Origin: Nitrospinota bacterium
GTDB taxonomy: Bacteria > Nitrospinota_A > UBA7883 > JACRGQ01
Direction of reading: 5' to 3'
Assembly (NCBI GenBank): GCA_029881495.1
Contig: JAOUMJ010000004.1
Coordinates: 28,476-92,475 of the forward strand
Length of the DNA stretch: 64,000 nt
Shown here: one piece after another, positions 1-64,000 of the stretch
Position numbering within the stretch: position 1 is the first letter of the stretch
How the letters are laid out: each line of letters begins with the position of its first letter
The notes under the pieces: model-generated
What the model was told of the DNA's origin: nothing
Databases searched by the model: none
The model's input: only the letters and a program-made list of their open reading frames with translations
Program-made: the position numbers and the translations under genes

Positions 1-606
1 ATTCTCCTTTTCTTCTTTTTCAACGCGACACGCGCGAGGGTGGAGGGGAACTGGCCTATCCTTGGCTATCTCCCTCTCTTTGTCCAGACAGGTGTGTTGG
101 CCGTTGAAAGGTATTTGAAGGATGGCGTACGCTGGAGTGTTTCCGTTTCCGTCGGCATCGCGCTGTTCCTCCTGGCATTTTTCCATCTGCAGATAGTGAA
201 TCCCGTGATACCCCATCCTCACAGGGATGAGATAAGCATACGCCTCTACGGCTGGGAAGAGATAGGGAGAAGGGTCGACGCGAACAGGGAGAACGGCAGG
301 TTCACCTTCGCGGTGACGAACAGGGCACAGGTCGCTTCCCTTGTGAACTATTACACATCACCCCATATGGAAACCTACATGCCCCACTCGAACTGGAAAA
401 GATTCTTTTTTCTAAAACCGATAGATTCGCGCATCGGTGAGAACGCGATATACGTTACCGAAGTTAGGCGCGACGATATCGAAAATATAAAAAAGATGTT
501 CGAGAAAGTCGAGAAGGCGGAGTCGTTCGACACCCTTAGAAAGGGGGAGCTCATTAGGAAGGTGAATATCTACAAGTGCTACAATTACCTTGGAGGCATA
601 AAGTGA
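1..606 (+). CDS. C-terminal fragment of a membrane protein (5' end outside window); possibly a glycosyltransferase-like protein
   Basis: Reading frame is open from position 1 to the stop at 604-606; hydrophobic segment followed by soluble C-terminal domain. No recognisable catalytic motif. Confidence 0.4.
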   Translation: MLLFFFFNATRARVEGNWPILGYLPLFVQTGVLAVERYLKDGVRWSVSVSVGIALFLLAFFHLQIVNPVIPHPHRDEISIRLYGWEEIGRRVDANRENGRFTFAVTNRAQVASLVNYYTSPHMETYMPHSNWKRFFFLKPIDSRIGENAIYVTEVRRDDIENIKKMFEKVEKAESFDTLRKGELIRKVNIYKCYNYLGGIK

Positions 607-1163
607 CAATCGTCGGCAAAGCCTCGTACGACAAGGTGGTCTTCGCCGGTTTCAAGCATTCGGGGAAGAGCCTCATCGGGAAAATGGTTGCCGAAAAGCT
701 CGGGTTCAGGTTTGTCGATATCGACGATGTCATTGAAGACGAGTATGTAGCCGGCGGAGGCGAAAAGGTCACGGTCAGGGAGATCTATAAAAAACTTGGA
801 AGTGGAGGTTTTTTGGAACTCGAAGCGCTGGCTATCCGCGCAGTGTCGGGGGAAAAAGGGGCGGTCATTTCCCTTGGAGGGGCGAGCCCGCTTAACTCCG
901 GTTTCGATAAGGCACTTTTCGGGCGGGCGGTATTTGTATATCTGGCGGTAAGGCCGGATGTGCTTTATGAAAGAATAATCGCGAAAGGAATTCCCCCCTT
1001 TCTGGATGAAGAGAGGCCGAGGGGGAGCATGGATGAACTCCTTGAGAAGAGAACTCCGTATTACGAGTCGATTTCTGATATAAAGGTGGATAATACCGAC
1101 AGGGAACCGGCGGAAGTCGCCGGGGGGATAATTGAAGAACTAAGGAGAAGGTATGCCGGGTAA
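603..1163 (+). CDS. aroK: shikimate kinase
   Basis: P-loop GFKHSGKS near N-terminus, size ~185 aa, immediately upstream of chorismate synthase. GTG at 603 overlaps upstream stop as GTGA; ORF track alternative start is 576. Confidence 0.8.
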
Positions 1164-2214
1164 TACTTTCGGGACTCTGCTCCGCCTGACAACGTGGGGC
1201 GAATCGCATGGCGCCGCAATAGGCGGCGTTCTGGACGGATGCCCGTCGGGCATTGAATTGAGCGAGGCCGACATGCAGGTCGATCTCGACAGGCGGAAGC
1301 CGGGGCAGAGCAGGCACGCGTCACAGCGCAAGGAGCCGGACACCGTTGAAATTCTCTCCGGCCTGTTTGAAGGGAAAACAACCGGCGCGCCTATCTCATT
1401 TCTCATAAAGAACAGGGATAAGGATTCGTCGGCTTACGAAGATATAAAAAACCTCTATCGTCCCGGCCACGCCGATCTCTCATACGATATGAAATACGGA
1501 TTCCGCGATTACCGGGGGGGGGGCCGTTCATCCGCCAGGGAGACGGCGGTGCGCGTTGCCGCCGGTGCGATCGCCAAAAAGATAATCGCAGGAATAAAGG
1601 TTACCGGCTACACCATCCAGATAGACGGCGTAAGAGCTGAAACATTCAGCGAGGAAGAGATAGAAAAAAATCCGGTACGTTCCCCCGACCCGAAAGCGGC
1701 GGAGGAGATGGAAAAGATCATAGACCTCGCCAGGAAAGCGGGGGATTCCGTCGGTGGGATAGTGGAGGTCACAGCGTCGAATGTCCCGCCGGGGCTTGGG
1801 CAACCTGTGTACGGAAAGATCAGCGCCGACCTAGCCTCCGCGCTGATGAGCATCAACGCGATTAAAGGGGTGGAGATAGGGGCCGGGTTTGCCTGCGCTT
1901 CCATGAAAGGGAGCGAGTTCAACGACCCGATAACGGCAAAGGGTGGCAAATTCACATTCAAATCGAATAACGCCGGAGGGATCCTCGGCGGGATCACTTC
2001 AGGACAGGATATAGTCGTGAGGATAGCGGTCAAGCCTACCCCTTCGATCCTGAAAGAGCAGGAGACAGTCGACAAGGATGGAAAGAGCGCCAGCATCAGC
2101 GTGACCGGGAGGCACGACCCCTGCATCTGCCCCCGCGTAGTTCCCGTTGCCGAAGCGATGGTCGCCCTTGTGCTTGCGGATCACATCCTCATCGGCAGGT
2201 CGTCGCGAATCTGA
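1153..2214 (+). CDS. aroC: chorismate synthase
   Basis: 353 aa; N-terminal [18 protein letters not shown] motif ([26 protein letters not shown]), RPGHADL motif; RBS aaggagaagg before ATG 1153. Confidence 0.92.
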
Positions 2215-2218
2215 GAGT

Positions 2219-2812
2219 ATGGAAAGAGTTTCCCTCATCCTCGCTTCGGGGTCGCCGAGGAGGAAAGAGATTCTTGAGGAGATGAGCCTCCTTTTCGAAG
2301 TAAGGAGCGCCGATGTGGACGAAACCTTGCGCGACGGGGAGAGCGCGGAGTCTGCCGCGAGAAGACTCGCTCTGGACAAGGGGGAAGCCGTTGCAAAGGA
2401 AGCTGTCGATTCACTCATCATCGCGGCGGACACGCTGGTTACGGTGGAGGGGGAGATACTGGGTAAACCGAAAGATGAAAACGACGCACGCAGGATGCTG
2501 AAACTCCTTAGCGGAAGGGGGCACGAAGTTGTCACCGGAATCGCCTTCATTCTCCGCGCGGAGGATGTAAGGCATGTCGTATTCAGCAGGACGGAAGTCT
2601 TTTTCCGCAAACTTTCCGAGATCGATATTGAAGATTATATTTCCACCGGCGAATACGCGGGGAAGGCGGGGGCCTACGCCATACAGTCCGCCGGTGGTAC
2701 GCTCATAGAATCCCATTCGGGGAGCTTTTCAAATGTAGTCGGGTTACCGGTTACCGAGGTGCTGAAATTCGCGTCGGCGTTCGGCATTGACCGTTTTCCG
2801 TGGAAGGGGTGA
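2219..2812 (+). CDS. maf: Maf-like nucleoside triphosphate pyrophosphatase
   Basis: N-terminal LILASGSPRRKEIL motif typical of Maf family; ATG 2219 five nt after aroC stop. Confidence 0.85.
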   Translation: MERVSLILASGSPRRKEILEEMSLLFEVRSADVDETLRDGESAESAARRLALDKGEAVAKEAVDSLIIAADTLVTVEGEILGKPKDENDARRMLKLLSGRGHEVVTGIAFILRAEDVRHVVFSRTEVFFRKLSEIDIEDYISTGEYAGKAGAYAIQSAGGTLIESHSGSFSNVVGLPVTEVLKFASAFGIDRFPWKG

Positions 2813-2813
2813 A

Positions 2814-3425
2814 ATGCTGGTCATAGGGCTAACCGGGGGGATAGGCTCTGGGAAATCGACGGCTCTCCGGGTCTTTAAGAAACTTGGTGCATTCATAATA
2901 GATGCCGACAGGCTCGCTCGCGATGTGGTTAAACCGGGGCGCCCCGCGTGGCAAGATATCAGGAGCCGTTTCGGCAAAACGGTATTCAATGCAAACCATA
3001 CTCTCAACAGGAAGAAGCTCGCATCGATAGTTTTCAAGGACGCCAAGGCGCTAAAGGAGCTGAACGCCATGATCCATCCCCGCGTATTCGAAGAGGAGAA
3101 GGCGCTTATAGGAAAATATTCGAAGAGCGGCAAAAATGCCGTCGTCGTAGTTGACGCGCCCCTGATGATAGAGAGCGGTTCGCATAAATGGAAAGACGTC
3201 TTGGTGGTAATGAAGGCTTCGCGCGAAAGTCAGGTTGCGCGCATTGTAAAGAACAAGGGTATGAGCAGGAAAGAGGCGGAAGCCCGCATCGCGGCGCAGA
3301 TGCCGCTGGCGGAAAAGCTCAAGTATGCCGATTTCGTTATTGAAAACGATTCCACGCTGGCAGACTGCAGGCGCAACGCGGAGAAGGTTTATCGGGAAAT
3401 TCTGAAAAGGCATCGAGGTAAATAG
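2814..3425 (+). CDS. coaE: dephospho-CoA kinase
   Basis: N-terminal IGLTGGIGSGKST P-loop typical of CoaE; ATG 2814 overlaps maf stop (ATGA-type junction). Confidence 0.88.
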   Translation: MLVIGLTGGIGSGKSTALRVFKKLGAFIIDADRLARDVVKPGRPAWQDIRSRFGKTVFNANHTLNRKKLASIVFKDAKALKELNAMIHPRVFEEEKALIGKYSKSGKNAVVVVDAPLMIESGSHKWKDVLVVMKASRESQVARIVKNKGMSRKEAEARIAAQMPLAEKLKYADFVIENDSTLADCRRNAEKVYREILKRHRGK

Positions 3426-3480
3426 TCCACTCGCGCAACTCCCGTTTACCGGTTTCCCGGAGCCGGAAATATTTCAGGAG

Positions 3481-4344
3481 CTAAAAATTGTATTTGACCA
3501 GCGTGATGAATTTGCTGTCGAGCATTTTCACGTCCGGCGAGGGCGGAAGATTTGAGTAATCGGCGATTACCTTGAATTCAAGCGCGAGATTGTTCGTCAA
3601 ACTGTTTTCGACGCTCCCTTCATAGTAGATGTAGTAGTCCTTGTCGCTCTTTGATGAAACCTTAAGTACCAGCTTCTCCTTGAATTTTATGCTGTCGTTG
3701 AATTTGTGCCGAAAACGCCATTCGGCGTAGTTTACGAAATGCTCCTCTTTCATGTTGCCATCCTTATCGGGTCGGATGAAGGAATCCTTGTTGTAAAGGA
3801 CGTAAACGCTTCCGGTAAGGTAGGTTTTTTCAGTTTTAATAAAATAGTATCCGCAACCAGGACCGGTTGAGAGCCTGTTGTCGTATCCCTTGAAAGGATT
3901 TTTATAGTAGTTTACGTTCCAGAATGGAAAGAGCCTGTCGAACCTCATCTCCCCCCTCAGGTCGAGTTCGTTTTCATCGTTGCTCTTTATTCCCTTTGAT
4001 TCGCTGTACGCCGATTTGCCGTCGAGAAAAAAACGGTATGTCTTCCGCTCCAGTGACAGGTCGAAGTTCAGCGACATATCGGCGGTATCGGTGTTTCCTC
4101 CGGTCCGGTGGTAGCCGAGTGAGATCGATCCTTCATCCTTCGGCACGAATGCAAGGCGACCTATCGAGGCAGAGATAGGCACAACCGTTATCTCCTGTTC
4201 GCCGAGGCCAGGATTTTCATCTCCATAAAGCGGTCTTGCCGGTACGGTCGCTTCTTCAGGCTTGGGCGGGTCGGCATACGCCTGCCCCGTGAAGAGAAGC
4301 AACGCTCCAAGGATCGCAAACGCTCTGTATCTTTTCGCTCTCAT
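3481..4344 (-). CDS. DUF481-like outer membrane beta-barrel protein with signal peptide
   Basis: Signal peptide (AFAILGALLLFTGQAYA), alternating amphipathic strands, C-terminal aromatic residue (ends ...VKYNF). Confidence 0.55.
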   Translation of the reverse strand: MRAKRYRAFAILGALLLFTGQAYADPPKPEEATVPARPLYGDENPGLGEQEITVVPISASIGRLAFVPKDEGSISLGYHRTGGNTDTADMSLNFDLSLERKTYRFFLDGKSAYSESKGIKSNDENELDLRGEMRFDRLFPFWNVNYYKNPFKGYDNRLSTGPGCGYYFIKTEKTYLTGSVYVLYNKDSFIRPDKDGNMKEEHFVNYAEWRFRHKFNDSIKFKEKLVLKVSSKSDKDYYIYYEGSVENSLTNNLALEFKVIADYSNLPPSPDVKMLDSKFITLVKYNF

Positions 4345-4485
4345 AGAATGGAAATTCTACAATTTTTCAGCCACGGGGGGAACCTCCAGGCACCGGATGG
4401 CAAGATAATCTTGCTCCTCCATACGGTCGGGATTATGTAATAATATGAATGAAGATGTTAATCGGTATCAGTAGGGGATTTTGAA

Positions 4486-6069
4486 ATGTCTTTGCCTTTG
4501 AATTTTGGTATTCCGTATCACACGCTCGTAACCGCCGTAATCATCGCCTTGTCCACGGCTCTTCTGGCGGTACTGTATCAGAAGTTCTTCAGGAAAAAGG
4601 GGATAAACGATTATCCCGACAACTGGCATATGCCGCACCGGCAGAACCTTCATTTCACCGGCAGGGAAGAGCAGATATTGGCTCTCCATGCCTTGCTCCA
4701 CGCTTCCGTTAAGGTCGTGATCATCGGGATGAAGTCCGAGCATGTTTCGGGGGGTATAGGCAAGAGCGAGCTCGCCATTGAGTTCGCATACAGGTGCCGT
4801 GACGAGTATTCCCTGATATGGTGGATTGACGCCGAAACGATATTCTCCATCGAAACCGCTTACATGATGATTGCCAGGAATCTTGGCATCCTGAAAAAGA
4901 ACGAGAGAGATCAAAACAGCATCTCCGCCGCCGTGAAGGATTGGCTCTCCATGAACGGAGAATGGCTCCTTGTTTTCGACAACATGATGAATGAAGAGGA
5001 CCTGCTCCCGTACATCCCCTCGGAAGTGAAGGGGAGGATACTTGTCACCACCCCAAAAAGCGACTGGAAAGAGAGCGTTGCCGCAAGGTTTTCTCTCGAC
5101 GTCTTTACCCCGAAAGAGGCCGTGGATTTTCTTCTGGAAAGGGAAGGGAACACATCGGAGGCGAGAGAGGCGGAAGAGCTATCAAAGGAGACCGGTTTTC
5201 TCCCGCTCGCGCTGGAGCAGGCTTGCGCGCATATTAAATATGAAAAGATATCCATCGCCCAATATCTGGATTCGTTCAGGACAAGAAGGGTCGAGATATT
5301 AATGTCCGGCAGTCCGGCTTCGCCAAATGGTGTGGTCGAGACGGCGTGCGACCTCTCTTTTTCCAAATTGCATGAGGAGGCGAAACAGCTTCTGTTCCTC
5401 TGCGCGTTCCTCCACCCGGAGGATATCCAGTTTGAAATGATAAAGGACGGCGCGGAACATCTCCCTGAACCGCTGAGGTCGGCGGCATACGACATACTGA
5501 GGCTTAGGACCGCCGCCGCAAGCCTCACCTCATACTCCCTCCTGTATTATGAGGAAAACATGATCATCATTCATCGTCTCATGCAGAAAGTGATACGGAA
5601 TCGGATGGACGCGGAAACGAGGAAAATATTCGCGGGGGCCGCGGTGGCGATAGTCGACAAAGCTTTCACCTACGGAGAATACAAGCAGGAAACATGGGAG
5701 CATTCCGACCGCCTTATCGCTCAGGCGTTAACGGCAACGAGCCACGCGGTAGAGGAGGAGGAGGCGCTTGGAACGGCGATAGACCTGATAAATAACACCG
5801 GTCTTTATTTCCAGCAGACGTCGAGATGCCCTGCCGCAAGAGAGCGTCTTGAACTTGGGCTTGCGCTCTCCGGAAAAGTTTACGGCCCCGATAATGCCGA
5901 TGTCGCGGTAATGCACGACAACCTCGCCGAAGTTCTGATGAAACTCCGCGATTTCGAGAACGCGAAAAAACATTTTCAGCGCGCTCTGGAGATAGGTATC
6001 AAGGTTTACGGAGAGGATCACCCCACCACGAACCTCTACCGTGAGAACGTGGAATCGCTCACAAGCTGA
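4486..6069 (+). CDS. membrane-anchored NB-ARC/STAND NTPase with C-terminal TPR repeats
   Basis: N-terminal TM helix; P-loop GGIGKS; Walker B LLVFDN; ILVTT motif; GFLPLAL (GLPLAL-type) motif; C-terminal TPR-like repeats (NLAEVLMKLRDFENAKKHFQRALEI). Confidence 0.7.
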   Translation: MSLPLNFGIPYHTLVTAVIIALSTALLAVLYQKFFRKKGINDYPDNWHMPHRQNLHFTGREEQILALHALLHASVKVVIIGMKSEHVSGGIGKSELAIEFAYRCRDEYSLIWWIDAETIFSIETAYMMIARNLGILKKNERDQNSISAAVKDWLSMNGEWLLVFDNMMNEEDLLPYIPSEVKGRILVTTPKSDWKESVAARFSLDVFTPKEAVDFLLEREGNTSEAREAEELSKETGFLPLALEQACAHIKYEKISIAQYLDSFRTRRVEILMSGSPASPNGVVETACDLSFSKLHEEAKQLLFLCAFLHPEDIQFEMIKDGAEHLPEPLRSAAYDILRLRTAAASLTSYSLLYYEENMIIIHRLMQKVIRNRMDAETRKIFAGAAVAIVDKAFTYGEYKQETWEHSDRLIAQALTATSHAVEEEEALGTAIDLINNTGLYFQQTSRCPAARERLELGLALSGKVYGPDNADVAVMHDNLAEVLMKLRDFENAKKHFQRALEIGIKVYGEDHPTTNLYRENVESLTS

Positions 6070-6245
6070 CCTCTTCCTCGCACCGCCGAAAAGAGATTGC
6101 CGCACTCTGTCCGCAATGACTGTTTAATGAACCACCCCTTGTCCTTCGTCAAGCCGGAGAAACAGCTGATAAAAGTCCGCGTTAACGGAAAAAATGGAAG
6201 AACGGATTCGATTCTGAAATAAGGAAAAACCTGTACAATAGGCGG

Positions 6246-6701
6246 ATGATAAAGACTATCGCCAGCAACAAAAAGGCGTTTCACGACTACACGATCCTTG
6301 AAAAGATCGAAGCTGGGCTTGTACTTGTGGGAACCGAGGTGAAATCACTGCGCGCTGGGAACGTGCGTCTCAGCGAGGCGTACGCCTGGCCGGTAAACGG
6401 CGAGCTTTACATACAGAACATGTTCATCGGCGAATACAAGCAGGGGAACATACACAACCACGAGCCGACGCGCGACAGGAAGCTGCTACTCAAGAAAAAG
6501 GAACTTGAAAAACTCATCGCGAAGACACAGGAAAAGGGATTGAACATCGTCCCGTTAAGGATATATTTCAAGGATGCTCTCGTGAAGCTGGAGCTTGGGC
6601 TTGGCAAAGGTAAAAAACTATACGATAAGCGCGAGACCCTCAAGAAAAAGGTGATGGATCGCGAGGCGCAGAGGAGTCTCGCCGACAGGAACAAGGGGTA
6701 G
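6246..6701 (+). CDS. smpB: SsrA-binding protein SmpB
   Basis: 151 aa; N-terminal NKKAFHDYTILEKIEAGLVLVGTEVKSLR signature of SmpB. Confidence 0.9.
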   Translation: MIKTIASNKKAFHDYTILEKIEAGLVLVGTEVKSLRAGNVRLSEAYAWPVNGELYIQNMFIGEYKQGNIHNHEPTRDRKLLLKKKELEKLIAKTQEKGLNIVPLRIYFKDALVKLELGLGKGKKLYDKRETLKKKVMDREAQRSLADRNKG

Positions 6702-6772
6702 TCAGTCATCCGCAAATTCTGTTTTCAGAAGCTTCTCTGCATGAAGCATGCTAAGCCCGGGGGGAAAGGATA

Positions 6773-7579
6773 TTGAGCGCACTGCATTTCGAATCTGCCG
6801 GTTTCGGCGAACCGATAATTTTCATCCACGGCTGGGGTGTGAGTTCGGCGGTTTGGAAAGAGGAGGCCGACTACTTCTCGAAGAGGTTCCGCGCAGTGAC
6901 GGTAGATCTACCGGGACACGGAAAGTCGGCGCCGGTCGACGTAGAGCTGACCATTAAGCTCTGCGCGGAGCTGTTAAAGGAGCTAATGAAAAACGAGGGG
7001 CTGGAAGGCGCGCACCTTGTCGGGTGGTCGCTTGGCGCGGAGGTTGCCGCGCGTACGGCGATGATCTCCGGAGGCAGATTGGTCCGCTCACTCGTATCGG
7101 TCGGAGGAACGCCGTGCTATGTCGCTCCGACGCAGAAGGACGAGTGGGGTATGCCTGAGGGGAAAGCAAAATATTTCCAGCGACAGCTTGAGCGCGATTT
7201 CTCGGTGAGCCTTTCGATGTTCATACACACATTCTTTGAGGCGGAGAAGGATATTTCAGCCGAGCGGGCGGCGTTCATCAAATCGGTTTTTTTCGGCGAA
7301 GATTTTCCGCCGGACCAAAGGTCTGCCATTGACCTCTTAAAAAGTCTCTATGACGAGGATCTGCGCGGGGAATTGAAGGCCTCTCCTCTCACATTGCCTC
7401 TCTTGGTATGCCATGGCGACCGTGATATGATTGTCCCGATTGGAGCGGCCGAACAATGGAGCGCTCTCCTTTCGCAGGTGAAGATCGTGAAATTTGAAAA
7501 TTGCGGGCACGCCCCGTTCCTTACAAACAGCGAGCTATTTCGGGAAACCGTTGAAAATTTCATAACGGCATTAGGATGA
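6773..7579 (+). CDS. bioH: alpha/beta hydrolase, probable pimeloyl-ACP methyl ester esterase
   Basis: IIFIHGWG and GWSLGA (GxSxG nucleophile elbow) motifs; sits directly upstream of bioC and bioD/bioA. TTG start; stop overlaps bioC ATG. Confidence 0.6.
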   Translation: MSALHFESAGFGEPIIFIHGWGVSSAVWKEEADYFSKRFRAVTVDLPGHGKSAPVDVELTIKLCAELLKELMKNEGLEGAHLVGWSLGAEVAARTAMISGGRLVRSLVSVGGTPCYVAPTQKDEWGMPEGKAKYFQRQLERDFSVSLSMFIHTFFEAEKDISAERAAFIKSVFFGEDFPPDQRSAIDLLKSLYDEDLRGELKASPLTLPLLVCHGDRDMIVPIGAAEQWSALLSQVKIVKFENCGHAPFLTNSELFRETVENFITALG

Positions 7580-8352
7580 CCAATACCGACAAGATAAAAC
7601 GGGCCTTCGGGAGGAGCGCCGGAAGCTACGAAAGATTCGGCACCTTGCAGCGCGAGGTATCCGCGCGCCTCGTGCGGGAATTCACTCCGTTTGATGGCTC
7701 CCCGCAACGCGCTCTCGACATCGGATGCGGCACAGGGTTCACTTCGACCGATATGAAGAAGCGTTGGCCCACGGCTGACATTCATCCGCTCGACCTCGCT
7801 TTGCCGATGGCGAAACGTACTCACGCGGCGGGCTTCATAAAAAGTGTCGCCGGCGACGCATCATCCCTCCCTTACGCGGAGGCTCTCTTTGATGTAGCGG
7901 TATCTTCACTCGCACTGCAGTGGGGGAGCGATTATGAAAGAATATTTTCCGAAGTCTCCCGTACGCTGAAGCCGGGGGGACTCTTTTCGTTCAGCGCCCT
8001 TCTCCCCGGAACGCTGAGGGAGCTTCGAGGCGCTTACGATTCGGCTAGCAGGGAGTGCACCGGCAAGGGGGCGAATTTCCCCTCCTTTGCTTCGATAGAG
8101 GAAATGACTGCGCCTCTTGAAACCGGGGGATTCCGCAATTTGTCGATACATGCCGAGAGCGTGGTGAAGAGCTACTCCACAGTTGAAGAGATGATGCGGA
8201 CATTGAAAGGTATAGGAGCTACAAATCCGGCAAGACCGGAAAATCCTCCGAGGCGTGACGTGCTTGCGCGGACCATGGAATTTTATCCCGGGCGCAACGG
8301 CCATGTGGAGGCGACATATGAAATCTCCTACATCTCCTGCGTGAAGGGGTAG
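7576..8352 (+). CDS. bioC: malonyl-ACP O-methyltransferase
   Basis: SAM-binding motif LDIGCGTGF; N-terminal FGRSAGSYERFGTLQREV typical of BioC; biotin gene context. Confidence 0.7.
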   Translation: MTNTDKIKRAFGRSAGSYERFGTLQREVSARLVREFTPFDGSPQRALDIGCGTGFTSTDMKKRWPTADIHPLDLALPMAKRTHAAGFIKSVAGDASSLPYAEALFDVAVSSLALQWGSDYERIFSEVSRTLKPGGLFSFSALLPGTLRELRGAYDSASRECTGKGANFPSFASIEEMTAPLETGGFRNLSIHAESVVKSYSTVEEMMRTLKGIGATNPARPENPPRRDVLARTMEFYPGRNGHVEATYEISYISCVKG

Positions 8353-8356
8353 CGGT

Positions 8357-10480
8357 ATGGATGTAAATGCTCGCGCCGGATATTTCGTCACAGGTACAGG
8401 CACAGGTGTAGGGAAGACCGTCGCGGCGGGAGCCGTCGCGTACCTTTTGAAAAAAGCGGGATACTCAACAGGGGTGATGAAACCTGTACAGACCGGGGCG
8501 AAGAGCGTAAAGGGGAAACTGGTATCGGAGGATTACGAATTTCTCCGCGCGGTAGCCGATACGGACGATCCTTATGAAACGGCCGTTCCGGCAATATTGA
8601 AAACTCCGCTCTCCCCGTATCACGCATCCCTTGCTGAAAGGGAGAAGGTGGATGTGGCCCATCTCGCGATCAGTTTCCAGAAGATGAAAGAGCGGTACGA
8701 GGTCGTAGTGGTCGAAGGGGCGGGGGGGTTGATGGTTCCGCTCACGGAAAATCTTTTCTGGCACCACTTCATCAAGATGATAGACCTTCCGTTGATAGTG
8801 GTGACAGGCGCGGAGCTTGGAATGATCCATCAGACCCTCTCCACGATCCTTTCTGCGGAGATGTATGGGCTGGAGATAGCCGGGATAATGATAATGGAGA
8901 CGAAGAAAAAGAATAATCCCGAGCCGGATATCAAGTGGCTCGAAAAAACTTCCGGCTATCCGGTGCTCGGAGTCCTCCCTCACACCTCTTCGGTTGCGGG
9001 GGCGAAGGTGAAGAAAAAGGCCTTCCACTCGCACGTTGAAAAACATATCAAGGCAAAACCTTTCGTCGATTATATCGAAAGGAAGGGGTGCGAAGCGGAG
9101 TGGAAACGGCTGAACGAAGCGGATCACAAATATGTATGGCACCCCTTTACCCAGATGGCGGATTGGGTGAAGGAGGAGACGCTTGTCATCGAATCTGCGA
9201 GCGGAATGAAGCTGAAGAGTATAACGGGGGAAGAGTATTACGACGGGCATTCCTCTTACTGGGTGAACGTGCATGGGCACGGCAATCCAGAACTTTCAAG
9301 AACGCTTGCCCGTGAAACTGCAAAGCTCGATCACTCCACATTCCTCGGATTGAGCAACAGGCCGGCGATTGATCTTGCTGAAAAGCTTGTGGAGATTACG
9401 CCAAAAGGTTTGAGCAAGGTATTCTTTTCCGATAACGGCTCCACCGCGGTGGAAGTCGGCATGAAGATGGCCGTGCAGTATTTCCGCCAGAGGGAGAAGG
9501 GGAAGAGCCGGAAGAAAAGGAAGTTCATCGCGCTTGGCGAGGCTTATCATGGCGATACGCTCGGCGCGGTTGCCGTAGGTGGAGTTGAGATATACAGAAA
9601 TATCTTCGGCCCGCTCCTTGCCGACGTGGTATTCACACCTTCGCCATACTGCTATCGGTGCCCATTGAAGAAGTTTCCGTCCGACTGTTCTCTTGCGTGC
9701 GCCGCGGAGATGGAGAAGTTGATAGTGGAGAACCACGAAGATATCGCGGCATTTGTTATAGAACCGATAGTCCAAGGGCCGGGGGGGATAATCGTGGCCC
9801 CTTCGGGCTATCTGAAAAGGGTGCGGGAGCTATGCACGAAATACGACATACTTATGCTTGCCGACGAGGTTGCCGTAGGGTTTGGCCGTACTGGAAAGAT
9901 GTTCGCCTGCGAACATGAAGAGGTTGAGCCGGATCTGATGGCGCTCTCAAAAAGCCTCGGTGCGGGACTTGTCCCGATAGCGGCGACGATGGCGACCGAT
10001 GAGATTTACGAAGCTTTTCTCGGGAAGTGGGAGGAGCAGAAGACGTTTTTTCACGGTCACACATTCACCGCCCACCCCCCGGCGTGCGCAGTCGCCCTGC
10101 AATCGCTGAATTTATACAGGAAGCAGGGGATTATCAGGCAGGTCGAGACGAAAAGCCAGGCTCTTGCCGATTCGCTTGTGAGGTTCGAGAACCTCCCGCA
10201 TGTAGGGGATATCCGGCAGAAGGGGATGATAGCCGGGATCGAACTCGTAAAGAACCGTGAAACAAAAGAACGTTTTGAGATAGCGGTTCGTGCGGGTAAC
10301 ATGGTCTCAAAGGAAGCGAGGAGGAACGGGCTGATAGTGCGCCCCCTGGGTGATACTCTGGTGCTCTTTCCGATCCTTTCCGTCAGTGAAGGCGATTTGA
10401 GAAAAATGACGGATATACTTTACAATTCGATCGCGGCTGTTACAGGTTCGTTCGAAAAGAACGAACCGTTTGTGAAATAG
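8357..10480 (+). CDS. bifunctional dethiobiotin synthetase / adenosylmethionine-8-amino-7-oxononanoate aminotransferase (BioD-BioA fusion)
   Basis: N-terminal ~230 aa BioD with P-loop GTGTGVGKT; C-terminal ~460 aa class-III aminotransferase with WHPFTQM, DEVAVGFGRTGKMFA and PLP-lysine region LSKSLGAG in one uninterrupted frame. Confidence 0.85.
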   Translation: MDVNARAGYFVTGTGTGVGKTVAAGAVAYLLKKAGYSTGVMKPVQTGAKSVKGKLVSEDYEFLRAVADTDDPYETAVPAILKTPLSPYHASLAEREKVDVAHLAISFQKMKERYEVVVVEGAGGLMVPLTENLFWHHFIKMIDLPLIVVTGAELGMIHQTLSTILSAEMYGLEIAGIMIMETKKKNNPEPDIKWLEKTSGYPVLGVLPHTSSVAGAKVKKKAFHSHVEKHIKAKPFVDYIERKGCEAEWKRLNEADHKYVWHPFTQMADWVKEETLVIESASGMKLKSITGEEYYDGHSSYWVNVHGHGNPELSRTLARETAKLDHSTFLGLSNRPAIDLAEKLVEITPKGLSKVFFSDNGSTAVEVGMKMAVQYFRQREKGKSRKKRKFIALGEAYHGDTLGAVAVGGVEIYRNIFGPLLADVVFTPSPYCYRCPLKKFPSDCSLACAAEMEKLIVENHEDIAAFVIEPIVQGPGGIIVAPSGYLKRVRELCTKYDILMLADEVAVGFGRTGKMFACEHEEVEPDLMALSKSLGAGLVPIAATMATDEIYEAFLGKWEEQKTFFHGHTFTAHPPACAVALQSLNLYRKQGIIRQVETKSQALADSLVRFENLPHVGDIRQKGMIAGIELVKNRETKERFEIAVRAGNMVSKEARRNGLIVRPLGDTLVLFPILSVSEGDLRKMTDILYNSIAAVTGSFEKNEPFVK

Positions 10481-10495
10481 CCGGTTTCGTATACC

Positions 10496-11944
10496 ATGTT
10501 AAAAAAATATTGGGAGACGGCAGGAACATTGGAGACATCCGAGAGCAAGTTTCATGACGAGTGTGCCATTTTCGGCATTTACAGGCACCCCGAAGCGGCG
10601 AACGTAACATACCTCGGCCTTTACGCGCAGCAGCACCGCGGGCAGGAGAGCTCCGGCATAGTATCATCTGACGGTTCCGACCATCATATACACCTCGGCA
10701 TGGGGCTTGTGGCAGATGTGTTCAAAAGGGAGATCATAGAAAAACTGCACGGGAATATGGCGATAGGGCACAACCGCTATTCAACCACCGGCGCGTCGAA
10801 ACTTATGAACGCACAGCCGCTGGCGATCGAATATTCCGCCGGATATCTTGCCATCGCGCACAACGGCAACCTTGTGAACGCGTCGACCGTCAGGGCGGAG
10901 CTTGAGGATATCGGCTCAATTTTCAGATCGACCATGGATACGGAGGTGATATCCCACCTTATCGCGAAGTCGAGCGAGAACACGCTCTTCAGCCGCGTGG
11001 TGGACGCACTGCATCAGGCTAGAGGGGCCTATTCGCTACTGGTTATGAACGAGGATGAAATGATAGCGGTGCGCGACCCGAAAGGGTTCAGACCGCTTGT
11101 GATGGGGAAGCTGGATGGCGCGACGGTCTTTGCATCGGAGACTTGCGCGTTCGACCTCATTGGAGCGACGTTCGAAAGGGATCTGAAACCGGGAGAGCTG
11201 GTTCATGTAACCTCCGACGGCGTGAGATCGCACTTTCCGTTCCCTCCAAAAAAGAGCTGTCAGTGCGTTTTCGAGTTCATATATTTCGCCAGGCCCGACA
11301 GCAATATCTTCGGCCGTTCAGTCCATGAGGTGAGAAAAAATTTCGGCAAGGCGCTTGCGCTTGAACTTCCGGTCGAAGCGGACATGGTGATCCCCGTGCC
11401 GGATTCCGGGGTCCCCGCCGCGATGGGTTACGCGGAAAAATCTGGCATCCCTTTCGATATGGGTTTGATAAGGAACCACTACATAGGGAGAACGTTCATC
11501 GAGCCGGAGAGCAGGATCAGGCATTTCGGCGTAAAGCTGAAACTGAATCCTATACGTTCTCTCATCGAAGGGAAAAAGGTCGTAGTCGTCGACGATTCCA
11601 TAGTGCGGGGCACCACATGCAAGAAAATAATCGGAATGGTGCGCTCAGCTGGCGCAAAAGAGGTTCATATGCGCATCAGTTCCCCCCCTACCACGCACCC
11701 CTGTTTTTACGGAATTGATACCCCGACAAAAGAGGAGCTTATCGCTTCGAACATGACCGTCGAGGAGACGAGAAAATTCATCGAGGCCGATTCGCTTGCC
11801 TACCTTACGCAGGAGAAGATGCTCTCCATATTCGGCGATGAGGCGGTCGATTTCTGCACGGCATGTTTCGACGGAAACTATCCGATAAAACGGTTCGATA
11901 TGGATATCGTTCAGGCCGAGCTTTTCGACTCAATAAGAAAATAG
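10496..11944 (+). CDS. purF: amidophosphoribosyltransferase
   Basis: N-terminal propeptide then CAIFGIY nucleophile Cys motif; C-terminal PRTase domain (VVVVDDSIVRGTT) and Cys cluster. Confidence 0.92.
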   Translation: MLKKYWETAGTLETSESKFHDECAIFGIYRHPEAANVTYLGLYAQQHRGQESSGIVSSDGSDHHIHLGMGLVADVFKREIIEKLHGNMAIGHNRYSTTGASKLMNAQPLAIEYSAGYLAIAHNGNLVNASTVRAELEDIGSIFRSTMDTEVISHLIAKSSENTLFSRVVDALHQARGAYSLLVMNEDEMIAVRDPKGFRPLVMGKLDGATVFASETCAFDLIGATFERDLKPGELVHVTSDGVRSHFPFPPKKSCQCVFEFIYFARPDSNIFGRSVHEVRKNFGKALALELPVEADMVIPVPDSGVPAAMGYAEKSGIPFDMGLIRNHYIGRTFIEPESRIRHFGVKLKLNPIRSLIEGKKVVVVDDSIVRGTTCKKIIGMVRSAGAKEVHMRISSPPTTHPCFYGIDTPTKEELIASNMTVEETRKFIEADSLAYLTQEKMLSIFGDEAVDFCTACFDGNYPIKRFDMDIVQAELFDSIRK

Positions 11945-11996
11945 CCGGTCACTGTTTCGCTGAGCCGGCTCTATAAATCGTATATAATCCCACACC

Positions 11997-12737
11997 ATGG
12001 CAAAGCTTGGAGTAAACGTGGATCATGTCGCTACCCTTAGGCAGGCTCGTCTTATCGACTATCCCGATCCGGTTGCGGCGGCGAAAATTGCGATTGAGCA
12101 TGACGTCTCATGCATCACTGTGCACCTGCGCGAGGACAGAAGGCACATTCAGGATAGAGACGTATACCGTATCAGGGAGCTTGAGAATTGCAGGCTGAAC
12201 CTGGAGATGGCGGCGTCCGAGGAGATCATAAAAATTGCGCTTGATGTAAAGCCGGATCAGGTGACCCTCGTGCCGGAGAGGCGGGCGGAGTTGACTACCG
12301 AAGGGGGGCTTGATGTCCTTTCCAGGATCGATTTCTACAGGGAGCTTGTCGCACGATTCAGGGATGCCGGAATACCGGTATCGCTTTTTATAGATACGGA
12401 TGATAAACAGGTAGAGGCTTCATCCAGGACGGAGGCTGGCGCCGTGGAGATAAACACAGGAAAATATTCGGAAGCCGATTCAAAAAGTAAACAGGCCGAG
12501 AGACTGAACGATGTCCGTCGCGCAGTTGAATCGGCCCACGCGCTCGGCATGGTTGTTCATGCGGGGCATGGGCTTCACTACGAAAACGTCTCACCCGTTG
12601 CCGCGTTGCCATGGGTGGATGAACTTAACATTGGTCATTCGATAGTGTCGCAGGCGGTCTTTGTCGGTTTTTCAAAGGCTGTTCTTTCGATGAAAGAGTT
12701 GATCGAAAAAGCGTCCGCGGGCGCAAAGGGGGTTTGA
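11997..12737 (+). CDS. pdxJ: pyridoxine 5'-phosphate synthase
   Basis: N-terminal KLGVNVDHVATLRQAR signature of PdxJ; 246 aa. Confidence 0.9.
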   Translation: MAKLGVNVDHVATLRQARLIDYPDPVAAAKIAIEHDVSCITVHLREDRRHIQDRDVYRIRELENCRLNLEMAASEEIIKIALDVKPDQVTLVPERRAELTTEGGLDVLSRIDFYRELVARFRDAGIPVSLFIDTDDKQVEASSRTEAGAVEINTGKYSEADSKSKQAERLNDVRRAVESAHALGMVVHAGHGLHYENVSPVAALPWVDELNIGHSIVSQAVFVGFSKAVLSMKELIEKASAGAKGV

Positions 12738-12739
12738 AA

Positions 12740-13033
12740 ATGATCAGGCATATAGTTTTGTTCAAGATGAAGGAAGGGAGCACCGGCGAGGAGAAGGAGA
12801 AGCTTATGGCGGACCTTGCGGGGCTGAAGGATTCAACCGACGGGCTCATGCTTGAGTGCGAGGTCGCTTCGGATGTCGCGTCTACCCCTACTTCTTACGA
12901 TGTCGCGCTGAATTCCCTTTTTGAAAGCATGGAAATGGTCGCCTCCTACCAGGTGCATCCTGCACATGTAAAGGTGCTTGAATATATAAAGAAGGTATGC
13001 GGAGCAATTTCGAAAATCGATTACGAGGTGTAA
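12740..13033 (+). CDS. Dabb-type stress-responsive alpha/beta-barrel protein
   Basis: ~98 aa; IRHIVLFKMKEG N-terminus and conserved His near C-terminus typical of Dabb family. ATG 12740 just after pdxJ stop; ORF track start 12734 is TTG. Confidence 0.55.
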   Translation: MIRHIVLFKMKEGSTGEEKEKLMADLAGLKDSTDGLMLECEVASDVASTPTSYDVALNSLFESMEMVASYQVHPAHVKVLEYIKKVCGAISKIDYEV

Positions 13034-13090
13034 CGCACCTAAAGCAGGCTTCCAGCCTGGCCGATTAAACCGAAAGGGAACCTGAAAGGT

Positions 13091-13477
13091 TCAGCTCTTA
13101 ATTACAGCTCCGGCGGTAAATATCCCTACCGGCTTTTCTTCCTTTACGACAATGAGGTGCATAATCTTTTTGTCGGCCATGATCTTTTTCGCTTCAAAGA
13201 TCGATTCGGTATGGTCGATTACTATAGGCTTCTTCGTCATGATCTTCGAAATGGCTGTAGCAGCGAGATCCTTTCCGCTGGCGACACCTCTTCTCACGAT
13301 ATCCTGCTCGGTTACGATTCCGGTGATTTTTCCGGTCTTTCCGATAACAAGGAGAGAGCCTGTATTTTTGCTTTTCATTTTTGCGGCGGACTTTTTTATG
13401 GTTTCAGTTTCCTTTATGGTTACCACGTTTTTATCGGCCATATCACCAACTGCGAGCAGCGTTTTAAATTCCGCCAT
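13091..13477 (-). CDS. CBS domain pair protein
   Basis: 128 aa; two CBS-like repeats (SLLVIGKTGKITGIVTEQDIVRR / HLIVVKEEKPVGIFTAGAVI). Confidence 0.75.
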   Translation of the reverse strand: MAEFKTLLAVGDMADKNVVTIKETETIKKSAAKMKSKNTGSLLVIGKTGKITGIVTEQDIVRRGVASGKDLAATAISKIMTKKPIVIDHTESIFEAKKIMADKKIMHLIVVKEEKPVGIFTAGAVIKS

Positions 13478-13752
13478 TTTGGAACTCCTCCCGGTTTATG
13501 TAAGTTGAATTATGGTAATTTACCCTTGCCTTGAGGAAGTGTCAAATTAATTAAAAAAGTTCATTGAATTGCCATGAGCTATTTAAACATCTGAAAGTGA
13601 AGCGTTTTTGGAGATATCTGGAAATGTGCCTAAGGAAATAATGTTATGTATGATAACAGGTAGAATTGAGTAGCGGCTCTGGTTTGACCAGTGAACAGTA
13701 AACGCTGAATATATTGTTGAATGTTCAGCAACATTTCAGTAATATCCCAAAG

Positions 13753-14361
13753 GTGGAAACCAACGAAGATATCAAGGGTAAAATTCTCGAGGCGGCGATG
13801 GCGAGGTTTATCCATTACGGTTTTCATAAAACTACAATGGCGGAAATTGCCAAGGATTGCGGCATGTCAGCTGCGAACCTCTACCGGTTTTTCCAGAACA
13901 AGGCCGAGATAATCGTCACACTTGCGCTGAATCATTTTGAGGTGACATGGGAGAAGATGGAGGCGATCGTTGGCAACCGTACCCTTGCTTCAGCGGAAAA
14001 ACTTGAAAGCTTCTTTGTTCATCTCTTCAGATGCAACCGCGATCTGTTGCGCGAAAAGCCGAATATTTCAGAGGTGGTCGAGTTCTTCCTTAATGAACGC
14101 CCGGACATCGTAAAGGAGATGGTTTCCCGCGAAATCGTTACGCTGGAAAAAATTCTCGTAGATGGAAATGATTCGGGCGAATTCGCCATTGAGGATACCG
14201 CGGAAACCGCCAGGAATTTCAGGATGGCGTTTACTCCGTTTATCGTCACGCCGTTCCTTCTTCATATTATGGATAACAAGGTCATCGACCATGGCGACCT
14301 GGAAACGAGGCTGAAGAGTCTGCTGAAGCTCCTTTTGAAAGGTATATCCGCGTCGAATTAA
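13753..14361 (+). CDS. TetR/AcrR family transcriptional regulator
   Basis: N-terminal HTH region ILEAAMARFIHYGFHKTTMAEIAKDCGMSAANLYRFFQNK; GTG at 13753 with aaagg RBS; upstream of efflux genes. ORF track start is 13714. Confidence 0.8.
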   Translation: METNEDIKGKILEAAMARFIHYGFHKTTMAEIAKDCGMSAANLYRFFQNKAEIIVTLALNHFEVTWEKMEAIVGNRTLASAEKLESFFVHLFRCNRDLLREKPNISEVVEFFLNERPDIVKEMVSREIVTLEKILVDGNDSGEFAIEDTAETARNFRMAFTPFIVTPFLLHIMDNKVIDHGDLETRLKSLLKLLLKGISASN

Positions 14362-14403
14362 TAGATCGGCAAAAACCGAATTGGCTTAAAAGGTGTATTG
14401 AAA

Positions 14404-15936
14404 ATGATTAGTACATTCAGGAACGGAAAATATATTCTCTTTGCGGCCCCCTTGTTCGCTGTCGCGGTCGGATTCCTCGGAACCGCTGAATCGGCAAAGG
14501 GGGCGGGAGAGAGGATCATCTCTTCAGCCAGAGATATCAGGAATATTATCGGGAGCAACAATTACGATGTAAAGATCCTAGGCGAGCAGGTAAAGCGCGC
14601 GTCGGCTGTCGTGGAAGGGATCGAAGGGGCCTACTTCCCGATGCTTTCGCTCGACACCAGCATCATGGACGACAGAAAACAGCCGCTGAGCAATTTTCAG
14701 CCTGCGAGGGTGGAGAACACGCACTGGGGCGCGACGCTTATTCAGAGAACACCGATGGGGATCAATTTCTCGGCAGGGGTAACGAACGACACGGCTAAAC
14801 TTTACCAGTCCGACCCTCCAAACGATTTTCTTCCATATCCGGCAACGTTCAACCAGCCGGTGGTCTTCCTGAAGATGGAGATGGACATTCTTCAGGATCT
14901 CATGGGCTTTGTGAGCTTCAAGGAGTGGGATCAGTACCGGATAGACGAAGAGGTGTCGAAGATGCAGGTCGAACTTATAAAGCACAAGCTGTTCACCAGC
15001 AGTTCGGCGCTTCTCTGGAATACCAGGGAGATGATGGAGATGAAGTCGATCATCGAGGAGATGGTGACGAGGTTTGAAAAACTTGAAAAGGATGTTGATG
15101 CCAAGGTGCGCAAGAGGATTGCCGAGCCTGGGGACATCTACAAGCTCAAAGCGCTCGTCGCCCAGAGGAAGGCGGACGTTGTGGCGCTAGAGAGGACAGT
15201 GCGGGAGATAGAAAAATCGATCGCCGAAATTCTTTCTGTGCAGGAGGGGATTCGCTTCATGCCTGACAGGACGCTTGCGTCGCTGGAAAAGGGGATAGAC
15301 GCTTGCGAACAGGATATTCTCAGCCGGAAGGAGATGGATACCGCCTGGAGCAGGGAGTTCGACGTTCTTGAAAAAAATATCAGGCGCGGAGAGCTTGAAA
15401 AGGATATCAGGTACAGGAAGGCGCTCCCCGACCTGAAACTCGTTGGCTCCTACGCGAAGACCGGCACCGATTCAACCTTCGGAGACGCGTTTTCAAATAT
15501 CGTGGACCAGGACAAGCCGCAGGTATATGTCGGTTTGAATTTTTCCTGGCCGCTTTCCTCCAGCGTTGCGAAATCAAGGCGGGTATTCGGCGATACCGCG
15601 CTCGCAACCCAGGGGATGACATACGGCAAATTCTACGAAGGGAGCAGGGTTTTTCACGAATCGACTATCAGGAAAATCGGGCATCTGAGGGAAGAGGGGA
15701 AACTTTCAGATGAAGCTGTCGGATACGGCAGAAAACAGATAGACGATCTGCACAAGAGGTACAGGCAGGGGCGGGTAAGCATGTTCGAGCTTGTACAGGA
15801 GGAGAGCTCCGTGCTTCAAAGCGAGTTGACCCGCAAGAGGGTATGGGTTGAGAGGATAAATAATATCTACCAGTACCTTGGCCGCTTCGACAGGCTTAGT
15901 TGCGCCGATAGCGATCTTACGGCTGGAAGAGATTAA
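14404..15936 (+). CDS. TolC-family outer membrane efflux protein (putative)
   Basis: Signal peptide, long coiled-coil segments, ~510 aa; stop 3 nt before RND pump start. Family call is by architecture, not a diagnostic motif. Confidence 0.55.
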   Translation: MISTFRNGKYILFAAPLFAVAVGFLGTAESAKGAGERIISSARDIRNIIGSNNYDVKILGEQVKRASAVVEGIEGAYFPMLSLDTSIMDDRKQPLSNFQPARVENTHWGATLIQRTPMGINFSAGVTNDTAKLYQSDPPNDFLPYPATFNQPVVFLKMEMDILQDLMGFVSFKEWDQYRIDEEVSKMQVELIKHKLFTSSSALLWNTREMMEMKSIIEEMVTRFEKLEKDVDAKVRKRIAEPGDIYKLKALVAQRKADVVALERTVREIEKSIAEILSVQEGIRFMPDRTLASLEKGIDACEQDILSRKEMDTAWSREFDVLEKNIRRGELEKDIRYRKALPDLKLVGSYAKTGTDSTFGDAFSNIVDQDKPQVYVGLNFSWPLSSSVAKSRRVFGDTALATQGMTYGKFYEGSRVFHESTIRKIGHLREEGKLSDEAVGYGRKQIDDLHKRYRQGRVSMFELVQEESSVLQSELTRKRVWVERINNIYQYLGRFDRLSCADSDLTAGRD

Positions 15937-15939
15937 CCG

Positions 15940-18900
15940 ATGATCACATATTTCATAAAAAATCCGAAGGTCGTTGCTCTCATAACTCTTGCGATCGTGA
16001 TTGGGGGGATTATCAGTCTGTTGGCGATGAGGCGGGAGGCTTTCCCCAACGTCGATTTTGCCATGGCGACGATCACAACATTCTATCCGGGTGCCACGCC
16101 GGAAGATGTTGAGATACAGGTAACAAAAAAAATAGAAGACGAGTTGAGGGGCATAGAGGGGATAAAGCAGACGCGCTCCATCAGCCAGGAGGGGTATTCC
16201 GAGATAACCATTGTCGTAGATATAGATAATGTGAGCTCAAGGGAAGTGCTGGACGAAGTACAGCGAACCACCGACAGGGTGGTCGACCTCCCGGCTGAAC
16301 TCCCCGATCCCCCTCATTTCAACGAGATCAAGACGAAGCATTTCCCGGTTCTGGAGGTTTCGGTTCTCGGCGATGTTGACGAGGAGAAGTTAAGAAAGGT
16401 TGCCGATCAGCTGGAAGATGTTTTCGACATGAACAGCGGTGTGGCCGCGGTAAACAAGATCGGGTACAGGGAGCGCGAATACAGGATCTATATAGATCCC
16501 GTAAAAATGGGGAGATATCACGTAAGTTTCAACGAGGTGATACGGGCGATCGGCGCGAGCAATGTCGATACTCCCGGCGGCATATTCGAAAGCCGCCCGT
16601 TCAAGAAATCGGTCAGAACAGTAGGGTCGCTCAAGGAAGCCGAGATGTTTCTCGACGTTGTGGTTCGCACGAATCTTTCGGGCCAGGTCATACGCGTGCG
16701 TGATATCGCCACAGTGGACGATACGTATGAAGATCCGAGGGTGGTGGCGAAGACCAACGGCAAGCCGAGCATAATCCTGGTTGCCATGAAAAAGGAGCAT
16801 ACCGACATACTGAAATTGACCAAAGAGCTCAAGGAAGCGATTGCCGAATTCAGGAAGGGATTGCCGGAAGGGGTTGGCGTAATTGTCAGCAACGACGAGT
16901 CGGAAAGGACAAGGACACGCCTCGACATCATAATTTCCAATTCGATCATCGGATTTTTTCTCATGCTCATTGCCCTTATCGTATTCCTTGATCTGAGGAA
17001 CGCGCTTGTAACGTCTCTGGCGGCGCCAATCGTTATCCTTGTCACGCTCATTCTCATGAGCTTTTTAGGAATTACGTTCAACATGATCTCAATGCTGGCG
17101 GTGATAATCGCGCTCGGCATGTTCGTGGATAACAGCATCGTCATATCAGAAAATATTTTCAGGCTGAAGCAGACAGGATTGTCGATGGAAGAGGCGGCGA
17201 TGAAGGGGACGATAGCGATAGCCGCTCCCATAACGGCGACGGTACTAACTACTATCGCGGCGTTTGTTCCGATGATGGTTACCTCGGGCGTAATGGGGCA
17301 GTTCATTATTGCCATTCCGATAGTGGTCACATGCTCACTCCTTGCCTCCCTGTTCGATTCCTTTTTCCTCCTCCCGGCAAGGATAATCGCGCTGGACAGG
17401 GAAGCGGTCATAAAGGAATCACGGTGGTTCGCCTGGTGGAGACATCTGTTTGAAAGTTTCGTAAGGTTCTTCATCAGATACAAGTGGTCTTCGATCGCAC
17501 TTGCGAATCTTCTCCTTATTGGCGCACTGATATTTGCCGTGAAAAAGATAGACTTCATTCTCTTTCCGCCGGAAGGGGTCGACAGGTTTGCTGTCAAATA
17601 TCTTGCCCACCCCGGAACTCCCATTGAGGATGTGAACAGGGGGATAGAGAAAGTTGAAAACGCTCTGATGAGTCTTCCCTCCGATGAAGTGTACGCCATC
17701 ACTACGAGAACCGGCGTCCAGCAGATGGGCCTTGGTGACCCTCTATCCAGGGTCGGGGACAACGTGGGGATGATACTCGTATACCTGACGCCGGAGAACG
17801 AACGGAAAAGAACCGCGGCGGAAATAATATCCTGGCTGAGGGAGAATGTAGATATCTACGAGCCGTTTGAAATGATCCAGTTCGAGACCCTGGCGATGGG
17901 CCCACCTGTAGGAAAGGCGGTTACGGTCTCTGTGCAGGGGGATGACCTCGAAAAGCTGAAGGAACTAGCCGGACAGATATGGAAGTTCCTTTCCGATATC
18001 GACGGCGTGACGGACATCGATCAGGATCTAAAGCCCGGCATAAGGCAGTTGCGCGTTGAGATAAATAAGGGTGTTCGCGAAGAGATAGGCCTTACCGTAG
18101 CAGAGATCGCGGCCGCTCTTAGAACCGCGCAGGAAGGGGTCATCGCTTCAAAGGTCAGGAAGTATGATGATGATATTGATGTCCGCGTCCTTTTTTCAAA
18201 GGAGGCGAGAGGGAGCATGACCTCGCTGGAAAACCTTCTCATATCGGATGTGAGGGGAAACCTCATCCCTCTTCATAAAGTTGCGAACATCAGGGAGGTG
18301 GAGGGGCCGGAGCCGCGACGGCATTTTGATTACAGGCGTTCCATCACTATTACCGCCGGTGTCGACACCGATAAGGTCACTTCGGTGGAGGTGAACGCCG
18401 CGCTGAGAAAGGCGTTCGCTTTCATCCCGGAGAAGAATCCAGGTTATGTGCTGAAATTCGGAGGCGAAGAAGAGAGCACGATGGAGTCGATGTCGAGCCT
18501 TGCGCGCGCGATGGTCTTTGCGATCATCGGGATATTCTCGATACTCGTGGCGCTGTTTGGCTCGTACGCTCTGCCGTTTTTGATAATGTTCTCCATCCCT
18601 TTGGGATTCGTAGGGGTAATAGTAGGGTTTGCGGCCCACGACAAGCCTTTCGGCTTTCTGGCGATTATCGGGATGATAGGTCTTTCCGGCGTTATCGTAA
18701 ATTCGGCGATAGTGCTAATCGCCTTCATTGAGGACATGAGGAAAAATACTAAATTAAGTCTCGAAGAGTGTCTCGTACAGAGCGCCGGCACAAGGCTCCG
18801 CCCGATACTGCTGACGACGTTCACGACGGTGCTCGCGCTTTTCCCGACCGCGTACGGGATAGGAGGATTCGATCCGATGCTAGTTCCGATGACGCTTGCC

Positions 18901-19038
18901 ATGGCTTGGGGTCTCCTCTTTGGAACTCTCCTCACGCTACTTGTAATACCGTGCGGATACGCAGTGATAGAAGATGTAATCCAGTTCTCTAATAGAGTGC
19001 GGGGTAAAAAAGGGGAAAAGCATCCGGTAAAAATATAA
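15940..19038 (+). CDS. RND efflux transporter permease (AcrB/CzcA-like)
   Basis: 1032 aa, 12-TM architecture with two large periplasmic loops; N-terminal FIKNPKVVALITLAIVIGGI typical of AcrB family. Confidence 0.9.
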   Translation: MITYFIKNPKVVALITLAIVIGGIISLLAMRREAFPNVDFAMATITTFYPGATPEDVEIQVTKKIEDELRGIEGIKQTRSISQEGYSEITIVVDIDNVSSREVLDEVQRTTDRVVDLPAELPDPPHFNEIKTKHFPVLEVSVLGDVDEEKLRKVADQLEDVFDMNSGVAAVNKIGYREREYRIYIDPVKMGRYHVSFNEVIRAIGASNVDTPGGIFESRPFKKSVRTVGSLKEAEMFLDVVVRTNLSGQVIRVRDIATVDDTYEDPRVVAKTNGKPSIILVAMKKEHTDILKLTKELKEAIAEFRKGLPEGVGVIVSNDESERTRTRLDIIISNSIIGFFLMLIALIVFLDLRNALVTSLAAPIVILVTLILMSFLGITFNMISMLAVIIALGMFVDNSIVISENIFRLKQTGLSMEEAAMKGTIAIAAPITATVLTTIAAFVPMMVTSGVMGQFIIAIPIVVTCSLLASLFDSFFLLPARIIALDREAVIKESRWFAWWRHLFESFVRFFIRYKWSSIALANLLLIGALIFAVKKIDFILFPPEGVDRFAVKYLAHPGTPIEDVNRGIEKVENALMSLPSDEVYAITTRTGVQQMGLGDPLSRVGDNVGMILVYLTPENERKRTAAEIISWLRENVDIYEPFEMIQFETLAMGPPVGKAVTVSVQGDDLEKLKELAGQIWKFLSDIDGVTDIDQDLKPGIRQLRVEINKGVREEIGLTVAEIAAALRTAQEGVIASKVRKYDDDIDVRVLFSKEARGSMTSLENLLISDVRGNLIPLHKVANIREVEGPEPRRHFDYRRSITITAGVDTDKVTSVEVNAALRKAFAFIPEKNPGYVLKFGGEEESTMESMSSLARAMVFAIIGIFSILVALFGSYALPFLIMFSIPLGFVGVIVGFAAHDKPFGFLAIIGMIGLSGVIVNSAIVLIAFIEDMRKNTKLSLEECLVQSAGTRLRPILLTTFTTVLALFPTAYGIGGFDPMLVPMTLAMAWGLLFGTLLTLLVIPCGYAVIEDVIQFSNRVRGKKGEKHPVKI

Positions 19039-19110
19039 TTTGAACTAGCGGCGCAATACACGCTTAATGGCGGTATGAGATCGACTTGACCATGTGAAGA
19101 GAGGATTCTG

Positions 19111-21408
19111 ATGGCGAAGCTCAATTTTGGTTCGAAACTAGCGCTTAAGGTAATAAAGTACCGTTTCCAGATCATCATACTCACCGTTCTTTCAGTAGCG
19201 GTCTCATCCGCCGGTCTTGCATATCTCACCTTCTCCAGCGACAGCAGGGCGTATTTCGGTCCCGATAATCCACAGCTAAAGGCTCTCGAAAAGCTGGAGA
19301 ATACATATTCTAGGGACGACTCCGTTCTCCTTGCGATTGCGCCGAAGGACGGTAACATCTTTTCCGCCAGGACACTTTCGATTATCGGCGAGATAACCGA
19401 TGAATTCTGGAAGCTCCCCTTCTCCAGCAGGGTGGAATCCCTCACCAACTACCAGCATACTTCGGCAGACGGCGACGAGCTTATAGTGGAGAACCTTGTA
19501 AAGGAGGCCGATGAACTGACGGGCGCTGACCTTGACCGCATAAGGGAGATCGCCGTAAACGAACCGTTCCTGAAGGATCGCCTTGTTTCTTCCAAAGGGA
19601 GCGTTGCCGGCGTCGTAGCTCTTTTCAGAATGCCGGAGAATAAGAACGAGGCGACAAAGGAGGTCGTTGGGAAAGTTCGTGCGTATGTGAAGGAGGTTAA
19701 AAAGAAATACCCCGACATGGAAATATACCTGGTCGGGAGCCTGATGGTGGATACCGCTTTCGCGGAAGCGGGGGAGGACGACATGAGGAGCCTCATCCCT
19801 ATCATGTTCGCGATAATGGTTTTCTTCATGTGGGTGATGCTAAGGTCGGTTACTGCAATGCTTGTCACCACGCTCGTAATTATTTTTTCGTCGGTCGTCT
19901 CCATGGGGATTGCGGGCTGGCTCGGAATCGTGCTTACCGCTCCGTCGGCGAATTCGCCTATAGTCATACTCACGCTTTCGATAGCGGATTCGATACATGT
20001 CCTCGTTACCATGCTGCAGGAGATACGAAAAGGGAGATCGCGCGAAGAGGCGATAGTGGAATCGATGCGCATAAACCTTTCTCCGGTGTTTCTGACCACC
20101 ATTACCACTTCGATAGGTTTTCTCAGCATGAACTTTTCGGATTCTCCCCCTTTCTGGGATCTCGGAAATATAGTATCGATCGGGGTGCTGGTAGCTTTTA
20201 TATATTCGGTTACGTTTCTCCCTGCGATGATGGCCATCCTCCCGATCAAGGTGGGAGAAGAGAAAACTTTCGGCCCGCCGATAATAGACCGGTTCGCCGA
20301 TTTTGTCGTATCCAAAAGTACGGCTCTTATGTGGGGTATGGCTCTTTTTATAATTTTTTCCGTATCGGGCATCTCCAGGATAGACGTGAACGATCTGTAC
20401 CTCGATTATTTCGGAAAGAAGTTCCAGTTCAGGAAGGATACCGATTTCATTGTGGCAAATCTCACCGGTGTAAGCATGGTCGAATACGACCTCTCGTCGG
20501 GTGAAGAGGGGGGGGTATCCTCTCCAGAATATCTTGACACTCTTGAGCGTTTCACTGTTTGGCTCCTTGCCCAGCCGGAAGTAAAACAGATAAGCGGATT
20601 CCATGACGTCATGAAGAGGCTGAACAAAAGCATGCATGGCGACGACCCCGCCTATTACAAGGTACCGGACAGGAGGGATCTTGCCGCGCAGTACCTCCTT
20701 CTGTACGAGATGTCGCTCCCGTTCGGGCTCGATATGAACAACATGATAAACGTCGACAAGTCCTCCACAAGGTTCAGGATATCGCTTATCGACATTTACA
20801 ACCGGGAGATACGGCAGTTCGAAAGGAGGGCGACCGCGTGGCTCGAAGAGAATGCTCCGCCGTCGATGCATGTTGACGGCACAGGGATGTCGATCATCTT
20901 CGCGCACATCACCGACAGGACTATCAACTCAATGTTCAGGGGTACCGCCTTCGCCCTCTTTCTTATATCTGGGCTACTCATACTCGCGTTCATGAATCTC
21001 CGCATAGGGTTGATAAGCCTCCTGCCGAACATAGTTCCGGCGTTGATGACATTCGGTCTATGGGGTTATACGGTGAGCCAGGTCGGTCTCGCCGCTTCGG
21101 TCATCGCGGCGCTCAGCCTCGGGATAGTGGTGGACGACACGATACACTTTCTCTCGAAATATCTTAGGGCAAGAAAGGAGCTCGGCCTAAGTCCAGAAAT
21201 GGCGGTGAGGTACTCCTTCCATACGGTCGGCAGGGCGCTTGTAATAACTTCAGTCATACTCGTTGCCGGATTCGGGATATTGACCCTCTCAAATTTCAAG
21301 GTGAATTCAAACATAGGCACCCTCACCGCGATAGCGATAGCGATAGCGCTCATAGTCGATTTTCTTTTCCTTCCCGCCCTTCTGCTTAAACTTGAAAAGA
21401 GAAGATGA
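19111..21408 (+). CDS. MMPL/SSD-type RND superfamily exporter (HpnN-like)
   Basis: 765 aa; two repeats each of a periplasmic domain followed by a 5-6 TM bundle, typical of MMPL exporters. Confidence 0.75.
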   Translation: MAKLNFGSKLALKVIKYRFQIIILTVLSVAVSSAGLAYLTFSSDSRAYFGPDNPQLKALEKLENTYSRDDSVLLAIAPKDGNIFSARTLSIIGEITDEFWKLPFSSRVESLTNYQHTSADGDELIVENLVKEADELTGADLDRIREIAVNEPFLKDRLVSSKGSVAGVVALFRMPENKNEATKEVVGKVRAYVKEVKKKYPDMEIYLVGSLMVDTAFAEAGEDDMRSLIPIMFAIMVFFMWVMLRSVTAMLVTTLVIIFSSVVSMGIAGWLGIVLTAPSANSPIVILTLSIADSIHVLVTMLQEIRKGRSREEAIVESMRINLSPVFLTTITTSIGFLSMNFSDSPPFWDLGNIVSIGVLVAFIYSVTFLPAMMAILPIKVGEEKTFGPPIIDRFADFVVSKSTALMWGMALFIIFSVSGISRIDVNDLYLDYFGKKFQFRKDTDFIVANLTGVSMVEYDLSSGEEGGVSSPEYLDTLERFTVWLLAQPEVKQISGFHDVMKRLNKSMHGDDPAYYKVPDRRDLAAQYLLLYEMSLPFGLDMNNMINVDKSSTRFRISLIDIYNREIRQFERRATAWLEENAPPSMHVDGTGMSIIFAHITDRTINSMFRGTAFALFLISGLLILAFMNLRIGLISLLPNIVPALMTFGLWGYTVSQVGLAASVIAALSLGIVVDDTIHFLSKYLRARKELGLSPEMAVRYSFHTVGRALVITSVILVAGFGILTLSNFKVNSNIGTLTAIAIAIALIVDFLFLPALLLKLEKRR

Positions 21409-21455
21409 CCGGATGCCGGTTTTTAAAAAGTGTAGAATGGGTGAGCAGCGAAGAG

Positions 21456-22289
21456 ATGGCGCGCCCTTCATATTTTAATAGGAGAATTGCCGTGAGATTA
21501 TTTGCGATTCCGTTTTTTATTTTCCTGACACTCGTCGCGCCTGCGACAGCAGAGACGCCGGAGGAGAAAGGGCTCGCCATAGCGCTGGAAGCGGAGAAGC
21601 GCGACAGGGGATGGGGGGATTCCACATCCGAGCTTGAGATGATCCTTATGAACCGGCATGGGGAGACCAGTATTCGCCAGATGAGGGGGGAGTCGCTTGA
21701 AGTGGAGGGTGACGGCGACAAATCGCTGATGGTTTTCGATAATCCCCGCGACGTGAAAGGCTCCGCCATGCTTACATGGTCGCACAAGAATGGGGACGAC
21801 GACCAGTGGCTCTACCTTCCGGCCCTTAAACGTGTGAAGAGGATATCGTCTTCCAGTAAATCGGGCTCCTTCATGGGTTCGGAGTTCTCATATGAAGACC
21901 TCTCCAGCAGGGAGGTGGAGAAGTACAGCTACCGCTTCCTTCGGGAAGAACCGTGCCCGTGCGAAGAGCTGAAATCGCTTACCTGTTTTGTCTCTGAAAG
22001 TTTTCCGGTGGATAAAAGCTCCGGATACACAAGAATTGTCAGCTGGCTCGATACGAACGACTACCGGTCGTGCAAGGTTGAGTTCTACGACAGGAAGAGC
22101 TCCCATTTGAAAACTCTTCTGTCCAGCAATTATAAAAGATTTCTCGACAAATTCTGGAGGCCGATGAGGCTCGACGTCACGAATCACCAGTCGGGGAAGA
22201 GTACAACGCTGGAGTTCAAGGAATACAAATTTAAAACGGGATTAAAAGATTCGGATTTCAATCAGAACGCTCTCATGAGATTCAAGTAG
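21456..22289 (+). CDS. periplasmic LolA-like / outer-membrane lipoprotein-sorting-like protein (putative)
   Basis: Signal peptide (VRLFAIPFFIFLTLVAPATA); soluble ~250 aa beta-rich protein; start overlaps MMPL stop. Family assignment tentative. Confidence 0.4.
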   Translation: MARPSYFNRRIAVRLFAIPFFIFLTLVAPATAETPEEKGLAIALEAEKRDRGWGDSTSELEMILMNRHGETSIRQMRGESLEVEGDGDKSLMVFDNPRDVKGSAMLTWSHKNGDDDQWLYLPALKRVKRISSSSKSGSFMGSEFSYEDLSSREVEKYSYRFLREEPCPCEELKSLTCFVSESFPVDKSSGYTRIVSWLDTNDYRSCKVEFYDRKSSHLKTLLSSNYKRFLDKFWRPMRLDVTNHQSGKSTTLEFKEYKFKTGLKDSDFNQNALMRFK

Positions 22290-22305
22290 GGGTGTGGGAG
22301 CGGGT

Positions 22306-23556
22306 ATGAAAGGCGTTGTCGGTCCGGCTGTTCGGTTGATGTGGGGCGTTCTATTTTTCATTGCTCTTCTCCACGTAGAATCGCATGCCGCGGAGATCTC
22401 CGGTTATATCGAAGGGGAGGCCAGGATATTTCCATCTTCTCCTCTTTACGACGGGCAGGAGAACCACTCCGGCTCAGTTGCGGTACTGTCGGAGTTTTAC
22501 CAGGAGCTCGGCCCAACCTCCGCAATGACTATCACGCCATTTGCCAGGTTGGATTCGGGTGATCCGAACAGGACCCATTTCGACCTGAGGGAGTTCTTCT
22601 TCCTTCTTCATGGGGAGTGGTGGGAGGTTCGCGCCGGTATCGACAAGGTCTTCTGGGGTGTGACGGAATCCGTGCACCTTGTCGACATAGTGAACCAGAC
22701 AGACATGCTTGAATCGTTTGACGGTGAGGAGAAGTTCGGTCAGCCGATGCTGAAACTCTCAATTGCGGGAGACGTCAAAGGGATCGATCTTTTCATTCTC
22801 CCCCTCTTCAGGGAGAGAAATTTTGCAGGCGAGGGGGGGCGTTTGCGCAGTGAAATACTTGTGGAAGGGGACGAGGCCGCTTATGAAAGCGTAAACAGGG
22901 AAAAGAGTGTCGATTTTGCGGTGCGTTACAGCTATACGTCGGGGGGATTCGATCTTGGCATTTCGTATTTCAAGGGGACCGGCAGGGAGCCGTCGCTTCG
23001 CCTTAAACGGAACGACATGGGATTTCCAGAGATAGACGCGAAAGGGAACATTCATCTCTTCCCGTATTATGAGCAGATCACGCAAGCGGGGGTCGATATG
23101 CTGCTGGTGCTCGATGCGTGGCTGCTGAAACTGGAGTCGATATACAGAACGGGGCAATCCGACAGGGACTGGATGAAAAACGATTTCGCATCTTCGGCGC
23201 TCGGCATTGAATACACGGTATACGGGGTCGCCGGTAGCGGCGCCGATGTAGGCATTCTCGGGGAGTGGGTTTACGACGACAGGGGTGATTCCGCCGTCTC
23301 CGCGCTCAACAACGACCTGATGGCGGGGCTGAGGTTTTCACTAAATGACGTTTCAGGCTCCACCGCGCTCCTTGGATATATCCATGATTATAAAAATAGC
23401 TCTTCTTTCCTCACGCTGGAGGGGAGCAGAAGGCTAAATGACCATCTGAAGCTGGAGCTGCAGGGATTTTACTTCCTCTTCTCCCCGGAGGATGATCCGT
23501 CATGGGTGATAAGGAGAGACTCATTCATGGAGGCTCGGCTCGTCTGGTATTTTTAG
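22306..23556 (+). CDS. putative outer membrane beta-barrel protein
   Basis: Signal peptide (LFFIALLHVESHAA), alternating beta-strand pattern, terminal aromatic (ends ...RLVWYF). Confidence 0.45.
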   Translation: MKGVVGPAVRLMWGVLFFIALLHVESHAAEISGYIEGEARIFPSSPLYDGQENHSGSVAVLSEFYQELGPTSAMTITPFARLDSGDPNRTHFDLREFFFLLHGEWWEVRAGIDKVFWGVTESVHLVDIVNQTDMLESFDGEEKFGQPMLKLSIAGDVKGIDLFILPLFRERNFAGEGGRLRSEILVEGDEAAYESVNREKSVDFAVRYSYTSGGFDLGISYFKGTGREPSLRLKRNDMGFPEIDAKGNIHLFPYYEQITQAGVDMLLVLDAWLLKLESIYRTGQSDRDWMKNDFASSALGIEYTVYGVAGSGADVGILGEWVYDDRGDSAVSALNNDLMAGLRFSLNDVSGSTALLGYIHDYKNSSSFLTLEGSRRLNDHLKLELQGFYFLFSPEDDPSWVIRRDSFMEARLVWYF

Positions 23557-23962
23557 CTGCTGATAAAAATCGGCAGTAGCAAACAGCTCGGGAAAACTTT
23601 GAATCGATATAAAAGTACGCCGCTGTAACCCGGTTACCCGCTTTTTTCTTCTAAATGATTTATTTTTTTATCTATTTTTGTTTGTCCATCAACACTTTAT
23701 TAAATACAAAATGCAATAAGTAACGAAAAATAAGTATGTTTTATATTAAATATCATTCTCATTATTCGGTATATCAAGGAGGCCTGTATCTATAAATATA
23801 CATATATGAGCAAAGATGGTATATATTGCACATTTGTGCATGTCGGGATTATTGACGAGTTTTTACCAGTTATATCAACGGTTTCACTTTCCTTTAGTTG
23901 ATTTTAATCTCATTTCAAGTTAAATTAGATGGAATTATATTGAATTAGGGTGGTAATCGGCT
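23557..23962 (+). promoter_or_regulatory. AT-rich intergenic island upstream of the sigma-54 activator gene, containing palindrome TGCACATTTGTGCA
   Basis: Visibly AT-rich relative to flanking coding sequence; perfect 6-bp inverted repeat TGCACA-TT-TGTGCA near 23829-23842; multiple A/T tracts. Confidence 0.4.
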
Positions 23963-25240
23963 ATGGATAGCGTCAAAGAAATGAACGATGATTCATCAGG
24001 GAGTGATGAGATCTTCCCTGAACCGAAGATAGCTCTTTCCGGTGCACAGGTTTCCGGCGACGATTATGCGACATCCTCTACCGAGGATACGGAGGAGCCT
24101 TTGAATTCCGACTCCGATTCTTTTTCCGACTCCGCGCCCCTGCCCGGCGCTGTTCCGACTGCCGAGACGCAATCAACCCCTGTTTCTGAAGCAGCTGTTC
24201 CGGCAAATCCGTTCTCACGGATAATCGGCAACAGCCAGCAGCTGAACAAGGTTTTTGATTCTGTAAGGAAGATTGCCGACACCGATTCCACTGTGCTGAT
24301 ACTCGGCGAATCGGGAACCGGCAAGGAGCTTTTCGCCAGGGCGATACATGATCATTCGCCGAGAGCAAAAAACAATTTTGTTGTAGTGAACTGCGGCGCG
24401 ATACCGGAGGATCTCCTTGAAAGCGAGCTCTTCGGCCACGAGAAGGGATCGTTTACCGGCGCCATAAGGACGAGGCTCGGGAAATTCGAGCTTGCCAACC
24501 ACGGCACGATCTTCCTCGACGAGATAGGGGACATGAGCCCTTCCCTCCAGGTGAAGCTGTTAAGGATACTGCAACAGCAGGAGTTCGAGCGCGTCGGCGG
24601 AAACCAGGTTATCCGCACGTCGGTAAGGGTTCTTGCCGCCACGAACCGCGACCTCCAGAAGGCGATAGCCGAAAAGAAGTTCCGCGAGGACCTCTTTTAC
24701 CGCCTCAACGTAATCCCGCTCAACCTCCCTCCCCTGCGGGAGAGGAAGGACGATATCCCGAAACTTATTGAGCATTTCATGGGGCGCTTCAACAGGAGCA
24801 AGAACCGAAGCGTCAGCTCCGTCACCTCCGAAGCGATGAGCGCGCTGATAAAGTACGACTGGCCCGGCAATATAAGGGAGCTTGAGAATATCTGCGAGCG
24901 GATGGTTGTCATGACCGGCGAAGGGGAGATAGGGATGGATGATCTGCCGTTCCATATCGTCCCGGACAACGTGGAGAGCGAACAGCTCCTTCACGACATG
25001 CTCCTTGTAGGTAGCGAGGAGGTTGATCTCTTTGTTCCTCAGGACATCCCGCCCGGCCTGGTGGTAAAACTTCCGGATGAGGGGATAAGCCTCAAGGATG
25101 TTGTCGAGGAGTATGAAACGATGCTGATAATGCAGGCGCTCGAAAGGTCTAACTGGGTAAAGAACAAGGCGGCCACGCTCCTTGGACTAAACCGCACTAC
25201 CCTCGTCGAAAAACTGAAGAAAAAGGGTATCAACCGCTAG
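23963..25240 (+). CDS. sigma-54-dependent transcriptional activator (bEBP) with acidic low-complexity N-terminus
   Basis: AAA+ sigma-54 interaction domain ([35 protein letters not shown]), C-terminal Fis-type HTH ([21 protein letters not shown]); first ~95 aa are S/D/E-rich with no REC/GAF/PAS. Confidence 0.9.
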
Positions 25241-25850
25241 ACGCTATCTCCGCCACCCACTCCCGCTCAAGTAAAAGCTTCTCTCCGTCGAAAATTTTTC
25301 CTGTAATGCGGTCACCGGCTTTGTAGGAGCCGACCCCTTTCGGTGTTCCGGTCATTATTATGTCGCCATCCTCTAGCGTGAAATGCCTTTTAGCTTCCGC
25401 GAGTATTTGAGAGGGATTGTGTATCATCAGTTCCTCCCCCCCCTCCTGTGCCGCGCTTCCGTTTATCGAAAGGGTGAGGCGGAGGTTGCCTAACCTCTCA
25501 AGCGTTATGAAATCGCTGAATACGGCAGAGCGGTCGAAAGCTTTCGCCTTCTCCCACGGCAATCCCTTCGCCTTGAGCCTTTTTTGCACCTCCACAAGGG
25601 TAAGGTCGAGGCCGAATCCGACGCCGGCATACTCCCCGTTCTCCACGATGAACGATATCTCCCCCTCGTATCGGCAGACCTCCTCCGGTACGGAGAGCGT
25701 GGATGATATGGAGCTGTTCGGCTTCATAAAGAGCACAAGCTCCCCCGGCTCCCAGTTGCCGAGTTCCTCTATATGTTCGGCGTAATTCATTCCGACACAG
25801 ATCACCTTTGTCGGAAAGTATTTTCTCTTATCAAACAGAACGGAATTCAA
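25230..25850 (-). CDS. fumarylacetoacetate hydrolase (FAH) family protein
   Basis: 206 aa; [13 protein letters not shown]-terminus and MTGTPKGVG motif typical of FAH family. Confidence 0.8.
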
Positions 25851-25889
25851 TTCTCTCCCCCTTTACGCGAAGCGGACGATTTGGGAAAA

Positions 25890-26435
25890 CTATGACAGGG
25901 TATCAACCTTTTGCCCCACATTCATTTTATAAACGAAGGCCTCCCTGTTTCCGTAAATGTATACAGGCTTGAATCCTTTTAGCAGAAACCGGTAGGTGAT
26001 TATCACGGCGGTAGGCTTCAGTTCGCGTCTGAATTTTTCATGGAGCTGGTCGGTCGCCTGGTGCGAGAGGTAGCAGTAGACGAAATCGGCGTCGCTCAGC
26101 TCCGTACTGCTTGCCGAGGCGAGCCGGATCTTTATTTTGTCCGACAAGCCGGCTCTCCAGACGAGAAGCCGCGCGATAAGAACTTTCAGCGGGTCTATCT
26201 CTATGCCGACCCCTTTTGCGCCGAATGTTTTTGCCAGATATAAAAGCACCCTTGCGTCGCCGCAACCGAGGTCGTAAACGAGCGAGTTCTCGTTTATCCC
26301 CGCTACCTTGAATATCTGTTCGATATCCTTTTGCGGGGTGGGGAGCCATACGGCGCCGAAGATTCCGGGGAGTCCGATAGAAAGGGCGATTATGAGAACA
26401 AAGCCGAGAGGGAGATAGTAAAGGAGTGATTCCAA
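25890..26435 (-). CDS. class I SAM-dependent methyltransferase with N-terminal TM helix
   Basis: Motif I VYDLGCGDARVL; N-terminal hydrophobic helix. Confidence 0.7.
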   Translation of the reverse strand: MESLLYYLPLGFVLIIALSIGLPGIFGAVWLPTPQKDIEQIFKVAGINENSLVYDLGCGDARVLLYLAKTFGAKGVGIEIDPLKVLIARLLVWRAGLSDKIKIRLASASSTELSDADFVYCYLSHQATDQLHEKFRRELKPTAVIITYRFLLKGFKPVYIYGNREAFVYKMNVGQKVDTLS

Positions 26436-26478
26436 CTATTCGTATATCCCAATCAATGGAAAAGGGAAGGGGGCTGGA

Positions 26479-26733
26479 TCAATCGTGACCGGCATCGTCC
26501 CTGTCGGTCAGCGACCTGTACGCGGCCCGTAGCGGAAAATAGGCGATGCTGATGAATACCGCCAGCAGTATCAGAGCATGCGGCGAGGTCAGAACCTCAT
26601 AGATCGGATTGTTAACAAGAATCGCGACTGAATACCCAATCCCGATAATTCCGGCGAGAACGGGGAAGATTACCGCTTCCGTTTTTGCCCAAATACTCTC
26701 TTTATTATTTTCCAATGTAATCTGTTCGCTCAT
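26479..26733 (-). CDS. small membrane protein, hypothetical
   Basis: 84 aa, two predicted TM helices; no family recognised. Confidence 0.35.
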   Translation of the reverse strand: MSEQITLENNKESIWAKTEAVIFPVLAGIIGIGYSVAILVNNPIYEVLTSPHALILLAVFISIAYFPLRAAYRSLTDRDDAGHD

Positions 26734-26813
26734 TTAATCGTTCTCATTTTTTATATCAGTAAAGATAATATGTTGAATGGGGTATCACCGCAAGTCATTT
26801 CGGAACAGCGAGT

Positions 26814-27095
26814 TCATAACCTCACGCTGAATGTTTCAAATCCGTTTCCAGGTTCTTCCCATCTGGCATCAACCGATGTGACCCTTGCCGATGGGGGACC
26901 CTTTTTGCACCAGGCGACAAGTTTTTCGAGCTTTGACTTTTCCCCTTCGGCTACAATCTCGACCGTACCGTCCGGCAGATTTTTTGCCCATCCGGTAAGG
27001 CCGAGGGAGAGCCCGGTCTCGGCCGTAGTTGAGCGGAAGAAAACCCCCTGCACAATTCCGTGCACTATCAGGTGTACCCTCGCTTTTTCACCCAT
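26814..27095 (-). CDS. acyP: acylphosphatase
   Basis: 93 aa; HGIVQGVFFRSTT and GWAKNLPDGTVEI motifs typical of acylphosphatase. Confidence 0.8.
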   Translation of the reverse strand: MGEKARVHLIVHGIVQGVFFRSTTAETGLSLGLTGWAKNLPDGTVEIVAEGEKSKLEKLVAWCKKGPPSARVTSVDARWEEPGNGFETFSVRL

Positions 27096-27810
27096 TTTTG
27101 AGCGCCTCTTTTATCTCCTTAATTATCATCTCCGCCGCCTTTAAAGGTTCCTCCGCGGCAAGGATAGGGCGGCCTACGACGATATAATCCGCTCCGTCCA
27201 TTATCGCATTAAAAGGGGTGGAAATCCGTTTCTGGTCGTCCGTTTTGGCCCATTCCGGTCTCACTCCGGGGGTGACGATAAGAAAATCCTTTCCGAATTT
27301 TTCGCGAAGCCTCCTTGTTTCGAGCGGCGAGGCGACTACTCCGTCGAGACCTGAGCCAATCGCTGTACCGCAAAGCTCCTCAACCCGGTCTGGGAGAGGT
27401 GTTCTTATTCCGGCGATGTTCATCTCCGCCTCGTCCATCGAAGTGAGGATGGTAACGGCGATGAGGAGGGGAGGTTTTTTTATCTGTTGTACGGTTTGCG
27501 CGGTTTTTTTAAGAGCCGCCGGCCCGGCGAGAGCATGCACGTTTATCAGGAAGGCGCCGCTTTCGCACGCGGATTTGACGGCACCCGCCATCGTATTCGG
27601 GATATCGAAAAATTTCAGGTCGAGGAATACCTTGCCGCCGAGAGTGTTTATTTTTTTTACGATCGAAGGGCCTGCCGTGCAGAAGAGCTCAAGGCCGACC
27701 TTGAAAGTGCTGACGGCAGGGCGAAGTCTCTTCACCCATTTCAACGCTTCCGCTCCCGTGCCGACGTCAAGCGCGACTATCAATCTTTCAGCAGGAGTTA
27801 TCTTTTTCAA
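27088..27810 (-). CDS. pyrF: orotidine 5'-phosphate decarboxylase
   Basis: LIVALDV, FLDLKFFDIPNT and IVVGRPI motifs characteristic of PyrF. Confidence 0.9.
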   Translation of the reverse strand: MKKITPAERLIVALDVGTGAEALKWVKRLRPAVSTFKVGLELFCTAGPSIVKKINTLGGKVFLDLKFFDIPNTMAGAVKSACESGAFLINVHALAGPAALKKTAQTVQQIKKPPLLIAVTILTSMDEAEMNIAGIRTPLPDRVEELCGTAIGSGLDGVVASPLETRRLREKFGKDFLIVTPGVRPEWAKTDDQKRISTPFNAIMDGADYIVVGRPILAAEEPLKAAEMIIKEIKEALKNG

Positions 27811-27820
27811 ACCGCTCTCC

Positions 27821-28609
27821 CTACCTCTCCTCTATCTGGTCTATCGGCGTAACGGCATTGACATCCTTTTTCCCCTTTTTAGCTGTGGTTTTCAGGATGA
27901 GAATGCTCGCTTCATAAAGTATCACTATAGGGATAGCCAAAACGACCTGGGTAAAAACATCAGGCGGGGTAATTACCGCCGATATTACAAACGCAGTTAC
28001 GACCAGATAAGGGCGGAACCCGGCGAGCTGTTCCACGGTCACCAGGTCGGCCATGTTCAGGAAAATGACCACGATGGGGAGCTGGAAGACAATTCCGAAT
28101 ACCACCATTAAATTGAGGCAAAACCCAATCACCGCGGAAATAGAGAGCATCGGCAATAGTGTTTCTCCGCCGAACCCAAGAAGAAAGGCCAATCCGTAGG
28201 GGAGTATCATGTTGAAACAGAAGAGGGCGCCGGCTGTGAAGAACAGCGTCGAGAAAAAAATGAATCCTGAGAGGTATTTTTTCTCCTTCTTTAAAAGCCC
28301 GGGTGCCAGAAACGCCCACGCATGGTAGAGGAAGAAGGGGAGGCCCAGAATGCCCGCCGCGTAAAAGGCTATTTTCATATGGACGAAAAAGGCTTCAGTA
28401 GGGCTTATGAAGACCAGTTTACCCCCGGGGAGGAGCGAGGTAAAAGGTGCAAGGAGGCGGTCCGAAACGGCCCATGTTGCGAAGAAAAGGACAAACACCA
28501 TTCCAAGGCAGAGCATCAGCCTTGAGCGAAGCTCCTCAAGGTGCTCGGTAAATGGAACTTTCTCGCCCTCTTTCAGTTTCTTGATCATCATTCTCTCCAG
28601 TGGAATCAT
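27821..28609 (-). CDS. tatC: twin-arginine translocase subunit TatC
   Basis: ~255 aa, 6 TM; N-terminal FTEHLEELRSRL motif typical of TatC. Confidence 0.9.
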   Translation of the reverse strand: MIPLERMMIKKLKEGEKVPFTEHLEELRSRLMLCLGMVFVLFFATWAVSDRLLAPFTSLLPGGKLVFISPTEAFFVHMKIAFYAAGILGLPFFLYHAWAFLAPGLLKKEKKYLSGFIFFSTLFFTAGALFCFNMILPYGLAFLLGFGGETLLPMLSISAVIGFCLNLMVVFGIVFQLPIVVIFLNMADLVTVEQLAGFRPYLVVTAFVISAVITPPDVFTQVVLAIPIVILYEASILILKTTAKKGKKDVNAVTPIDQIEER

Positions 28610-28815
28610 AAGGATAACACGCGATTTTCAGAATGTCTTTTTCGCGATGCATTTTAAATATGAGGGAAGGGTCATCCATGTTTTTTCCCGGTTTTTGGAA
28701 CATCGCCTCGCCAATCCCGGGGAGTTACCCAAACCTGCAATATGGTTTAAACTTGTTATACTTGTTTGCAACGGCTTATCCAGCCGGTATGGATCGAAAT
28801 AGGGAGCATTCGATT

Positions 28816-30957
28816 ATGGATGACAGGTTATTACGGAGATTGGCGGGCGTCAGGCCGGCATATATTGTTCTTGTGTCGGTGCTTGCCTCTGTCAGCCTCA
28901 CCCTGGTAATTGTCTCCATATGCAGTCTCTATTTTTACGGTCGCGTTACTTTCGAGTTTATCGCTACCGGGATCATCGCCTCTTTCTTTGTGGCTTTCTT
29001 GGTCGTCATGTTTCTGCAAAAAATTACGAATAGCATTATGGAAGTGAAGCTCCAGTCGGATTCCATGATCCAATCCCTGGAGAAAAATATCTCCAATATC
29101 ATCCAAAAGAGCAATGACGTCTTCTACAGGACCAACCTGAAGGGGGAGATAGTCTGGATATCTCAATCGGTTCAAAAGGTGATGGGATATTCTCCGGAAG
29201 AGTTGATCGGGAAGGATATTTCCAGTTTTTACGTAAATCCGGAAGAGCGATTGAGGCTCCAGGAGTTGCTGAGGGAGAATGGCGGATTCGTAAAGAATTT
29301 TGAGGCAAAACTCCGGAAGAAGGATGGGAGCGAGATATGGCTCTCAACGGACACCGGTTATTATTACGACGAACACGGGAGCATCGCCGGAGTTGAAGGG
29401 GAGACCAAGGATGTAACCGAAAAGAAGGAGATCGAAAACGCCCTGAGGCTCTCCGAGGAAAAGTACAGAACGCTTATCGAAAATATACAGGAGGGGATAT
29501 TCCTCCTTCAGGAAGGGAAGTTCGTCTACGTAAATGACAGGTTTGCCGAAATGACCGGCTACAAGGTAGCCGAGATAATTGGAAAGGAGTTTGCCCCTTT
29601 CGTGGCCCCGGAAGACAGGAACAAGGTTTTCGAGCGGTACAAAAGGAGGTTGCAGGGGGAAGACGTTCCAAAGGAGTACGAGTTCCGGCTCCTGCATAAG
29701 GATGGCAATGCGCGGGTGGTTGTGCATATGCTGGTGAGTCTCACCCAGTATCAGGGAAAACTGGCAACCACCGGTACGATCACCAATGTATCCGAAAAGC
29801 GGAAGATGGAAACTCTCTATCAAAAAGCCCAAAAACTCGAATCTGTGGGATTGCTGGCTGGCGGCATTGCCCATGATTTCAACAACCTCCTCACCTCGAT
29901 ACTGGGCGGTCTCTCACTGCTGAAGCTTACTATCGACAAGAGCGGAGATGACGAGGATTTGCAGATAGTCACGGAATCTATAAACGCCACTAAGCGCGCG
30001 AAAGACCTCGCAAGACAGCTCCTTTCATTTTCGAAGGGGTCGGAGCCTGTAAAGAAGCTGTTAAGCCTCAAAGATCTCCTGATGGACTGCGTGTCGTTTT
30101 CTCTTCGGGGTTCGTTATCGAATTATTCGTTCGATATTGTCGACGACCTCTGGAACGTGGAGGCCGATGAAGGACAGCTTAACCAGGTATTCAATAATTT
30201 GATAATCAACGCGGAACAGTCAATGCCGGACGGCGGCGTGATAGATGTCTGCGCCTACAATATAAACATATCGTCGCACAGCGGGATACCTCTTCCACCA
30301 GGGAAGTATGTTCAGATTACGGTTGAGGATGCCGGCCACGGAATACCGGATGAATATCTCGACAAGATATTCGATCCCTACTTCACCAGTAAACAGAAGG
30401 GGAGCGGGCTCGGCCTTGCGTCAGCATATTCGATAATCAGGAACCACGGCGGATTTATCGATGTTGAATCCGATCTCGGAAAGGGGAGCAGGTTCCATGT
30501 ATTCGTTCCGGCCAGCGATTTGGCGATAAATGAATACGCCTCTTCTCCAGCGCTTGTGAAAGGCCATGGGAGGGTTCTTGTTATGGATGATGAGGATGTC
30601 GTAAGGAATGTTCTCGGCAGGATGTTAAAGAGGCTGGGGTACGAGACGGAGTATGCCGTCGACGGCGAAGAGGCCGTCAGCATTTACAGGCAAAACCTCG
30701 AAAACGGCACCCGGTTTAAGGCGATAATTACCGATCTCACGATACCCGGCGGGATGGGGGGAGAAAAGGTCTTGAAAATCCTCAAGGAGGCCGACCCTGA
30801 GATCAAGGCGATAGCAACAAGCGGCTACGCGCTTGATCCCATAATGTCGGATTATCCCAAATACGGATTTGCCGGAATTCTTCAAAAACCTTTTGAAATG
30901 GAAAACCTAAGCGTGGTACTGGAAAAGGTGACGGCGGAGAACGGCGGGAAATCATAA
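28816..30957 (+). CDS. hybrid sensor histidine kinase (membrane N-terminus, two PAS, HisKA, HATPase_c, receiver)
   Basis: H-box GIAHDFNNLLTSILGG; N/G boxes (NNLIINAEQSM, DAGHGIPDEYLDKIF, GSGLGLASAYS); C-terminal REC (VLVMDDE ... ITDLTIPGGMGG). ATG 28816 chosen by RBS; ORF track start is 28633. Confidence 0.85.
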   Translation: MDDRLLRRLAGVRPAYIVLVSVLASVSLTLVIVSICSLYFYGRVTFEFIATGIIASFFVAFLVVMFLQKITNSIMEVKLQSDSMIQSLEKNISNIIQKSNDVFYRTNLKGEIVWISQSVQKVMGYSPEELIGKDISSFYVNPEERLRLQELLRENGGFVKNFEAKLRKKDGSEIWLSTDTGYYYDEHGSIAGVEGETKDVTEKKEIENALRLSEEKYRTLIENIQEGIFLLQEGKFVYVNDRFAEMTGYKVAEIIGKEFAPFVAPEDRNKVFERYKRRLQGEDVPKEYEFRLLHKDGNARVVVHMLVSLTQYQGKLATTGTITNVSEKRKMETLYQKAQKLESVGLLAGGIAHDFNNLLTSILGGLSLLKLTIDKSGDDEDLQIVTESINATKRAKDLARQLLSFSKGSEPVKKLLSLKDLLMDCVSFSLRGSLSNYSFDIVDDLWNVEADEGQLNQVFNNLIINAEQSMPDGGVIDVCAYNINISSHSGIPLPPGKYVQITVEDAGHGIPDEYLDKIFDPYFTSKQKGSGLGLASAYSIIRNHGGFIDVESDLGKGSRFHVFVPASDLAINEYASSPALVKGHGRVLVMDDEDVVRNVLGRMLKRLGYETEYAVDGEEAVSIYRQNLENGTRFKAIITDLTIPGGMGGEKVLKILKEADPEIKAIATSGYALDPIMSDYPKYGFAGILQKPFEMENLSVVLEKVTAENGGKS

Positions 30958-31059
30958 CTCCCCTTATTTGGCTCTAATAACAACTTAATAAAGAGCTTTC
31001 CGGGCCTATTCCAGCATTGGGGTATCGTTTCCCGTAACGGCTCGGTTATTATCAATGTA

Positions 31060-32004
31060 ATGAAAACTCTTCTCCACTATCTGAAGCTGGTCGCGATAGT
31101 TGTAGGCGCAGGGACGCTCAGCGGCCTCTTTGTGATGCTTATCGCCCTGAGGGACAAGGGTGAGGTGGAGGTTCCCTACATAGAGAGGGAAGAGATAGTC
31201 ACGGCCCTTGAGAAGATATCTTCGGTTGGGCTGAACCTCAAGATGACCGAACTTGCCTATCACGATCATCTGCCGCGAAATTATGTGATAAGCCAGAATC
31301 CCGAAGCGGGGAAGGGGCTAAAGCCGGGGCGGGATGTCCGTGTTGTTGTCAGCAAGGGTGTGCGTGATTTTGTCATGCCGGACGTAAGGGAGATGTCGCT
31401 TCGGCAGGCAAAAAACATTCTTTCCCAGCGCGGCATGAAGATCTCCCAGGTAGAGGAGGCGCATTCCGATGTGAAGGAGGGGTATGTCATCGTCCAGTCC
31501 CCTCCGAGAGGGAGAAGGATAGATAAGGAGGCGCGCGTGGAGCTTTTTGTCAGCATCGGCCCGTGGCCGGAAAAATTCATCCTCCCCGATTTCCGCGGGG
31601 ACGCGGCGGGGGACGCGGCGAGCGAGATACAGATGGCGGGGTTGAAACTTGGAAAGCTCCGCTACTCCAGCGAAGGGGACGGTTTGCCGGATACTGTTGT
31701 GGCGCAGGAGCCGACAGCAGGTAAACCTGTAGAAAAGGATGAAGAGATATCACTCGTTATAAAGAAGGAGAAGTCCTCCGCATCAAAGAAGGGGCGAACC
31801 TATACCGTATACAACTACACGGTTCCTTCAAACGCCTCCGGCACCGTCCGCGTAAAGGCGGAGAACGTCGACGGCGAAAAGGATATCTATCTCCGCTCCC
31901 ACAAGGGGGGACAGACGATATCCATCCTTGTGGAGGTTGCCGGCAAAACAACGGTAAGGATATTCCTTGGCGACGAGCTGATGGAAGTTAAGGATTTTCA
32001 GTAA
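31060..32004 (+). CDS. membrane-anchored PASTA-domain protein (no kinase or transpeptidase domain)
   Basis: N-terminal TM helix followed by PASTA-like repeats (VPDVREMSLRQAKNILSQRGMKI; LPDFRGDAAGDAASEIQMAGLKLG). Confidence 0.6.
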   Translation: MKTLLHYLKLVAIVVGAGTLSGLFVMLIALRDKGEVEVPYIEREEIVTALEKISSVGLNLKMTELAYHDHLPRNYVISQNPEAGKGLKPGRDVRVVVSKGVRDFVMPDVREMSLRQAKNILSQRGMKISQVEEAHSDVKEGYVIVQSPPRGRRIDKEARVELFVSIGPWPEKFILPDFRGDAAGDAASEIQMAGLKLGKLRYSSEGDGLPDTVVAQEPTAGKPVEKDEEISLVIKKEKSSASKKGRTYTVYNYTVPSNASGTVRVKAENVDGEKDIYLRSHKGGQTISILVEVAGKTTVRIFLGDELMEVKDFQ

Positions 32005-32114
32005 TCGCGGAATTTGACCCGACGGCGGCAAGGAATGGTAAACTAGACCTCGTTTTTTACAGGATATTCCTTGTTGCGTTAAAGAAATAGTTTTCGTATT
32101 TAGGGGAAAGACAA

Positions 32115-32762
32115 ATGGCTCTAATAGCGCCCTCGATACTCTCGGCGGATTTCGCACGCCTCGGCGAAGAGGTAAAGGCGGTAGAGAAAGCCGGCGCCGA
32201 CTGGATACATGTCGACGTCATGGACGGCCATTTCGTTCCGAACATAACCATCGGTCCGCTTGTTGTCTCCGCCGTAAGGCCTGTCACGAAACTCACGCTC
32301 GACGTGCATCTGATGATAGAGAACGTCGATACATACATACCGGAGTTCGCAAAGGCTGGCGCCGATTACATCACCATCCATCAGGAGGCGGGGAAACATC
32401 TCCACCGCTCGCTGATGATGATAAGATCGCTCGGTAAAAAAGCGGGTATCTCGCTAAATCCGGCCACGCCTGTGGAGAGCATCCGTTCCATCGCAAAGGA
32501 GGTGGACCTTGTTCTTCTCATGTCGGTAAATCCCGGGTTCGGCGGGCAGTCTTTCATCGAAAGCTCCATCGCCAAGGGGAAGGAGCTTAGAAAACTGCTC
32601 GATGAAACAGGCTCGAAGGCCCTTATCGAGATGGACGGCGGCATCGGCACCGGGAACGCAAAAACCGTCAGGGAAGAGGGTTGCGTAGATGTTATCGTCG
32701 CCGGCTCCGCGGTCTTCGGCTCGAAGGACTACGCGGACGTGATCGCAAAGCTGAGAGGGTAG
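32115..32762 (+). CDS. rpe: ribulose-phosphate 3-epimerase
   Basis: [28 protein letters not shown] and [10 protein letters not shown] motifs. Confidence 0.92.
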
Positions 32763-32784
32763 CCTCCGGCGCATCGTGACCTAT

Positions 32785-32809
32785 CTTTCATATAGATGAA
32801 AGCTTTTCC
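32785..32809 (+). terminator. candidate intrinsic terminator downstream of rpe
   Basis: 7-bp stem CTTTCAT/ATGAAAG with 4-nt loop followed by CTTTTCC; T-run is short. Confidence 0.4.
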
Positions 32810-32879
32810 TGTAAACCATCCATGCGCATCCACATTTTTTTATTTAATGGAAAGTTGCAGATGGGGTAATAAAACCGGG

Positions 32880-33464
32880 TCAGCTTGAAAGCGTTTTGAG
32901 CGACTGCCTGATTATCTCCGATATGGAGAGTTCCTTTTCAGGCGCCGATACCGCCATTACCGCTTTTTCCGCCTGCGCCCTTTTGTAGCCGAGGTTCACG
33001 AGCGCTTCTACAGAATCCCGTATATCGGCGCTTCCCGACAGCGCGGTTCCGGCGCCGGTCGGCGGTGCCATTTTATCCTTCAGCTCGATTATGATCCTTT
33101 CGGCGGTCTTCTTGCCGAGGCCGTGAACGCGGGAGAGTTTCGCCACGTCGTTATTCGCGATTGCCGATTCGAGGTTGCTTGAGCTGATGCCGGAGAGTGT
33201 CTGTATAGCGAGCTTCGGACCGACGCGCGAGACGGTTATCAGTTTGTTGAAAACATCCTTCTCATCGGTATCGAAAAATCCGTAGAGGTGCAAAGCGTCT
33301 TCCCTGGCTATCGTGACAACATGAAGCCTTGCGTTCTCCCCCCTTTGCGGAAGTTTTTCATAGGTGTTGAGCGATATGAAAAGCCGGTACCCGACCCCAC
33401 CTACATCGAGGATGACCTGCGTCGGTTTTTTCTCCGCCACAATTCCGGTAAGCAGGGCGATCAT
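32880..33464 (-). CDS. ruvA: Holliday junction DNA helicase subunit RuvA
   Basis: MIALLTGIVAEKKPTQVILDVGGVGY N-terminus matches RuvA; start overlaps ruvC stop (ATGA). ORF track start is 33509. Confidence 0.85.
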   Translation of the reverse strand: MIALLTGIVAEKKPTQVILDVGGVGYRLFISLNTYEKLPQRGENARLHVVTIAREDALHLYGFFDTDEKDVFNKLITVSRVGPKLAIQTLSGISSSNLESAIANNDVAKLSRVHGLGKKTAERIIIELKDKMAPPTGAGTALSGSADIRDSVEALVNLGYKRAQAEKAVMAVSAPEKELSISEIIRQSLKTLSS

Positions 33465-33955
33465 TTGAGCGCAAGCCTCTTCAACGCGGGCGCCGAATGT
33501 ATATGGCATATCGCGACGCCGAGCGCATCGGCGGCATCGGCAGGCTTTGGAGCCTCTTTGAGCGAAAGGAGACGGCGCACCATCCCGGCGACCTGATGCT
33601 TCTCCGCCTTCCCGTGTCCCGTAAGCGCCTTTTTCACCTGAAGCGCGCTGTATTCATATACGGCGATGCCGCGGTTTACGGCGGGGAGCATCGCGGCTGA
33701 GCGCGCCTGACCAAGAAGCAGTGCCGATCTCGGATTCTCGGCGGTGAATATGTTTTCTATCGCCGCTTCGTCCGGAGAATATTTTTCGATTATTTCGCTG
33801 AAGCTCCTGTATATTTCACCCAGCTTTTCTGGGAGATTTTTGGACGGGTCTGTCTTTACCGCGCCGAAAGCGACGAGGGAAAGCCTGTTCCCTTTTTCCT
33901 CAACGAGCCCCCACCCCGCTATTCTGCTTCCCGGATCTATGCCAAGGGTAAGGAT
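33461..33955 (-). CDS. ruvC: crossover junction endodeoxyribonuclease RuvC; no canonical start codon in frame (see findings)
   Basis: Continuous frame encodes (I)LTLGIDPGSRIAGWG...GQARSAAMLPAVNRGIAVYEY...; ORF track only reports the C-terminal 76 aa from an internal ATG at 33691. The 5' boundary 33955 is an ATC codon. Confidence 0.7.
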   Translation of the reverse strand: MLTLGIDPGSRIAGWGLVEEKGNRLSLVAFGAVKTDPSKNLPEKLGEIYRSFSEIIEKYSPDEAAIENIFTAENPRSALLLGQARSAAMLPAVNRGIAVYEYSALQVKKALTGHGKAEKHQVAGMVRRLLSLKEAPKPADAADALGVAICHIHSAPALKRLALK

Positions 33956-33960
33956 GTCCG

Positions 33961-34710
33961 TTACTCCGAAAGCTTCTTCATGATTTCGTCGGAGATGTCG
34001 AAATTTGCGTAGACCTTTTGAACGTCGTCGTGGTCCTCGATGCTATCCATCAGTTTGAGCATTGCCGCCGCTTTGCTCTCGTCGAGGCTTACGGTATTTT
34101 GAGGGATCATTGTCAGCTCGCATTCTGTCGGTTCCAAGCCTTTTTTCTGAATGGCTTCCCTTACCGCTTCGAAATTCGAGGGTTCGGTCCTTATCTCGTA
34201 AACATCATCTTCGGTCTTGATGTCCTCCGCCCCTGCTTCGAGAGCCAACTCTATCAGCTCATCTTCAGATATCTGGTCGACCGGAATTTCGATGTACCCC
34301 TTGTTGTCGAATAGATAGCTCACACTGCCGGTAGTCCCCATGCTCCCTCCGCTTTTGCCGAGAAGGAGCCGTATTTCCGGGAGTGTTCTGTTCTTGTTGT
34401 CTGTCGCGCACTGAATGAGGATGGCCACTCCCCCCGGCCCGTATCCTTCATAAGCGACCTCTTCTATCATCTGTCCGGGGAGTTCTCCCGTCCCTTTCTT
34501 GATGGCTCTGGTAATGTTATCGGCCGGCATGTTCACCGATTTCGCGGCGTACACGGCTGTTCTTAGCCTCGGGTTGGCATCTATATCTCCTCCTCCCGAC
34601 TTTGCGGCAAGAGTTATCTCCTTGATATATTTTCCAAAAATCTTCCCCTTTTTCTGGTCGGCGGCCCCCTTTTTCCGTTTTATCGTCGACCATTTTGAAT
34701 GACCTGACAT
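33961..34710 (-). CDS. yebC: YebC/PmpR family DNA-binding regulator
   Basis: [26 protein letters not shown]-terminus is the YebC signature; 249 aa. Confidence 0.9.
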
Positions 34711-34837
34711 CGTAATGCTCCCAAAAAGTAAGGTTGTATCTGTAATTTGCTGTTGAGAATGTTATCACAGCTGAAATGCGCCGCATAGCGGACAACTTTT
34801 TCCTCTGAGTTGATCTGATTTCTGCGGGGAGGCAGGC

Positions 34838-35098
34838 TCATCCTTTCCGGATTTTTTCGATATCCTCCTCCCCCTTCGCCTCTATCTTGCGGATGTCTGC
34901 TGAGTATCTTTCGGTGATGTCGTCACGTTCCGCCGGATTGGAGGTTTTTGACAACGCCTCCCGAAACATTATCTCCTCCTGGGCGAGCCTCGCGGCGGTT
35001 TTGGAGCGCACTTCGGCTATCCCCTTTCTTTGTTCGTCGGTCAGTTTGCGGTTCTCTCCACCGGATCTTTCCATGGCGAGTTCTATGGCGCTTTTCAT
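34838..35098 (-). CDS. hypothetical small charged coiled-coil protein
   Basis: ORF on minus strand divergent from ruvB; highly charged (K/E/R-rich), no family recognised. Confidence 0.3.
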
Positions 35099-35194
35099 TA
35101 CTCCCTCCGATTCAGAAACATTCTTTTCCAGATGATACATTATTTCGCGCCGCTTATCTGGTCAAGTACGCGCGCGCAAGGTTATAATCCGGTC

Positions 35195-36211
35195 ATGTCC
35201 GAATTGATCGAACCGCAGGGAGAATCGCCGGCAGATGTCGTCATTGATGAAAGCCTCAGGCCGAAATCGATCGACGATTACGTCGGGCAACAGAGGATAA
35301 AGGAAAACCTCAAGATATCGATAGCCGCCACGCGCAAACGTGGCGAAGCGCTCGACCACATCCTTTTTTACGGACCTCCCGGCCTCGGAAAGACCACTCT
35401 CGCCTACATAATGGCAAACGAGCTTGAAGTGAACATAAGGGCCACCTCCGGCCCTGCCATAGAAAAAGCGGGAGACCTCGCCGCAATACTTACCAATATC
35501 GAAGAGAACGAGATAGTCTTTATCGACGAGATACACAGGCTTGCCCCGCCGGTGGAGGAGATACTCTATCCCGCCATGGAGGACGGGAATATAGATCTCG
35601 TTATCGGGCAGGGCCCGTCGGCAAGGTCGGTAAAGCTGGAAATCCCGCCATTCACGCTGGTAGGAGCCACAACGCGAGCCGGGCTTTTAACCTCCCCTTT
35701 AAGGGACAGGTTCGGCATTGTTCACCGTCTCGAATTCTATACCGAGGGGGAGCTTGCGCAGATAGTCAAGCGTTCAGCCGGAATCTTAGGCGCTCCTCTC
35801 GACGATGAAGGGGCAAGGGAGATCGCGCGCCGCTCGCGGGGAACCCCCCGCATCGCCAACCGGCTCCTTAGGCGCGTCCGTGATTACGCGGAGGTAAAGG
35901 GTGACGGCAGGGTAACCATGGAGATAGCGGGTCTCGCGCTCCGCATGATAGATATCGACGAAATGGGATTCGACAGAATGGATAGAATGCTTCTCCTTGC
36001 GATAATAGAAAAGTTCGGTGGAGGTCCGGTAGGGCTGGATACGCTTGCCGCCGCCATCAACGAGGAGAAGGATACGATAGAGGATGTCCTGGAGCCGTAT
36101 CTCATCCAGGAGGGATTTCTCCAGAGGACACCTCGCGGAAGGGTCGCCTGTGAAGCGGCATATCGTCACCTGAAAAAAAATCCCCCTTCACGACAAAAAG
36201 AGATCTTTTAG
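35195..36211 (+). CDS. ruvB: Holliday junction DNA helicase RuvB
   Basis: Walker [12 protein letters not shown], Walker [11 protein letters not shown], sensor and C-terminal winged helix; ATG at 35195 (MSELIEPQ). Confidence 0.92.
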
Positions 36212-36446
36212 GGCTACTCGAAAGAAGCCCTTTTCGACAGAGCCGTCCGGGGAAAACAGCCTCTCTCCCCCAACGAAATCTAAAAAGAGACTGTAACGGA
36301 TGTTGCGACACTCGTATTTCCGTTACAGACAAATATAGTTATTTTGTATATAATTTTCCAATCTGCGCTTTAGCACAGTTTAAACCAGCGGTGTCTCTCT
36401 TTTTGCGGTTTTAAGCTGGTTTTATTTTATTTATGGGGAGAGCTAA

Positions 36447-38444
36447 ATGAGTTCGTATTTTAAGAGTTCTGAATCTTGTGTCAGGTTTTTGATGCGTGTA
36501 AATATTTTGATTTTATCTCTGTTCATTAGTGCTGTCTTTAATCCATCGCCTGCGTATGCGGAAGTGCAGGTGGTTGCGTCGAACGATCTCTTCGATATGG
36601 ACATAGTCGACCTCATGGAACTTGCTGTCACCACCGCGTCGAGAAAATCCGAGAAGCTTGTGCATACCTCCTCGGCAGTATATGTAATTACATCCGAGGC
36701 TATCAGGAACAGCGGAGCGACGACCATACCCGAAGCGCTGAGACTTGCGCCCGGGCTTCAGGTAGCGAGAATGGGATCGCACAGCTGGGCGATAACGTCG
36801 CGCGGTTTCAACAATGCATACGCAAACAAGCTCCTCGTATTGATAGACGGGCGGAGCGTATACACACCTCTCTTTGCGGGGGTCTACTGGGATGAGCAGG
36901 ATACCCTGATGGAGGATATCGACAGGATAGAGGTGGTCCGAGGTCCCGGCGGCACCATGTGGGGGGCGAACGCCGTGAACGGGGTGATAAACATCATCAC
37001 GAAAAAGGCAAACGAAACGGAGGGGACACTCACCTATATCGGAGGGGGCGATTTTGAAAAGAAATTTGCCGGTTTAAGGTATGGCGGGAAGCTGGGTGAA
37101 AACAGCTCGTACCGCATGTTCACGAAATATGACGACAGAGGCTCACTGGTAAAAAATGGTACTGATGAAAACATAAACGACGATTGGGATACCGGGAGAT
37201 TCGGATTCAGGATAGATTCAGAACCTTCCAGTACGAACACGTTCATGTTGCAGGGTGACATCTTCAAAAAGAGGAATGATTACACCTCAGACTCGCAGAC
37301 ACTGAAGTACGGCGGGGATATCGTCGGAAATTGGAGCCATACCATCTCGGAGAAATCAAAGACCGATTTGCAGTTTTATTACGACAGGACCGAAATGTTC
37401 GACGAGGATTCCTCGAGGATAATCGAAACGCTGGATCTTGATTTTCAGCACCACCTCTCTGCGGGTGACAGGCATGATTTGAGCTGGGGAGCCGGGATGA
37501 GAAACATCAGGTTTGATAATGAAAATACCTCCCCCCCCATTTTCTACGATCCGGCGAAGCGGGAGGACAGCCTGACAAACGTTTTTTTGCAGGACAAGAT
37601 AGCCGTTTCCCCCGGCCTGTTTTACTGGACTGTCGGGGCAAAGGTTGAGAACAATCCCTACACGGGGGTTGAGTACCAGCCGAATACCAGGTTCCTTTAC
37701 ACACCGGGTGAGAAGAACGTCTTTTGGGGTGCGGTATCAAGGGCTACCAAAACCCCCACGCGCGCCGACATGGACATGGGGATGTATAACTCAAAAGGGG
37801 GGCTTTTCCTAGTTCCGAAGAAGGATATGGCGTCGGAAATTCTCGTCGCCTACGAGCTTGGCCACCGCGCGATGCCGTCGGAAAAACTTTCATTTGATAC
37901 CACCATCTTCTACAACGACTACGACAAACTTGAAACTACCGAATGCGGATTTGCCGGCGGTTCCATGCAGTGCTACCAGGACAACCAGATGTACGGAACC
38001 ACCCACGGATTTGAAGCGGCCGCGAATTGGAGCCCGGTCCATGACTGGGTGCTCACCGCTACCTACACGTTCCTTGAGATGGATATGAAACTTCTCGATG
38101 GTTCCGAATCGATATACGCCACCGACGAGATGGAGTGGGAAAACCCCAAACAGCAGGCAAGGCTCAACTCCTATATCAAGCTCCCCTATAACATGCAGTT
38201 TGATTTGGCGGTATTTCATTCCGCCCCCGTAAGTTTCCAGCTATACACCGGCGAATACAAGCTGGCAGGCTACACGCGCGTAGATACCAGGCTGTCATGG
38301 AACGCGGGGAACGGATTTGTCACCTCGCTTTTTGTACAGGACGTGCTTAACGAATCAGGGCGCGGGGAATATAAAGGGGCAAGTTACGATCCATCTACTG
38401 ACGTGGAAAGAAATGTATATCTGAAAGTTTCGTTTGAAAAGTAA
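36447..38444 (+). CDS. TonB-dependent outer membrane receptor
   Basis: Signal peptide; plug domain motifs (VYVITSEAIRNSGATTIPEALRLAPGL, NKLLVLIDGRSVYTP, IEVVRGPGGTMWGANAVNGVINIITKK); ~600-aa barrel. RBS ggggagag before ATG. Confidence 0.85.
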   Translation: MSSYFKSSESCVRFLMRVNILILSLFISAVFNPSPAYAEVQVVASNDLFDMDIVDLMELAVTTASRKSEKLVHTSSAVYVITSEAIRNSGATTIPEALRLAPGLQVARMGSHSWAITSRGFNNAYANKLLVLIDGRSVYTPLFAGVYWDEQDTLMEDIDRIEVVRGPGGTMWGANAVNGVINIITKKANETEGTLTYIGGGDFEKKFAGLRYGGKLGENSSYRMFTKYDDRGSLVKNGTDENINDDWDTGRFGFRIDSEPSSTNTFMLQGDIFKKRNDYTSDSQTLKYGGDIVGNWSHTISEKSKTDLQFYYDRTEMFDEDSSRIIETLDLDFQHHLSAGDRHDLSWGAGMRNIRFDNENTSPPIFYDPAKREDSLTNVFLQDKIAVSPGLFYWTVGAKVENNPYTGVEYQPNTRFLYTPGEKNVFWGAVSRATKTPTRADMDMGMYNSKGGLFLVPKKDMASEILVAYELGHRAMPSEKLSFDTTIFYNDYDKLETTECGFAGGSMQCYQDNQMYGTTHGFEAAANWSPVHDWVLTATYTFLEMDMKLLDGSESIYATDEMEWENPKQQARLNSYIKLPYNMQFDLAVFHSAPVSFQLYTGEYKLAGYTRVDTRLSWNAGNGFVTSLFVQDVLNESGRGEYKGASYDPSTDVERNVYLKVSFEK

Positions 38445-38468
38445 ACCGGGCAGGGGAGCATCGGAATT

Positions 38469-39023
38469 TTGAAAAGAAAGAACGGAGAGATACATGTCAT
38501 CGCGGCGGTAATCTCCCTACTTCTCTGCTCATCCGCCTTTTCAAGTGAGAAGGTATTCACCGAGTACCAGGTAAAATCCGTTTTCATATACAACTTCGCG
38601 AAGTTCGTCGACTGGCCCGAACAGGCATTCAGTAGCGAGGCCTCCCCTGTAAACGTATGCGTGCTTGGCGAAGACCCTTTCGGCAACGAGATGGACCTCC
38701 TCACAAAAAAATCGGCCAGGGGGAGAGGATTCGACGTTCTCAGGTTCAGCAAGTTCAAGGATAAGGAGGAGCTGAAATCGTGCCACCTCCTCTTTATCAG
38801 TAAATCGGAAGAAAGCCGTATCGGCTCGATAATCGAGTCCCTTTCGGGATTCGGTGTCTTAACCATATCCGATGTGGAAGGTTTCATGGATTCCGGGGGG
38901 ATCATTGAGTTCACGATGAGGGAGAACAAGGTTCGCTTCGCCGTAAATCTGAAGGCCTCCGAACAGGCAGGGATAAGAATAAGCGCGAAGCTTCTGAAAC
39001 TTGCCGAGGCGGTGAAAAAATAG
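38469..39023 (+). CDS. YfiR-like DUF4154 periplasmic protein (putative)
   Basis: Signal peptide; conserved N-terminal EYQVKSVFIYNFAKFVDWPE-type segment; TTG start with GGGGAG RBS; stop 3 nt before kinase start. Confidence 0.55.
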   Translation: MKRKNGEIHVIAAVISLLLCSSAFSSEKVFTEYQVKSVFIYNFAKFVDWPEQAFSSEASPVNVCVLGEDPFGNEMDLLTKKSARGRGFDVLRFSKFKDKEELKSCHLLFISKSEESRIGSIIESLSGFGVLTISDVEGFMDSGGIIEFTMRENKVRFAVNLKASEQAGIRISAKLLKLAEAVKK

Positions 39024-39025
39024 CC

Positions 39026-41296
39026 ATGCCGAAAACCAGGGACTTCACGATAAAGCAGAAGCTGGGGCTCATCATCGGGGTGACCACTGTTGTGGCGCTC
39101 CTTCTCGCTTCGGTGTCGTTCATCCTCTACCAGAGATACATGCTAAGGCAGACCATAGTGCAGGATCTCTCTTCGCTAGCGGAGATCACGGGAAACAACA
39201 ACGCCGCTTCACTCGCGTTCATGGACACCGGTTCGGCAAGGGATACGCTCGGTGGCCTGAGCGCCAGGCCGTCTATCGAAGGGGCCGCTATATACTCCGC
39301 TGACGGCGAGCTGTTCGTGAAATATATAAAGATGAACGCGGATTTTGACGTTCCTGAATACCCAGGCGAGGACGGGCAGAGCTTTTCAGGCGGGAGGCTT
39401 ATCCTTGCAAGGGGGATAATATTCGACGGTGAGAGGATAGGTACCTTTTTCCTGGCGGCAAACATGGACGAGCTGAACGCACTGACAATAAAAAGTTCGA
39501 TGACAGTTCTGCTGGTAATGTTTATTTCGTTGATAGCCTCAATGATCGTCTCTTCAAGGCTTCAGGGGCTTATTTCAAATCCGGTAGCGGCCCTTTCAAG
39601 CCTCGCCATATCGGTTTCTGAGAGCAAGGATTATTCCGTCCGCGCAAAAAGCGACAGCCGCGACGAATTCGGCGACCTCATGAACGCGTTTAACGAGATG
39701 CTTGAACAGATCCAGTCAAGGGATCAAAAGCTGAGGGAACATGGCAAAGAACTGGAAAAGGAAGTTGAGGAGCGTACAAGAGAGTTGAACATCGCCAATA
39801 CGAATCTAAACGAAGAACTATTGGACCGCAGAAAGGCGGAACAGGCGCTTGCCCGCACGCTAAGCGAACTGGAAACGATAATGAACGCAAATCCCGACAT
39901 CCTTTACGTCGTAAACATGGAAGGGAAACTGATCAAATGGAACAACGGACTGGCAATGCTCACTGGGCTGGGGCCGGACAAGCTGATGCTACGGCCGATA
40001 ACCGAATTCATTCATGAAGATGACCGGGATATCGTCATGAGGAGGGTAAAGGATGTATTCCAAAATGGGGAGGCAACGGTCGAAGCGAGATTCTTCGACA
40101 GGAACGGCGACCTTTTCCCTTACTACTGCAACGGAATTGTTCTCAGGAACGAAAAGGGGGAAGTGACCGGCTTTACCGGAACGGGGCGCGACATCTCCAT
40201 ACTGAAGGAGACAGAGCTAGAACTGCGAAGGGCAAAGGATAGCGCCGAGGAGGCCACAAGGCTAAAGGACAAGTTCGTATCGCTAGTTTCCCACGACCTC
40301 AAAGGGCCTCTTGGAAGTCTTTTGGGATTTCTGGAGCTTATCAAAAGGGACTCTGCGAATGGCATCTCTGCGGAATCGGGAAAGTACCTAAGCATCGCCC
40401 TAGATTCCGGCGAGAAAATGCTCACATTGATAGATGATCTCCTCAACATCAGCAGGCTCAAGACCGGAAACATCATGCCGCACTACACATTCAACGATCT
40501 TCACATTATCATGTTGAAGATTCTTTCCGGCCTCGCCTATCCCGCGTCCCTGAAGGGTGTGACAATACAGAACGACGTAAGACCCGGCATCCGCGTATAT
40601 GCCGATAAACAGCTTCTGCAGGAGGTTTTGCAAAACCTTATTTCAAATGCGGTGAAGTTCTGCAATCAAGGGGACACTATCAGGATATTCCTTCCGTCAG
40701 GAAACGGGGGGCAAATTTCCGTTGCCGACACCGGGCAGGGGATCGCCCCCGAAAGGATAGGTAAACTCTTTAATTACGAAGAGAAGACCTCCACTATAGG
40801 CACCGCAGGTGAGACCGGAACGGGGCTGGGGCTCCCGCTTTCAATGGACATCATAAAGGCGCACAAGGGGAACATAGCCATAAGTTCCGAAGTTGGCATA
40901 GGGAGCACTTTCACCGTTTCGCTCCCGATAGTGAAGCCTGTCATTCTCCTTGTGGAAGACGACATAAACCTGATGGAACTCGTAAAGTTCATGCTTGAAG
41001 GGCTGGATGTGTTTATTATGGAAGCGAGGGACGGACAGGAAGCACTCGATATTCTCAGCGAGAAAACCCCTCATCTCATTCTCTCCGACATAATGATGCC
41101 GCGAGTGGATGGTATGGAACTGCTCGAAAAGGTGAGAAATACCGAACTCCTTAAAGATATCCCTTTTATAGTAATGACAACTTCCAGGGAGCCTGAAGTA
41201 TCGGAGAGAGCTTTTCAGCTTGGAGCGGACGACTTCCTGGTAAAACCGGTCACGCAAAACGAAATGATCCCGCGTATCAAGAGATTTATTTTATAG
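39026..41296 (+). CDS. hybrid sensor histidine kinase (periplasmic sensor, HAMP, PAS, HisKA, HATPase_c, receiver)
   Basis: Two TM helices flanking a ~130-aa periplasmic domain; H-box SLVSHDLKGPL; G boxes DTGQGIAPE, GTGLGLPLSMDI; REC ILLVEDD ... ILSDIMMPRVDG. Confidence 0.85.
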   Translation: MPKTRDFTIKQKLGLIIGVTTVVALLLASVSFILYQRYMLRQTIVQDLSSLAEITGNNNAASLAFMDTGSARDTLGGLSARPSIEGAAIYSADGELFVKYIKMNADFDVPEYPGEDGQSFSGGRLILARGIIFDGERIGTFFLAANMDELNALTIKSSMTVLLVMFISLIASMIVSSRLQGLISNPVAALSSLAISVSESKDYSVRAKSDSRDEFGDLMNAFNEMLEQIQSRDQKLREHGKELEKEVEERTRELNIANTNLNEELLDRRKAEQALARTLSELETIMNANPDILYVVNMEGKLIKWNNGLAMLTGLGPDKLMLRPITEFIHEDDRDIVMRRVKDVFQNGEATVEARFFDRNGDLFPYYCNGIVLRNEKGEVTGFTGTGRDISILKETELELRRAKDSAEEATRLKDKFVSLVSHDLKGPLGSLLGFLELIKRDSANGISAESGKYLSIALDSGEKMLTLIDDLLNISRLKTGNIMPHYTFNDLHIIMLKILSGLAYPASLKGVTIQNDVRPGIRVYADKQLLQEVLQNLISNAVKFCNQGDTIRIFLPSGNGGQISVADTGQGIAPERIGKLFNYEEKTSTIGTAGETGTGLGLPLSMDIIKAHKGNIAISSEVGIGSTFTVSLPIVKPVILLVEDDINLMELVKFMLEGLDVFIMEARDGQEALDILSEKTPHLILSDIMMPRVDGMELLEKVRNTELLKDIPFIVMTTSREPEVSERAFQLGADDFLVKPVTQNEMIPRIKRFIL

Positions 41297-41714
41297 GCCG
41301 CTACAGGCGGTTGTACTTCGGTTCACATTTTTCGATTCCTTTGTTCGATAAACGTACAGCAATCCAGATATTTTGCGTATTGACGGTACCGGAGTTCAGA
41401 AATTATGAAACTTCCAGATATTGTTAAGCTTAAGCCTTATGAAACCAAATCCTTGCATGTGGTAAAATGTACTTGGTTGGAACTTCCATCCGAAATATGC
41501 GCACTAAACGGTGGAAATTCCCTAAAGGGGAGAAATCAGATTTGTTGCGAAATGGAACGTTTTTTTTACTGATTTTCTGCATCATGGAAGCTACGAAAGG
41601 GAGAAGCTGATCTCTCTGGATGAAAGCGACGGCATAAAAAACCGTCAATTTCCCGTATGGGTGTACGTAATGCAAGGAGTAGCCTGAGACAGATCAGGAT
41701 CTTTCGGTGTAAAT

Positions 41715-44700
41715 ATGACCTCAAAGCCGCAATCAGGGATAGCAAAGCTGATTTTTTCCCCTTGGGGAGCCGTATTGGTATGGAGTGTCTTTATCGCCAT
41801 CTCCCTTCTGTGGAACATCAGCCACCATAGGAAAGACACCCTGGAAATGGCGGTCAAGGAAGCAACCATCCACTTCAACAAGGATCAGGCTTTCAGGTAC
41901 TGGGTTACTTCGCATGGCGGCGTTTACGTCCCTGTGGATGAAAGAACACCTCCAAATCCTCTTCTTTCGCATGTGCCGGAAAGGGATATCGAAACCAAAT
42001 CGGGAAAAAAACTTACCCTGATGAATCCCGCTTACGCCTTGCGCCAGTTGATGAACGATTACAGCGACAAATACGGGATAAAAGGGCGCATTACGAGTCT
42101 GAAACTCCTTAACCCGGCAAACGCTCCCGACGAGTGGGAAAAGAAAGCGCTAAAGTCCTTCGAGAATGGCGCGGCTGAAGCGGTTGAATTCACCAAGATC
42201 GACGGCGTTCCGTTTCTGAGGTTCATGCGTCCGATGATCACCGAAGAGGGATGTCTTAAATGTCACGCGCATCAAGGGTACAAGGTCGGCGATGTGAGGG
42301 GTGGGGTCGGGGTAATCCTTCCGGTACAGCCGTATATGGAAATAGAGAAAAGCGAAGTTGCATCAATAGCCATCTCGCACAACCTGTTCTGGATAATCGG
42401 GCTTTTTGCCATCGGGTTCGTATCGAGGCTGAATAAAAAGAGGATACAGGAAAAGAGCGAGGCCGAACAGGCAGTTTTCCTTTTCAGGACCCTTCTTGAC
42501 CGCTCCAGCGACGCCATCACCGTTGTTGATCCCGACAACGGAAGGTTCCTCGATTTCAATGAAAAGTTCTGCGCTAATCTCGGTTACGGACGCCATGAGA
42601 TCATGGGGAAGAGCATTATTGATATCGATTCAACCATCAAGGATATCTACGAGTGGAACAAGCGAATTGAAGAGCTGGAGAAACATGAAGAGCTTGTTTT
42701 TGAGAGTGTGCATGTCCGGAAGGATGGCTACAAATTTCCGGTAGAGGTCAGCGTAAAGCTTGTTCGGGAAAAAGGGAAGAGGTTTATCATTGGAGTCACC
42801 AGGGATATTACGGAGAGAAAGCGCGCGGAAGAGGCGCTCTTGCGGAGCGAGGAAAAATACAGGCTGTTGGTGGAGAGCGGTCTCCTGATCGCGTGGGAAG
42901 CGAAGTTCCCTTCGCGGCAGTTCACCTTTGTAAGCTCGCATGCCGGAAAGCTCACAGGCTACAGCGAAAAGGAGTGGTGCAAGCAGGATTTCTGGGTGAA
43001 CCATCTTTATACCGAAGACAGGGAGAAGGCAATAAAACAGAGCGGGGAGCTTGTCAAAAAAGGTGAGGGTCACACACTCGAATATCGGATGATCGCGAAG
43101 GACGGCAAGGTTATCTGGTTCAAGGATATGGTGAGCGTCATAAAGGATTCGGCCTCGGCGCCTGTCGGCCTGCGCGGGTTCCTTACCGATATAACAGAAA
43201 GAAAAAACATGGAAGATCTTGCCAAGAGCAGGGGGGAATCCCTCGCCAGAGCGCAGGAGATAGCGCACATAGGGAGCTGGAGCTGGGATGTTCAAACAGG
43301 CCATCTCTACTGGTCCGACGAAAATTTCAGGCTCTTCGGATTCTCTCCCCAGGAATTCGAGCCTACGTATGAAAAGTTCCTTGAAATTTTACATCCATCC
43401 GATAGAGAGAGCGTGATCCAGGCCGTCAATCTCACGCTGGAGGGGGGCGGGAATTACGATATTGAACATAGGATCGTCCGTCCCGACGGCACGGTAAGGC
43501 TGATACATGGGCAGGGGAGGGTTGAATACGGGAGGGACGGAACGCCTGCAAGGATGTATGGCACGGGACACGATATCACCGATCAGCGGAAATCCGAGGA
43601 GACCATGCGTCTGCAGAGCGAGATGATGGCGAACATGGGGGAGGGGGTTCTGCTGATAAAGGCCGACAACATGAAAATAGTTCACGCGAATTCCAGACTT
43701 GAGAAGATGTTCGGCTATGGTGAGGGGGAGCTTTTGGACAAAGAGGTCGCCATACTTAACGCGCCCACGGAACGCGATCCGAAGGAGACCGCGAGGGGAA
43801 TAGTCACTCTGCTGCAGGAAAAAGGTTTCTGGCAGGGGGAGGTTCACAATATCAAAAAGGACGGTTCCACGTTCTGGTGTTTTGCGTCAATCGCGGGGTT
43901 CGACCACCAGGAGTACGGGAAGGTCTGGATATCGGTGCATGCCGACATAACCGAAAACAAACGCGCAGAGGAAGAAAAACTTCTTTTCAGGAGGCTTGTC
44001 AACAGATCTAACGACATGATCCTTCTGGTCGACCCGGAGAGCGCGCTCATTCTCGATATAAACGACAAGGGGTGCGAGCACCTCGGATATGACCGTGAAG
44101 AGTTGATGAAGATGCGGGTAATAGATTTCGACGCAACCGTAAGTGAAGTTGAAGCGTGGCAGGCACACACTGCGGAGCTGGAAGCTAAGGATTCACTCCT
44201 CTTTGAAAGCGTTCATATAAGAAAAGACGGCGCCCGGATACCGGTAGAGATAAACGTAAAGCTGGTTTCGGAGAGCGGCAGAAGCTTTATAATCGGCGTG
44301 GTTCGGGATATATCCGACAGAAAGCGCGCCGAAGAAGAGCTGAGAAACAGCCAGAAGATACTCGCCCGCGCCCAGAAGATAGCAAATATTGGAAACTGGA
44401 CATGGGATGTGCCGGATCAGAAGTTCAGCTGGTCGGATGAGCTCTATCACATACTCGGTTTAAGCGAGAAGAAGGGGAAGGCGGATTACCTGGCGATACT
44501 GGAGACGACCCACCCGGAGGAGAGGGAAGGATTGAAGCGGGCAATTTTCGATGCGCTCGAAGAGAAAAAGCCATGGAACCTTGATCACAGAATAGTTCTT
44601 GAGGATGGGAATATTCGCGTAGTGCATCACCAGGGGGAGGTCACCTTGAACAGCGATGAGGAGGTCCTCCTCATCGAAGGGACGTTGCAGGATATTACCG

Positions 44701-46184
44701 AACGGAAGGAGGCCGAGCGCGCCCTGGAAAAGTCGGAGAGAAATATCAGGGCGATAGTCAAATCGGTCGGAGAAGGGATAGTCGTTGCCAATCGTGATTC
44801 GCGGGTGACATTCGTGAACGGAGAGCTCTGCGAAATTTTCGGCTGTTCCGAAGAGGAGATTATCGGACAGCCGCTCGAAATACTTATGCCGGAGCGTTTC
44901 AGGGAATCTCACAGGACGTCATTCAAGAGATATCTGGAAGGTGGGAAAGCGAGGGTCGTAGGGAAGAGGATCGAACTGGAAGGCCTTCGAAAGGATGGCT
45001 CGGAGTTCCCGCTTGAACTGAGGATCGAGGAGTCGGTATGGGATCACCAGGAGAAATTCTTCGTAGGCGCGATAAGGGATATTACTGAAAGCAGGCGAAT
45101 CTTCGAGGAGCTCCGAAAGGCGAAGGAAGAGGCTGAAGGGGCCACAAAACTGAAGGACAAGTTTGTGTCGATGGTCTCGCACGACCTCAAGGGGCCGCTT
45201 GGGAACATGATGGGATACCTGAAACTGCTGTTGAACGAGCAGGCCGAGCCGCTGGGGGAAGGGGCAAATGTCATCCTCGGGTCCGCGCTGAAATGCGGCG
45301 AGGGGATGATAAGCCTGATAGAAGAACTCCTGAATATCTCCCGGCTTAAGACCGGTAAGCTGGTTCCGCAGATGAGATTCCACGATCTGTATGTTGTCTC
45401 ATTGAGAGCGCTTTCGGGTCTCAGCTATCTCGCCCTCCAGAAAGGGATCGAAATTGTTAACGAAATAAAGCCCGGTGCGAGGGTCTTCGGAGACGAGCAG
45501 CTCCTTTCGGAGGTTGTCGCTAACGTCCTTTCTAACTCGATAAAATTCAGCGGGCGCGACAGCAGGATAACGATATCCCACTCCGCAGGAGAGAAGACAC
45601 TCCTTGCCATCAAGGATAACGGAGTGGGAATTCCGCCCGAAAAAATTGAATTCCTGTTTGATTATGAGGTGAAGACATCGACCGTCGGAACCGCCGGGGA
45701 GACCGGCACCGGCCTCGGTCTCCCGCTGGCAATGGATATCGTCAAGGCGCATGGGGGGGATATATCGGTGGATTCAAAGCCGGATGCCGGGAGCAGCTTC
45801 ACTATTGCGCTTCCGGTCGTGACGCCGAGGATCCTCGTGGCGGATGACGATGAAGGTGTACTCCATATCATCAGAACGATCCTTGCGGATGAGTCGGTGG
45901 AGATAATCGAAGCGCTCGACGGCAAGGAGGCGATGGAGCTCATCAGGGAGAAGGCTCCGCACTTTATAATCGCCGATTTCCACATGCCTGAGATCGACGG
46001 CCTAAAGCTCCTCGAAAGGGTGAAAAAAGAGAAGTCGATCAAGAACGCGGTATTCTTTATCATGACAAGCGACAAGGATACAGAGATAAAGGAGAGGGCG
46101 TTCCAGCTTGGGGCGGATGATTTTCTAAACAAACCGATATTGAAGGGGGACCTCCTCCCCAGGGTGAGGAGATATATAATTTAG
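41715..46184 (+). CDS. giant multi-PAS hybrid sensor histidine kinase with N-terminal CxxCH heme-type periplasmic domain
   Basis: 1489 aa; periplasmic N-domain with CLKCH motif (near 42252-42266); TM helix; at least five PAS/PAC modules; H-box SMVSHDLKGPL; HATPase_c; C-terminal REC. Confidence 0.85.
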   Translation: MTSKPQSGIAKLIFSPWGAVLVWSVFIAISLLWNISHHRKDTLEMAVKEATIHFNKDQAFRYWVTSHGGVYVPVDERTPPNPLLSHVPERDIETKSGKKLTLMNPAYALRQLMNDYSDKYGIKGRITSLKLLNPANAPDEWEKKALKSFENGAAEAVEFTKIDGVPFLRFMRPMITEEGCLKCHAHQGYKVGDVRGGVGVILPVQPYMEIEKSEVASIAISHNLFWIIGLFAIGFVSRLNKKRIQEKSEAEQAVFLFRTLLDRSSDAITVVDPDNGRFLDFNEKFCANLGYGRHEIMGKSIIDIDSTIKDIYEWNKRIEELEKHEELVFESVHVRKDGYKFPVEVSVKLVREKGKRFIIGVTRDITERKRAEEALLRSEEKYRLLVESGLLIAWEAKFPSRQFTFVSSHAGKLTGYSEKEWCKQDFWVNHLYTEDREKAIKQSGELVKKGEGHTLEYRMIAKDGKVIWFKDMVSVIKDSASAPVGLRGFLTDITERKNMEDLAKSRGESLARAQEIAHIGSWSWDVQTGHLYWSDENFRLFGFSPQEFEPTYEKFLEILHPSDRESVIQAVNLTLEGGGNYDIEHRIVRPDGTVRLIHGQGRVEYGRDGTPARMYGTGHDITDQRKSEETMRLQSEMMANMGEGVLLIKADNMKIVHANSRLEKMFGYGEGELLDKEVAILNAPTERDPKETARGIVTLLQEKGFWQGEVHNIKKDGSTFWCFASIAGFDHQEYGKVWISVHADITENKRAEEEKLLFRRLVNRSNDMILLVDPESALILDINDKGCEHLGYDREELMKMRVIDFDATVSEVEAWQAHTAELEAKDSLLFESVHIRKDGARIPVEINVKLVSESGRSFIIGVVRDISDRKRAEEELRNSQKILARAQKIANIGNWTWDVPDQKFSWSDELYHILGLSEKKGKADYLAILETTHPEEREGLKRAIFDALEEKKPWNLDHRIVLEDGNIRVVHHQGEVTLNSDEEVLLIEGTLQDITERKEAERALEKSERNIRAIVKSVGEGIVVANRDSRVTFVNGELCEIFGCSEEEIIGQPLEILMPERFRESHRTSFKRYLEGGKARVVGKRIELEGLRKDGSEFPLELRIEESVWDHQEKFFVGAIRDITESRRIFEELRKAKEEAEGATKLKDKFVSMVSHDLKGPLGNMMGYLKLLLNEQAEPLGEGANVILGSALKCGEGMISLIEELLNISRLKTGKLVPQMRFHDLYVVSLRALSGLSYLALQKGIEIVNEIKPGARVFGDEQLLSEVVANVLSNSIKFSGRDSRITISHSAGEKTLLAIKDNGVGIPPEKIEFLFDYEVKTSTVGTAGETGTGLGLPLAMDIVKAHGGDISVDSKPDAGSSFTIALPVVTPRILVADDDEGVLHIIRTILADESVEIIEALDGKEAMELIREKAPHFIIADFHMPEIDGLKLLERVKKEKSIKNAVFFIMTSDKDTEIKERAFQLGADDFLNKPILKGDLLPRVRRYII

Positions 46185-46304
46185 CTGCCGAGGGTTGCAG
46201 TCCTTTGCTGTTCATAGTCATGGCAGTTCAATCACCTTTGCGGACGCGGGAATGAAAAATATCCAGCGCGATCGGGCGGGAAAAGAGCGTTTGAGTAATC
46301 TCGC

Positions 46305-48116
46305 CTACCTTCCGAAGTGGCGGAACAGTCTTTCTTTTTCGATGTTTATCGCCACCGGCCTTCCATGCGGGCAGGTGTAGGGGAGTTCGGCTCTACCGAG
46401 TTCGGCGACCATCGCGGTTATTTCGTTGAGCGAAAGTGTATCTCCCGCCATGACCGCCGCTCTGCATGCCATGTTTGAAACGAGTCCCGATATCATCGTC
46501 GTGAAATCGGAGTCGCGGTTTCCAGCGATACTCTCGGCGAGTTCGTCGATGAGCGGGACGATATCCTTTCCCGAAAGGATGGCCGGGATCTCCCGGACGA
46601 TGAAAGAGGTGTCGCCGAACTCCTCTATCTTCCATCCCAGGTCGTCGAACGTTTTGAGATGGGCGCGTATGACATCTGCCCGCCCATGTTTTTTGTCTAT
46701 CGTCAGTGGGATAAGTAGCTGTTGCCGCTCTACCTTTTTCTCCTTCAGTCGCTTGAGGAACTTTTCATAAAGTATCCTCTCGTGAACGGTATGCTGATCC
46801 ATTATTACCAGCCTGTTGCCGTCTTCAATGATGAGAAGGGTATCGAACAGCTGACCGACAACTTTCGATTGAGGGGAGAGGACACCATGCACCGGCGAAA
46901 ATACCGGAATCTCCCCAAGGGGGGGGTAATTGCTTCTGTCGTTTTCTCTGAGCGGTTCGCTCCAAAGCTCGAACGATCGTTCAAACCCGGCAGACATCCC
47001 CGTTTCGCGCTTGTTGGCAAGATGAGGCTCCATTTTGGGAGCGGGATAACCGGAGAGCGCCGGGGCGACGTAGTAGTCTGTACCGGCAGTTTGCGCCGCG
47101 ACAGAGTATCCACCTCCACCGGCGTATTTTGAAAGCGACTGCCTGACGCAGGCGATGATGGCGGAAGTAATCCTCCCGGGGTCGGAAAAACGGACTTCGG
47201 CCTTTGTCGGGTGAACATTGACGTCGACTTCATTTACAGGGAGTTCGATAAAGATGAAGATGACCGGCTTTCTGCCGCGCGGGATGAGATCGTCGAACGC
47301 CCTGGCGAGCGACATCCTGATAAGGGGATCCTTCACCGGACGGTTGTTAACGAAAAAATATTGGTCCAGATTTGTTGCCCGGTTGAATTCCGGCTTTCCG
47401 GCGAGGCCTGAGACATGGAGTGTGCCGTCGGCCAATTCCATCTTCACCAGGTTTTCAGAATATTCCGAGCCGAATATCTGGTGAACCCTTTCGAGGAGCG
47501 ACGAGGCGGGGGGGAACTCCATCACCCTCTTTTTCTCCTTTATGAATGTGTACCTGACGGAGGGGGTCGCCAGCGCGGCCTGTATTATCCTTCCGGTGAT
47601 GTGACCCATTTCGGTTGTGTTGGCCCTTGCGAACTTCCTCCTGGCCGGCGTGTTGTAGAAAAGGTTTTCAACAATAGCCTCCGTTCCGCCGATAGGGGGG
47701 CTTTCATGGCTGCTCACGGTTTTGCCGCCGTCGACCACTATTGTCCTTCCGCTCTTTTCGCCGCTCCTTTGTGATGAGAGCGTAAACCGCGAAACGGAAG
47801 CAATCGAGGGGAGCGCCTCGCCACGGAAGCCGTAAGTGCCGATATTGAATATGTCGTCGAGCTCGAATACCTTGCTCGTCCCATGCCTCGCAACCGCCAG
47901 ATGAAGCTCGCCGGAGGGTATCCCCGCGCCGTTGTCCTTTACACGGATCCTCTTCCGTGATAGCGACACCTCCACCTCTATGGAGGTCGCCCCGGAATCG
48001 AGGGAATTTTCGATAAGCTCCTTTATGACGTTTGCGGGCCTCTCGATCACTTCACCAGCCGCTATCTGGCTGGCAAGCTCCGGGGGCATAACTTTTATTT
48101 GACCGCTATTCTCCAT
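46305..48116 (-). CDS. mutL: DNA mismatch repair protein MutL
   Basis: N-terminal IKVMPPELASQIAAGEVIERPANVIKELIENSLDSGA (GHKL ATPase); C-terminal dimerisation domain. ORF track start is 48209; 48116 preferred by N-terminal alignment. Confidence 0.9.
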   Translation of the reverse strand: MENSGQIKVMPPELASQIAAGEVIERPANVIKELIENSLDSGATSIEVEVSLSRKRIRVKDNGAGIPSGELHLAVARHGTSKVFELDDIFNIGTYGFRGEALPSIASVSRFTLSSQRSGEKSGRTIVVDGGKTVSSHESPPIGGTEAIVENLFYNTPARRKFARANTTEMGHITGRIIQAALATPSVRYTFIKEKKRVMEFPPASSLLERVHQIFGSEYSENLVKMELADGTLHVSGLAGKPEFNRATNLDQYFFVNNRPVKDPLIRMSLARAFDDLIPRGRKPVIFIFIELPVNEVDVNVHPTKAEVRFSDPGRITSAIIACVRQSLSKYAGGGGYSVAAQTAGTDYYVAPALSGYPAPKMEPHLANKRETGMSAGFERSFELWSEPLRENDRSNYPPLGEIPVFSPVHGVLSPQSKVVGQLFDTLLIIEDGNRLVIMDQHTVHERILYEKFLKRLKEKKVERQQLLIPLTIDKKHGRADVIRAHLKTFDDLGWKIEEFGDTSFIVREIPAILSGKDIVPLIDELAESIAGNRDSDFTTMISGLVSNMACRAAVMAGDTLSLNEITAMVAELGRAELPYTCPHGRPVAINIEKERLFRHFGR

Positions 48117-48234
48117 AAGCCGATAATTTACCTTTCTGTCTGCATGGTAATAGTAATGCGTCCGCCATGCAAGCGGTAAGATAATTAATGGTAGTAATAT
48201 ATATACCACATAACAGGAGACGAGTCTGAGCGAA

Positions 48235-48969
48235 ATGAAGAGCGATAAACCAAGTCAGTTAAGGTTCGGATTGACCCTGCCGGAGAAGACTCTCTTTTCG
48301 CTAGGCAGGTTCATCGAGGGGGAGCACAACGCAGTCCCGCTCGAGGCAGCAAGAAGGTTCACGCGCGAGGGGAATATCCAAAGCCTGGTGATCTTCGGGA
48401 GCCGGGGATCCGGCAAGAGCCATCTCCTTAAAGGGATGGCGATAAATATCGCGGATGAAAGATCAACCGCCGTAGTCGACGCGGCTGAAATGCTGAATAA
48501 AAGGAAGATACGGGAAGAGATGAAGAATCTTGCCGGCTATCAGGTTGTCTGCATCGACAACCTTGACGCCCTCTCTGGAACGCCGGAGCTTTTCGATGAG
48601 GTTTTCCACCTCTTCAACGAACTCACGGGGAAGGGGGGATTTTTCGCCGCCACAATGGAAGAGTCGCCGGCAAGGGGGGGGAATATGCCGGACTACCTCT
48701 ATACCAGGCTCCTCTCCGGACTGATAGTGGCAATCGAAAGGCCCGGTGATGCGGAGAAGGGGGAGATACTCAAAAAACTCGCCGCCGACAGGCAGATCGA
48801 ACTTTCGCAAAAAGAGGTCAAGTACATCCTTGAGCACTCCGCCAGGTCGATCGGCGATCTCGTAGGGCTGCTCGGCAGGCTCGAATCGATGCTTGGAAAA
48901 GGGGAGCGCAACATCGGCATACAGCATATAAAGGAGGCGATGTCGGCCGGTGAAATATTCAAAAAGTAA
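48235..48969 (+). CDS. DnaA-homolog AAA+ protein (Hda-like, putative)
   Basis: Walker A GSRGSGKSHLL, Walker B VVCIDNLD; ~240 aa like Hda/DnaA domain III. Assignment tentative. Confidence 0.5.
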   Translation: MKSDKPSQLRFGLTLPEKTLFSLGRFIEGEHNAVPLEAARRFTREGNIQSLVIFGSRGSGKSHLLKGMAINIADERSTAVVDAAEMLNKRKIREEMKNLAGYQVVCIDNLDALSGTPELFDEVFHLFNELTGKGGFFAATMEESPARGGNMPDYLYTRLLSGLIVAIERPGDAEKGEILKKLAADRQIELSQKEVKYILEHSARSIGDLVGLLGRLESMLGKGERNIGIQHIKEAMSAGEIFKK

Positions 48970-49013
48970 AATTGGAAAGAGGGCTCGATTTTTAATATCA
49001 TACTGATTGGAGT

Positions 49014-49430
49014 TTGGTTCAAATTCATCCTGAATATTTCGAGGAGTTAATGGGAAAAAGGATTGGCGAAGGACAGAGCGGCCAGATAATAGACTGCCCG
49101 AAATGCGGCTGTCCAAACAGGTCCACCGACATACGTTGCACATACTGCCGCGTCGAGCTTTCATCAGCAAAACCGGGGCTGGGGGACAGGCTAGAACATT
49201 ACTTCAATTACCTGAAGTTCAAATATAAGCTCCCCAGATACGCCACCTCCGCACGGGAAGCTGTCAAATACTCCCTCATTATCATGGCGGCTCTCCTCCT
49301 TTTCTTCGCCGGTAGCTACCTTATATATCTCGCCATGACAGGGGAAGGATTCCTCTACCTCTGTATTGGGATACTCCTCTGCCTCTACGGTGGGGGGGCT
49401 ATTTACAGCGTTTACAACAGGCCCGCCTGA
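49014..49430 (+). CDS. zinc-ribbon membrane protein, hypothetical
   Basis: CPKCGC ... CTYC zinc-ribbon-like motif followed by two TM helices. Confidence 0.4.
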   Translation: MVQIHPEYFEELMGKRIGEGQSGQIIDCPKCGCPNRSTDIRCTYCRVELSSAKPGLGDRLEHYFNYLKFKYKLPRYATSAREAVKYSLIIMAALLLFFAGSYLIYLAMTGEGFLYLCIGILLCLYGGGAIYSVYNRPA

Positions 49431-49486
49431 CCTCCTTGAGTTGAAAGGGTCAGGGCATTAGCCTCCCACTGAACGGTGTCCCTGTG

Positions 49487-50299
49487 CTAGCTGATTATAA
49501 AGCTTGCGTACCCCACGACCCGATCCAGGTCGCCGGTTATGTCGCCGGAGTTCGCGTATTCCACCAGCTCCGCTTTCGTTGCCCCCATCTCGCCAGCCGC
49601 CCATAGGAGCGTTGAAACAGAGGAGACTCCGCAGAGGGCGTTGTCGCTCTTTAATATATCTATAATCGATTCCTCCGTGAATTCCACAATCTGTTCAATA
49701 GTGCGCCGGTCGCGTTCCCGCGCCTCGCTGTCGGTCAAAAAATGGGAAAGATCGCTACTCGATATCACTAGCGAGCCCGATTCGGATGCGCGCTTCCCGA
49801 TAGCGCTCCCGAGCATCTTGAGCGTTTGCGCCCTCTGCGTACCTAGCGACACAGGCACTATCCTGATATTCTTGTTCCTGTAATAGAGGAACGGAACTAG
49901 CACTTCGAGGGAGTGCTCCATCATATGCGCGGCGGAATCAAACCTTACATGTTCGCAATCGGAGGCTATCTTTTTGGCGAGTTCCCGGTCGACAGGGACA
50001 TCGCCGAACGGGAATTCCCACGCATTGGCGCTGTCGATAGCGACCCTTTCTCCAAGGCCACGGTGGTTTGGTCCGATAAGGATTATGCTGTCAGGTATCT
50101 TTATCGAGCCGAACAGCGCTCCGGCAACCTCCCCGGAGTACATCCACCCGGCGTGGGGGGAGATGCAGCCCGCGACTTCCCGCTCAACGCGACTGTCGCC
50201 AAGGAGCCTGTTTACCTCTTTCGACATCTCTTTTTCGGTGCCCGGATAAAAACTTCCAGCCACCGCCGTTCTTCTCTTCGCAGTAATGGGCATATTCAA
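49487..50299 (-). CDS. MEMO1-family protein (AmmeMemoRadiSam system protein B-like)
   Basis: GSFYPG and ISPHAGWMYSG motifs typical of Memo family; 270 aa. Confidence 0.75.
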   Translation of the reverse strand: MNMPITAKRRTAVAGSFYPGTEKEMSKEVNRLLGDSRVEREVAGCISPHAGWMYSGEVAGALFGSIKIPDSIILIGPNHRGLGERVAIDSANAWEFPFGDVPVDRELAKKIASDCEHVRFDSAAHMMEHSLEVLVPFLYYRNKNIRIVPVSLGTQRAQTLKMLGSAIGKRASESGSLVISSSDLSHFLTDSEARERDRRTIEQIVEFTEESIIDILKSDNALCGVSSVSTLLWAAGEMGATKAELVEYANSGDITGDLDRVVGYASFIIS

Positions 50300-50310
50300 A
50301 TCACCTTGAT

Positions 50311-51819
50311 TTATTCTAAACCTCTTTGTGGTTTTTTAGCTCCTTTTTCCAGAAGTGAGAGGTAGAGCTCTTCGTACTTCTTCGCCGACCCCTTCCATGA
50401 GTGATCTTGCGACATTCCGTTCCTCATGATCCTCGTCCATTCGGCACGGTCGCCAAACGCCTTTATCCCCCGCTTTGCGGCGTCGAGGAATTCCCCCGCT
50501 TCCGGTTTGCTGAAAACAAAACCATTCCCTCTTTCAGGGTTGGAGGTCCAGTCGGTGACGGTATCGGCAAGCCCCCCCGTAGAGCGGACAAGCGGGACCG
50601 TGCCGTACCGAAGGGAGAACATCTGGTTTAAACCGCACGGCTCAAATCGGGACGGCATTAGAAAAATGTCGGATCCCGCCTCGATAAGGTGGGCGATGGT
50701 GTTGTCGAATCCGATTTTGAGCGCCACCCTTCCCGGATGCTTTTTGGCGAGTGATGTAAAGAAAGATTCGTACTCCTTCTGTCCGGTTCCAAGGATGACG
50801 AGGTTCATCCTCTCCTCCATCAGTTTTTCCGCTGAGTCGGCGATTATGTCGCAACCCTTCTGCTCGATAAGTCGTGAGACCATGCCGAAGATCGGGGTAT
50901 CCTCCCCACCGGTCAAACCAAACCGGTCGATCAGCGCTTTTCTGCAGTGACTCTTCCCTTCAAGGCTGTTAATCGAAAAATTGGCTGGTATAAGCCGGTC
51001 GGTCTCCGGGTTCCATTCGTCGGTGTCGATCCCGTTCAATATTCCGGCGAGATCCTCCTTCCGTTTTTCGAGGAACGGTTCAAGTCCGAAGCCTAGCTCC
51101 GGGGTGAGTATTTCGCGGGCGTATGTGGGGCTGACGGTTGTCAGCGCGTCGGCAAAAAGTATCGCGCTTTTGAGGAGCGCGAGCTTTCCGTACTGCTCCA
51201 CTCCATCAATGGAGAATAGCTCTTCGGGTAGGGTGGTCAGTTTGAACGACTCTTTCGGAAAAAGTCCCTGGTATGCGAGATTGTGTATCGAAAAAACCGA
51301 AACAGTCCCCTTGAGCGGGGAGCGGTCAATCCCCCTCTCCAGTCGGAGTAACAGCGGAATGAGCCCCCCCTGCCAGTCGTTTGAATGGATTACATCAGGG
51401 AGAGGCTGTGACGATCTTGCCAATTCGACAACCGCGAGGTCGAAAAAGATGAAGCGTTCATCGTTGTTTTCATAGTCCCCGTTCTCATCGCCATACGGGT
51501 TTGGAAGTCCCCCGAAAAGCTCCGGCTGGTCGATAAACAGGGCTTCGGTATTTTCAGCTATTTTTTTTGAAAAAACTGCGGCATGAAAAATTTTTTTTCC
51601 AACTTTTTTTTCAATTGTGAACGGGAGCCTGGTGAAACCGCTTCTGTCGATCGAACCGTAAAGCGGGAGGATCACTTTGACATTGTGGCCAAGTCTTCCA
51701 AGCTCTACCGGGAGTGAATAGGAGACATCGGCCAAACCCCCTGTTTTTACAAAGGGTTTGACCTCTGATGAGGCAAAAAAGATGCAAAGACTCTTCTCTT
51801 GGCTAATTGCGGCCCCCAA
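50311..51819 (-). CDS. glgA: glycogen synthase
   Basis: N-terminal KTGGLADV motif; GT-B fold size (~500 aa). Confidence 0.88.
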   Translation of the reverse strand: MGAAISQEKSLCIFFASSEVKPFVKTGGLADVSYSLPVELGRLGHNVKVILPLYGSIDRSGFTRLPFTIEKKVGKKIFHAAVFSKKIAENTEALFIDQPELFGGLPNPYGDENGDYENNDERFIFFDLAVVELARSSQPLPDVIHSNDWQGGLIPLLLRLERGIDRSPLKGTVSVFSIHNLAYQGLFPKESFKLTTLPEELFSIDGVEQYGKLALLKSAILFADALTTVSPTYAREILTPELGFGLEPFLEKRKEDLAGILNGIDTDEWNPETDRLIPANFSINSLEGKSHCRKALIDRFGLTGGEDTPIFGMVSRLIEQKGCDIIADSAEKLMEERMNLVILGTGQKEYESFFTSLAKKHPGRVALKIGFDNTIAHLIEAGSDIFLMPSRFEPCGLNQMFSLRYGTVPLVRSTGGLADTVTDWTSNPERGNGFVFSKPEAGEFLDAAKRGIKAFGDRAEWTRIMRNGMSQDHSWKGSAKKYEELYLSLLEKGAKKPQRGLE

Positions 51820-51975
51820 AATGTGAAAGATTACCGAGCCAGAATATCATGAAAAAAGGGGTAAATCGGCAAGGAAAAAGTGGCGATATTTTTTTATTTT
51901 TTTCTTTGCAGGGGGTTGACAACCTGGTAAATATGTGCAAATATTAGTCATAGAATTAATTGGAATAGTAGCTAT

Positions 51976-52006
51976 TTGACAATGAACTATTTTAAATTAA
52001 TAAATA
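51976..52006 (+). promoter_or_regulatory. candidate sigma-70-type promoter for the RHH gene
   Basis: TTGACA at 51976-51981, 16-17 nt spacer, A/T-rich -10-like TAATAA; second TTGACA at 51916-51921; followed by GGGGG RBS and ATG 52022. Confidence 0.4.
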
Positions 52007-52021
52007 AATGGGGGTAAGTTG

Positions 52022-52198
52022 ATGGCTGGCTCGAAGAAAAAGGTTCCGGTTACTACCCATTTATACGAGGACCAGGTTGAAATGCTCAACAAGATCGCCA
52101 AGGAGTTGCAGGTGACCAAGGCTGTGCTCTTTCGAACGGCTATTGAGGAGCTGTTGAAGAAATACGAGAACAAGCAACTCGACATTGGGATTAAATAG
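52022..52198 (+). CDS. ribbon-helix-helix (CopG/Arc-like) small DNA-binding protein, 58 aa
   Basis: Not in ORF track (<60 aa). ATG with GGGGG RBS; N-terminal basic strand (KKKVPVTTHLYEDQ) followed by two helices. Fold assignment by pattern only. Confidence 0.5.
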   Translation: MAGSKKKVPVTTHLYEDQVEMLNKIAKELQVTKAVLFRTAIEELLKKYENKQLDIGIK

Positions 52199-52248
52199 GG
52201 ATTCTGTTTCAGGAACAGAAAACTAAATTAAGAAAGGAGGGTAGCAAA

Positions 52249-52341
52249 ATGGCAACTAAGAAAAAAGCTAAGAAAAAGGCCACAAAGAAAAAAGCAGCTA
52301 AGAAAAAAGTAGCGAAGAAGAAATCAAAAAAGAAGAAATAA
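52249..52341 (+). CDS. 30-aa poly-lysine micro-protein (MATKKKAKKKATKKKAAKKKVAKKKSKKKK)
   Basis: Not in ORF track. Strong RBS aaggaggg 7 nt upstream of ATG; 20 of 30 codons are Lys in repeating KKK-A-x units; followed by intrinsic terminator. Confidence 0.45.
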   Translation: MATKKKAKKKATKKKAAKKKVAKKKSKKKK

Positions 52342-52424
52342 AAAAATAGGAAAATCATGAAGTCGGCCTTTGTTGCGGCACGCAACATATGGCGGACCTT
52401 AAGAGAGCATAGCTGTTCTTTTGA

Positions 52425-52465
52425 GCCGGGAGGCGAGCCAAGGAAAGCCTCCCGGCTTTTTTTTT
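52425..52465 (+). terminator. Rho-independent terminator
   Basis: Perfect 11-bp stem AGCCGGGAGGC / GCCTCCCGGCT with 11-nt loop, followed by T9 run. Confidence 0.8.
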
Positions 52466-52567
52466 ACCAAATTCACCAGTTCAATCCAGCAATATATAGG
52501 AAATTGTCATCTCCACGTCTGTTAGACGTTCCCTATTCGATCAAAAAGGGGTAATATCTACCCCGAT

Positions 52568-53686
52568 ATGGAAGGTATGCGCAAGACGGGGAAGGGTGTT
52601 TTTCCAATACAGCTTATAAAACACGCGGTCCAGAAAGGTTTTATTCAGGCGCGCGAACCGATAAGGAGCGACCAGTACCAGCCGTCGAGCATTGATCTCC
52701 GCCTTGGGGAGAAGGCTTACCGTATCAGGAGTTCCTTCCTCCCTCAGAAACGGAAGGTCGAAGAGATACTGGGGGAGCTTGAGATGTACGAGATAGATCT
52801 CAAAAAGGGGGCGATACTCGAAAAGGGCAATGTCTATCTAATCCCGCTTCTTGAGGAGCTGAACCTCCCGGAAGATGTTTACGCGAGGGCGAATCCGAAA
52901 TCGTCGACCGGCAGGCTCGACATATTCACAAGGGTAATTACCGACAATTCCCACAGGTTCGAGGATGTCGCGGCGGGATACCGGGGCAAACTTTACCTGG
53001 AGGTGGTCCCCCGCTCATTCACTATCAAGCTCAAGACAGGATTATGCCTGAACCAGTTGCGGTTATTCAGGGGTGATTCATCCCTTTCCGATATTGAAAT
53101 CGCCAAGATACATGAGGAGAGTCCTCTTCTCTACTGCTATTCGAGGGAGAGCATAGTGCCGGTGCTCAACGACGGCCTCTTTGTGAGCATTGAGGTCGTA
53201 AAGGAGGGGAACGGCGGCGTGATCGGCTATATGGCGAAGAAGAACAGCACGGTAATAGATCTTTCCAACGTGGGGGGGTACAGGGTCCGTGATTTCTGGG
53301 ATCCTATAACTTCGCCGGAGGAGAATTTTCTGATACTTGAACCGGAGGAGTTTTACATATTCGCGTCGAAGGAGCGGGTGAGGGTACCGGTTGACTGCGC
53401 CGCGGAGATGGCGGAGTACGACGCCGGATCGGGGGAGTTAAGGACACATTACGCCGGATTTTTCGATTCGGGATTCGGCGGGGGGAGCGTTGAGGGGACG
53501 AAGGCGGTTCTCGAAGTGAGGCCTCACGATGTGCCGTTCCGCATTGAGGACGGGCAGATATTTTTCAAGCTCCGTTACGAGAGGATGCTGGAAACGCCTA
53601 ACGTCGCCTATGGCGAGAAACTTGGTTCGAACTATTTCAATCAGGGATTACGGCTCAGCAAACATTTTGTAATGGAAAGCGAATAG
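52568..53686 (+). CDS. long-form 2'-deoxycytidine 5'-triphosphate deaminase (DCD family, putative)
   Basis: 372 aa; dUTPase-fold motif NPKSSTGRLDIF in first half and a second related half. Family assignment from motif and length. Confidence 0.65.
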   Translation: MEGMRKTGKGVFPIQLIKHAVQKGFIQAREPIRSDQYQPSSIDLRLGEKAYRIRSSFLPQKRKVEEILGELEMYEIDLKKGAILEKGNVYLIPLLEELNLPEDVYARANPKSSTGRLDIFTRVITDNSHRFEDVAAGYRGKLYLEVVPRSFTIKLKTGLCLNQLRLFRGDSSLSDIEIAKIHEESPLLYCYSRESIVPVLNDGLFVSIEVVKEGNGGVIGYMAKKNSTVIDLSNVGGYRVRDFWDPITSPEENFLILEPEEFYIFASKERVRVPVDCAAEMAEYDAGSGELRTHYAGFFDSGFGGGSVEGTKAVLEVRPHDVPFRIEDGQIFFKLRYERMLETPNVAYGEKLGSNYFNQGLRLSKHFVMESE

Positions 53687-53723
53687 GGCGGAATCTTCTG
53701 CCGATTCGGGAGGGTTTTTAGTC

Positions 53724-56168
53724 TTAGTTCGCGAAGAGCTCCTTGTGTTTCAGTTTCCATTCGATATTCTCCAGCGTTGCGCTTGCCACTCTGCCGTATA
53801 CGGAGAGCGGCTCCCCTTTTACCAGATCCTGTAGTTCCGCGGTTGCGTTTTCATCCTGGCTCAGCTTCAGCTGGCTGTCGCTCCTCACATACCGTACCCA
53901 GCTGTTCTGCTTGTCGTCCGGGTAGAGGTTTAGGACAGCTGTGGAATATTTCTGCACGGCGTCGAAATCGCGCGAGAGATAGGCTGATTCTATGAGCTGG
54001 TAGCGGCTCTCGACCACGAACCATTGGTCAGCCTGGCCAGGCATCTTTTCCTGTTTGTCGACCGCCATTTCGAAGTAGGTGATCGCGTTCTTGTATTCAT
54101 GCCGCGCCTTGTGCATCAGACCGAGATAGTAGGCGGTCTTTGAAACCCTTTCGAAATCCTGGTCAAGGGAGATCGCCCGCACATATGTCGTCATCGCCTC
54201 GCTGTTCTTCTTCTGAATCAGGTAGATATCCCCGAGTGTATGGACAGCCTCCGGGGCGTGGATTGAGCTGTCAAGCAGGTCCGCAAATGGGAGGAGCGTC
54301 TCTTCCGCTTCGTCGTATCTCTTAAGGAGGGCAAGTGTCGTTCCCTTTCCAAGCCGTATCCTCTCCTTGAGGAATCCCTGCCTGTCGAGCCTTTCGGCCT
54401 CTTCAAAACGCGCGAGCGCCTTGTCGTTCAATCCCATTTCGGAGTAGGCATCGGCAACCTTCACCATTACATTGGCGTCCTTGATATCCGTGAGGAACGG
54501 ATCAAAGTTGTCGTAATATGTCGCGAGTATGGTGTAGAACCCTTCCTGCTCATGCAGTCCGTGAATAAGCTCGTAGAGGTCGTTCTTGACGAGTTTCACA
54601 ACAGGTTCCTCCATCTGCGAGTCGGGGAAGTCCACCATCATCTTTTTCAATGCAAGTATCGATTCAATGTATCTCTTCTCCTGGTTGAGGAGTTTAGCTT
54701 TCTGGAACAGCGCGTTTCTTGACTGCGGCGTGTTCGGATGTTTTTTGATTATGTGGTTGTATGTATTGTAGGGTTCGAAGTAATCGGGATAGTCGTATAT
54801 GAGCGCGTCCTTTGGTTCGATAAGTTTTTTCGGCGCGTGACCGAGGGCGGCAAGCCTCAGCCTGGAGTCGAGGCCGTGCGGGAGTTCCGGTATTTTCCTT
54901 GCCTGAATCCCTAGAATTCTCATCGCTTCCATCGGCTGGTTTTTCGAAACATAAATGTCGGCGAGCCTGTTCACGGAGGCTCTCCCCTCGTCGCCGTTGG
55001 GGAAAAGGTTTATCAGCTTTACGTATAGATCCATAGCCTCGTCGAACTTGTTTAGCTGGTAATAGGTGTCGGCAAATCTGAAAAGTGTGTCGGGGTTCGA
55101 CATAACGAATGAGGGCCACTTAAGGTTCGAATCTTCGAACATTTTAAGGGCGGTCTTGTACCGTTTTTTGAAATAGAACGCCTCTGCGATCTTGAACCTT
55201 GCCTCACGCACTTCCTTTGCTTCGGGGTAGAGGAGAAGTATCTTTTCAAGCTCGTTGTATGCGAGAGCGTAATCTCCATTCTTCAGGTATATGTTTGCCC
55301 TGCCGGTGAGCGCACTGACGGTGAATTTCCCTTCAGGCTCCGATTCGATAATGCTTTTATATATGGCGAGAGCTTCAACGTCGAGCCCCTGATCTATATA
55401 GAGGTTCGCGATCCTCATTTTCGCCCTGTTCGCCGCCATAGAGCTGGGGAATGAGGCGGCGACAAGCCTGAACGCATTTATCGCTTCAGGGATCCTTTCA
55501 TTCTTTTTCTTTGCTATGCGGTAGACCGTTTCGGCAAGCATGAACATCGCTTTTTCCTGGTATTTGCTGTCGGGATACTGCCGAATGAATTCGGTAAGTT
55601 TGATTTCGGCGTCATCGAATTTGTTTTTCTGGAACGCCATCATACCCTCGGTATAGAGGTCCTTTCCGCCGAATTTCTGGATATCCTCAACCTTTGCGAG
55701 AAGCTCCTTTTCCTTTTTTTTCAATTCAGCTCTCTTCTCTTTCCCTTTGCTGTTTTTATCCACAGCAAGGAGTCCTGCCCTGTTTTTCAGTCTAATGGTC
55801 AGATCTTTTTTATCCGTTGAAAGGGAGTGGTATACGGATGTTTTAAAATCCTTCAGGTATATATTGGTGATCGTTTCGGCGTTGTCGGTAAGCATCACCG
55901 TTATCTTCTCAACCCTTTTATCGGCAAGCTTATCAGCGTCAAGCTGGGCTCCTATCCCGCTTTGTGGAGTGACTATGGTGATAACCTTGTCTTCCAGGTT
56001 AGGGTCAATGGAATACTCCATTGCCGGTTCGTCAAATGAAATTACCACGGAGGAGAACTGCTCCCCCTCGACCAGCGCGATCTTATTTATCTTGGTAAAG
56101 GAGGCCTCGGATATTCCCGCAAAGACAAGCATCAGAACCGATACTTTTACTGCAATAAATTTTCTCAT
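53724..56168 (-). CDS. secreted TPR-repeat protein (~815 aa)
   Basis: Signal peptide (MRKFIAVKVSVLMLVFAGISEA); many TPR-like repeats; AAAGGA RBS before ATG. ORF track start is 56225. Confidence 0.75.
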   Translation of the reverse strand: MRKFIAVKVSVLMLVFAGISEASFTKINKIALVEGEQFSSVVISFDEPAMEYSIDPNLEDKVITIVTPQSGIGAQLDADKLADKRVEKITVMLTDNAETITNIYLKDFKTSVYHSLSTDKKDLTIRLKNRAGLLAVDKNSKGKEKRAELKKKEKELLAKVEDIQKFGGKDLYTEGMMAFQKNKFDDAEIKLTEFIRQYPDSKYQEKAMFMLAETVYRIAKKKNERIPEAINAFRLVAASFPSSMAANRAKMRIANLYIDQGLDVEALAIYKSIIESEPEGKFTVSALTGRANIYLKNGDYALAYNELEKILLLYPEAKEVREARFKIAEAFYFKKRYKTALKMFEDSNLKWPSFVMSNPDTLFRFADTYYQLNKFDEAMDLYVKLINLFPNGDEGRASVNRLADIYVSKNQPMEAMRILGIQARKIPELPHGLDSRLRLAALGHAPKKLIEPKDALIYDYPDYFEPYNTYNHIIKKHPNTPQSRNALFQKAKLLNQEKRYIESILALKKMMVDFPDSQMEEPVVKLVKNDLYELIHGLHEQEGFYTILATYYDNFDPFLTDIKDANVMVKVADAYSEMGLNDKALARFEEAERLDRQGFLKERIRLGKGTTLALLKRYDEAEETLLPFADLLDSSIHAPEAVHTLGDIYLIQKKNSEAMTTYVRAISLDQDFERVSKTAYYLGLMHKARHEYKNAITYFEMAVDKQEKMPGQADQWFVVESRYQLIESAYLSRDFDAVQKYSTAVLNLYPDDKQNSWVRYVRSDSQLKLSQDENATAELQDLVKGEPLSVYGRVASATLENIEWKLKHKELFAN

Positions 56169-56486
56169 ATAAAATAATCCTTTCACTCTCACACCATAGG
56201 TAGCAAGATGCGGGCCAAAATGCAACCCGGATAGCCCGATACCTTTTATATTGCCACTTTCGTGTCTGACTAATATGTGAGCAATATAAGTGCCAACGAA
56301 TCAAAGGCTTTAAGTCCTGAATAATTGGCGGGTATTTGGGAAAAACCTGGTCTGGATATCTGTATTTTGTTTTGAAACCGGCAAAATTTGCCGGGTGTGG
56401 GGCGGAATTATCCTTTTATCATGATCTCTACGGAAAAAGGGACGGATTTCGTCTGATAAATACCTGTAACGGCAACCTGAGGCGGG

Positions 56487-57614
56487 TTACCGCCTCTTTG
56501 CTGCTGTTGGAAGAGGGATCGTTTCAAGGAATTCCCGGTTGCTGGCCGACTCTTTGAATTTATCAAGGAACATTTTGTATTTTTCTCCCCGCCTGTCGTC
56601 GAGCATTGCCCTGCGCAGAAGCGTCGCCTTTGCGAGGATTTCGGGGTCGAGGAGTTTTTCCTCTTTTCTTGTTCCCGATTTTTGAAAGTTCATCGCCGGA
56701 AAAATTCTGAGGTCGGCCAGGCTTCGCTCAAGGACGAGCTCGGAGTTTCCGGTCCCTTTGAATTCCTGGAAGATCAGTTCGTCCATTTTGCTACCGGTAT
56801 CGACCAGGATGGAGGCGATAATGGTCAGGCTCCCCCCGCCGTCGACATTCCGCGCGGAGCCGAAAATTTTTCTCGGGAAATCAAGCGCCCCGGTTGATAG
56901 ACCTCCGGTCATGGTCTTTCCGCGGTTATCCATATCTCTGTTGAACGCCCTACCGAGTCTCGTGAGGGAATCGATCATCAGCACTACGTCCCTTCCCGAC
57001 TCAACGAGGCTCTTAACCCTTTCGAATATGAGGTGTGCTACGCGGATATGCTCCTTGTTTGGTTTATCGAAATCGGTCGCGATCACCTCGCCGCCAATGA
57101 GACGCTTGAAGTGCGTAGACTCTTCCGGCCTTTCGTCGGCGAGATAGATTATCTGAGCCATATCCGGATAATTTTTCTTCATCCCCATGGCCATTTCTTC
57201 CATTATGGTGGTTTTACCGGCTTTCGGCGGAGAGACTATCAGGAAGCGTTGCCCCTTTCCGATAGGTATCAGCAGGTCGATAATCCTTGTGGAGACAGTA
57301 TTCTGATCGGTTTCAAGAATAAGCTGTTCATTCGGATCGATGGCTGTCAGTTTGGGAAACGGCACCCGTTTTTTTATTTCGTCCGGGCTTCTTCCGTTTA
57401 TCGATTCTATCGATTCAAGGGAGATGTTCGGCTGGTTTTTCAGCGCCTTCCCGGTTCCGGTGACTTCCATGCCTGTTTTAAGCCAGTTGGTCTGAATGAG
57501 TTTTGGCGACAGGTATGGATCGGTCGGCGCGATCCCTATGTCGTTGGTTACTGATCTTAAAAAACCGAATCCTTTCGGAACGATTTCAAGAATGCCTGTT
57601 ACGGATTCTCCCAT
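56487..57614 (-). CDS. rho: transcription termination factor Rho (short N-terminus)
   Basis: OB-fold RNA-binding motif GILEIVPKGFGFLRS; Walker A PPKAGKTT; Q/R loops; C-terminal ATPase domain. ATG 57614 with AAAGG RBS; ORF track start is 57677. Confidence 0.88.
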   Translation of the reverse strand: MGESVTGILEIVPKGFGFLRSVTNDIGIAPTDPYLSPKLIQTNWLKTGMEVTGTGKALKNQPNISLESIESINGRSPDEIKKRVPFPKLTAIDPNEQLILETDQNTVSTRIIDLLIPIGKGQRFLIVSPPKAGKTTIMEEMAMGMKKNYPDMAQIIYLADERPEESTHFKRLIGGEVIATDFDKPNKEHIRVAHLIFERVKSLVESGRDVVLMIDSLTRLGRAFNRDMDNRGKTMTGGLSTGALDFPRKIFGSARNVDGGGSLTIIASILVDTGSKMDELIFQEFKGTGNSELVLERSLADLRIFPAMNFQKSGTRKEEKLLDPEILAKATLLRRAMLDDRRGEKYKMFLDKFKESASNREFLETIPLPTAAKRR

Positions 57615-57768
57615 TTCTATACCTTTATAAGTTTTTTGGTTGCATTCCAAAACGTGGAATAAACAGCCGAGCCGCAAAGTTCAAATGCGGTAGGCGGATA
57701 TCAAAAAATTCGAACTAGAAAAGTCGTATGGTCCCCTAGTTGGAGTTCTAATAATGACTATACAGGAT

Positions 57769-58191
57769 TTATCCCAGGTTTTCTATTCTTTCCTGAGGGG
57801 TGATAACCTCTGTCAGGCGTACCCCAAATTTTTCATTAACAACTACAACCTCTCCCTTTGCGACAAGCTTGTCGTTAACGAGTACGTCAAGAGGTTCGCC
57901 GACAAGTTTGGTAAGTTCGATGACCGATCCCTGTCCCAGCTGAAGAAGGTCGTTGATCAGCATTTTCGCCTTCCCCATCTCAACCGAAAGGGTAAGCGGA
58001 ATATCAAGCACGCGTGCGTACTTGACATCGTCCCGGGAGGATGGCTGTCCCGTGGCAAGGGCCCCGCCGCCGCTGGTCAATCCTTCAGGATTGCTTTCGA
58101 CCTCTTCGCGGAGCATCTCGCGCTGTTTTTCAAGGTCGTCAGCCGCGGCTCCCCAAAGGTCGTCATCAGATTCCAAATTATCATCAACCAT
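57769..58191 (-). CDS. fliN: flagellar motor switch protein FliN
   Basis: 140 aa; C-terminal SpoA domain (LDIPLTLSVEMGKAKMLINDLLQLGQGSVIELTKLVGEPLDVLVN). Confidence 0.85.
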   Translation of the reverse strand: MVDDNLESDDDLWGAAADDLEKQREMLREEVESNPEGLTSGGGALATGQPSSRDDVKYARVLDIPLTLSVEMGKAKMLINDLLQLGQGSVIELTKLVGEPLDVLVNDKLVAKGEVVVVNEKFGVRLTEVITPQERIENLG

Positions 58192-58195
58192 ATTT

Positions 58196-59200
58196 CTACC
58201 CGATTTTACTTTCTTTCTCTATTCCATGTCTAGGAACAATGCTTGATATCCTGATAGCCTTGTTCCCCCTTACAACACCCGGATATCCCCGGAATTTTTC
58301 TACTTCGCTCACATAGATGGGGAGTTCGTCGGTAATATCCCGTTCCAGCTGTATTATCGACCCCTCTTTGAGATTTATGAAGTCCCTTGTCGACATTGTT
58401 GCTTCTCCCAGTTCCACCTTGATATCTACCTCGGCCTGCGCGAGCCTGTCGCTGAGCCTTGTTACCCATGTAAGGTCGACTTCCAGCTGATCGCTCTGGA
58501 AACCTGCTTTGAGTTTTCCGATGATAGGTTCGATGGTCGAGTATGGAAGACATATCGTCAACGTACCGGCAAACTGATCCATCTCCACTTCGTAAAGGAC
58601 AACCACAACAACGTCCGTGGGGGGGACGATGGCGGCGAACTGCGGATTCACCTCCGAGCGTACAAACTGCATCTGGCATGGGTGAACGGGTTGCCATGCT
58701 TTCTGGGTGTCTCTCAGCATCATGAGAACGACCTTTTTTATTACTCTCTGCTCGATGGCGGTGAAGTCGCGCCCCTCTATCTTCATCTTCGCTTCTCCCG
58801 AGCCGCCGAAGAATGAATCTACAAGCGCGAACGCCATTTTCGATTCGACTACCAGAAGTGCGAATCCTCTGAGGGGATTTATTCGGAAGATGTGAAGGGA
58901 TGCCGGCACCGGCAGGGATTTTATGAATTCGCCGAATTTCACCGTATCGGTTGAGACCGCGCTTACGTCGAGAACTTTCCTGAGGGCCGCCGAGAGGGAG
59001 TTTCTGAAGATACGCGAGAATCTCTGGTTGATGATGTCGAGAGTCGGCATCCTTCCCCTGATGATCCTCTCCTGGCTGGTAAGGTCGTAGGGAACCACGC
59101 CCGAATCGTCGCCGAGGTCATCGGCTTCGGTCTCTATCTCTCCGTCGCTTACGCCTCGTAATAGGGCGTCAACTTCGTCCTGAGAAAGTACCTGACTCAT
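58196..59200 (-). CDS. fliM: flagellar motor switch protein FliM
   Basis: N-terminal LSQDEVDALL CheY-binding motif; 334 aa. Confidence 0.9.
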   Translation of the reverse strand: MSQVLSQDEVDALLRGVSDGEIETEADDLGDDSGVVPYDLTSQERIIRGRMPTLDIINQRFSRIFRNSLSAALRKVLDVSAVSTDTVKFGEFIKSLPVPASLHIFRINPLRGFALLVVESKMAFALVDSFFGGSGEAKMKIEGRDFTAIEQRVIKKVVLMMLRDTQKAWQPVHPCQMQFVRSEVNPQFAAIVPPTDVVVVVLYEVEMDQFAGTLTICLPYSTIEPIIGKLKAGFQSDQLEVDLTWVTRLSDRLAQAEVDIKVELGEATMSTRDFINLKEGSIIQLERDITDELPIYVSEVEKFRGYPGVVRGNKAIRISSIVPRHGIEKESKIG

Positions 59201-59263
59201 ATTTTTTTGGCTCCCAATTCCACTTCCAGCTTTACCGGGGTTATCTTACCCCCAAGTTTGAAG

Positions 59264-59794
59264 CTATTGAATAACAAATTCAACAAAATATACGTTTTTT
59301 ACGACTCCGGTTTTAATCCTTGAATTTATTCTTGTTAGAATCTGCTCTTTGAGCTTGAATTTCCCTTCCACGGTCAATATTTCATCGACTGTCTTGGAAG
59401 AGAGTACCGTTATTACCATATCTTTCACCTGAGGCATCCGGTTTGCCAACTCCTCGGCCACCTTCGGATTGTTAAGCTCAACCTGCATGGTTACCTTCAG
59501 GAAGCGCTTCCCCTCATCCCCTGAAAGGTTGACGATGAAAGGCTCGAAAGCGACCATCTCGCCTAGTTTAAGGGGGTCGTACTGCTCCTGGGCTTCGACC
59601 GCCTGCTTTGACTGGCCTCCGGCCCCTTCCTGCACAGCCGCGTCCTTTTTAATGAAGTTGGAATAGATCAGGAATCCGCCTACGCCGAGAAGTGTCAGAA
59701 GGAGAACGATTATGACAATAAGCAGTACCTTGCTTTTACCTTTAGCCGGTTTTTCTCCACCAGACTCTTCATCCATATCTTCTTCAATAGCCAT
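59264..59794 (-). CDS. fliL: flagellar basal body-associated protein FliL
   Basis: 176 aa; single N-terminal TM helix and periplasmic domain; between motB and fliM. Confidence 0.75.
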   Translation of the reverse strand: MAIEEDMDEESGGEKPAKGKSKVLLIVIIVLLLTLLGVGGFLIYSNFIKKDAAVQEGAGGQSKQAVEAQEQYDPLKLGEMVAFEPFIVNLSGDEGKRFLKVTMQVELNNPKVAEELANRMPQVKDMVITVLSSKTVDEILTVEGKFKLKEQILTRINSRIKTGVVKNVYFVEFVIQ

Positions 59795-59811
59795 CAGGCA
59801 ACCTCCTAAAC

Positions 59812-60621
59812 TTAAAAAGAATCCTTTTCGAATTGTTTTATCACAATTTCAACCCGTCTGTTGTATTTCCTGTATTTATCGCTAATGTTCTTAACGCGAG
59901 GCTTGTTTGAAGAGTAGCCCTTCGCCTCCATCCTCATAGTATCTATTAAGCCGGTCGACATAAAGTAGTTATATACGGAGAGGGCCCTGGCGGAGGAAAT
60001 TTCCCAGTTGGAAGGGAAATTTTTCCCCTTTGCCGGAATATCGTCCGTGTGTCCCTCAATACTTATGTTGTTTTTCGAGATGGAGAGAATGCCGGCGATC
60101 CTGTTTAGAATCGGTTCAAGCGATTTTTTTATTTCGACGCTCCCCTTGTCGAACATCGCGTCATCCGGGATCGATAGTGCCACATCTTCGCCTCGCTTGA
60201 TCACCTCGACGCCGCTCCGCTCTATAGTGATTAAAAGCGTCTGAGCCTCTTTTTCGAGAAGTTTGCGGGATTCGGCTATCTCCTGGTCGTAGGTGATCAC
60301 CTCTTTCAATTCGTCCCAGCCTAGTGAATCGGGCTTGAAGTTCGGGACGACATCCATAGCGGAGGAGCGGGAGCTTTGCGTAAGGTTCAGTGCGCCAGCC
60401 GCGCCGGAGAAAACATTAAACATCTCCTTTATCACCTTGTCGTCCATTGATGACATTGAAATGAGCAGAACGAAAAAGGTGATAAGAAGCTGAAGGAGAT
60501 CGGAGAAGGTGACCATCCACGCATCCTTGTCAGGTCCTGCTTCTTCTGTTTCTTCATCCTTTTTTCCGCTTTGCCAGTCGGTGATTTTGGAGTGTTCGGT
60601 TCCCTTTTCCTGTTCGCCCAT
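59812..60621 (-). CDS. motB: flagellar motor stator protein MotB
   Basis: TM helix with conserved Asp (WMVTFSDLLQLLITFF); C-terminal OmpA-like peptidoglycan-binding domain (SNWEISSARALSV, NRRVEIVI). Confidence 0.85.
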   Translation of the reverse strand: MGEQEKGTEHSKITDWQSGKKDEETEEAGPDKDAWMVTFSDLLQLLITFFVLLISMSSMDDKVIKEMFNVFSGAAGALNLTQSSRSSAMDVVPNFKPDSLGWDELKEVITYDQEIAESRKLLEKEAQTLLITIERSGVEVIKRGEDVALSIPDDAMFDKGSVEIKKSLEPILNRIAGILSISKNNISIEGHTDDIPAKGKNFPSNWEISSARALSVYNYFMSTGLIDTMRMEAKGYSSNKPRVKNISDKYRKYNRRVEIVIKQFEKDSF

Positions 60622-61331
60622 TATGTCAGCCTCTGTTTTTTAAGAACTATTTCGATCCTGTCCTTGAACTTTTCCCTTGTGGCGGTATTACCGCCGAAAA
60701 TGGGACGGCTGGAACCATATCCCGATACCGAGATCCTTCTCTCTTTTATTCTTTTGGTGCTTATAAGGAATTGTGCGGCGCTTCCCCCTCTGGCGATGGA
60801 GAGTATCTCCTCGTTTGGGAAATAGCCCCCCTTGTGCCCACCCTGCGACGCGTGCCCTATCAGGTTTATTTCACCGCTTATCGATACGAGTAGCGGGATT
60901 ATCCTGGTTATTATTTCCGTGGCCTTCGGCTTGAGCTCCGCCTTCCCTTTGTCAAACGCGAGGTCGCCGGAAAGGATAAGTACTACTCCGTCTTTCCCCA
61001 GATTCAGGATTACTTCATCTGCGATATCCTTTTCAAGGCTGAATTTTTCAAGTTTGCGAATGAATTCCATGATGTTGTATTCCCTTGATGATAACTCCGA
61101 CGAGGGGGGTACAGTGTTGCTCCCCTTGCTGGTTCCTGGTGAAAGTCCGCCGGGGAGGATACCTACCGTTCCGAGGAGGGAGCCGAGCGCCTTTCGCGTG
61201 CGGTTGTCGTCCTTTACCGCCAGTGAATTCAGAACGATGAAAAAAGCGAGCAGCACCATATTGAGCGTGGTGAAGAGAACGGTGGTTGAATCACCGCGTT
61301 GATTGAAGAAGGTATTGGAGAGAATTTTCAT
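60621..61331 (-). CDS. MotB-like OmpA-domain protein, second paralog (apparently lacking conserved Asp)
   Basis: TM helix TTVLFTTLNMVLLAFFIVL with no Asp at the expected position; C-terminal OmpA-like region (GYGSSRPI, RIEIVL). Overlaps motA and motB ends. Confidence 0.55.
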   Translation of the reverse strand: MKILSNTFFNQRGDSTTVLFTTLNMVLLAFFIVLNSLAVKDDNRTRKALGSLLGTVGILPGGLSPGTSKGSNTVPPSSELSSREYNIMEFIRKLEKFSLEKDIADEVILNLGKDGVVLILSGDLAFDKGKAELKPKATEIITRIIPLLVSISGEINLIGHASQGGHKGGYFPNEEILSIARGGSAAQFLISTKRIKERRISVSGYGSSRPIFGGNTATREKFKDRIEIVLKKQRLT

Positions 61332-62089
61332 TTAAAGGATGATTTCCTGAACTTCGGCATGAGGTAGCCGTGAAGTTTTTGCTCAAGTATGCGCGGGTTG
61401 TCCCCCGCGGCAATGGAGACGACACCCTCCAGGGAGAGTTCAAGTATGAGTATTTCGTCTGAACTTTTCTTTTTCAGTTTTCCAGCCATAGGAATAAAGA
61501 CAAGGTTGGCCAGAACCGCGCCGTAGAATGTCGTGATAAGAGCGATCGACATTGAAGGTCCGATTTTCGAAGGGTCGTCCATCTGCTGAAGCATAAGAAC
61601 CAGGCCGATCAGTGTGCCGATCATCCCGAAAGCGGGGGCGAAAGTACCGAAAGTCAGAATAATTTCATAACCGGATTTATGCCTCCCTTTCACGTTATCG
61701 ATCTCGTTTTCAAGGATGGCATTTATAACCTGCGGTTCCATGCCGTCTATGGCTAGCTGTATCCCTTTCTGAAGAAAAGGGTTTGCTATTCTGCCGGTTT
61801 CGTTTTGCAGTACCAGTATTCCGTCGCGCCTCGCTTTTTGTCCCAGTTCCACAAGCAGGGGAATAACTTTTTCGGGATTTTCAGTTGAGCCAAATATAGT
61901 CTTTTTAACCACCGCGATAGCAGTCAGAATATCCTTAAATGGATAATTAACCATTACCGCCGCGAAGGTTCCCCCCATAACGACAAGGACCGAAGGTATG
62001 CTGATAAAGAAGGGGAGATTTGCACCGCCTATCGCGGCTACAATCAGGCCTAGCCCCCCGACAATGCCGGCTATTGTTGCTATATCCAT
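61328..62089 (-). CDS. motA: flagellar motor stator protein MotA
   Basis: 253 aa, 4 TM; TolQ/ExbB/MotA-family C-terminal region (FGTFAPAFGMIGTLIGLV, ALITTFYGAVLANL). Confidence 0.88.
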   Translation of the reverse strand: MDIATIAGIVGGLGLIVAAIGGANLPFFISIPSVLVVMGGTFAAVMVNYPFKDILTAIAVVKKTIFGSTENPEKVIPLLVELGQKARRDGILVLQNETGRIANPFLQKGIQLAIDGMEPQVINAILENEIDNVKGRHKSGYEIILTFGTFAPAFGMIGTLIGLVLMLQQMDDPSKIGPSMSIALITTFYGAVLANLVFIPMAGKLKKKSSDEILILELSLEGVVSIAAGDNPRILEQKLHGYLMPKFRKSSFK

Positions 62090-62194
62090 GAAACCGCTTT
62101 TCTCCTCCTAAGCCAAATTAAGGTATACCTTCACGGAAATCTTATCGGAATTTTGTCTATTTAGCTGAATACTTATATTGCCCGTGCCGATTTG

Positions 62195-63532
62195 TCATAT
62201 CTGTTTTTCTGTTTCAACGCTTCCTTCACCATTGTAAACTTTTTTCTCGGTTTCTCCACACTCTTGGAGAGAGTATTTGAACAGGACGGGACCTACAAGG
62301 AGGTTAACGGCTACCGAAGCGATAATGATACTTGATACCGTATACCCGAAAGACGGGAAATTCGATTCAAGGATCATAACAAGTCCGAGCGTAACCCCTG
62401 CTTGCGGGACGAATCCGCTCCAGAGATGTTTTTTGACCAAAGGTTTCTCCTTCATCAGGGAGGCAACGCCTGTGGTTGTAGCCCAAATAAGCAGCATTCT
62501 TAAAACGACATAGAAAAGGGCGATTCCCCAAGTTGTTTGGAGCGCGTACAGGTCGATGGATGCCCCTGCCATTGCGAAAAAAACAACGAATACCGGCATT
62601 GAACCTTTTTCGAGGGAGAGTACGAACTCGTTTCCAGAAGCAAGGAGGCTCCGAAGCGCAAACCCTGCCGTCACGCAAAGCACAAGTTCATTCAGGCCGA
62701 GCATGGCGGATAACTCGCTACAGAGCACAGCAAGTCCGGAGATGAAGATGAAATTTTTGCTGGCGAATCCGCTGAAAAAAACGGCGACGATTCCGGCTAT
62801 TGCCCCGCCGAGGGCCGCGGACATAATGACCGTCTTGCCCGTTGCCAGAAATATGGACCATGCAGTAGTATCTGCGCCGGGCTCCGATTGGTAGAAGTGG
62901 AGCGTCATTGAGACAGTAAGGGCGAAAAGCATGATAACCAGCACGTCTTTTAGCACGGAAACCGACAGGACGGTTTGGGAAACCGTCCCTTTCGCCCCGG
63001 TTTCGTTGATTACCGCTATGGCCGCATCCGGCGAGTTTACCGTCGCGATGATTCCGATAAATATCGCGGCGAATAGCGCGTGTCGCGGATCAGCCAATCC
63101 TCCAAAGCCAGCCTTAAAGAAAACAAGGAACGAGGCGAATACCGTAAAAAAGACCGTGATAACAAAAATAGTGGTAAGCCCTGTGATCTTCATTATCCTG
63201 TTTTGGAGTTTGCCCCATTCGAGTTCAGCTCCAGCCGATAGCGCGATAAAGGAGAGGGCGAGGTGGTTGATGAACTGAAGCCTGTCGAGATCTTCAATAG
63301 AAAGGATTTTCATTCCCCATGGGCCGAACAGCATCCCTCCGATTATGTATCCGGTGATCATCGGAAGTTTCATTCTTCCCGACGCCTTTCCGATGAAGAG
63401 CGAGGCAAGAAGGAGGAATCCGAGCACAGCGGTTGTATACACAGGTTCATGCGCGGGGAGGGCGCCGGGGAGGGAGGGGAGTATGGACATTGTCACGAAA
63501 AGAACGGAGAGAATGAAAAGCCAGACGATCAT
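62195..63532 (-). CDS. cation:proton antiporter (CPA family) membrane protein
   Basis: ~445 aa, about 12 TM helices; ATG at 63532 overlaps upstream gene stop (ATGA). ORF track start is 63595. Confidence 0.7.
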   Translation of the reverse strand: MIVWLFILSVLFVTMSILPSLPGALPAHEPVYTTAVLGFLLLASLFIGKASGRMKLPMITGYIIGGMLFGPWGMKILSIEDLDRLQFINHLALSFIALSAGAELEWGKLQNRIMKITGLTTIFVITVFFTVFASFLVFFKAGFGGLADPRHALFAAIFIGIIATVNSPDAAIAVINETGAKGTVSQTVLSVSVLKDVLVIMLFALTVSMTLHFYQSEPGADTTAWSIFLATGKTVIMSAALGGAIAGIVAVFFSGFASKNFIFISGLAVLCSELSAMLGLNELVLCVTAGFALRSLLASGNEFVLSLEKGSMPVFVVFFAMAGASIDLYALQTTWGIALFYVVLRMLLIWATTTGVASLMKEKPLVKKHLWSGFVPQAGVTLGLVMILESNFPSFGYTVSSIIIASVAVNLLVGPVLFKYSLQECGETEKKVYNGEGSVETEKQI

Positions 63533-64000
63533 GATATCCCCCGAAAGACCTTTGTTATCAGGTAGGGTGCGATCATTTCGCTTACCATTACGCATATGAG
63601 TATTACTGAAAAGAGGATCTCGGAGTTGTTCCCGGGATAGGTTGTAAGGAAAGCGAAACCTATAGTCAGCGCCATGGCCCCCTGCGATGCGAGGGCGAAC
63701 CCGGCATTTGCGGGAAACGTCATGGAGCGATCGAGGCGTGGAGCCGCGTATGCCATGAACAGATACTTTCCGGCGAATCTGAAAACAATTATCAAGAAGG
63801 AAAGGAGGAGGCCGAATCCACCGGGATAGGAGAACATAATGCCTGCGATTATCAGCATGAGGATGTAAAGTGGTTTTTCGGCATTAATAATGACGGCGTG
63901 AAACTTGTCGTCCTTTGTAAGCATGTTGGCCAGATACATTCCGCATACAAGATTTATGAAAAGGGGTGATACCTGAAGTATCCCTCCAACGCCGCTGCTG
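63529..64000 (-). CDS. polytopic membrane protein, C-terminal part (start outside window); possible antiporter-associated subunit
   Basis: Hydrophobic helices; ORF track begins at an internal Met (63939) but the frame is probably open to the window edge. Confidence 0.4.
   Translation of the reverse strand, partial: SSGVGGILQVSPLFINLVCGMYLANMLTKDDKFHAVIINAEKPLYILMLIIAGIMFSYPGGFGLLLSFLIIVFRFAGKYLFMAYAAPRLDRSMTFPANAGFALASQGAMALTIGFAFLTTYPGNNSEILFSVILICVMVSEMIAPYLITKVFRGIS

Follow-up and report, generated by a model that had tools for sequence, protein, structure and literature searches.

A conserved bicistronic operon for a ribbon-helix-helix protein and a poly-lysine microprotein in an uncultured Nitrospinota bacterium

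The DNA analysed here, referred to as the window, is a stretch of 64,000 nucleotides from an uncultured bacterium of the Nitrospinota, a phylum with marine nitrite oxidisers among its members and few cultured representatives. A preliminary description of the window, made from its letters, had pointed to an AT-rich gap holding two small genes, a perfect inverted repeat between them and a terminator behind them, and all of these elements were recovered at the same positions. The GC content of the gap was 0.34-0.45, below the 0.50-0.58 of the flanking DNA. Judged from its sequence, region 51889-52465 is a single bicistronic operon, and the promoter and terminator that the description had assigned to this two-gene unit are both conserved in relatives. 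The features of the operon are as follows.

51889..51915, forward strand: A/T-rich tract upstream of the -35 hexamer, UP-element-like in presumed function; an A- or T-run abuts TTGACA in every orthologous promoter
51916..51921, forward strand: TTGACA, the -35 hexamer from which the operon is transcribed, by promoter scan and conservation
51934..51944, forward strand: extended -10 element, TGTGC (TRTGn) then AAATAT, after a 17-nt spacer from the -35 hexamer
51952..52021, forward strand: 5′ UTR (start approximate), holding a second TTGACA (51976-51981) and the Shine-Dalgarno (SD) sequence GGGGG (52010-52014) of the first gene
52022..52198, forward strand: ribbon-helix-helix (RHH) gene, 58 aa, ATG start, Pfam RHH_3
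52202..52220, forward strand: intercistronic inverted repeat TTCTGTT-TCAGG-AACAGAA, perfect over 7 bp, predicted to form a small hairpin in the operon RNA
52234..52241, forward strand: SD sequence AAGGAGGG of the poly-lysine ORF, 7 nt 5′ of its ATG, predicted to be unpaired in the operon RNA
52249..52341, forward strand: gene for the poly-lysine microprotein (30 aa), built of (A/T/V/S)(A)KKK repeats; 15 orthologues
52362-52397 and 52399-52423, forward strand: two 3′ UTR hairpins, from folding
52425..52465, forward strand: Rho-independent terminator, 10-bp GC stem and T9

Each ORF is shorter than 60 aa, and both were absent from the ORF track because of its length cut-off of 60 aa. The preliminary description had taken them to be unlisted, but both were already gene-called on four public contigs, and the RHH protein carries the NCBI annotation MDH5541865.1. 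The order of RHH gene, poly-lysine ORF and terminator was found again at 15 independent loci, a recurrence that places the layout beyond chance. Conservation of the pair in relatives, on which the description had staked its proposal, was thus borne out. Among the poly-lysine orthologues, the two cistrons were 44-74 nt apart with no terminator between them. A near-consensus promoter leading into an mRNA of ~510 nt with a strong intrinsic terminator at its 3′ end would be expected to give strong expression of the operon.

In 22 aligned loci, drawn from both of the clades distinguished below, a TTGACA-like hexamer stood at the position of the window's -35 element. Of the two TTGACA elements noted earlier as promoter elements, the one at 51916-51921 therefore stands within a conserved promoter, whereas the one at 51976-51981 falls in the 5′ UTR, which is near-identical to that of the closest relative (L030) save for a small number of substitutions, and one of these abolishes this element (TTTAACA). 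The extended -10 sits inside a near-palindrome, AATATGTGCAAATATT (51930-51945). TATGTGCAAATATT was kept, with no more than 1-3 substitutions, in 9 of 11 poly-lysine loci with promoters read, and its counterpart in the sister clade (clade B) was TATGTCAAAATAT. The near-palindrome overlapping the -10 is the sole candidate operator for the RHH protein, and a TRTGn extended -10 explains the motif equally well; since a strong extended -10 fully accounts for the conservation of the promoter motif, the motif gives the operator no independent support. No further copies of it were found within the window, and its use as a regulon marker was rejected on the ground of this single copy.

Strong ribosome binding sites had been proposed for both genes. 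This applied to the poly-lysine ORF with its AAGGAGGG, but the GGGGG of the RHH gene was of moderate strength and was predicted to be paired in the folded operon RNA. Positions 52004-52012 are perfectly complementary over 9 nt to 52056-52064, and such a hairpin could mask the RHH SD sequence; it was partly kept in L030, whereas visual inspection of L009 and L007 revealed no equivalent, and it was set aside as a weak lead.

The first gene, for which an in-frame TTG at 52019 could provide an alternative 59-aa product, encodes a true RHH protein by sequence comparison, as had been suspected. It matched Pfam RHH_3 (PF12651) at 35.8 bits against a gathering cut-off of 21.6 (E = 7.7e-9) and RHH_1 (PF01402) at 21.3 bits against 20.5, and showed 34% identity to CopG (BLASTP, E = 3e-6). 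In an AF2 monomer model (pLDDT 78), the N-terminus was extended and helices spanned residues 12-29 and 33-54. Foldseek returned CopG, Arc and ParD as best matches to this model, none of them significant (E about 2), and a search of the RHH profile against sequences of solved structures gave only chance matches and one CopG-family entry (E = 0.34). RHH proteins of the CopG/Arc class are dimeric and contact DNA via an N-terminal beta-ribbon; the 58-aa product would do so with KKVPVTTHL, a basic strand comparable to KKRLTITL of CopG. Like the CopG, Arc and MetJ repressors, it has a single RHH domain (~45-58 aa), is encoded at the head of a small operon and may repress that operon. Unlike them, it belongs to a separate, tight, Nitrospinota-specific family that is far better conserved than typical plasmid or phage RHH repressors, and its operator is only a candidate.

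The homologues of the RHH protein fell into 56 clusters; wherever a cluster had a source name, this was a MAG or metagenome bin of Nitrospinota/Nitrospinae. Among 1.84 billion representatives searched, the family comprised 2 representatives at 50% identity, and its edge was sharp, the bit score falling from 128 to 65 at the next matches. Identity across the phylum, to which the family is restricted, was 64-100%. In genomes where the RHH protein was 86-93% identical to that of the window, identity was 62-68% for dCTP deaminase, 68% for Rho and 56% for GlgA; on these comparisons, it is slower-evolving than Rho or the neighbouring dCTP deaminase. Because the family is phylum-specific and under unusually strong constraint, a role in global or nucleoid-level DNA binding would fit it, and the protein probably represses its own promoter.

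The second gene encodes the peptide MATKKKAKKKATKKKAAKKKVAKKKSKKKK, in which 19 of 30 residues are lysine. Its composition (~63% K, ~23% A) is arranged in repeats of 4-5 residues with a net charge of about +19. At the DNA level it is a 15-nt tandem repeat of (A/V/T)AKKK units, and indels among the 15 orthologues, whose products range from 18 to 91 aa, were whole repeats of 12-15 nt. The SD sequence was RAAGGAGG or a near variant (AAGGGGG in L005, AAGGGAGG in L009) in 10 of 10 orthologues examined, each time a few nt 5′ of the ATG; in the 10 orthologues for which three frames were compared, the ATG was kept and frame 1 was the sole fully open frame. The wobble positions of alanine codons varied among the orthologues, with all four Ala codons in use. 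The longest A-run did not exceed 8, A-runs of at least 9 being absent against about 9 expected, and the ordering of AAA and AAG codons was unmatched by any of 5000 synonymous shuffles (0/5000). Ribosome sliding on poly(A) has been described (PMC4363877), and the avoidance of A-runs matches it. We infer from the kept ATG and SD sequence, the single open frame, the variable wobble positions, the whole-repeat indels and the A-run avoidance that the ORF is under selection for translation and is almost certainly translated. No arginine was present in 11 orthologues analysed, and few arginines occurred in that of L039.

The exact peptide of the window was absent from the protein collection, and a homology search with a 59-aa orthologue gave 1 match (E = 0.07), the low complexity of the sequence making such a search uninformative. 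An F/L-rich ORF on the opposite strand (52209-52388, reverse strand) was considered as a hidden hydrophobic toxin and rejected as a by-product of mirror composition; its start was not conserved and it was missing in L030.

A regulatory role had been suggested for the inverted repeat between the two genes. Its stem was kept in L030 and L002 with an altered loop, and it was not conserved in L005-L013, the other poly-lysine loci read at sequence level. The window contains 37 perfect 7-bp inverted repeats with loops of 3-8 nt (about 0.03 per 50 nt), so that the palindrome alone is weakly above chance. We dismissed it as a repeated element or operator, as it is unique in the window, conserved in the nearest relatives only and ~270 nt downstream of the promoter.

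Downstream of the poly-lysine ORF, the 3′ UTR as a whole folded with z = -5.7. Most orthologues seem, by eye, to have 3′ UTR hairpins, the sequence of which is unconserved. The terminator stem GCCGGGAGGC (52425-52434) pairs with GCCTCCCGGC (52447-52456) and is followed by T9 at 52457-52465. Folding recovered this structure, which a consensus scan had missed because of its 12-nt loop. Most of 10 aligned orthologues had a GC-rich hairpin with a T-run at the corresponding site, L005 and L009 being without a clear T-run. Rfam gave no match at the gathering threshold over the whole window, and only chance-level matches at E up to 10 for 51800-52620.

In relatives whose RHH protein is at most 83% identical to that of the window, a 189-nt RNA supported by covariation replaces the poly-lysine ORF. 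This clade B RNA is structured and non-coding, exposes three GACCACC motifs, and is followed by 6S RNA; no complementarity between these motifs and the adjacent 6S RNA was found. Pattern search and a covariance model detected the GACCACC RNA neither in the window nor at clade-A loci, and the poly-lysine ORF and this RNA were strictly mutually exclusive at the RHH locus. Residues 16 and 17 of the RHH protein are acidic (E16/D17) in the poly-lysine clade and Q/R in the RNA clade. The persistence of the RHH gene without the peptide in RNA-bearing relatives indicates that the RHH protein is independent of the peptide, and the slot behind it may therefore serve something other than nucleoid binding.

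As for neighbouring genes, a long-form dCTP deaminase gene was located downstream of the operon in the window and in 6 of 9 relatives from the genome collection. A link between the poly-lysine ORF and this gene was nevertheless rejected, as no K-rich ORF was found near the deaminase in L031 (a clade B genome that shares its MAG with L023), elsewhere in the Nitrospinota or in Nitrospirota. The idea that glgA is a divergent neighbour conserved alongside the RHH gene was likewise rejected, since BLAST placed it upstream only in the window and in L012.

We consider it about an even chance that the peptide is a miniature H1-type or Hc2-like polycation that binds polyanions alongside a DNA-binding RHH protein produced from the same operon. 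According to this proposal, the second cistron, with its ideal unstructured RBS, would yield a 30-aa intrinsically disordered polycation acting as a free Lys/Ala tail of the histone H1, Hc2 or AlgP type. It would bind DNA, and perhaps also RNA or polyphosphate, irrespective of sequence and neutralise these polyanions, leading to compaction or organisation, and the repeat number would set a dose of charge that varies freely across lineages. At the lower end of its length range, 18 aa, the peptide may not be large enough for DNA condensation unaided, and the scarcity of arginine is unexplained by simple charge-based DNA binding.

The resemblance to histone H1-like tails noted in the preliminary description holds for composition but stays below threshold in profile searches. 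The 30-aa peptide of the window had no match to the Hc2 profiles (PF07382, NF038052) at E up to 10. The 91-aa orthologue scored 26 bits against Pfam HC2 (PF07382, cut-off 40), 12.7 against NCBIfam NF038052 (cut-off 135) and 16.1 against the Burkholderia-type H1-like NF038053 (cut-off 80). The similarity to Hc2 and H1-like proteins is thus compositional as far as these sequences go. In chlamydial Hc2 (HctB), size is described as varying with the count of lysine-rich repeat units (PMC2848022). The peptide is like Hc2 in its short Lys/Ala-rich repeats of variable copy number and in being a polycation for which non-specific binding to nucleic acid is expected. Hc2, however, is 5-8 times longer (165-237 aa, the peptide having 30 aa), and the peptide is the product of the second cistron after an RHH gene and belongs to another phylum.

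The Lys/Ala-rich, repeat-based composition is shared with the tails of Pseudomonas AlgP (AlgR3) and of Bordetella and Burkholderia H1-like proteins. AlgP and these H1-like proteins differ from the peptide in being much longer (~200-350 aa) and in having non-repeat domains, KPAA-type repeats and no adjoining RHH gene. An RHH regulator of Pseudomonas, AmrZ/AlgZ, acts at the algD promoter, as does AlgP. AlgP organises polyphosphate granules (PMC9239181), and polyanions other than DNA are therefore plausible targets of the peptide. A folded DNA-binding part paired with a polycationic segment is also found in mycobacterial HupB, Streptomyces HupS and DdbA, the last of which is described as a folded DNA-binding module with an H1-like polycationic segment (PMC3643593). 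In the Nitrospinota operon, by contrast, two cistrons encode these parts as independent polypeptides, the folded one being an RHH protein in place of HU or DksA.

Several other readings of the locus were weighed against this proposal. The segment could act mainly as RNA, its A-rich (AAG/AAA)n tract and structured 3′ UTR forming a binder or sponge for the distal face of Hfq through (ARN)n, or a 3′-UTR-derived sRNA, with translation secondary. The ARN pattern is an established target of Hfq, and every AAG or AAA codon fits it; the strong 3′ UTR structure and the presence of a structured non-coding RNA with three exposed motifs in the equivalent slot of the sister clade point the same way. We nonetheless think this unlikely, as a perfect SD sequence at optimal spacing, the kept ATG, the one open frame and A-run avoidance indicate selection on translation, while the 3′ UTR sequence is unconserved and Rfam families had no match. 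The tiny size and extreme basicity of the peptide, with the abundance suggested by a strong promoter and ideal RBS, would also suit a microprotein associated with the ribosome or RNA (compare bTHX, bS22 and eL41-type proteins) rather than with the nucleoid, and the sister-clade locus adjoins 6S RNA. However, a five-fold range in length (18-91 aa) among close relatives is unexpected for a fixed ribosomal component, the peptide is missing from the sister clade and ribosomal families gave no match, which leaves such a role rather improbable.

A stalling function, raised in the preliminary description, would make the poly-lysine ORF a leader peptide that senses Lys-tRNA or ribosome status and controls terminator read-through into the dCTP deaminase gene. 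The succession of peptide, two hairpins, terminator and same-strand gene does resemble an attenuator, and the deaminase gene recurs downstream in most relatives, as given above. Yet the transcription unit holds no later cistron, dCTP deaminase is unrelated to lysine, and the deaminase of other lineages lacks such an upstream peptide. Furthermore, there is wide variation in the length of the peptide and, as regards both distance and sequence, in the 3′ UTR, the codon order avoids slippery A-runs and thus poly(A) sliding, and the hairpins begin ~20 nt past the stop codon, are unconserved and match no Rfam leader family, so we regard this function as very doubtful. An RHH gene placed first, a small second gene and a single promoter form an order like that of type II toxin-antitoxin systems, in which an RHH antitoxin or repressor would be paired with a toxic polycationic peptide. 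Antitoxin profiles did match the RHH protein weakly, below threshold (Antitox_RHH, E = 0.14; RelB-like, E = 0.035). The protein ends ~10 residues past helix 2 with a conserved KQLDIGIK tail, however, and lacks a C-terminal toxin-binding extension; the peptide matched no toxin family. The RHH family is single, phylum-wide and highly conserved, persisting in the sister clade, where the peptide is absent, and the locus lies in chromosomal synteny rather than being mobile or patchy. A toxin-antitoxin pair is very unlikely on these grounds. Lastly, small size and high positive charge led to the early suggestion of a cationic membrane-active or antimicrobial peptide, to which we assign hardly any likelihood: beyond its lysines the peptide has only A, T, V and S, a hydrophobic face is absent at any helical periodicity, a signal peptide is lacking, and neither transporter nor immunity genes are found in the vicinity.

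A broader view, which we put forward tentatively and think more probably wrong than right by a wide measure, is that the 3′ region of the RHH gene is an exchangeable cargo slot for a microprotein or an RNA, perhaps as alternative solutions to one task. Both cargoes could then modulate one abundant complex of RHH protein and nucleic acid, or a global regulator near 6S RNA, and E16/D17 of the RHH protein could dock the polycation. If true, this would amount to a novel nucleoid or regulatory system of two components, and to an uncommon protein-to-RNA swap at one locus. The sister-clade RNA beside 6S RNA is itself undescribed and may hold wider interest than the peptide.

With respect to the miniature polycation proposal, H1-like lysine-rich proteins of bacteria are found in few lineages and are well over 100 aa in length, whereas the Nitrospinota operon encodes a separate small protein, 18-91 aa long, that has an ideal RBS to itself. 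The peptide is easily synthesised and would allow a test of the minimal polycation role in nucleoid compaction, polyphosphate or RNA organisation, and phase separation. The locus also bears on how runs of lysine are coded without ribosome slippage, and on the evolution, by repeat expansion, of small ORFs below annotation cut-offs.

All elements proposed in the preliminary description were present when the window sequence was read, in a region more AT-rich (GC 0.34-0.45) than its flanks (0.50-0.58):

52022-52198, open reading frame of a 58-aa ribbon-helix-helix (RHH) protein, seen in the sequence
52202-52220, perfect 7-bp inverted repeat, seen in the sequence
52249-52341, poly-lysine open reading frame of 30 aa, MATKKKAKKKATKKKAAKKKVAKKKSKKKK, seen in the sequence
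52425-52465, terminator, a GC-rich hairpin followed by T9, from sequence and folding

Absence of the pair from relatives had been named beforehand as a finding that would count against it. Across genome and metagenome collections, a K-rich ORF lay 44-74 nt past the RHH stop in every relative with an RHH at least 84% identical to that of the window and sufficient downstream sequence, giving 15 orthologues of 18-91 aa behind RHH. The RHH and poly-lysine operon is thus real and conserved. It is not unlisted as had been thought: gene calls for the poly-lysine ORF already exist on four public contigs, and the label was therefore due to a 60-aa cut-off.

An AAGGAGG-type Shine-Dalgarno (SD) sequence preceded the ATG in all ten orthologues detailed (in two, AAGGGGG and AAGGGAGG), the K-rich frame was the sole frame open throughout in each, and all four alanine codons were in use. 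The poly-lysine DNA is a 15-nt tandem repeat, and its length changes in steps of complete repeats; in L030, the closest relative (RHH 97% identical), 45 additional nt encode three more xAKKK units. AAA and AAG codons are interleaved, leaving no A-run longer than 8 nt. None of 5000 synonymous lysine-codon shuffles matched this avoidance, with about nine runs of at least 9 nt expected, although this count is not a true probability because the orthologues and the repeats are related to each other. Since poly(A) tracts are described as causing ribosome sliding and slippage (PMC4363877), the avoidance points to selection against these events. Folding prediction for the full-length mRNA leaves the poly-lysine SD unpaired and places the RHH SD in a paired region. 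On such sequence grounds, gene 2 is a genuine and almost certainly translated gene. A 9-nt perfect complement joins the RHH SD region (52004-52012, AUAAAUGGG) to RHH codons 12-14 (52056-52064, CCCAUUUAU); it is partly retained in L030, had no counterpart seen in more distant relatives, and could depress translation of RHH compared with that of the poly-lysine cistron.

The RHH-like identity suggested for the 58-aa protein was borne out by Pfam, where it scored 35.8 bits against a gathering score of 21.6 for RHH_3 and narrowly exceeded the RHH_1 threshold. NCBI annotates an identical protein as 'ribbon-helix-helix domain-containing protein [Nitrospinota bacterium]', and pairwise BLASTP against the CopG sequence gave 34% identity (E = 3e-6). 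The AlphaFold model (pLDDT 78) has an extended N-terminus and two helices; the top structural matches of the monomer were CopG, Arc, ParD and related RHH proteins, none of them significant. Homologues formed 56 clusters, 66-100% identical, labelled Nitrospinota or Nitrospinae in every case where a source label was present. When 1.84 billion cluster representatives were searched exhaustively with an HMM, only two belonged to the family; below these, scores drop from 128 to 65 bits, reaching generic RHH proteins with a shared VTTHL...VTKAvxFR signature. The family is better conserved than its housekeeping neighbours (genes compared: 52568-53686, 56487-57677 and 50311-51819): in genomes with RHH 86-93% identical to that of the window, dCTP deaminase was 62-68%, Rho 68% and GlgA 56% identical. 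A small protein resembling a transcription factor would not usually be conserved more strongly than Rho, long-form dCTP deaminase or GlgA.

When the upstream sequences of 22 loci, drawn from the poly-lysine clade of the window and from a sister Nitrospinota clade, were aligned, a single conserved promoter emerged. It consists of an A/T tract, TTGACA (51916-51921), a 16-17 nt spacer and a -10 motif, TATGTGCAAATAT(T) in the window's clade and TATGTCAAAATAT in the other, and reads as a TRTGn-type extended -10 with a consensus -35, a very strong architecture from which the operon is probably highly expressed. Of the TTGACA elements first proposed, only that at 51916-51921 belongs to this promoter, whereas the copy at 51976-51981 falls within the 5′ UTR and no longer reads TTGACA even in L030. 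The -10 motif is a near-palindrome, AATAT-N6-ATATT, occurring once in the window, so it could double as an RHH operator, although nothing demands that reading. For the 7-bp palindrome, the role of operator is not retained: it is absent from related loci L005-L013, and the window holds 37 comparable repeats. Its stem is kept in L030 and in another relative (L002) with an altered loop, and we regard it as a putative lineage-specific intercistronic RNA hairpin. The terminator was retrieved by folding, a consensus scan having skipped it solely for its 12-nt loop, and a hairpin occupies the equivalent position in most orthologues. The 136 nt past the poly-lysine stop form two hairpins and the terminator, a fold much more stable than that of shuffled sequences (z = -5.7). 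A short U-rich motif, (G)UUUUCUG, recurs just before the terminator in otherwise unconserved poly-lysine 3′ UTRs (window 52411-52422; L005, L007, L010, L011, L012), and could pair with coding-region AAGAAA sequences or the SD.

Relatives with RHH 64-83% identical to that of the window had the same promoter and a conserved non-coding element downstream, and no K-rich ORF was found within 4 kb. This element, the GACCACC RNA (~189 nt), lies directly 3′ of RHH:

L014:2178-2357, L017:784-972, L016:4254-4445, L025:4193-4382 and 20 more sister-clade loci, GACCACC RNA
closing helix, GCAUC with GAUGY
long-range helix, 13-16 bp
large internal loop, near-invariant AAGACCACCAC-N6-GACCACCACC and AGACCACC
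two covarying hairpins
terminator

Its three GACCACC motifs are near-invariant and single-stranded, and indels of 1-2 nt show that the element is not coding. A covariance model built on 15 copies retrieved 24, all in the sister clade (80-188 bits), and none in the window or any poly-lysine locus. Covariation was strong: in the alignment fitted to this model, 91% of cells were paired, against 30-49% with partners slid, and 39 of 51 pairs had changes on both sides; in an independent per-sequence duplex test, the long-range helix formed in 15 of 15 sequences, with differing sequences. No Rfam family matched, and the element appears to be a structured RNA not yet described.

The two cargoes, as we call the occupants of this slot, were mutually exclusive over ~40 loci. 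One locus (L028:4001-4908) had neither, with a divergent RHH (72% identical, VAITTHL strand) and very AT-rich downstream sequence, and may be a third state. RHH residues 16-17 (52067-52072) are E-D, also E-E or E-S, in the poly-lysine clade and Q-R in the RNA clade, and residue 39 (52136-52138) is T and E, respectively; these substitutions may reflect co-evolution with the cargo. Twelve sister-clade loci carried a 6S RNA gene (67-106 bits) ~100-300 nt past the GACCACC RNA, with an apparent promoter of its own, CTTGAG...TGnTATAnAAATAG:

L014:2464-2650, L016:4766-4988, L029:4411-4598 and 9 others, 6S RNA (Rfam RF00013)

Rfam detected no 6S RNA in the 64-kb window, nor within 4 kb of the poly-lysine loci. 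The gene 3′ of the operon (52568-53686) encodes a 2'-deoxycytidine 5'-triphosphate deaminase of the long form, whose domains are DCD_N, DCD and DCD_C; it occupies this place in the window and in 6 of 9 genome-collection relatives. Farther upstream, a 1489-aa multi-PAS sensor protein (41715-46184) adjoins mutL and an Hda/DnaA-like gene.

The peptide, ~63% K and 23% A with a net charge of ~+19, has no hydrophobic face and no signal peptide. The resemblance to H1-like proteins held for composition, which is that of their Lys/Ala tails, but no family threshold was reached: the 30-mer matched no protein family, and the 91-aa orthologue stayed at 26 bits with Pfam HC2, where the cut-off is 40, and at 16 bits with the Burkholderia H1-like model, where it is 80. 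We therefore describe it as H1/Hc2-tail-like and not as a family member. Lysine-rich pentamers are described as the source of size variation in Hc2 (PMC2848022), AlgP is an organiser of polyphosphate granules (PMC9239181), and DdbA is described as a further H1-like protein with a Lys/Ala tail (PMC3643593). The best available reading by this analogy is that the peptide would work in the manner of an H1/Hc2 tail.

The suggested stalling or attenuator peptide fits poorly with an anti-slippery codon order, variable geometry and a downstream gene that is not lysine-related, and in other lineages the deaminase has no upstream peptide. Composition speaks against the membrane-active peptide also suggested, and a toxin-antitoxin pair is disfavoured, with neither toxin domain nor antitoxin tail present and RHH retained where the peptide is missing. 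An RNA-level role of the poly-lysine segment and a ribosome-associated role of the peptide are possible minority readings beside the H1/Hc2-tail-like one. Antisense to the gene (52209-52388, minus strand) runs a 59-aa F/L/A-rich ORF (..FFLAAFFF..); mirror F/L-rich ORFs occur in many orthologues without a conserved start and are absent in L030, so that this ORF was rejected as a gene for lack of conservation and is probably a compositional by-product.

Of the preliminary interpretation, then, the two-gene RHH/poly-lysine operon stands, and the operator, second promoter, stalling and membrane-active ideas do not. Its novelty lies in a minimal, free H1-like polycation paired with a phylum-specific RHH protein, and the swap of protein for RNA at one locus somewhat heightens the interest.

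Follow-up and report, generated by a model that had tools for sequence, protein, structure and literature searches.

MotB′, an aspartate-less MotB paralogue encoded between motA and a canonical motB in a conserved flagellar gene module

The window, a stretch of 64,000 nucleotides from a Nitrospinota bacterium, carries a group of flagellar motor genes in the order motA, motB′, motB and then fliL-fliM-fliN (Table 1). The preliminary description of this DNA held that motA is followed by two MotB-like OmpA-domain genes with overlapping junctions, and this is borne out by the open reading frame calls and by the sequence itself, which gives ATGA at the first junction and TAATG at the second. The ATGA shared by motA and motB′ is indicative of translational coupling. 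The fliL gene lies downstream of the three stator genes in most of the related loci as well. The Na+/H+ exchanger gene is syntenic in Nitrospinota-like relatives (loci L001, L002, L016, L019, L027 and L055) and is counted here as genomic context of the module only. A search of the window against Rfam gave no match.

Table 1. Genes and gene junctions of the stator module and its neighbours, with positions in the window.
Feature	Position	Strand	Size and evidence
NhaP-type Na+/H+ exchanger, immediately upstream of motA	62195-63595	minus	Pfam Na_H_Exchanger 80 bits
motA / pomA-like stator A subunit	61328-62089	minus	253 aa; Pfam MotA_ExbB 104 bits
ATGA shared by motA stop and motB′ start	61328-61331	minus	4-nt overlap; sequence reading
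motB′, Asp-less MotB paralogue	60621-61331	minus	236 aa; Pfam OmpA 45.6 bits; MotB_plug 16.5 bits, sub-threshold
TAATG shared by motB′ stop and motB start	60619-60623	minus	1-nt overlap at 60621; sequence reading
canonical motB / pomB-like stator B subunit	59812-60621	minus	269 aa; Pfam MotB_plug 57 bits, OmpA 59 bits
fliL	59264-59794	minus	176 aa; Pfam FliL 95.5 bits
fliM	58196-59200	minus	334 aa; Pfam FliM 222 bits and FliMN_C
fliN	57769-58191	minus	140 aa; Pfam FliMN_C 88.5 bits

The two B-type proteins differ at the residue on which ion coupling is centred. The canonical MotB, encoded by the distal gene, holds WMVTFSDLLQLLITFF, with Asp41 located in WMVTFSDLL. MotB′, the product of the proximal gene, holds TVLFTTLNMVLLAFFIVLNSL and its transmembrane (TM) helix contains neither Asp nor Glu. 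Opposite D41 stands Thr22, the second T of ‘TTLN’, which occupies the position of Asp32 in Escherichia coli MotB, Asp24 in the Vibrio alginolyticus protein and D24 in Bacillus subtilis MotB. Three independent alignments place the Ser/Thr of the MotB′ family opposite the MotB Asp, namely a HMMER profile of the family against B. subtilis MotB (PDB 6YSL), which pairs it with D24, a MAFFT alignment of 153 MotB-like sequences, and an hhalign comparison of the MotB′ family with the canonical MotB family (probability 100%, E = 1.3e-50), which runs without gaps from the N-terminus across both the TM helix and the plug. All three agree with the earlier reading that the distal protein has its Asp in TFSDLL and that the proximal one has TTLN with no acidic residue, and none reveals a correctly placed Asp or Glu in MotB′. 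Across the 153 sequences the Asp column is occupied by D in 82 and by S, A, T or G in the other 71, and the Asp is invariant among the aligned distal genes. From its absent carboxylate MotB′ would be non-conducting. Two other sources of an acidic residue were considered and rejected. D14, some 8 residues before the site on its N-terminal side, is no substitute for the lost Asp, because the canonical MotB also carries a counterpart (D33). Nor can the Asp be supplied by an N-terminal extension, since the 236-aa open reading frame is already of maximal length.

Apart from this residue, MotB′ is a homologue of MotB along its full length, from the TM helix and the plug-like helix to the linker and the OmpA-like domain. 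The protein is predicted to consist of a TM helix at about residues 15-38, a plug-like helix (42-55), a disordered linker (57-81), a further helix (82-100) and an OmpA-like domain at approximately 107-232. An AlphaFold2 model with a mean pLDDT of 74.7 has the same succession of TM helix, short helix, disordered linker, helix and OmpA fold, and a Foldseek search with it returned the periplasmic domains of MotS, PomB and MotB as top matches with a probability of 1.00. When the family profile is compared with the PDB, complete MotB chains are the best matches, with E = 1e-47 for Clostridium sporogenes 6YSF and E = 5e-43 for B. subtilis 6YSL over residues 1-230 (reported also as 1-250); the canonical MotB of the window matches MotB 6YSF with E = 5e-34 and PomB with E = 1e-25. 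Within the window the two proteins share 29% identity over 238 aa. HMMER and hhalign identify the single N-terminal TM helix, which AlphaFold2 also predicts, as the homologue of the MotB channel helix, and in its periplasmic half the LLAFFIxL of MotB′ is almost identical to the LLxTFFVL of MotB. The plug-like segment scores 16.5 bits with the MotB_plug model, below the cut-off of 24, and is aligned column-for-column with the MotB plug by hhalign; AlphaFold2 gives its helix a pLDDT of about 60. The C-terminal domain is OmpA-like and of the stator type (Pfam and Foldseek).

This full-length likeness bears upon the suggestion in the preliminary description that the protein is either a regulatory or structural B variant or a MotC/MotD-type accessory. 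The first part stays live, and MotB′ is indeed a genuine paralogue of MotB that has no channel Asp. The second finds no support, for the protein is MotB-like throughout and in the PDB it is matched best by complete MotB chains. MotC of Sinorhizobium is soluble and periplasmic and has no relationship to OmpA domains. An identity with MotD of the Pseudomonas MotCD system was rejected at 44 bits against an NCBIfam cut-off of 283, and no NCBIfam equivalog reaches its cut-off for MotB′. An identity with MotY or the T-ring was likewise rejected, as MotB′ has a MotB-type TM helix and plug and MotY matches through the OmpA domain only (E ~1e-10).

The peptidoglycan contacts of OmpA-like domains are taken here to be the ‘GHTD’ Asp and the ‘LSxxRA’ Arg, as in OmpA-peptide structures. 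In MotB′ of the window the former motif has become GHAS, with Ser in place of Asp, and the latter, LSIARG, keeps its Arg. Most members of its Nitrospinota-type clade also lack the ‘GHTD’ Asp, whereas SAR324-type and other members retain GHTD...NWELSxxRA...NRRV. Because of this degeneration even the anchoring role of MotB′ may be altered in the window's clade.

A single-sequence search of genome contigs found no relatives of MotB′, whereas a profile-based search retrieved a large, conserved family with 44 distinct loci, spread over Nitrospinota, Nitrospirota, SAR324, Lambdaproteobacteria, Tectomicrobia and Thermodesulfobacteriota. The feature is thus far beyond chance and is not the local oddity for which it had first been taken. 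In the loci with enough flanking DNA, motA immediately precedes motB′ in 41 of 43 and an Asp-bearing motB immediately follows it in 36 of 38. The genes are usually separated by -4 to +16 nt, and the -4 and -1 overlaps recur. The triad remains intact when its surroundings change, as in a fliK-flgDE...fliOPQR operon, in a che/PilZ/EAL cluster and in the Tectomicrobia and Desulfofervidaceae loci. Canonical MotB accompanies MotB′ in every locus bar one, L008 from a Nitrospinia MAG, where motA-motB′ is followed by unrelated genes. Hence motA-motB′-motB is a three-gene module conserved over several phyla, and its retention implies that MotB′ is probably a working part of the motor and not a decaying duplicate.

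That MotB′ is a functionless remnant of a motB duplication would fit the loss of the key catalytic residue and the GHAS of the window's clade, a degenerate peptidoglycan-binding motif. It is effectively refuted by the conservation data. The open reading frames are intact and of constant length (about 230-265 aa) in all 44 loci, the TM motif is strongly conserved, and clustering at 50% identity gives 50 or more groups among the top matches of an exhaustive search. Moreover, the regional constraint equals that on MotB. Over a shared set of 16 loci, the mean pairwise identities of MotB′ and MotB are, respectively, 0.63 and 0.73 in the TM helix, 0.37 and 0.38 in the plug, 0.23 and 0.23 in the linker, and 0.35 and 0.41 in the OmpA domain. 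The constraint pattern of MotB′ therefore copies that of MotB, and in both proteins the TM helix is the most conserved region, which is unexpected for a mere membrane anchor. In a neighbour-joining tree of the full-length alignment (153 sequences) the 71 Asp-less sequences form one exact bipartition with a bootstrap of 49%; the periplasmic part alone does not recover their monophyly (Jaccard 0.93, 0/100). A single origin of the Asp-less family is therefore likely but not proven.

The A subunit of the module is of the sodium type. The best NCBIfam models for MotA of the window are PomA and MotP, and in the PDB it matches C. sporogenes MotA (E = 3e-61) and V. alginolyticus PomA (E = 3e-56). Alignment to the latter indicates that the equivalents of PomA T158/T185/T186, G154/A182 and P151/P199 are conserved, and the three threonines are kept in 41 of the 41 full-length MotA sequences examined beside MotB′. 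These threonines are retained in every sodium-driven stator, and one of the Na+ sites of PomAB is made up of PomA oxygens only, from T158, T185, T186 and the carbonyls of G154 and A182 (PMC10374538). All five residues are conserved in the triad MotAs, and the stator is probably Na+-driven. The sodium-type Thr/Gly/Ala residues are also shared by C. sporogenes MotA.

Such a site raises the prospect of a carboxylate-free ion transfer, in which a Ser or Thr hydroxyl at the Asp position would coordinate Na+ together with the PomA threonines, and Ser or Thr is indeed the replacement in 47 of the 71 Asp-less sequences. The replacement is Ala in 23 and Gly in one, however, and neither can coordinate an ion. 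Nor is any stator, ExbD or TolR known to work without its Asp. Transfer of this kind is accordingly very improbable.

The explanation preferred here, to which we give a probability of about 0.45, is that MotB′ is a working B-type paralogue that sits within the MotA pentamer and most probably pairs there with MotB as a heterodimer. An ancient duplication of motB would have given rise to a functional MotB′ that retained the TM helix, plug-like helix, linker and OmpA-like cell-wall anchor, and in which Ser, Thr or Ala (Thr22 in the window) replaced the ion-binding Asp. Produced together with MotA and canonical MotB from the translationally coupled module, MotB′ would take the place of a B subunit in the MotA ring to form MotA5:MotB1:MotB′1. 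The mixed stator unit would then possess two anchors and two plugs but a single carboxylate coupling site. Judged from its sequence, MotB′ is probably a carboxylate-free second B-type subunit; we infer its location within the pentamer as probable, its pairing with MotB as possible, and any effect on ion coupling from these. The stronger proposal, that an asymmetric 5:1:1 MotA5-MotB-MotB′ stator with one ion-coupling carboxylate constitutes a ‘half-site’ rotary motor, long conserved in flagellar motors of the sodium type in Nitrospinota, Nitrospirota, SAR324 and their relatives, is offered tentatively. The degeneration of GHTD and the low support for monophyly count against the preferred explanation. 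A further objection concerns the coupling mechanism. Every current mechanistic model of the 5:2 ion-driven rotary motors (MotAB, PomAB, ExbBD and TolQR) assumes a pair of identical B subunits, with Asp residues that bind ions alternately, and substitutions of D32 in E. coli MotB are reportedly non-functional and dominant-negative; a unit with one Asp might therefore stall.

In a second reading the module would produce two kinds of stator, with MotA5MotB′2 homodimer units, unable to conduct ions, serving as a passive rotor-binding brake or clutch, placeholder or spacer alongside active MotA5MotB2. We regard this as unlikely, even though L008, which carries motA-motB′ alone, is better accommodated by a MotB′ homodimer than by an obligate heterodimer. 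The TM helix and plug of MotB′ are also conserved like those of MotB. Asn pairs within a helix core favour self-association, and the window's clade carries Asn at two positions of the helix. These align with M34 and W45 of E. coli MotB, both of which belong to its dimer core (PMC10659934). The Asn residues are not family-wide, however, with V or A at the second position in SAR324-type proteins and F at the first in a 256-aa group, and a constitutive non-functional competitor would cost torque. The tight translational coupling of the three genes, in 36 of 38 loci, points to a fixed co-stoichiometry and not to a regulated brake.

Alternatively, MotB′ could lie outside the MotA ring as a periplasmic scaffold or anchor, akin to MotY and the T-ring or to FliL, that helps sodium-type stators to dock and to remain at the motor, with its helix packed against the outer face of MotA or against FliL. 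Vibrio sodium-type stators need the OmpA-domain protein MotY, the A subunit that goes with the module is always PomA-like, with fliL usually linked as well, and loss of the Asp is to be expected once a protein ceases to line the channel. Yet the MotB helix pattern and a gapless plug-like helix are kept, neither of which a peripheral anchor needs, and it is the TM helix that is the most conserved region of the protein. MotB′ also lacks a MotY-type N-terminal domain; its profile finds MotY at E ~1e-10 only, and MotB, PomB and MotS are far closer. A role as scaffold is thus as doubtful as that of a passive homodimer, and a place within the pentamer remains preferred.

A widespread and selected Asp-less B paralogue, encoded beside MotA and a normal MotB, amounts to a natural experiment on the two-Asp rule. 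If MotB′ enters the pentamer, it would reveal if a single coupling site is enough and what role falls to the other B chain, be it anchor, plug or symmetry breaking; if the 5:1:1 stator is true, alternation between two aspartates would not be obligatory and a different ion-per-revolution ‘gear’ would be possible. If MotB′ stays outside, it would represent a novel type of accessory protein serving the stators of sodium-type motors, in lineages without MotX/MotY. Current annotations of motB′ genes are ‘OmpA family protein’, ‘MotB’ or ‘hypothetical’, which inflates the number of stator sets counted in such genomes. A literature search outside the subscription journals found no account of an Asp-less MotB paralogue, and the Asp is absent from the text of a 2025 mBio survey of MotAB evolution (PMC12505986). 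MotB′ is probably an undescribed part of the motor.

Among known systems, MotB, PomB and MotS (6YSF, 6YSL, 8BRI) are the closest. As in these proteins, MotB′ has one N-terminal TM helix with an LLxxFF core, a plug-like helix, a flexible linker and an OmpA-like domain, and its gene follows motA directly, the start overlapping; the E-values for homology lie between 1e-43 and 1e-50. In addition to the Asp, MotB′ lacks the Trp found at the cytoplasmic end of the MotB/PomB helix, and its helix often ends in an Asn-Ser pair. MotY of the sodium-type or dual-stator motors of Vibrio and Pseudomonas is likewise an accessory with an OmpA-like peptidoglycan-binding domain and a link to PomAB-type stators, but it is secreted, has its own N-terminal domain and no MotB-like TM helix or plug, and matches at E ~1e-10 compared with 1e-47 for MotB.

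With respect to gene layout, Desulfovibrio vulgaris may offer a similar case, with a gene of the ‘OmpA family’ lying between motA-1 and motB-1 (DVU0048-0050). In AglR-AglQ-AglS of Myxococcus gliding and in ExbB-ExbD1-ExbD2, one gene for a pentamer-forming A subunit is also followed by two paralogous B genes, although these systems are of the TolR/ExbD type, non-flagellar and without OmpA domains. To our knowledge their B paralogues keep the Asp. For AglQ and AglS the choice between hetero- and homodimer is still undecided (PMC9389320). Another parallel is the motA-motB1-motB2 operon of Aquifex aeolicus, with one motA, two tandem motB genes and a sodium-type A subunit (PMC4525482), as in the triad of the window. 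The N-terminal and Asp-bearing TM regions of Aquifex MotB1 and MotB2 are 97% identical, the two differ only in their periplasmic parts, and either one sustained motility in a chimera (PMC4525482). In the window, by contrast, the TM helices themselves differ (TVLFTTLNMVLLAFFIV vs WMVTFSDLLQLLITFFV) and one copy is without the Asp.

In the window, motA is followed by MotB′, a functional, selected and full-length MotB paralogue without the carboxylate, and then by canonical motB. MotB′ is co-encoded with MotA and MotB and is probably co-translated with them; ATGA is common to the motA stop and MotB′ start, and TAATG to the MotB′ stop and motB start. The distal protein has Pfam matches to MotB_plug (57 bits) and OmpA (59 bits) and the motif WMVTFSD41LL, whereas MotB′, which is 29% identical to it over 238 aa, matches OmpA at 45.6 bits and MotB_plug at 16.5 bits, below the cut-off of 24, and its helix, TVLFTTLNMVLLAFFIVLNSL, contains no acidic residue. 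No further stator genes were found across the 64-kb window, the remainder of which is ordinary chromosome (ruvAB, mutL, tatC, pyrF, an RND efflux system and several PAS histidine kinases). The rho-like gene takes the position occupied by fliOPQR in other lineages, directly after fliN, and is kept there in the Nitrospinota-type loci L001-L004, L016, L019, L054 and L055.

Genes of the stator region and two unassigned reading frames (window positions)
Feature	Position	Strand	Product and remarks
ORF	63529-63939		136 aa; upstream of the NhaP gene; no Pfam match
NhaP-type Na+/H+ exchanger	62195-63595	minus	466 aa; directly upstream of motA
motA	61328-62089	minus	253 aa
MotB′ (MotB-like)	60621-61331	minus	236 aa
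canonical motB	59812-60621	minus	269 aa
fliL	59264-59794	minus	176 aa
fliM	58196-59200	minus	334 aa
fliN	57769-58191	minus	140 aa
Rho-like ATPase	56487-57677	minus	396 aa; Rho_RNA_bind and ATPase domain
ORF	22294-23556		420 aa; follows RND/MMPL-type transporter genes; no Pfam match at E ≤ 1e-3

The preliminary description had remarked that the proximal protein seemed to lack the proton-channel aspartate, and three independent sequence alignments concur that the ion-binding residue is missing. When the MotB′ family profile is aligned to B. subtilis MotB (PDB 6YSL, residues 1-250), a family Ser/Thr faces D24. Among 153 MotB-like proteins aligned with MAFFT, 82 have D in the column of the distal-protein Asp and the other 71 have S, A, T or G. 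The hhalign comparison of the MotB′ family with the canonical MotBs next to it (probability 100%, E = 1.3e-50) has no gap between a point ahead of the TM helix and the end of the plug segment, again with Asp opposite Ser/Thr. Alignment places no Asp or Glu at this point of the proximal helix, where the window protein has Thr22. D14, eight residues upstream, was rejected as a replacement because canonical MotB has a counterpart too. With Ser/Thr at the Asp site in all three alignments and D14 no substitute, the original observation stands. A carboxylate-free Na+ site in MotB′ is unlikely, since the Asp position is Ala in 23 of the 71 members and Gly in one.

The Asp-less protein had been taken as a local feature, but it belongs to a family that is far broader and better conserved. 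The 34 relatives from a first search are 233-259 aa long and, with one exception, share xTTLNMLLLAFFIVLNSIAV followed by ALGSLLGTLGIL; the exception, P0034, is the most distant of them and is a normal MotB. A profile search returned 325 proteins at E ≤ 1e-5, and when 1.8 billion cluster representatives were searched exhaustively with a profile, about half of the approximately 120 short proteins in the top 150 matches were Asp-less with an LLAFFI core. The hosts, as assigned from source names and MAG titles, are Nitrospinota, Nitrospirota (including Candidatus Manganitrophaceae), SAR324, Candidatus Lambdaproteobacteria, Candidatus Tectomicrobia, Thermodesulfobacteriota, Candidatus Desulfofervidaceae, Thermosulfidibacter takaii and unclassified ‘Deltaproteobacteria’, with Nitrospinota-type proteins the closest relatives of the window MotB′. 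Existing annotation varies between ‘OmpA family protein’, ‘MotB’ and ‘hypothetical’. Pseudogenisation is ruled out by this family conservation. A neighbour-joining tree of the full alignment separates the 71 Asp-less sequences exactly from the rest at one bipartition (bootstrap 49%, mean Jaccard 0.985), and the periplasmic part by itself recovers the group only approximately; one old duplication is the simplest reading of the origin of MotB′, although it is not firmly established.

The 55 loci collected represent 44 distinct MotB′ genes. With a minimum of 200 bp of flanking sequence required on the side concerned, MotA directly precedes MotB′ in 41 of 43 distinct loci and an Asp-bearing MotB directly follows it in 36 of 38, intergenic distances clustering at -4 to +16 nt. 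The order of the triad is constant amid changing flanking genes, which in Nitrospinota-type genomes give NhaP-NhaP-motA-B′-B-fliLMN-rho and elsewhere fliK-flgD-flgE...fliLMNOPQR-flhB or fliFGHIJ...fliLMNOPQ. On a Nitrospirota-type hydrothermal vent metagenome contig (L025:4194-6381), whose MotB′ protein also carries the name Candidatus Manganitrophaceae, the triad lies inside a chemotaxis cluster of cheB, cheR, cheY-like and cheZ genes, lacks fliL and is flanked by PilZ-domain and EAL-HDOD genes, suggesting possible c-di-GMP control of that stator set. There are two exceptions to the triad. At L015:5959-6552 (a MAG labelled uncultured Rickettsiales) an aberrant, short homologue of 197 aa combines a MotB′-type helix, SLNIILLAFFIAL, with a C-terminal domain that has degenerated strongly. 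This gene is close to fliL-fliM, neither motA nor motB adjoins it, and its product may be a further-reduced derivative. The only clear exception is L008:5199-6678 (MAG Nitrospinia bacterium OFTM173), where motA and an Asp-less MotB′ are followed not by canonical motB but by a small DUF-like ORF and then 129-aa and 229-aa ORFs on the opposite strand, all unrelated, which hints that MotB′ can be a MotA’s only B subunit.

Over 16 paired loci, mean pairwise identity for MotB′ versus MotB is 0.63 versus 0.73 in the TM helix, the most conserved region of MotB′, 0.37 versus 0.38 in the post-TM (plug) segment, 0.23 for both in the linker and 0.35 versus 0.41 in the OmpA domain, so that constraint is distributed along MotB′ as it is along MotB. 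In its periplasmic half the helix is almost identical in sequence to that of MotB, and the differences gather at the Asp site, at the cytoplasmic-end Trp, which is missing in MotB′, and at the positions aligned with M34 and W45, which are MotB-MotB core residues in E. coli (PMC10659934). In an AlphaFold2 model (mean pLDDT 74.7) the TM helix spans residues 15-38 and a short helix 42-55; a disordered linker (57-81) and a further helix (82-100) lead to an OmpA fold. The top Foldseek matches are the periplasmic domains of MotS, PomB and MotB. The MotB′ helix retains the channel-helix pattern of MotB, has a plug-like helix after it and is the best-conserved stretch of the protein, none of which is expected where a helix serves only as a membrane anchor; MotB′ is inferred to take a B-subunit place in the MotA pentamer. 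The main alternative is a peripheral scaffold, MotY-like in function. The constancy of the triad and the gene overlaps speak for a MotB/MotB′ heterodimer, which would make a stator with one coupling site. Room is left for MotB′ homodimers forming non-conducting units, as the L008 pair has no motB and the window’s clade has Asn at both M34/W45-aligned positions, a feature that is not conserved across the whole family. Residues ~158-185 of the window protein read GHAS...NEEILSIARG in place of the usual GHTD...NWELSxARA, and the motif has decayed likewise in most Nitrospinota-type MotB′ proteins, in which peptidoglycan binding may be altered. SAR324-type and other clades retain GHTD/NWELSxARA/NRRV, so binding is probably kept in the family as a whole.

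The nearest matches of the window MotA are C. sporogenes MotA (E = 3e-61) and V. alginolyticus PomA (E = 3e-56). It retains the equivalents of PomA T158, T185, T186, G154, A182, P151 and P199, as do all 41 full-length MotAs examined that adjoin a MotB′, and the three threonines are reported to be essential for function and conserved in all sodium-driven stators (PMC10374538). One or more NhaP-type genes also lie directly upstream of motA in L001, L002, L016, L019, L027 and L055, and relatives have a tandem pair of them that follows PTS-EIIA and P-II genes. The threonines and, in the Nitrospinota-type loci, the adjacent exchangers suggest a sodium-cycle link to the motor and a Na+-driven stator, although C. 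sporogenes MotA shares those residues.

Since Asp is one of the defining features of MotB/PomB, MotB′ is classed as a MotB-derived paralogue family rather than as MotB in the functional sense. Identification as MotY, MotC or MotD was rejected; of the earlier suggestions, a non-canonical B subunit is retained and a MotC/MotD-type accessory is not. No description of the family was found in the searchable literature, outside which most subscription journals fall. MotB′ bears experimentally on whether the 5:2 motor needs both aspartates. In gene order the closest parallel is motA-motB1-motB2 of Aquifex aeolicus, whose two MotBs share 97% identity in their N-terminal/TM regions and were each functional as a chimera (PMC4525482), and the layout of one A and two B subunits is held in common with AglR-AglQ-AglS, for which the B-subunit pairing is still unknown (PMC9389320).
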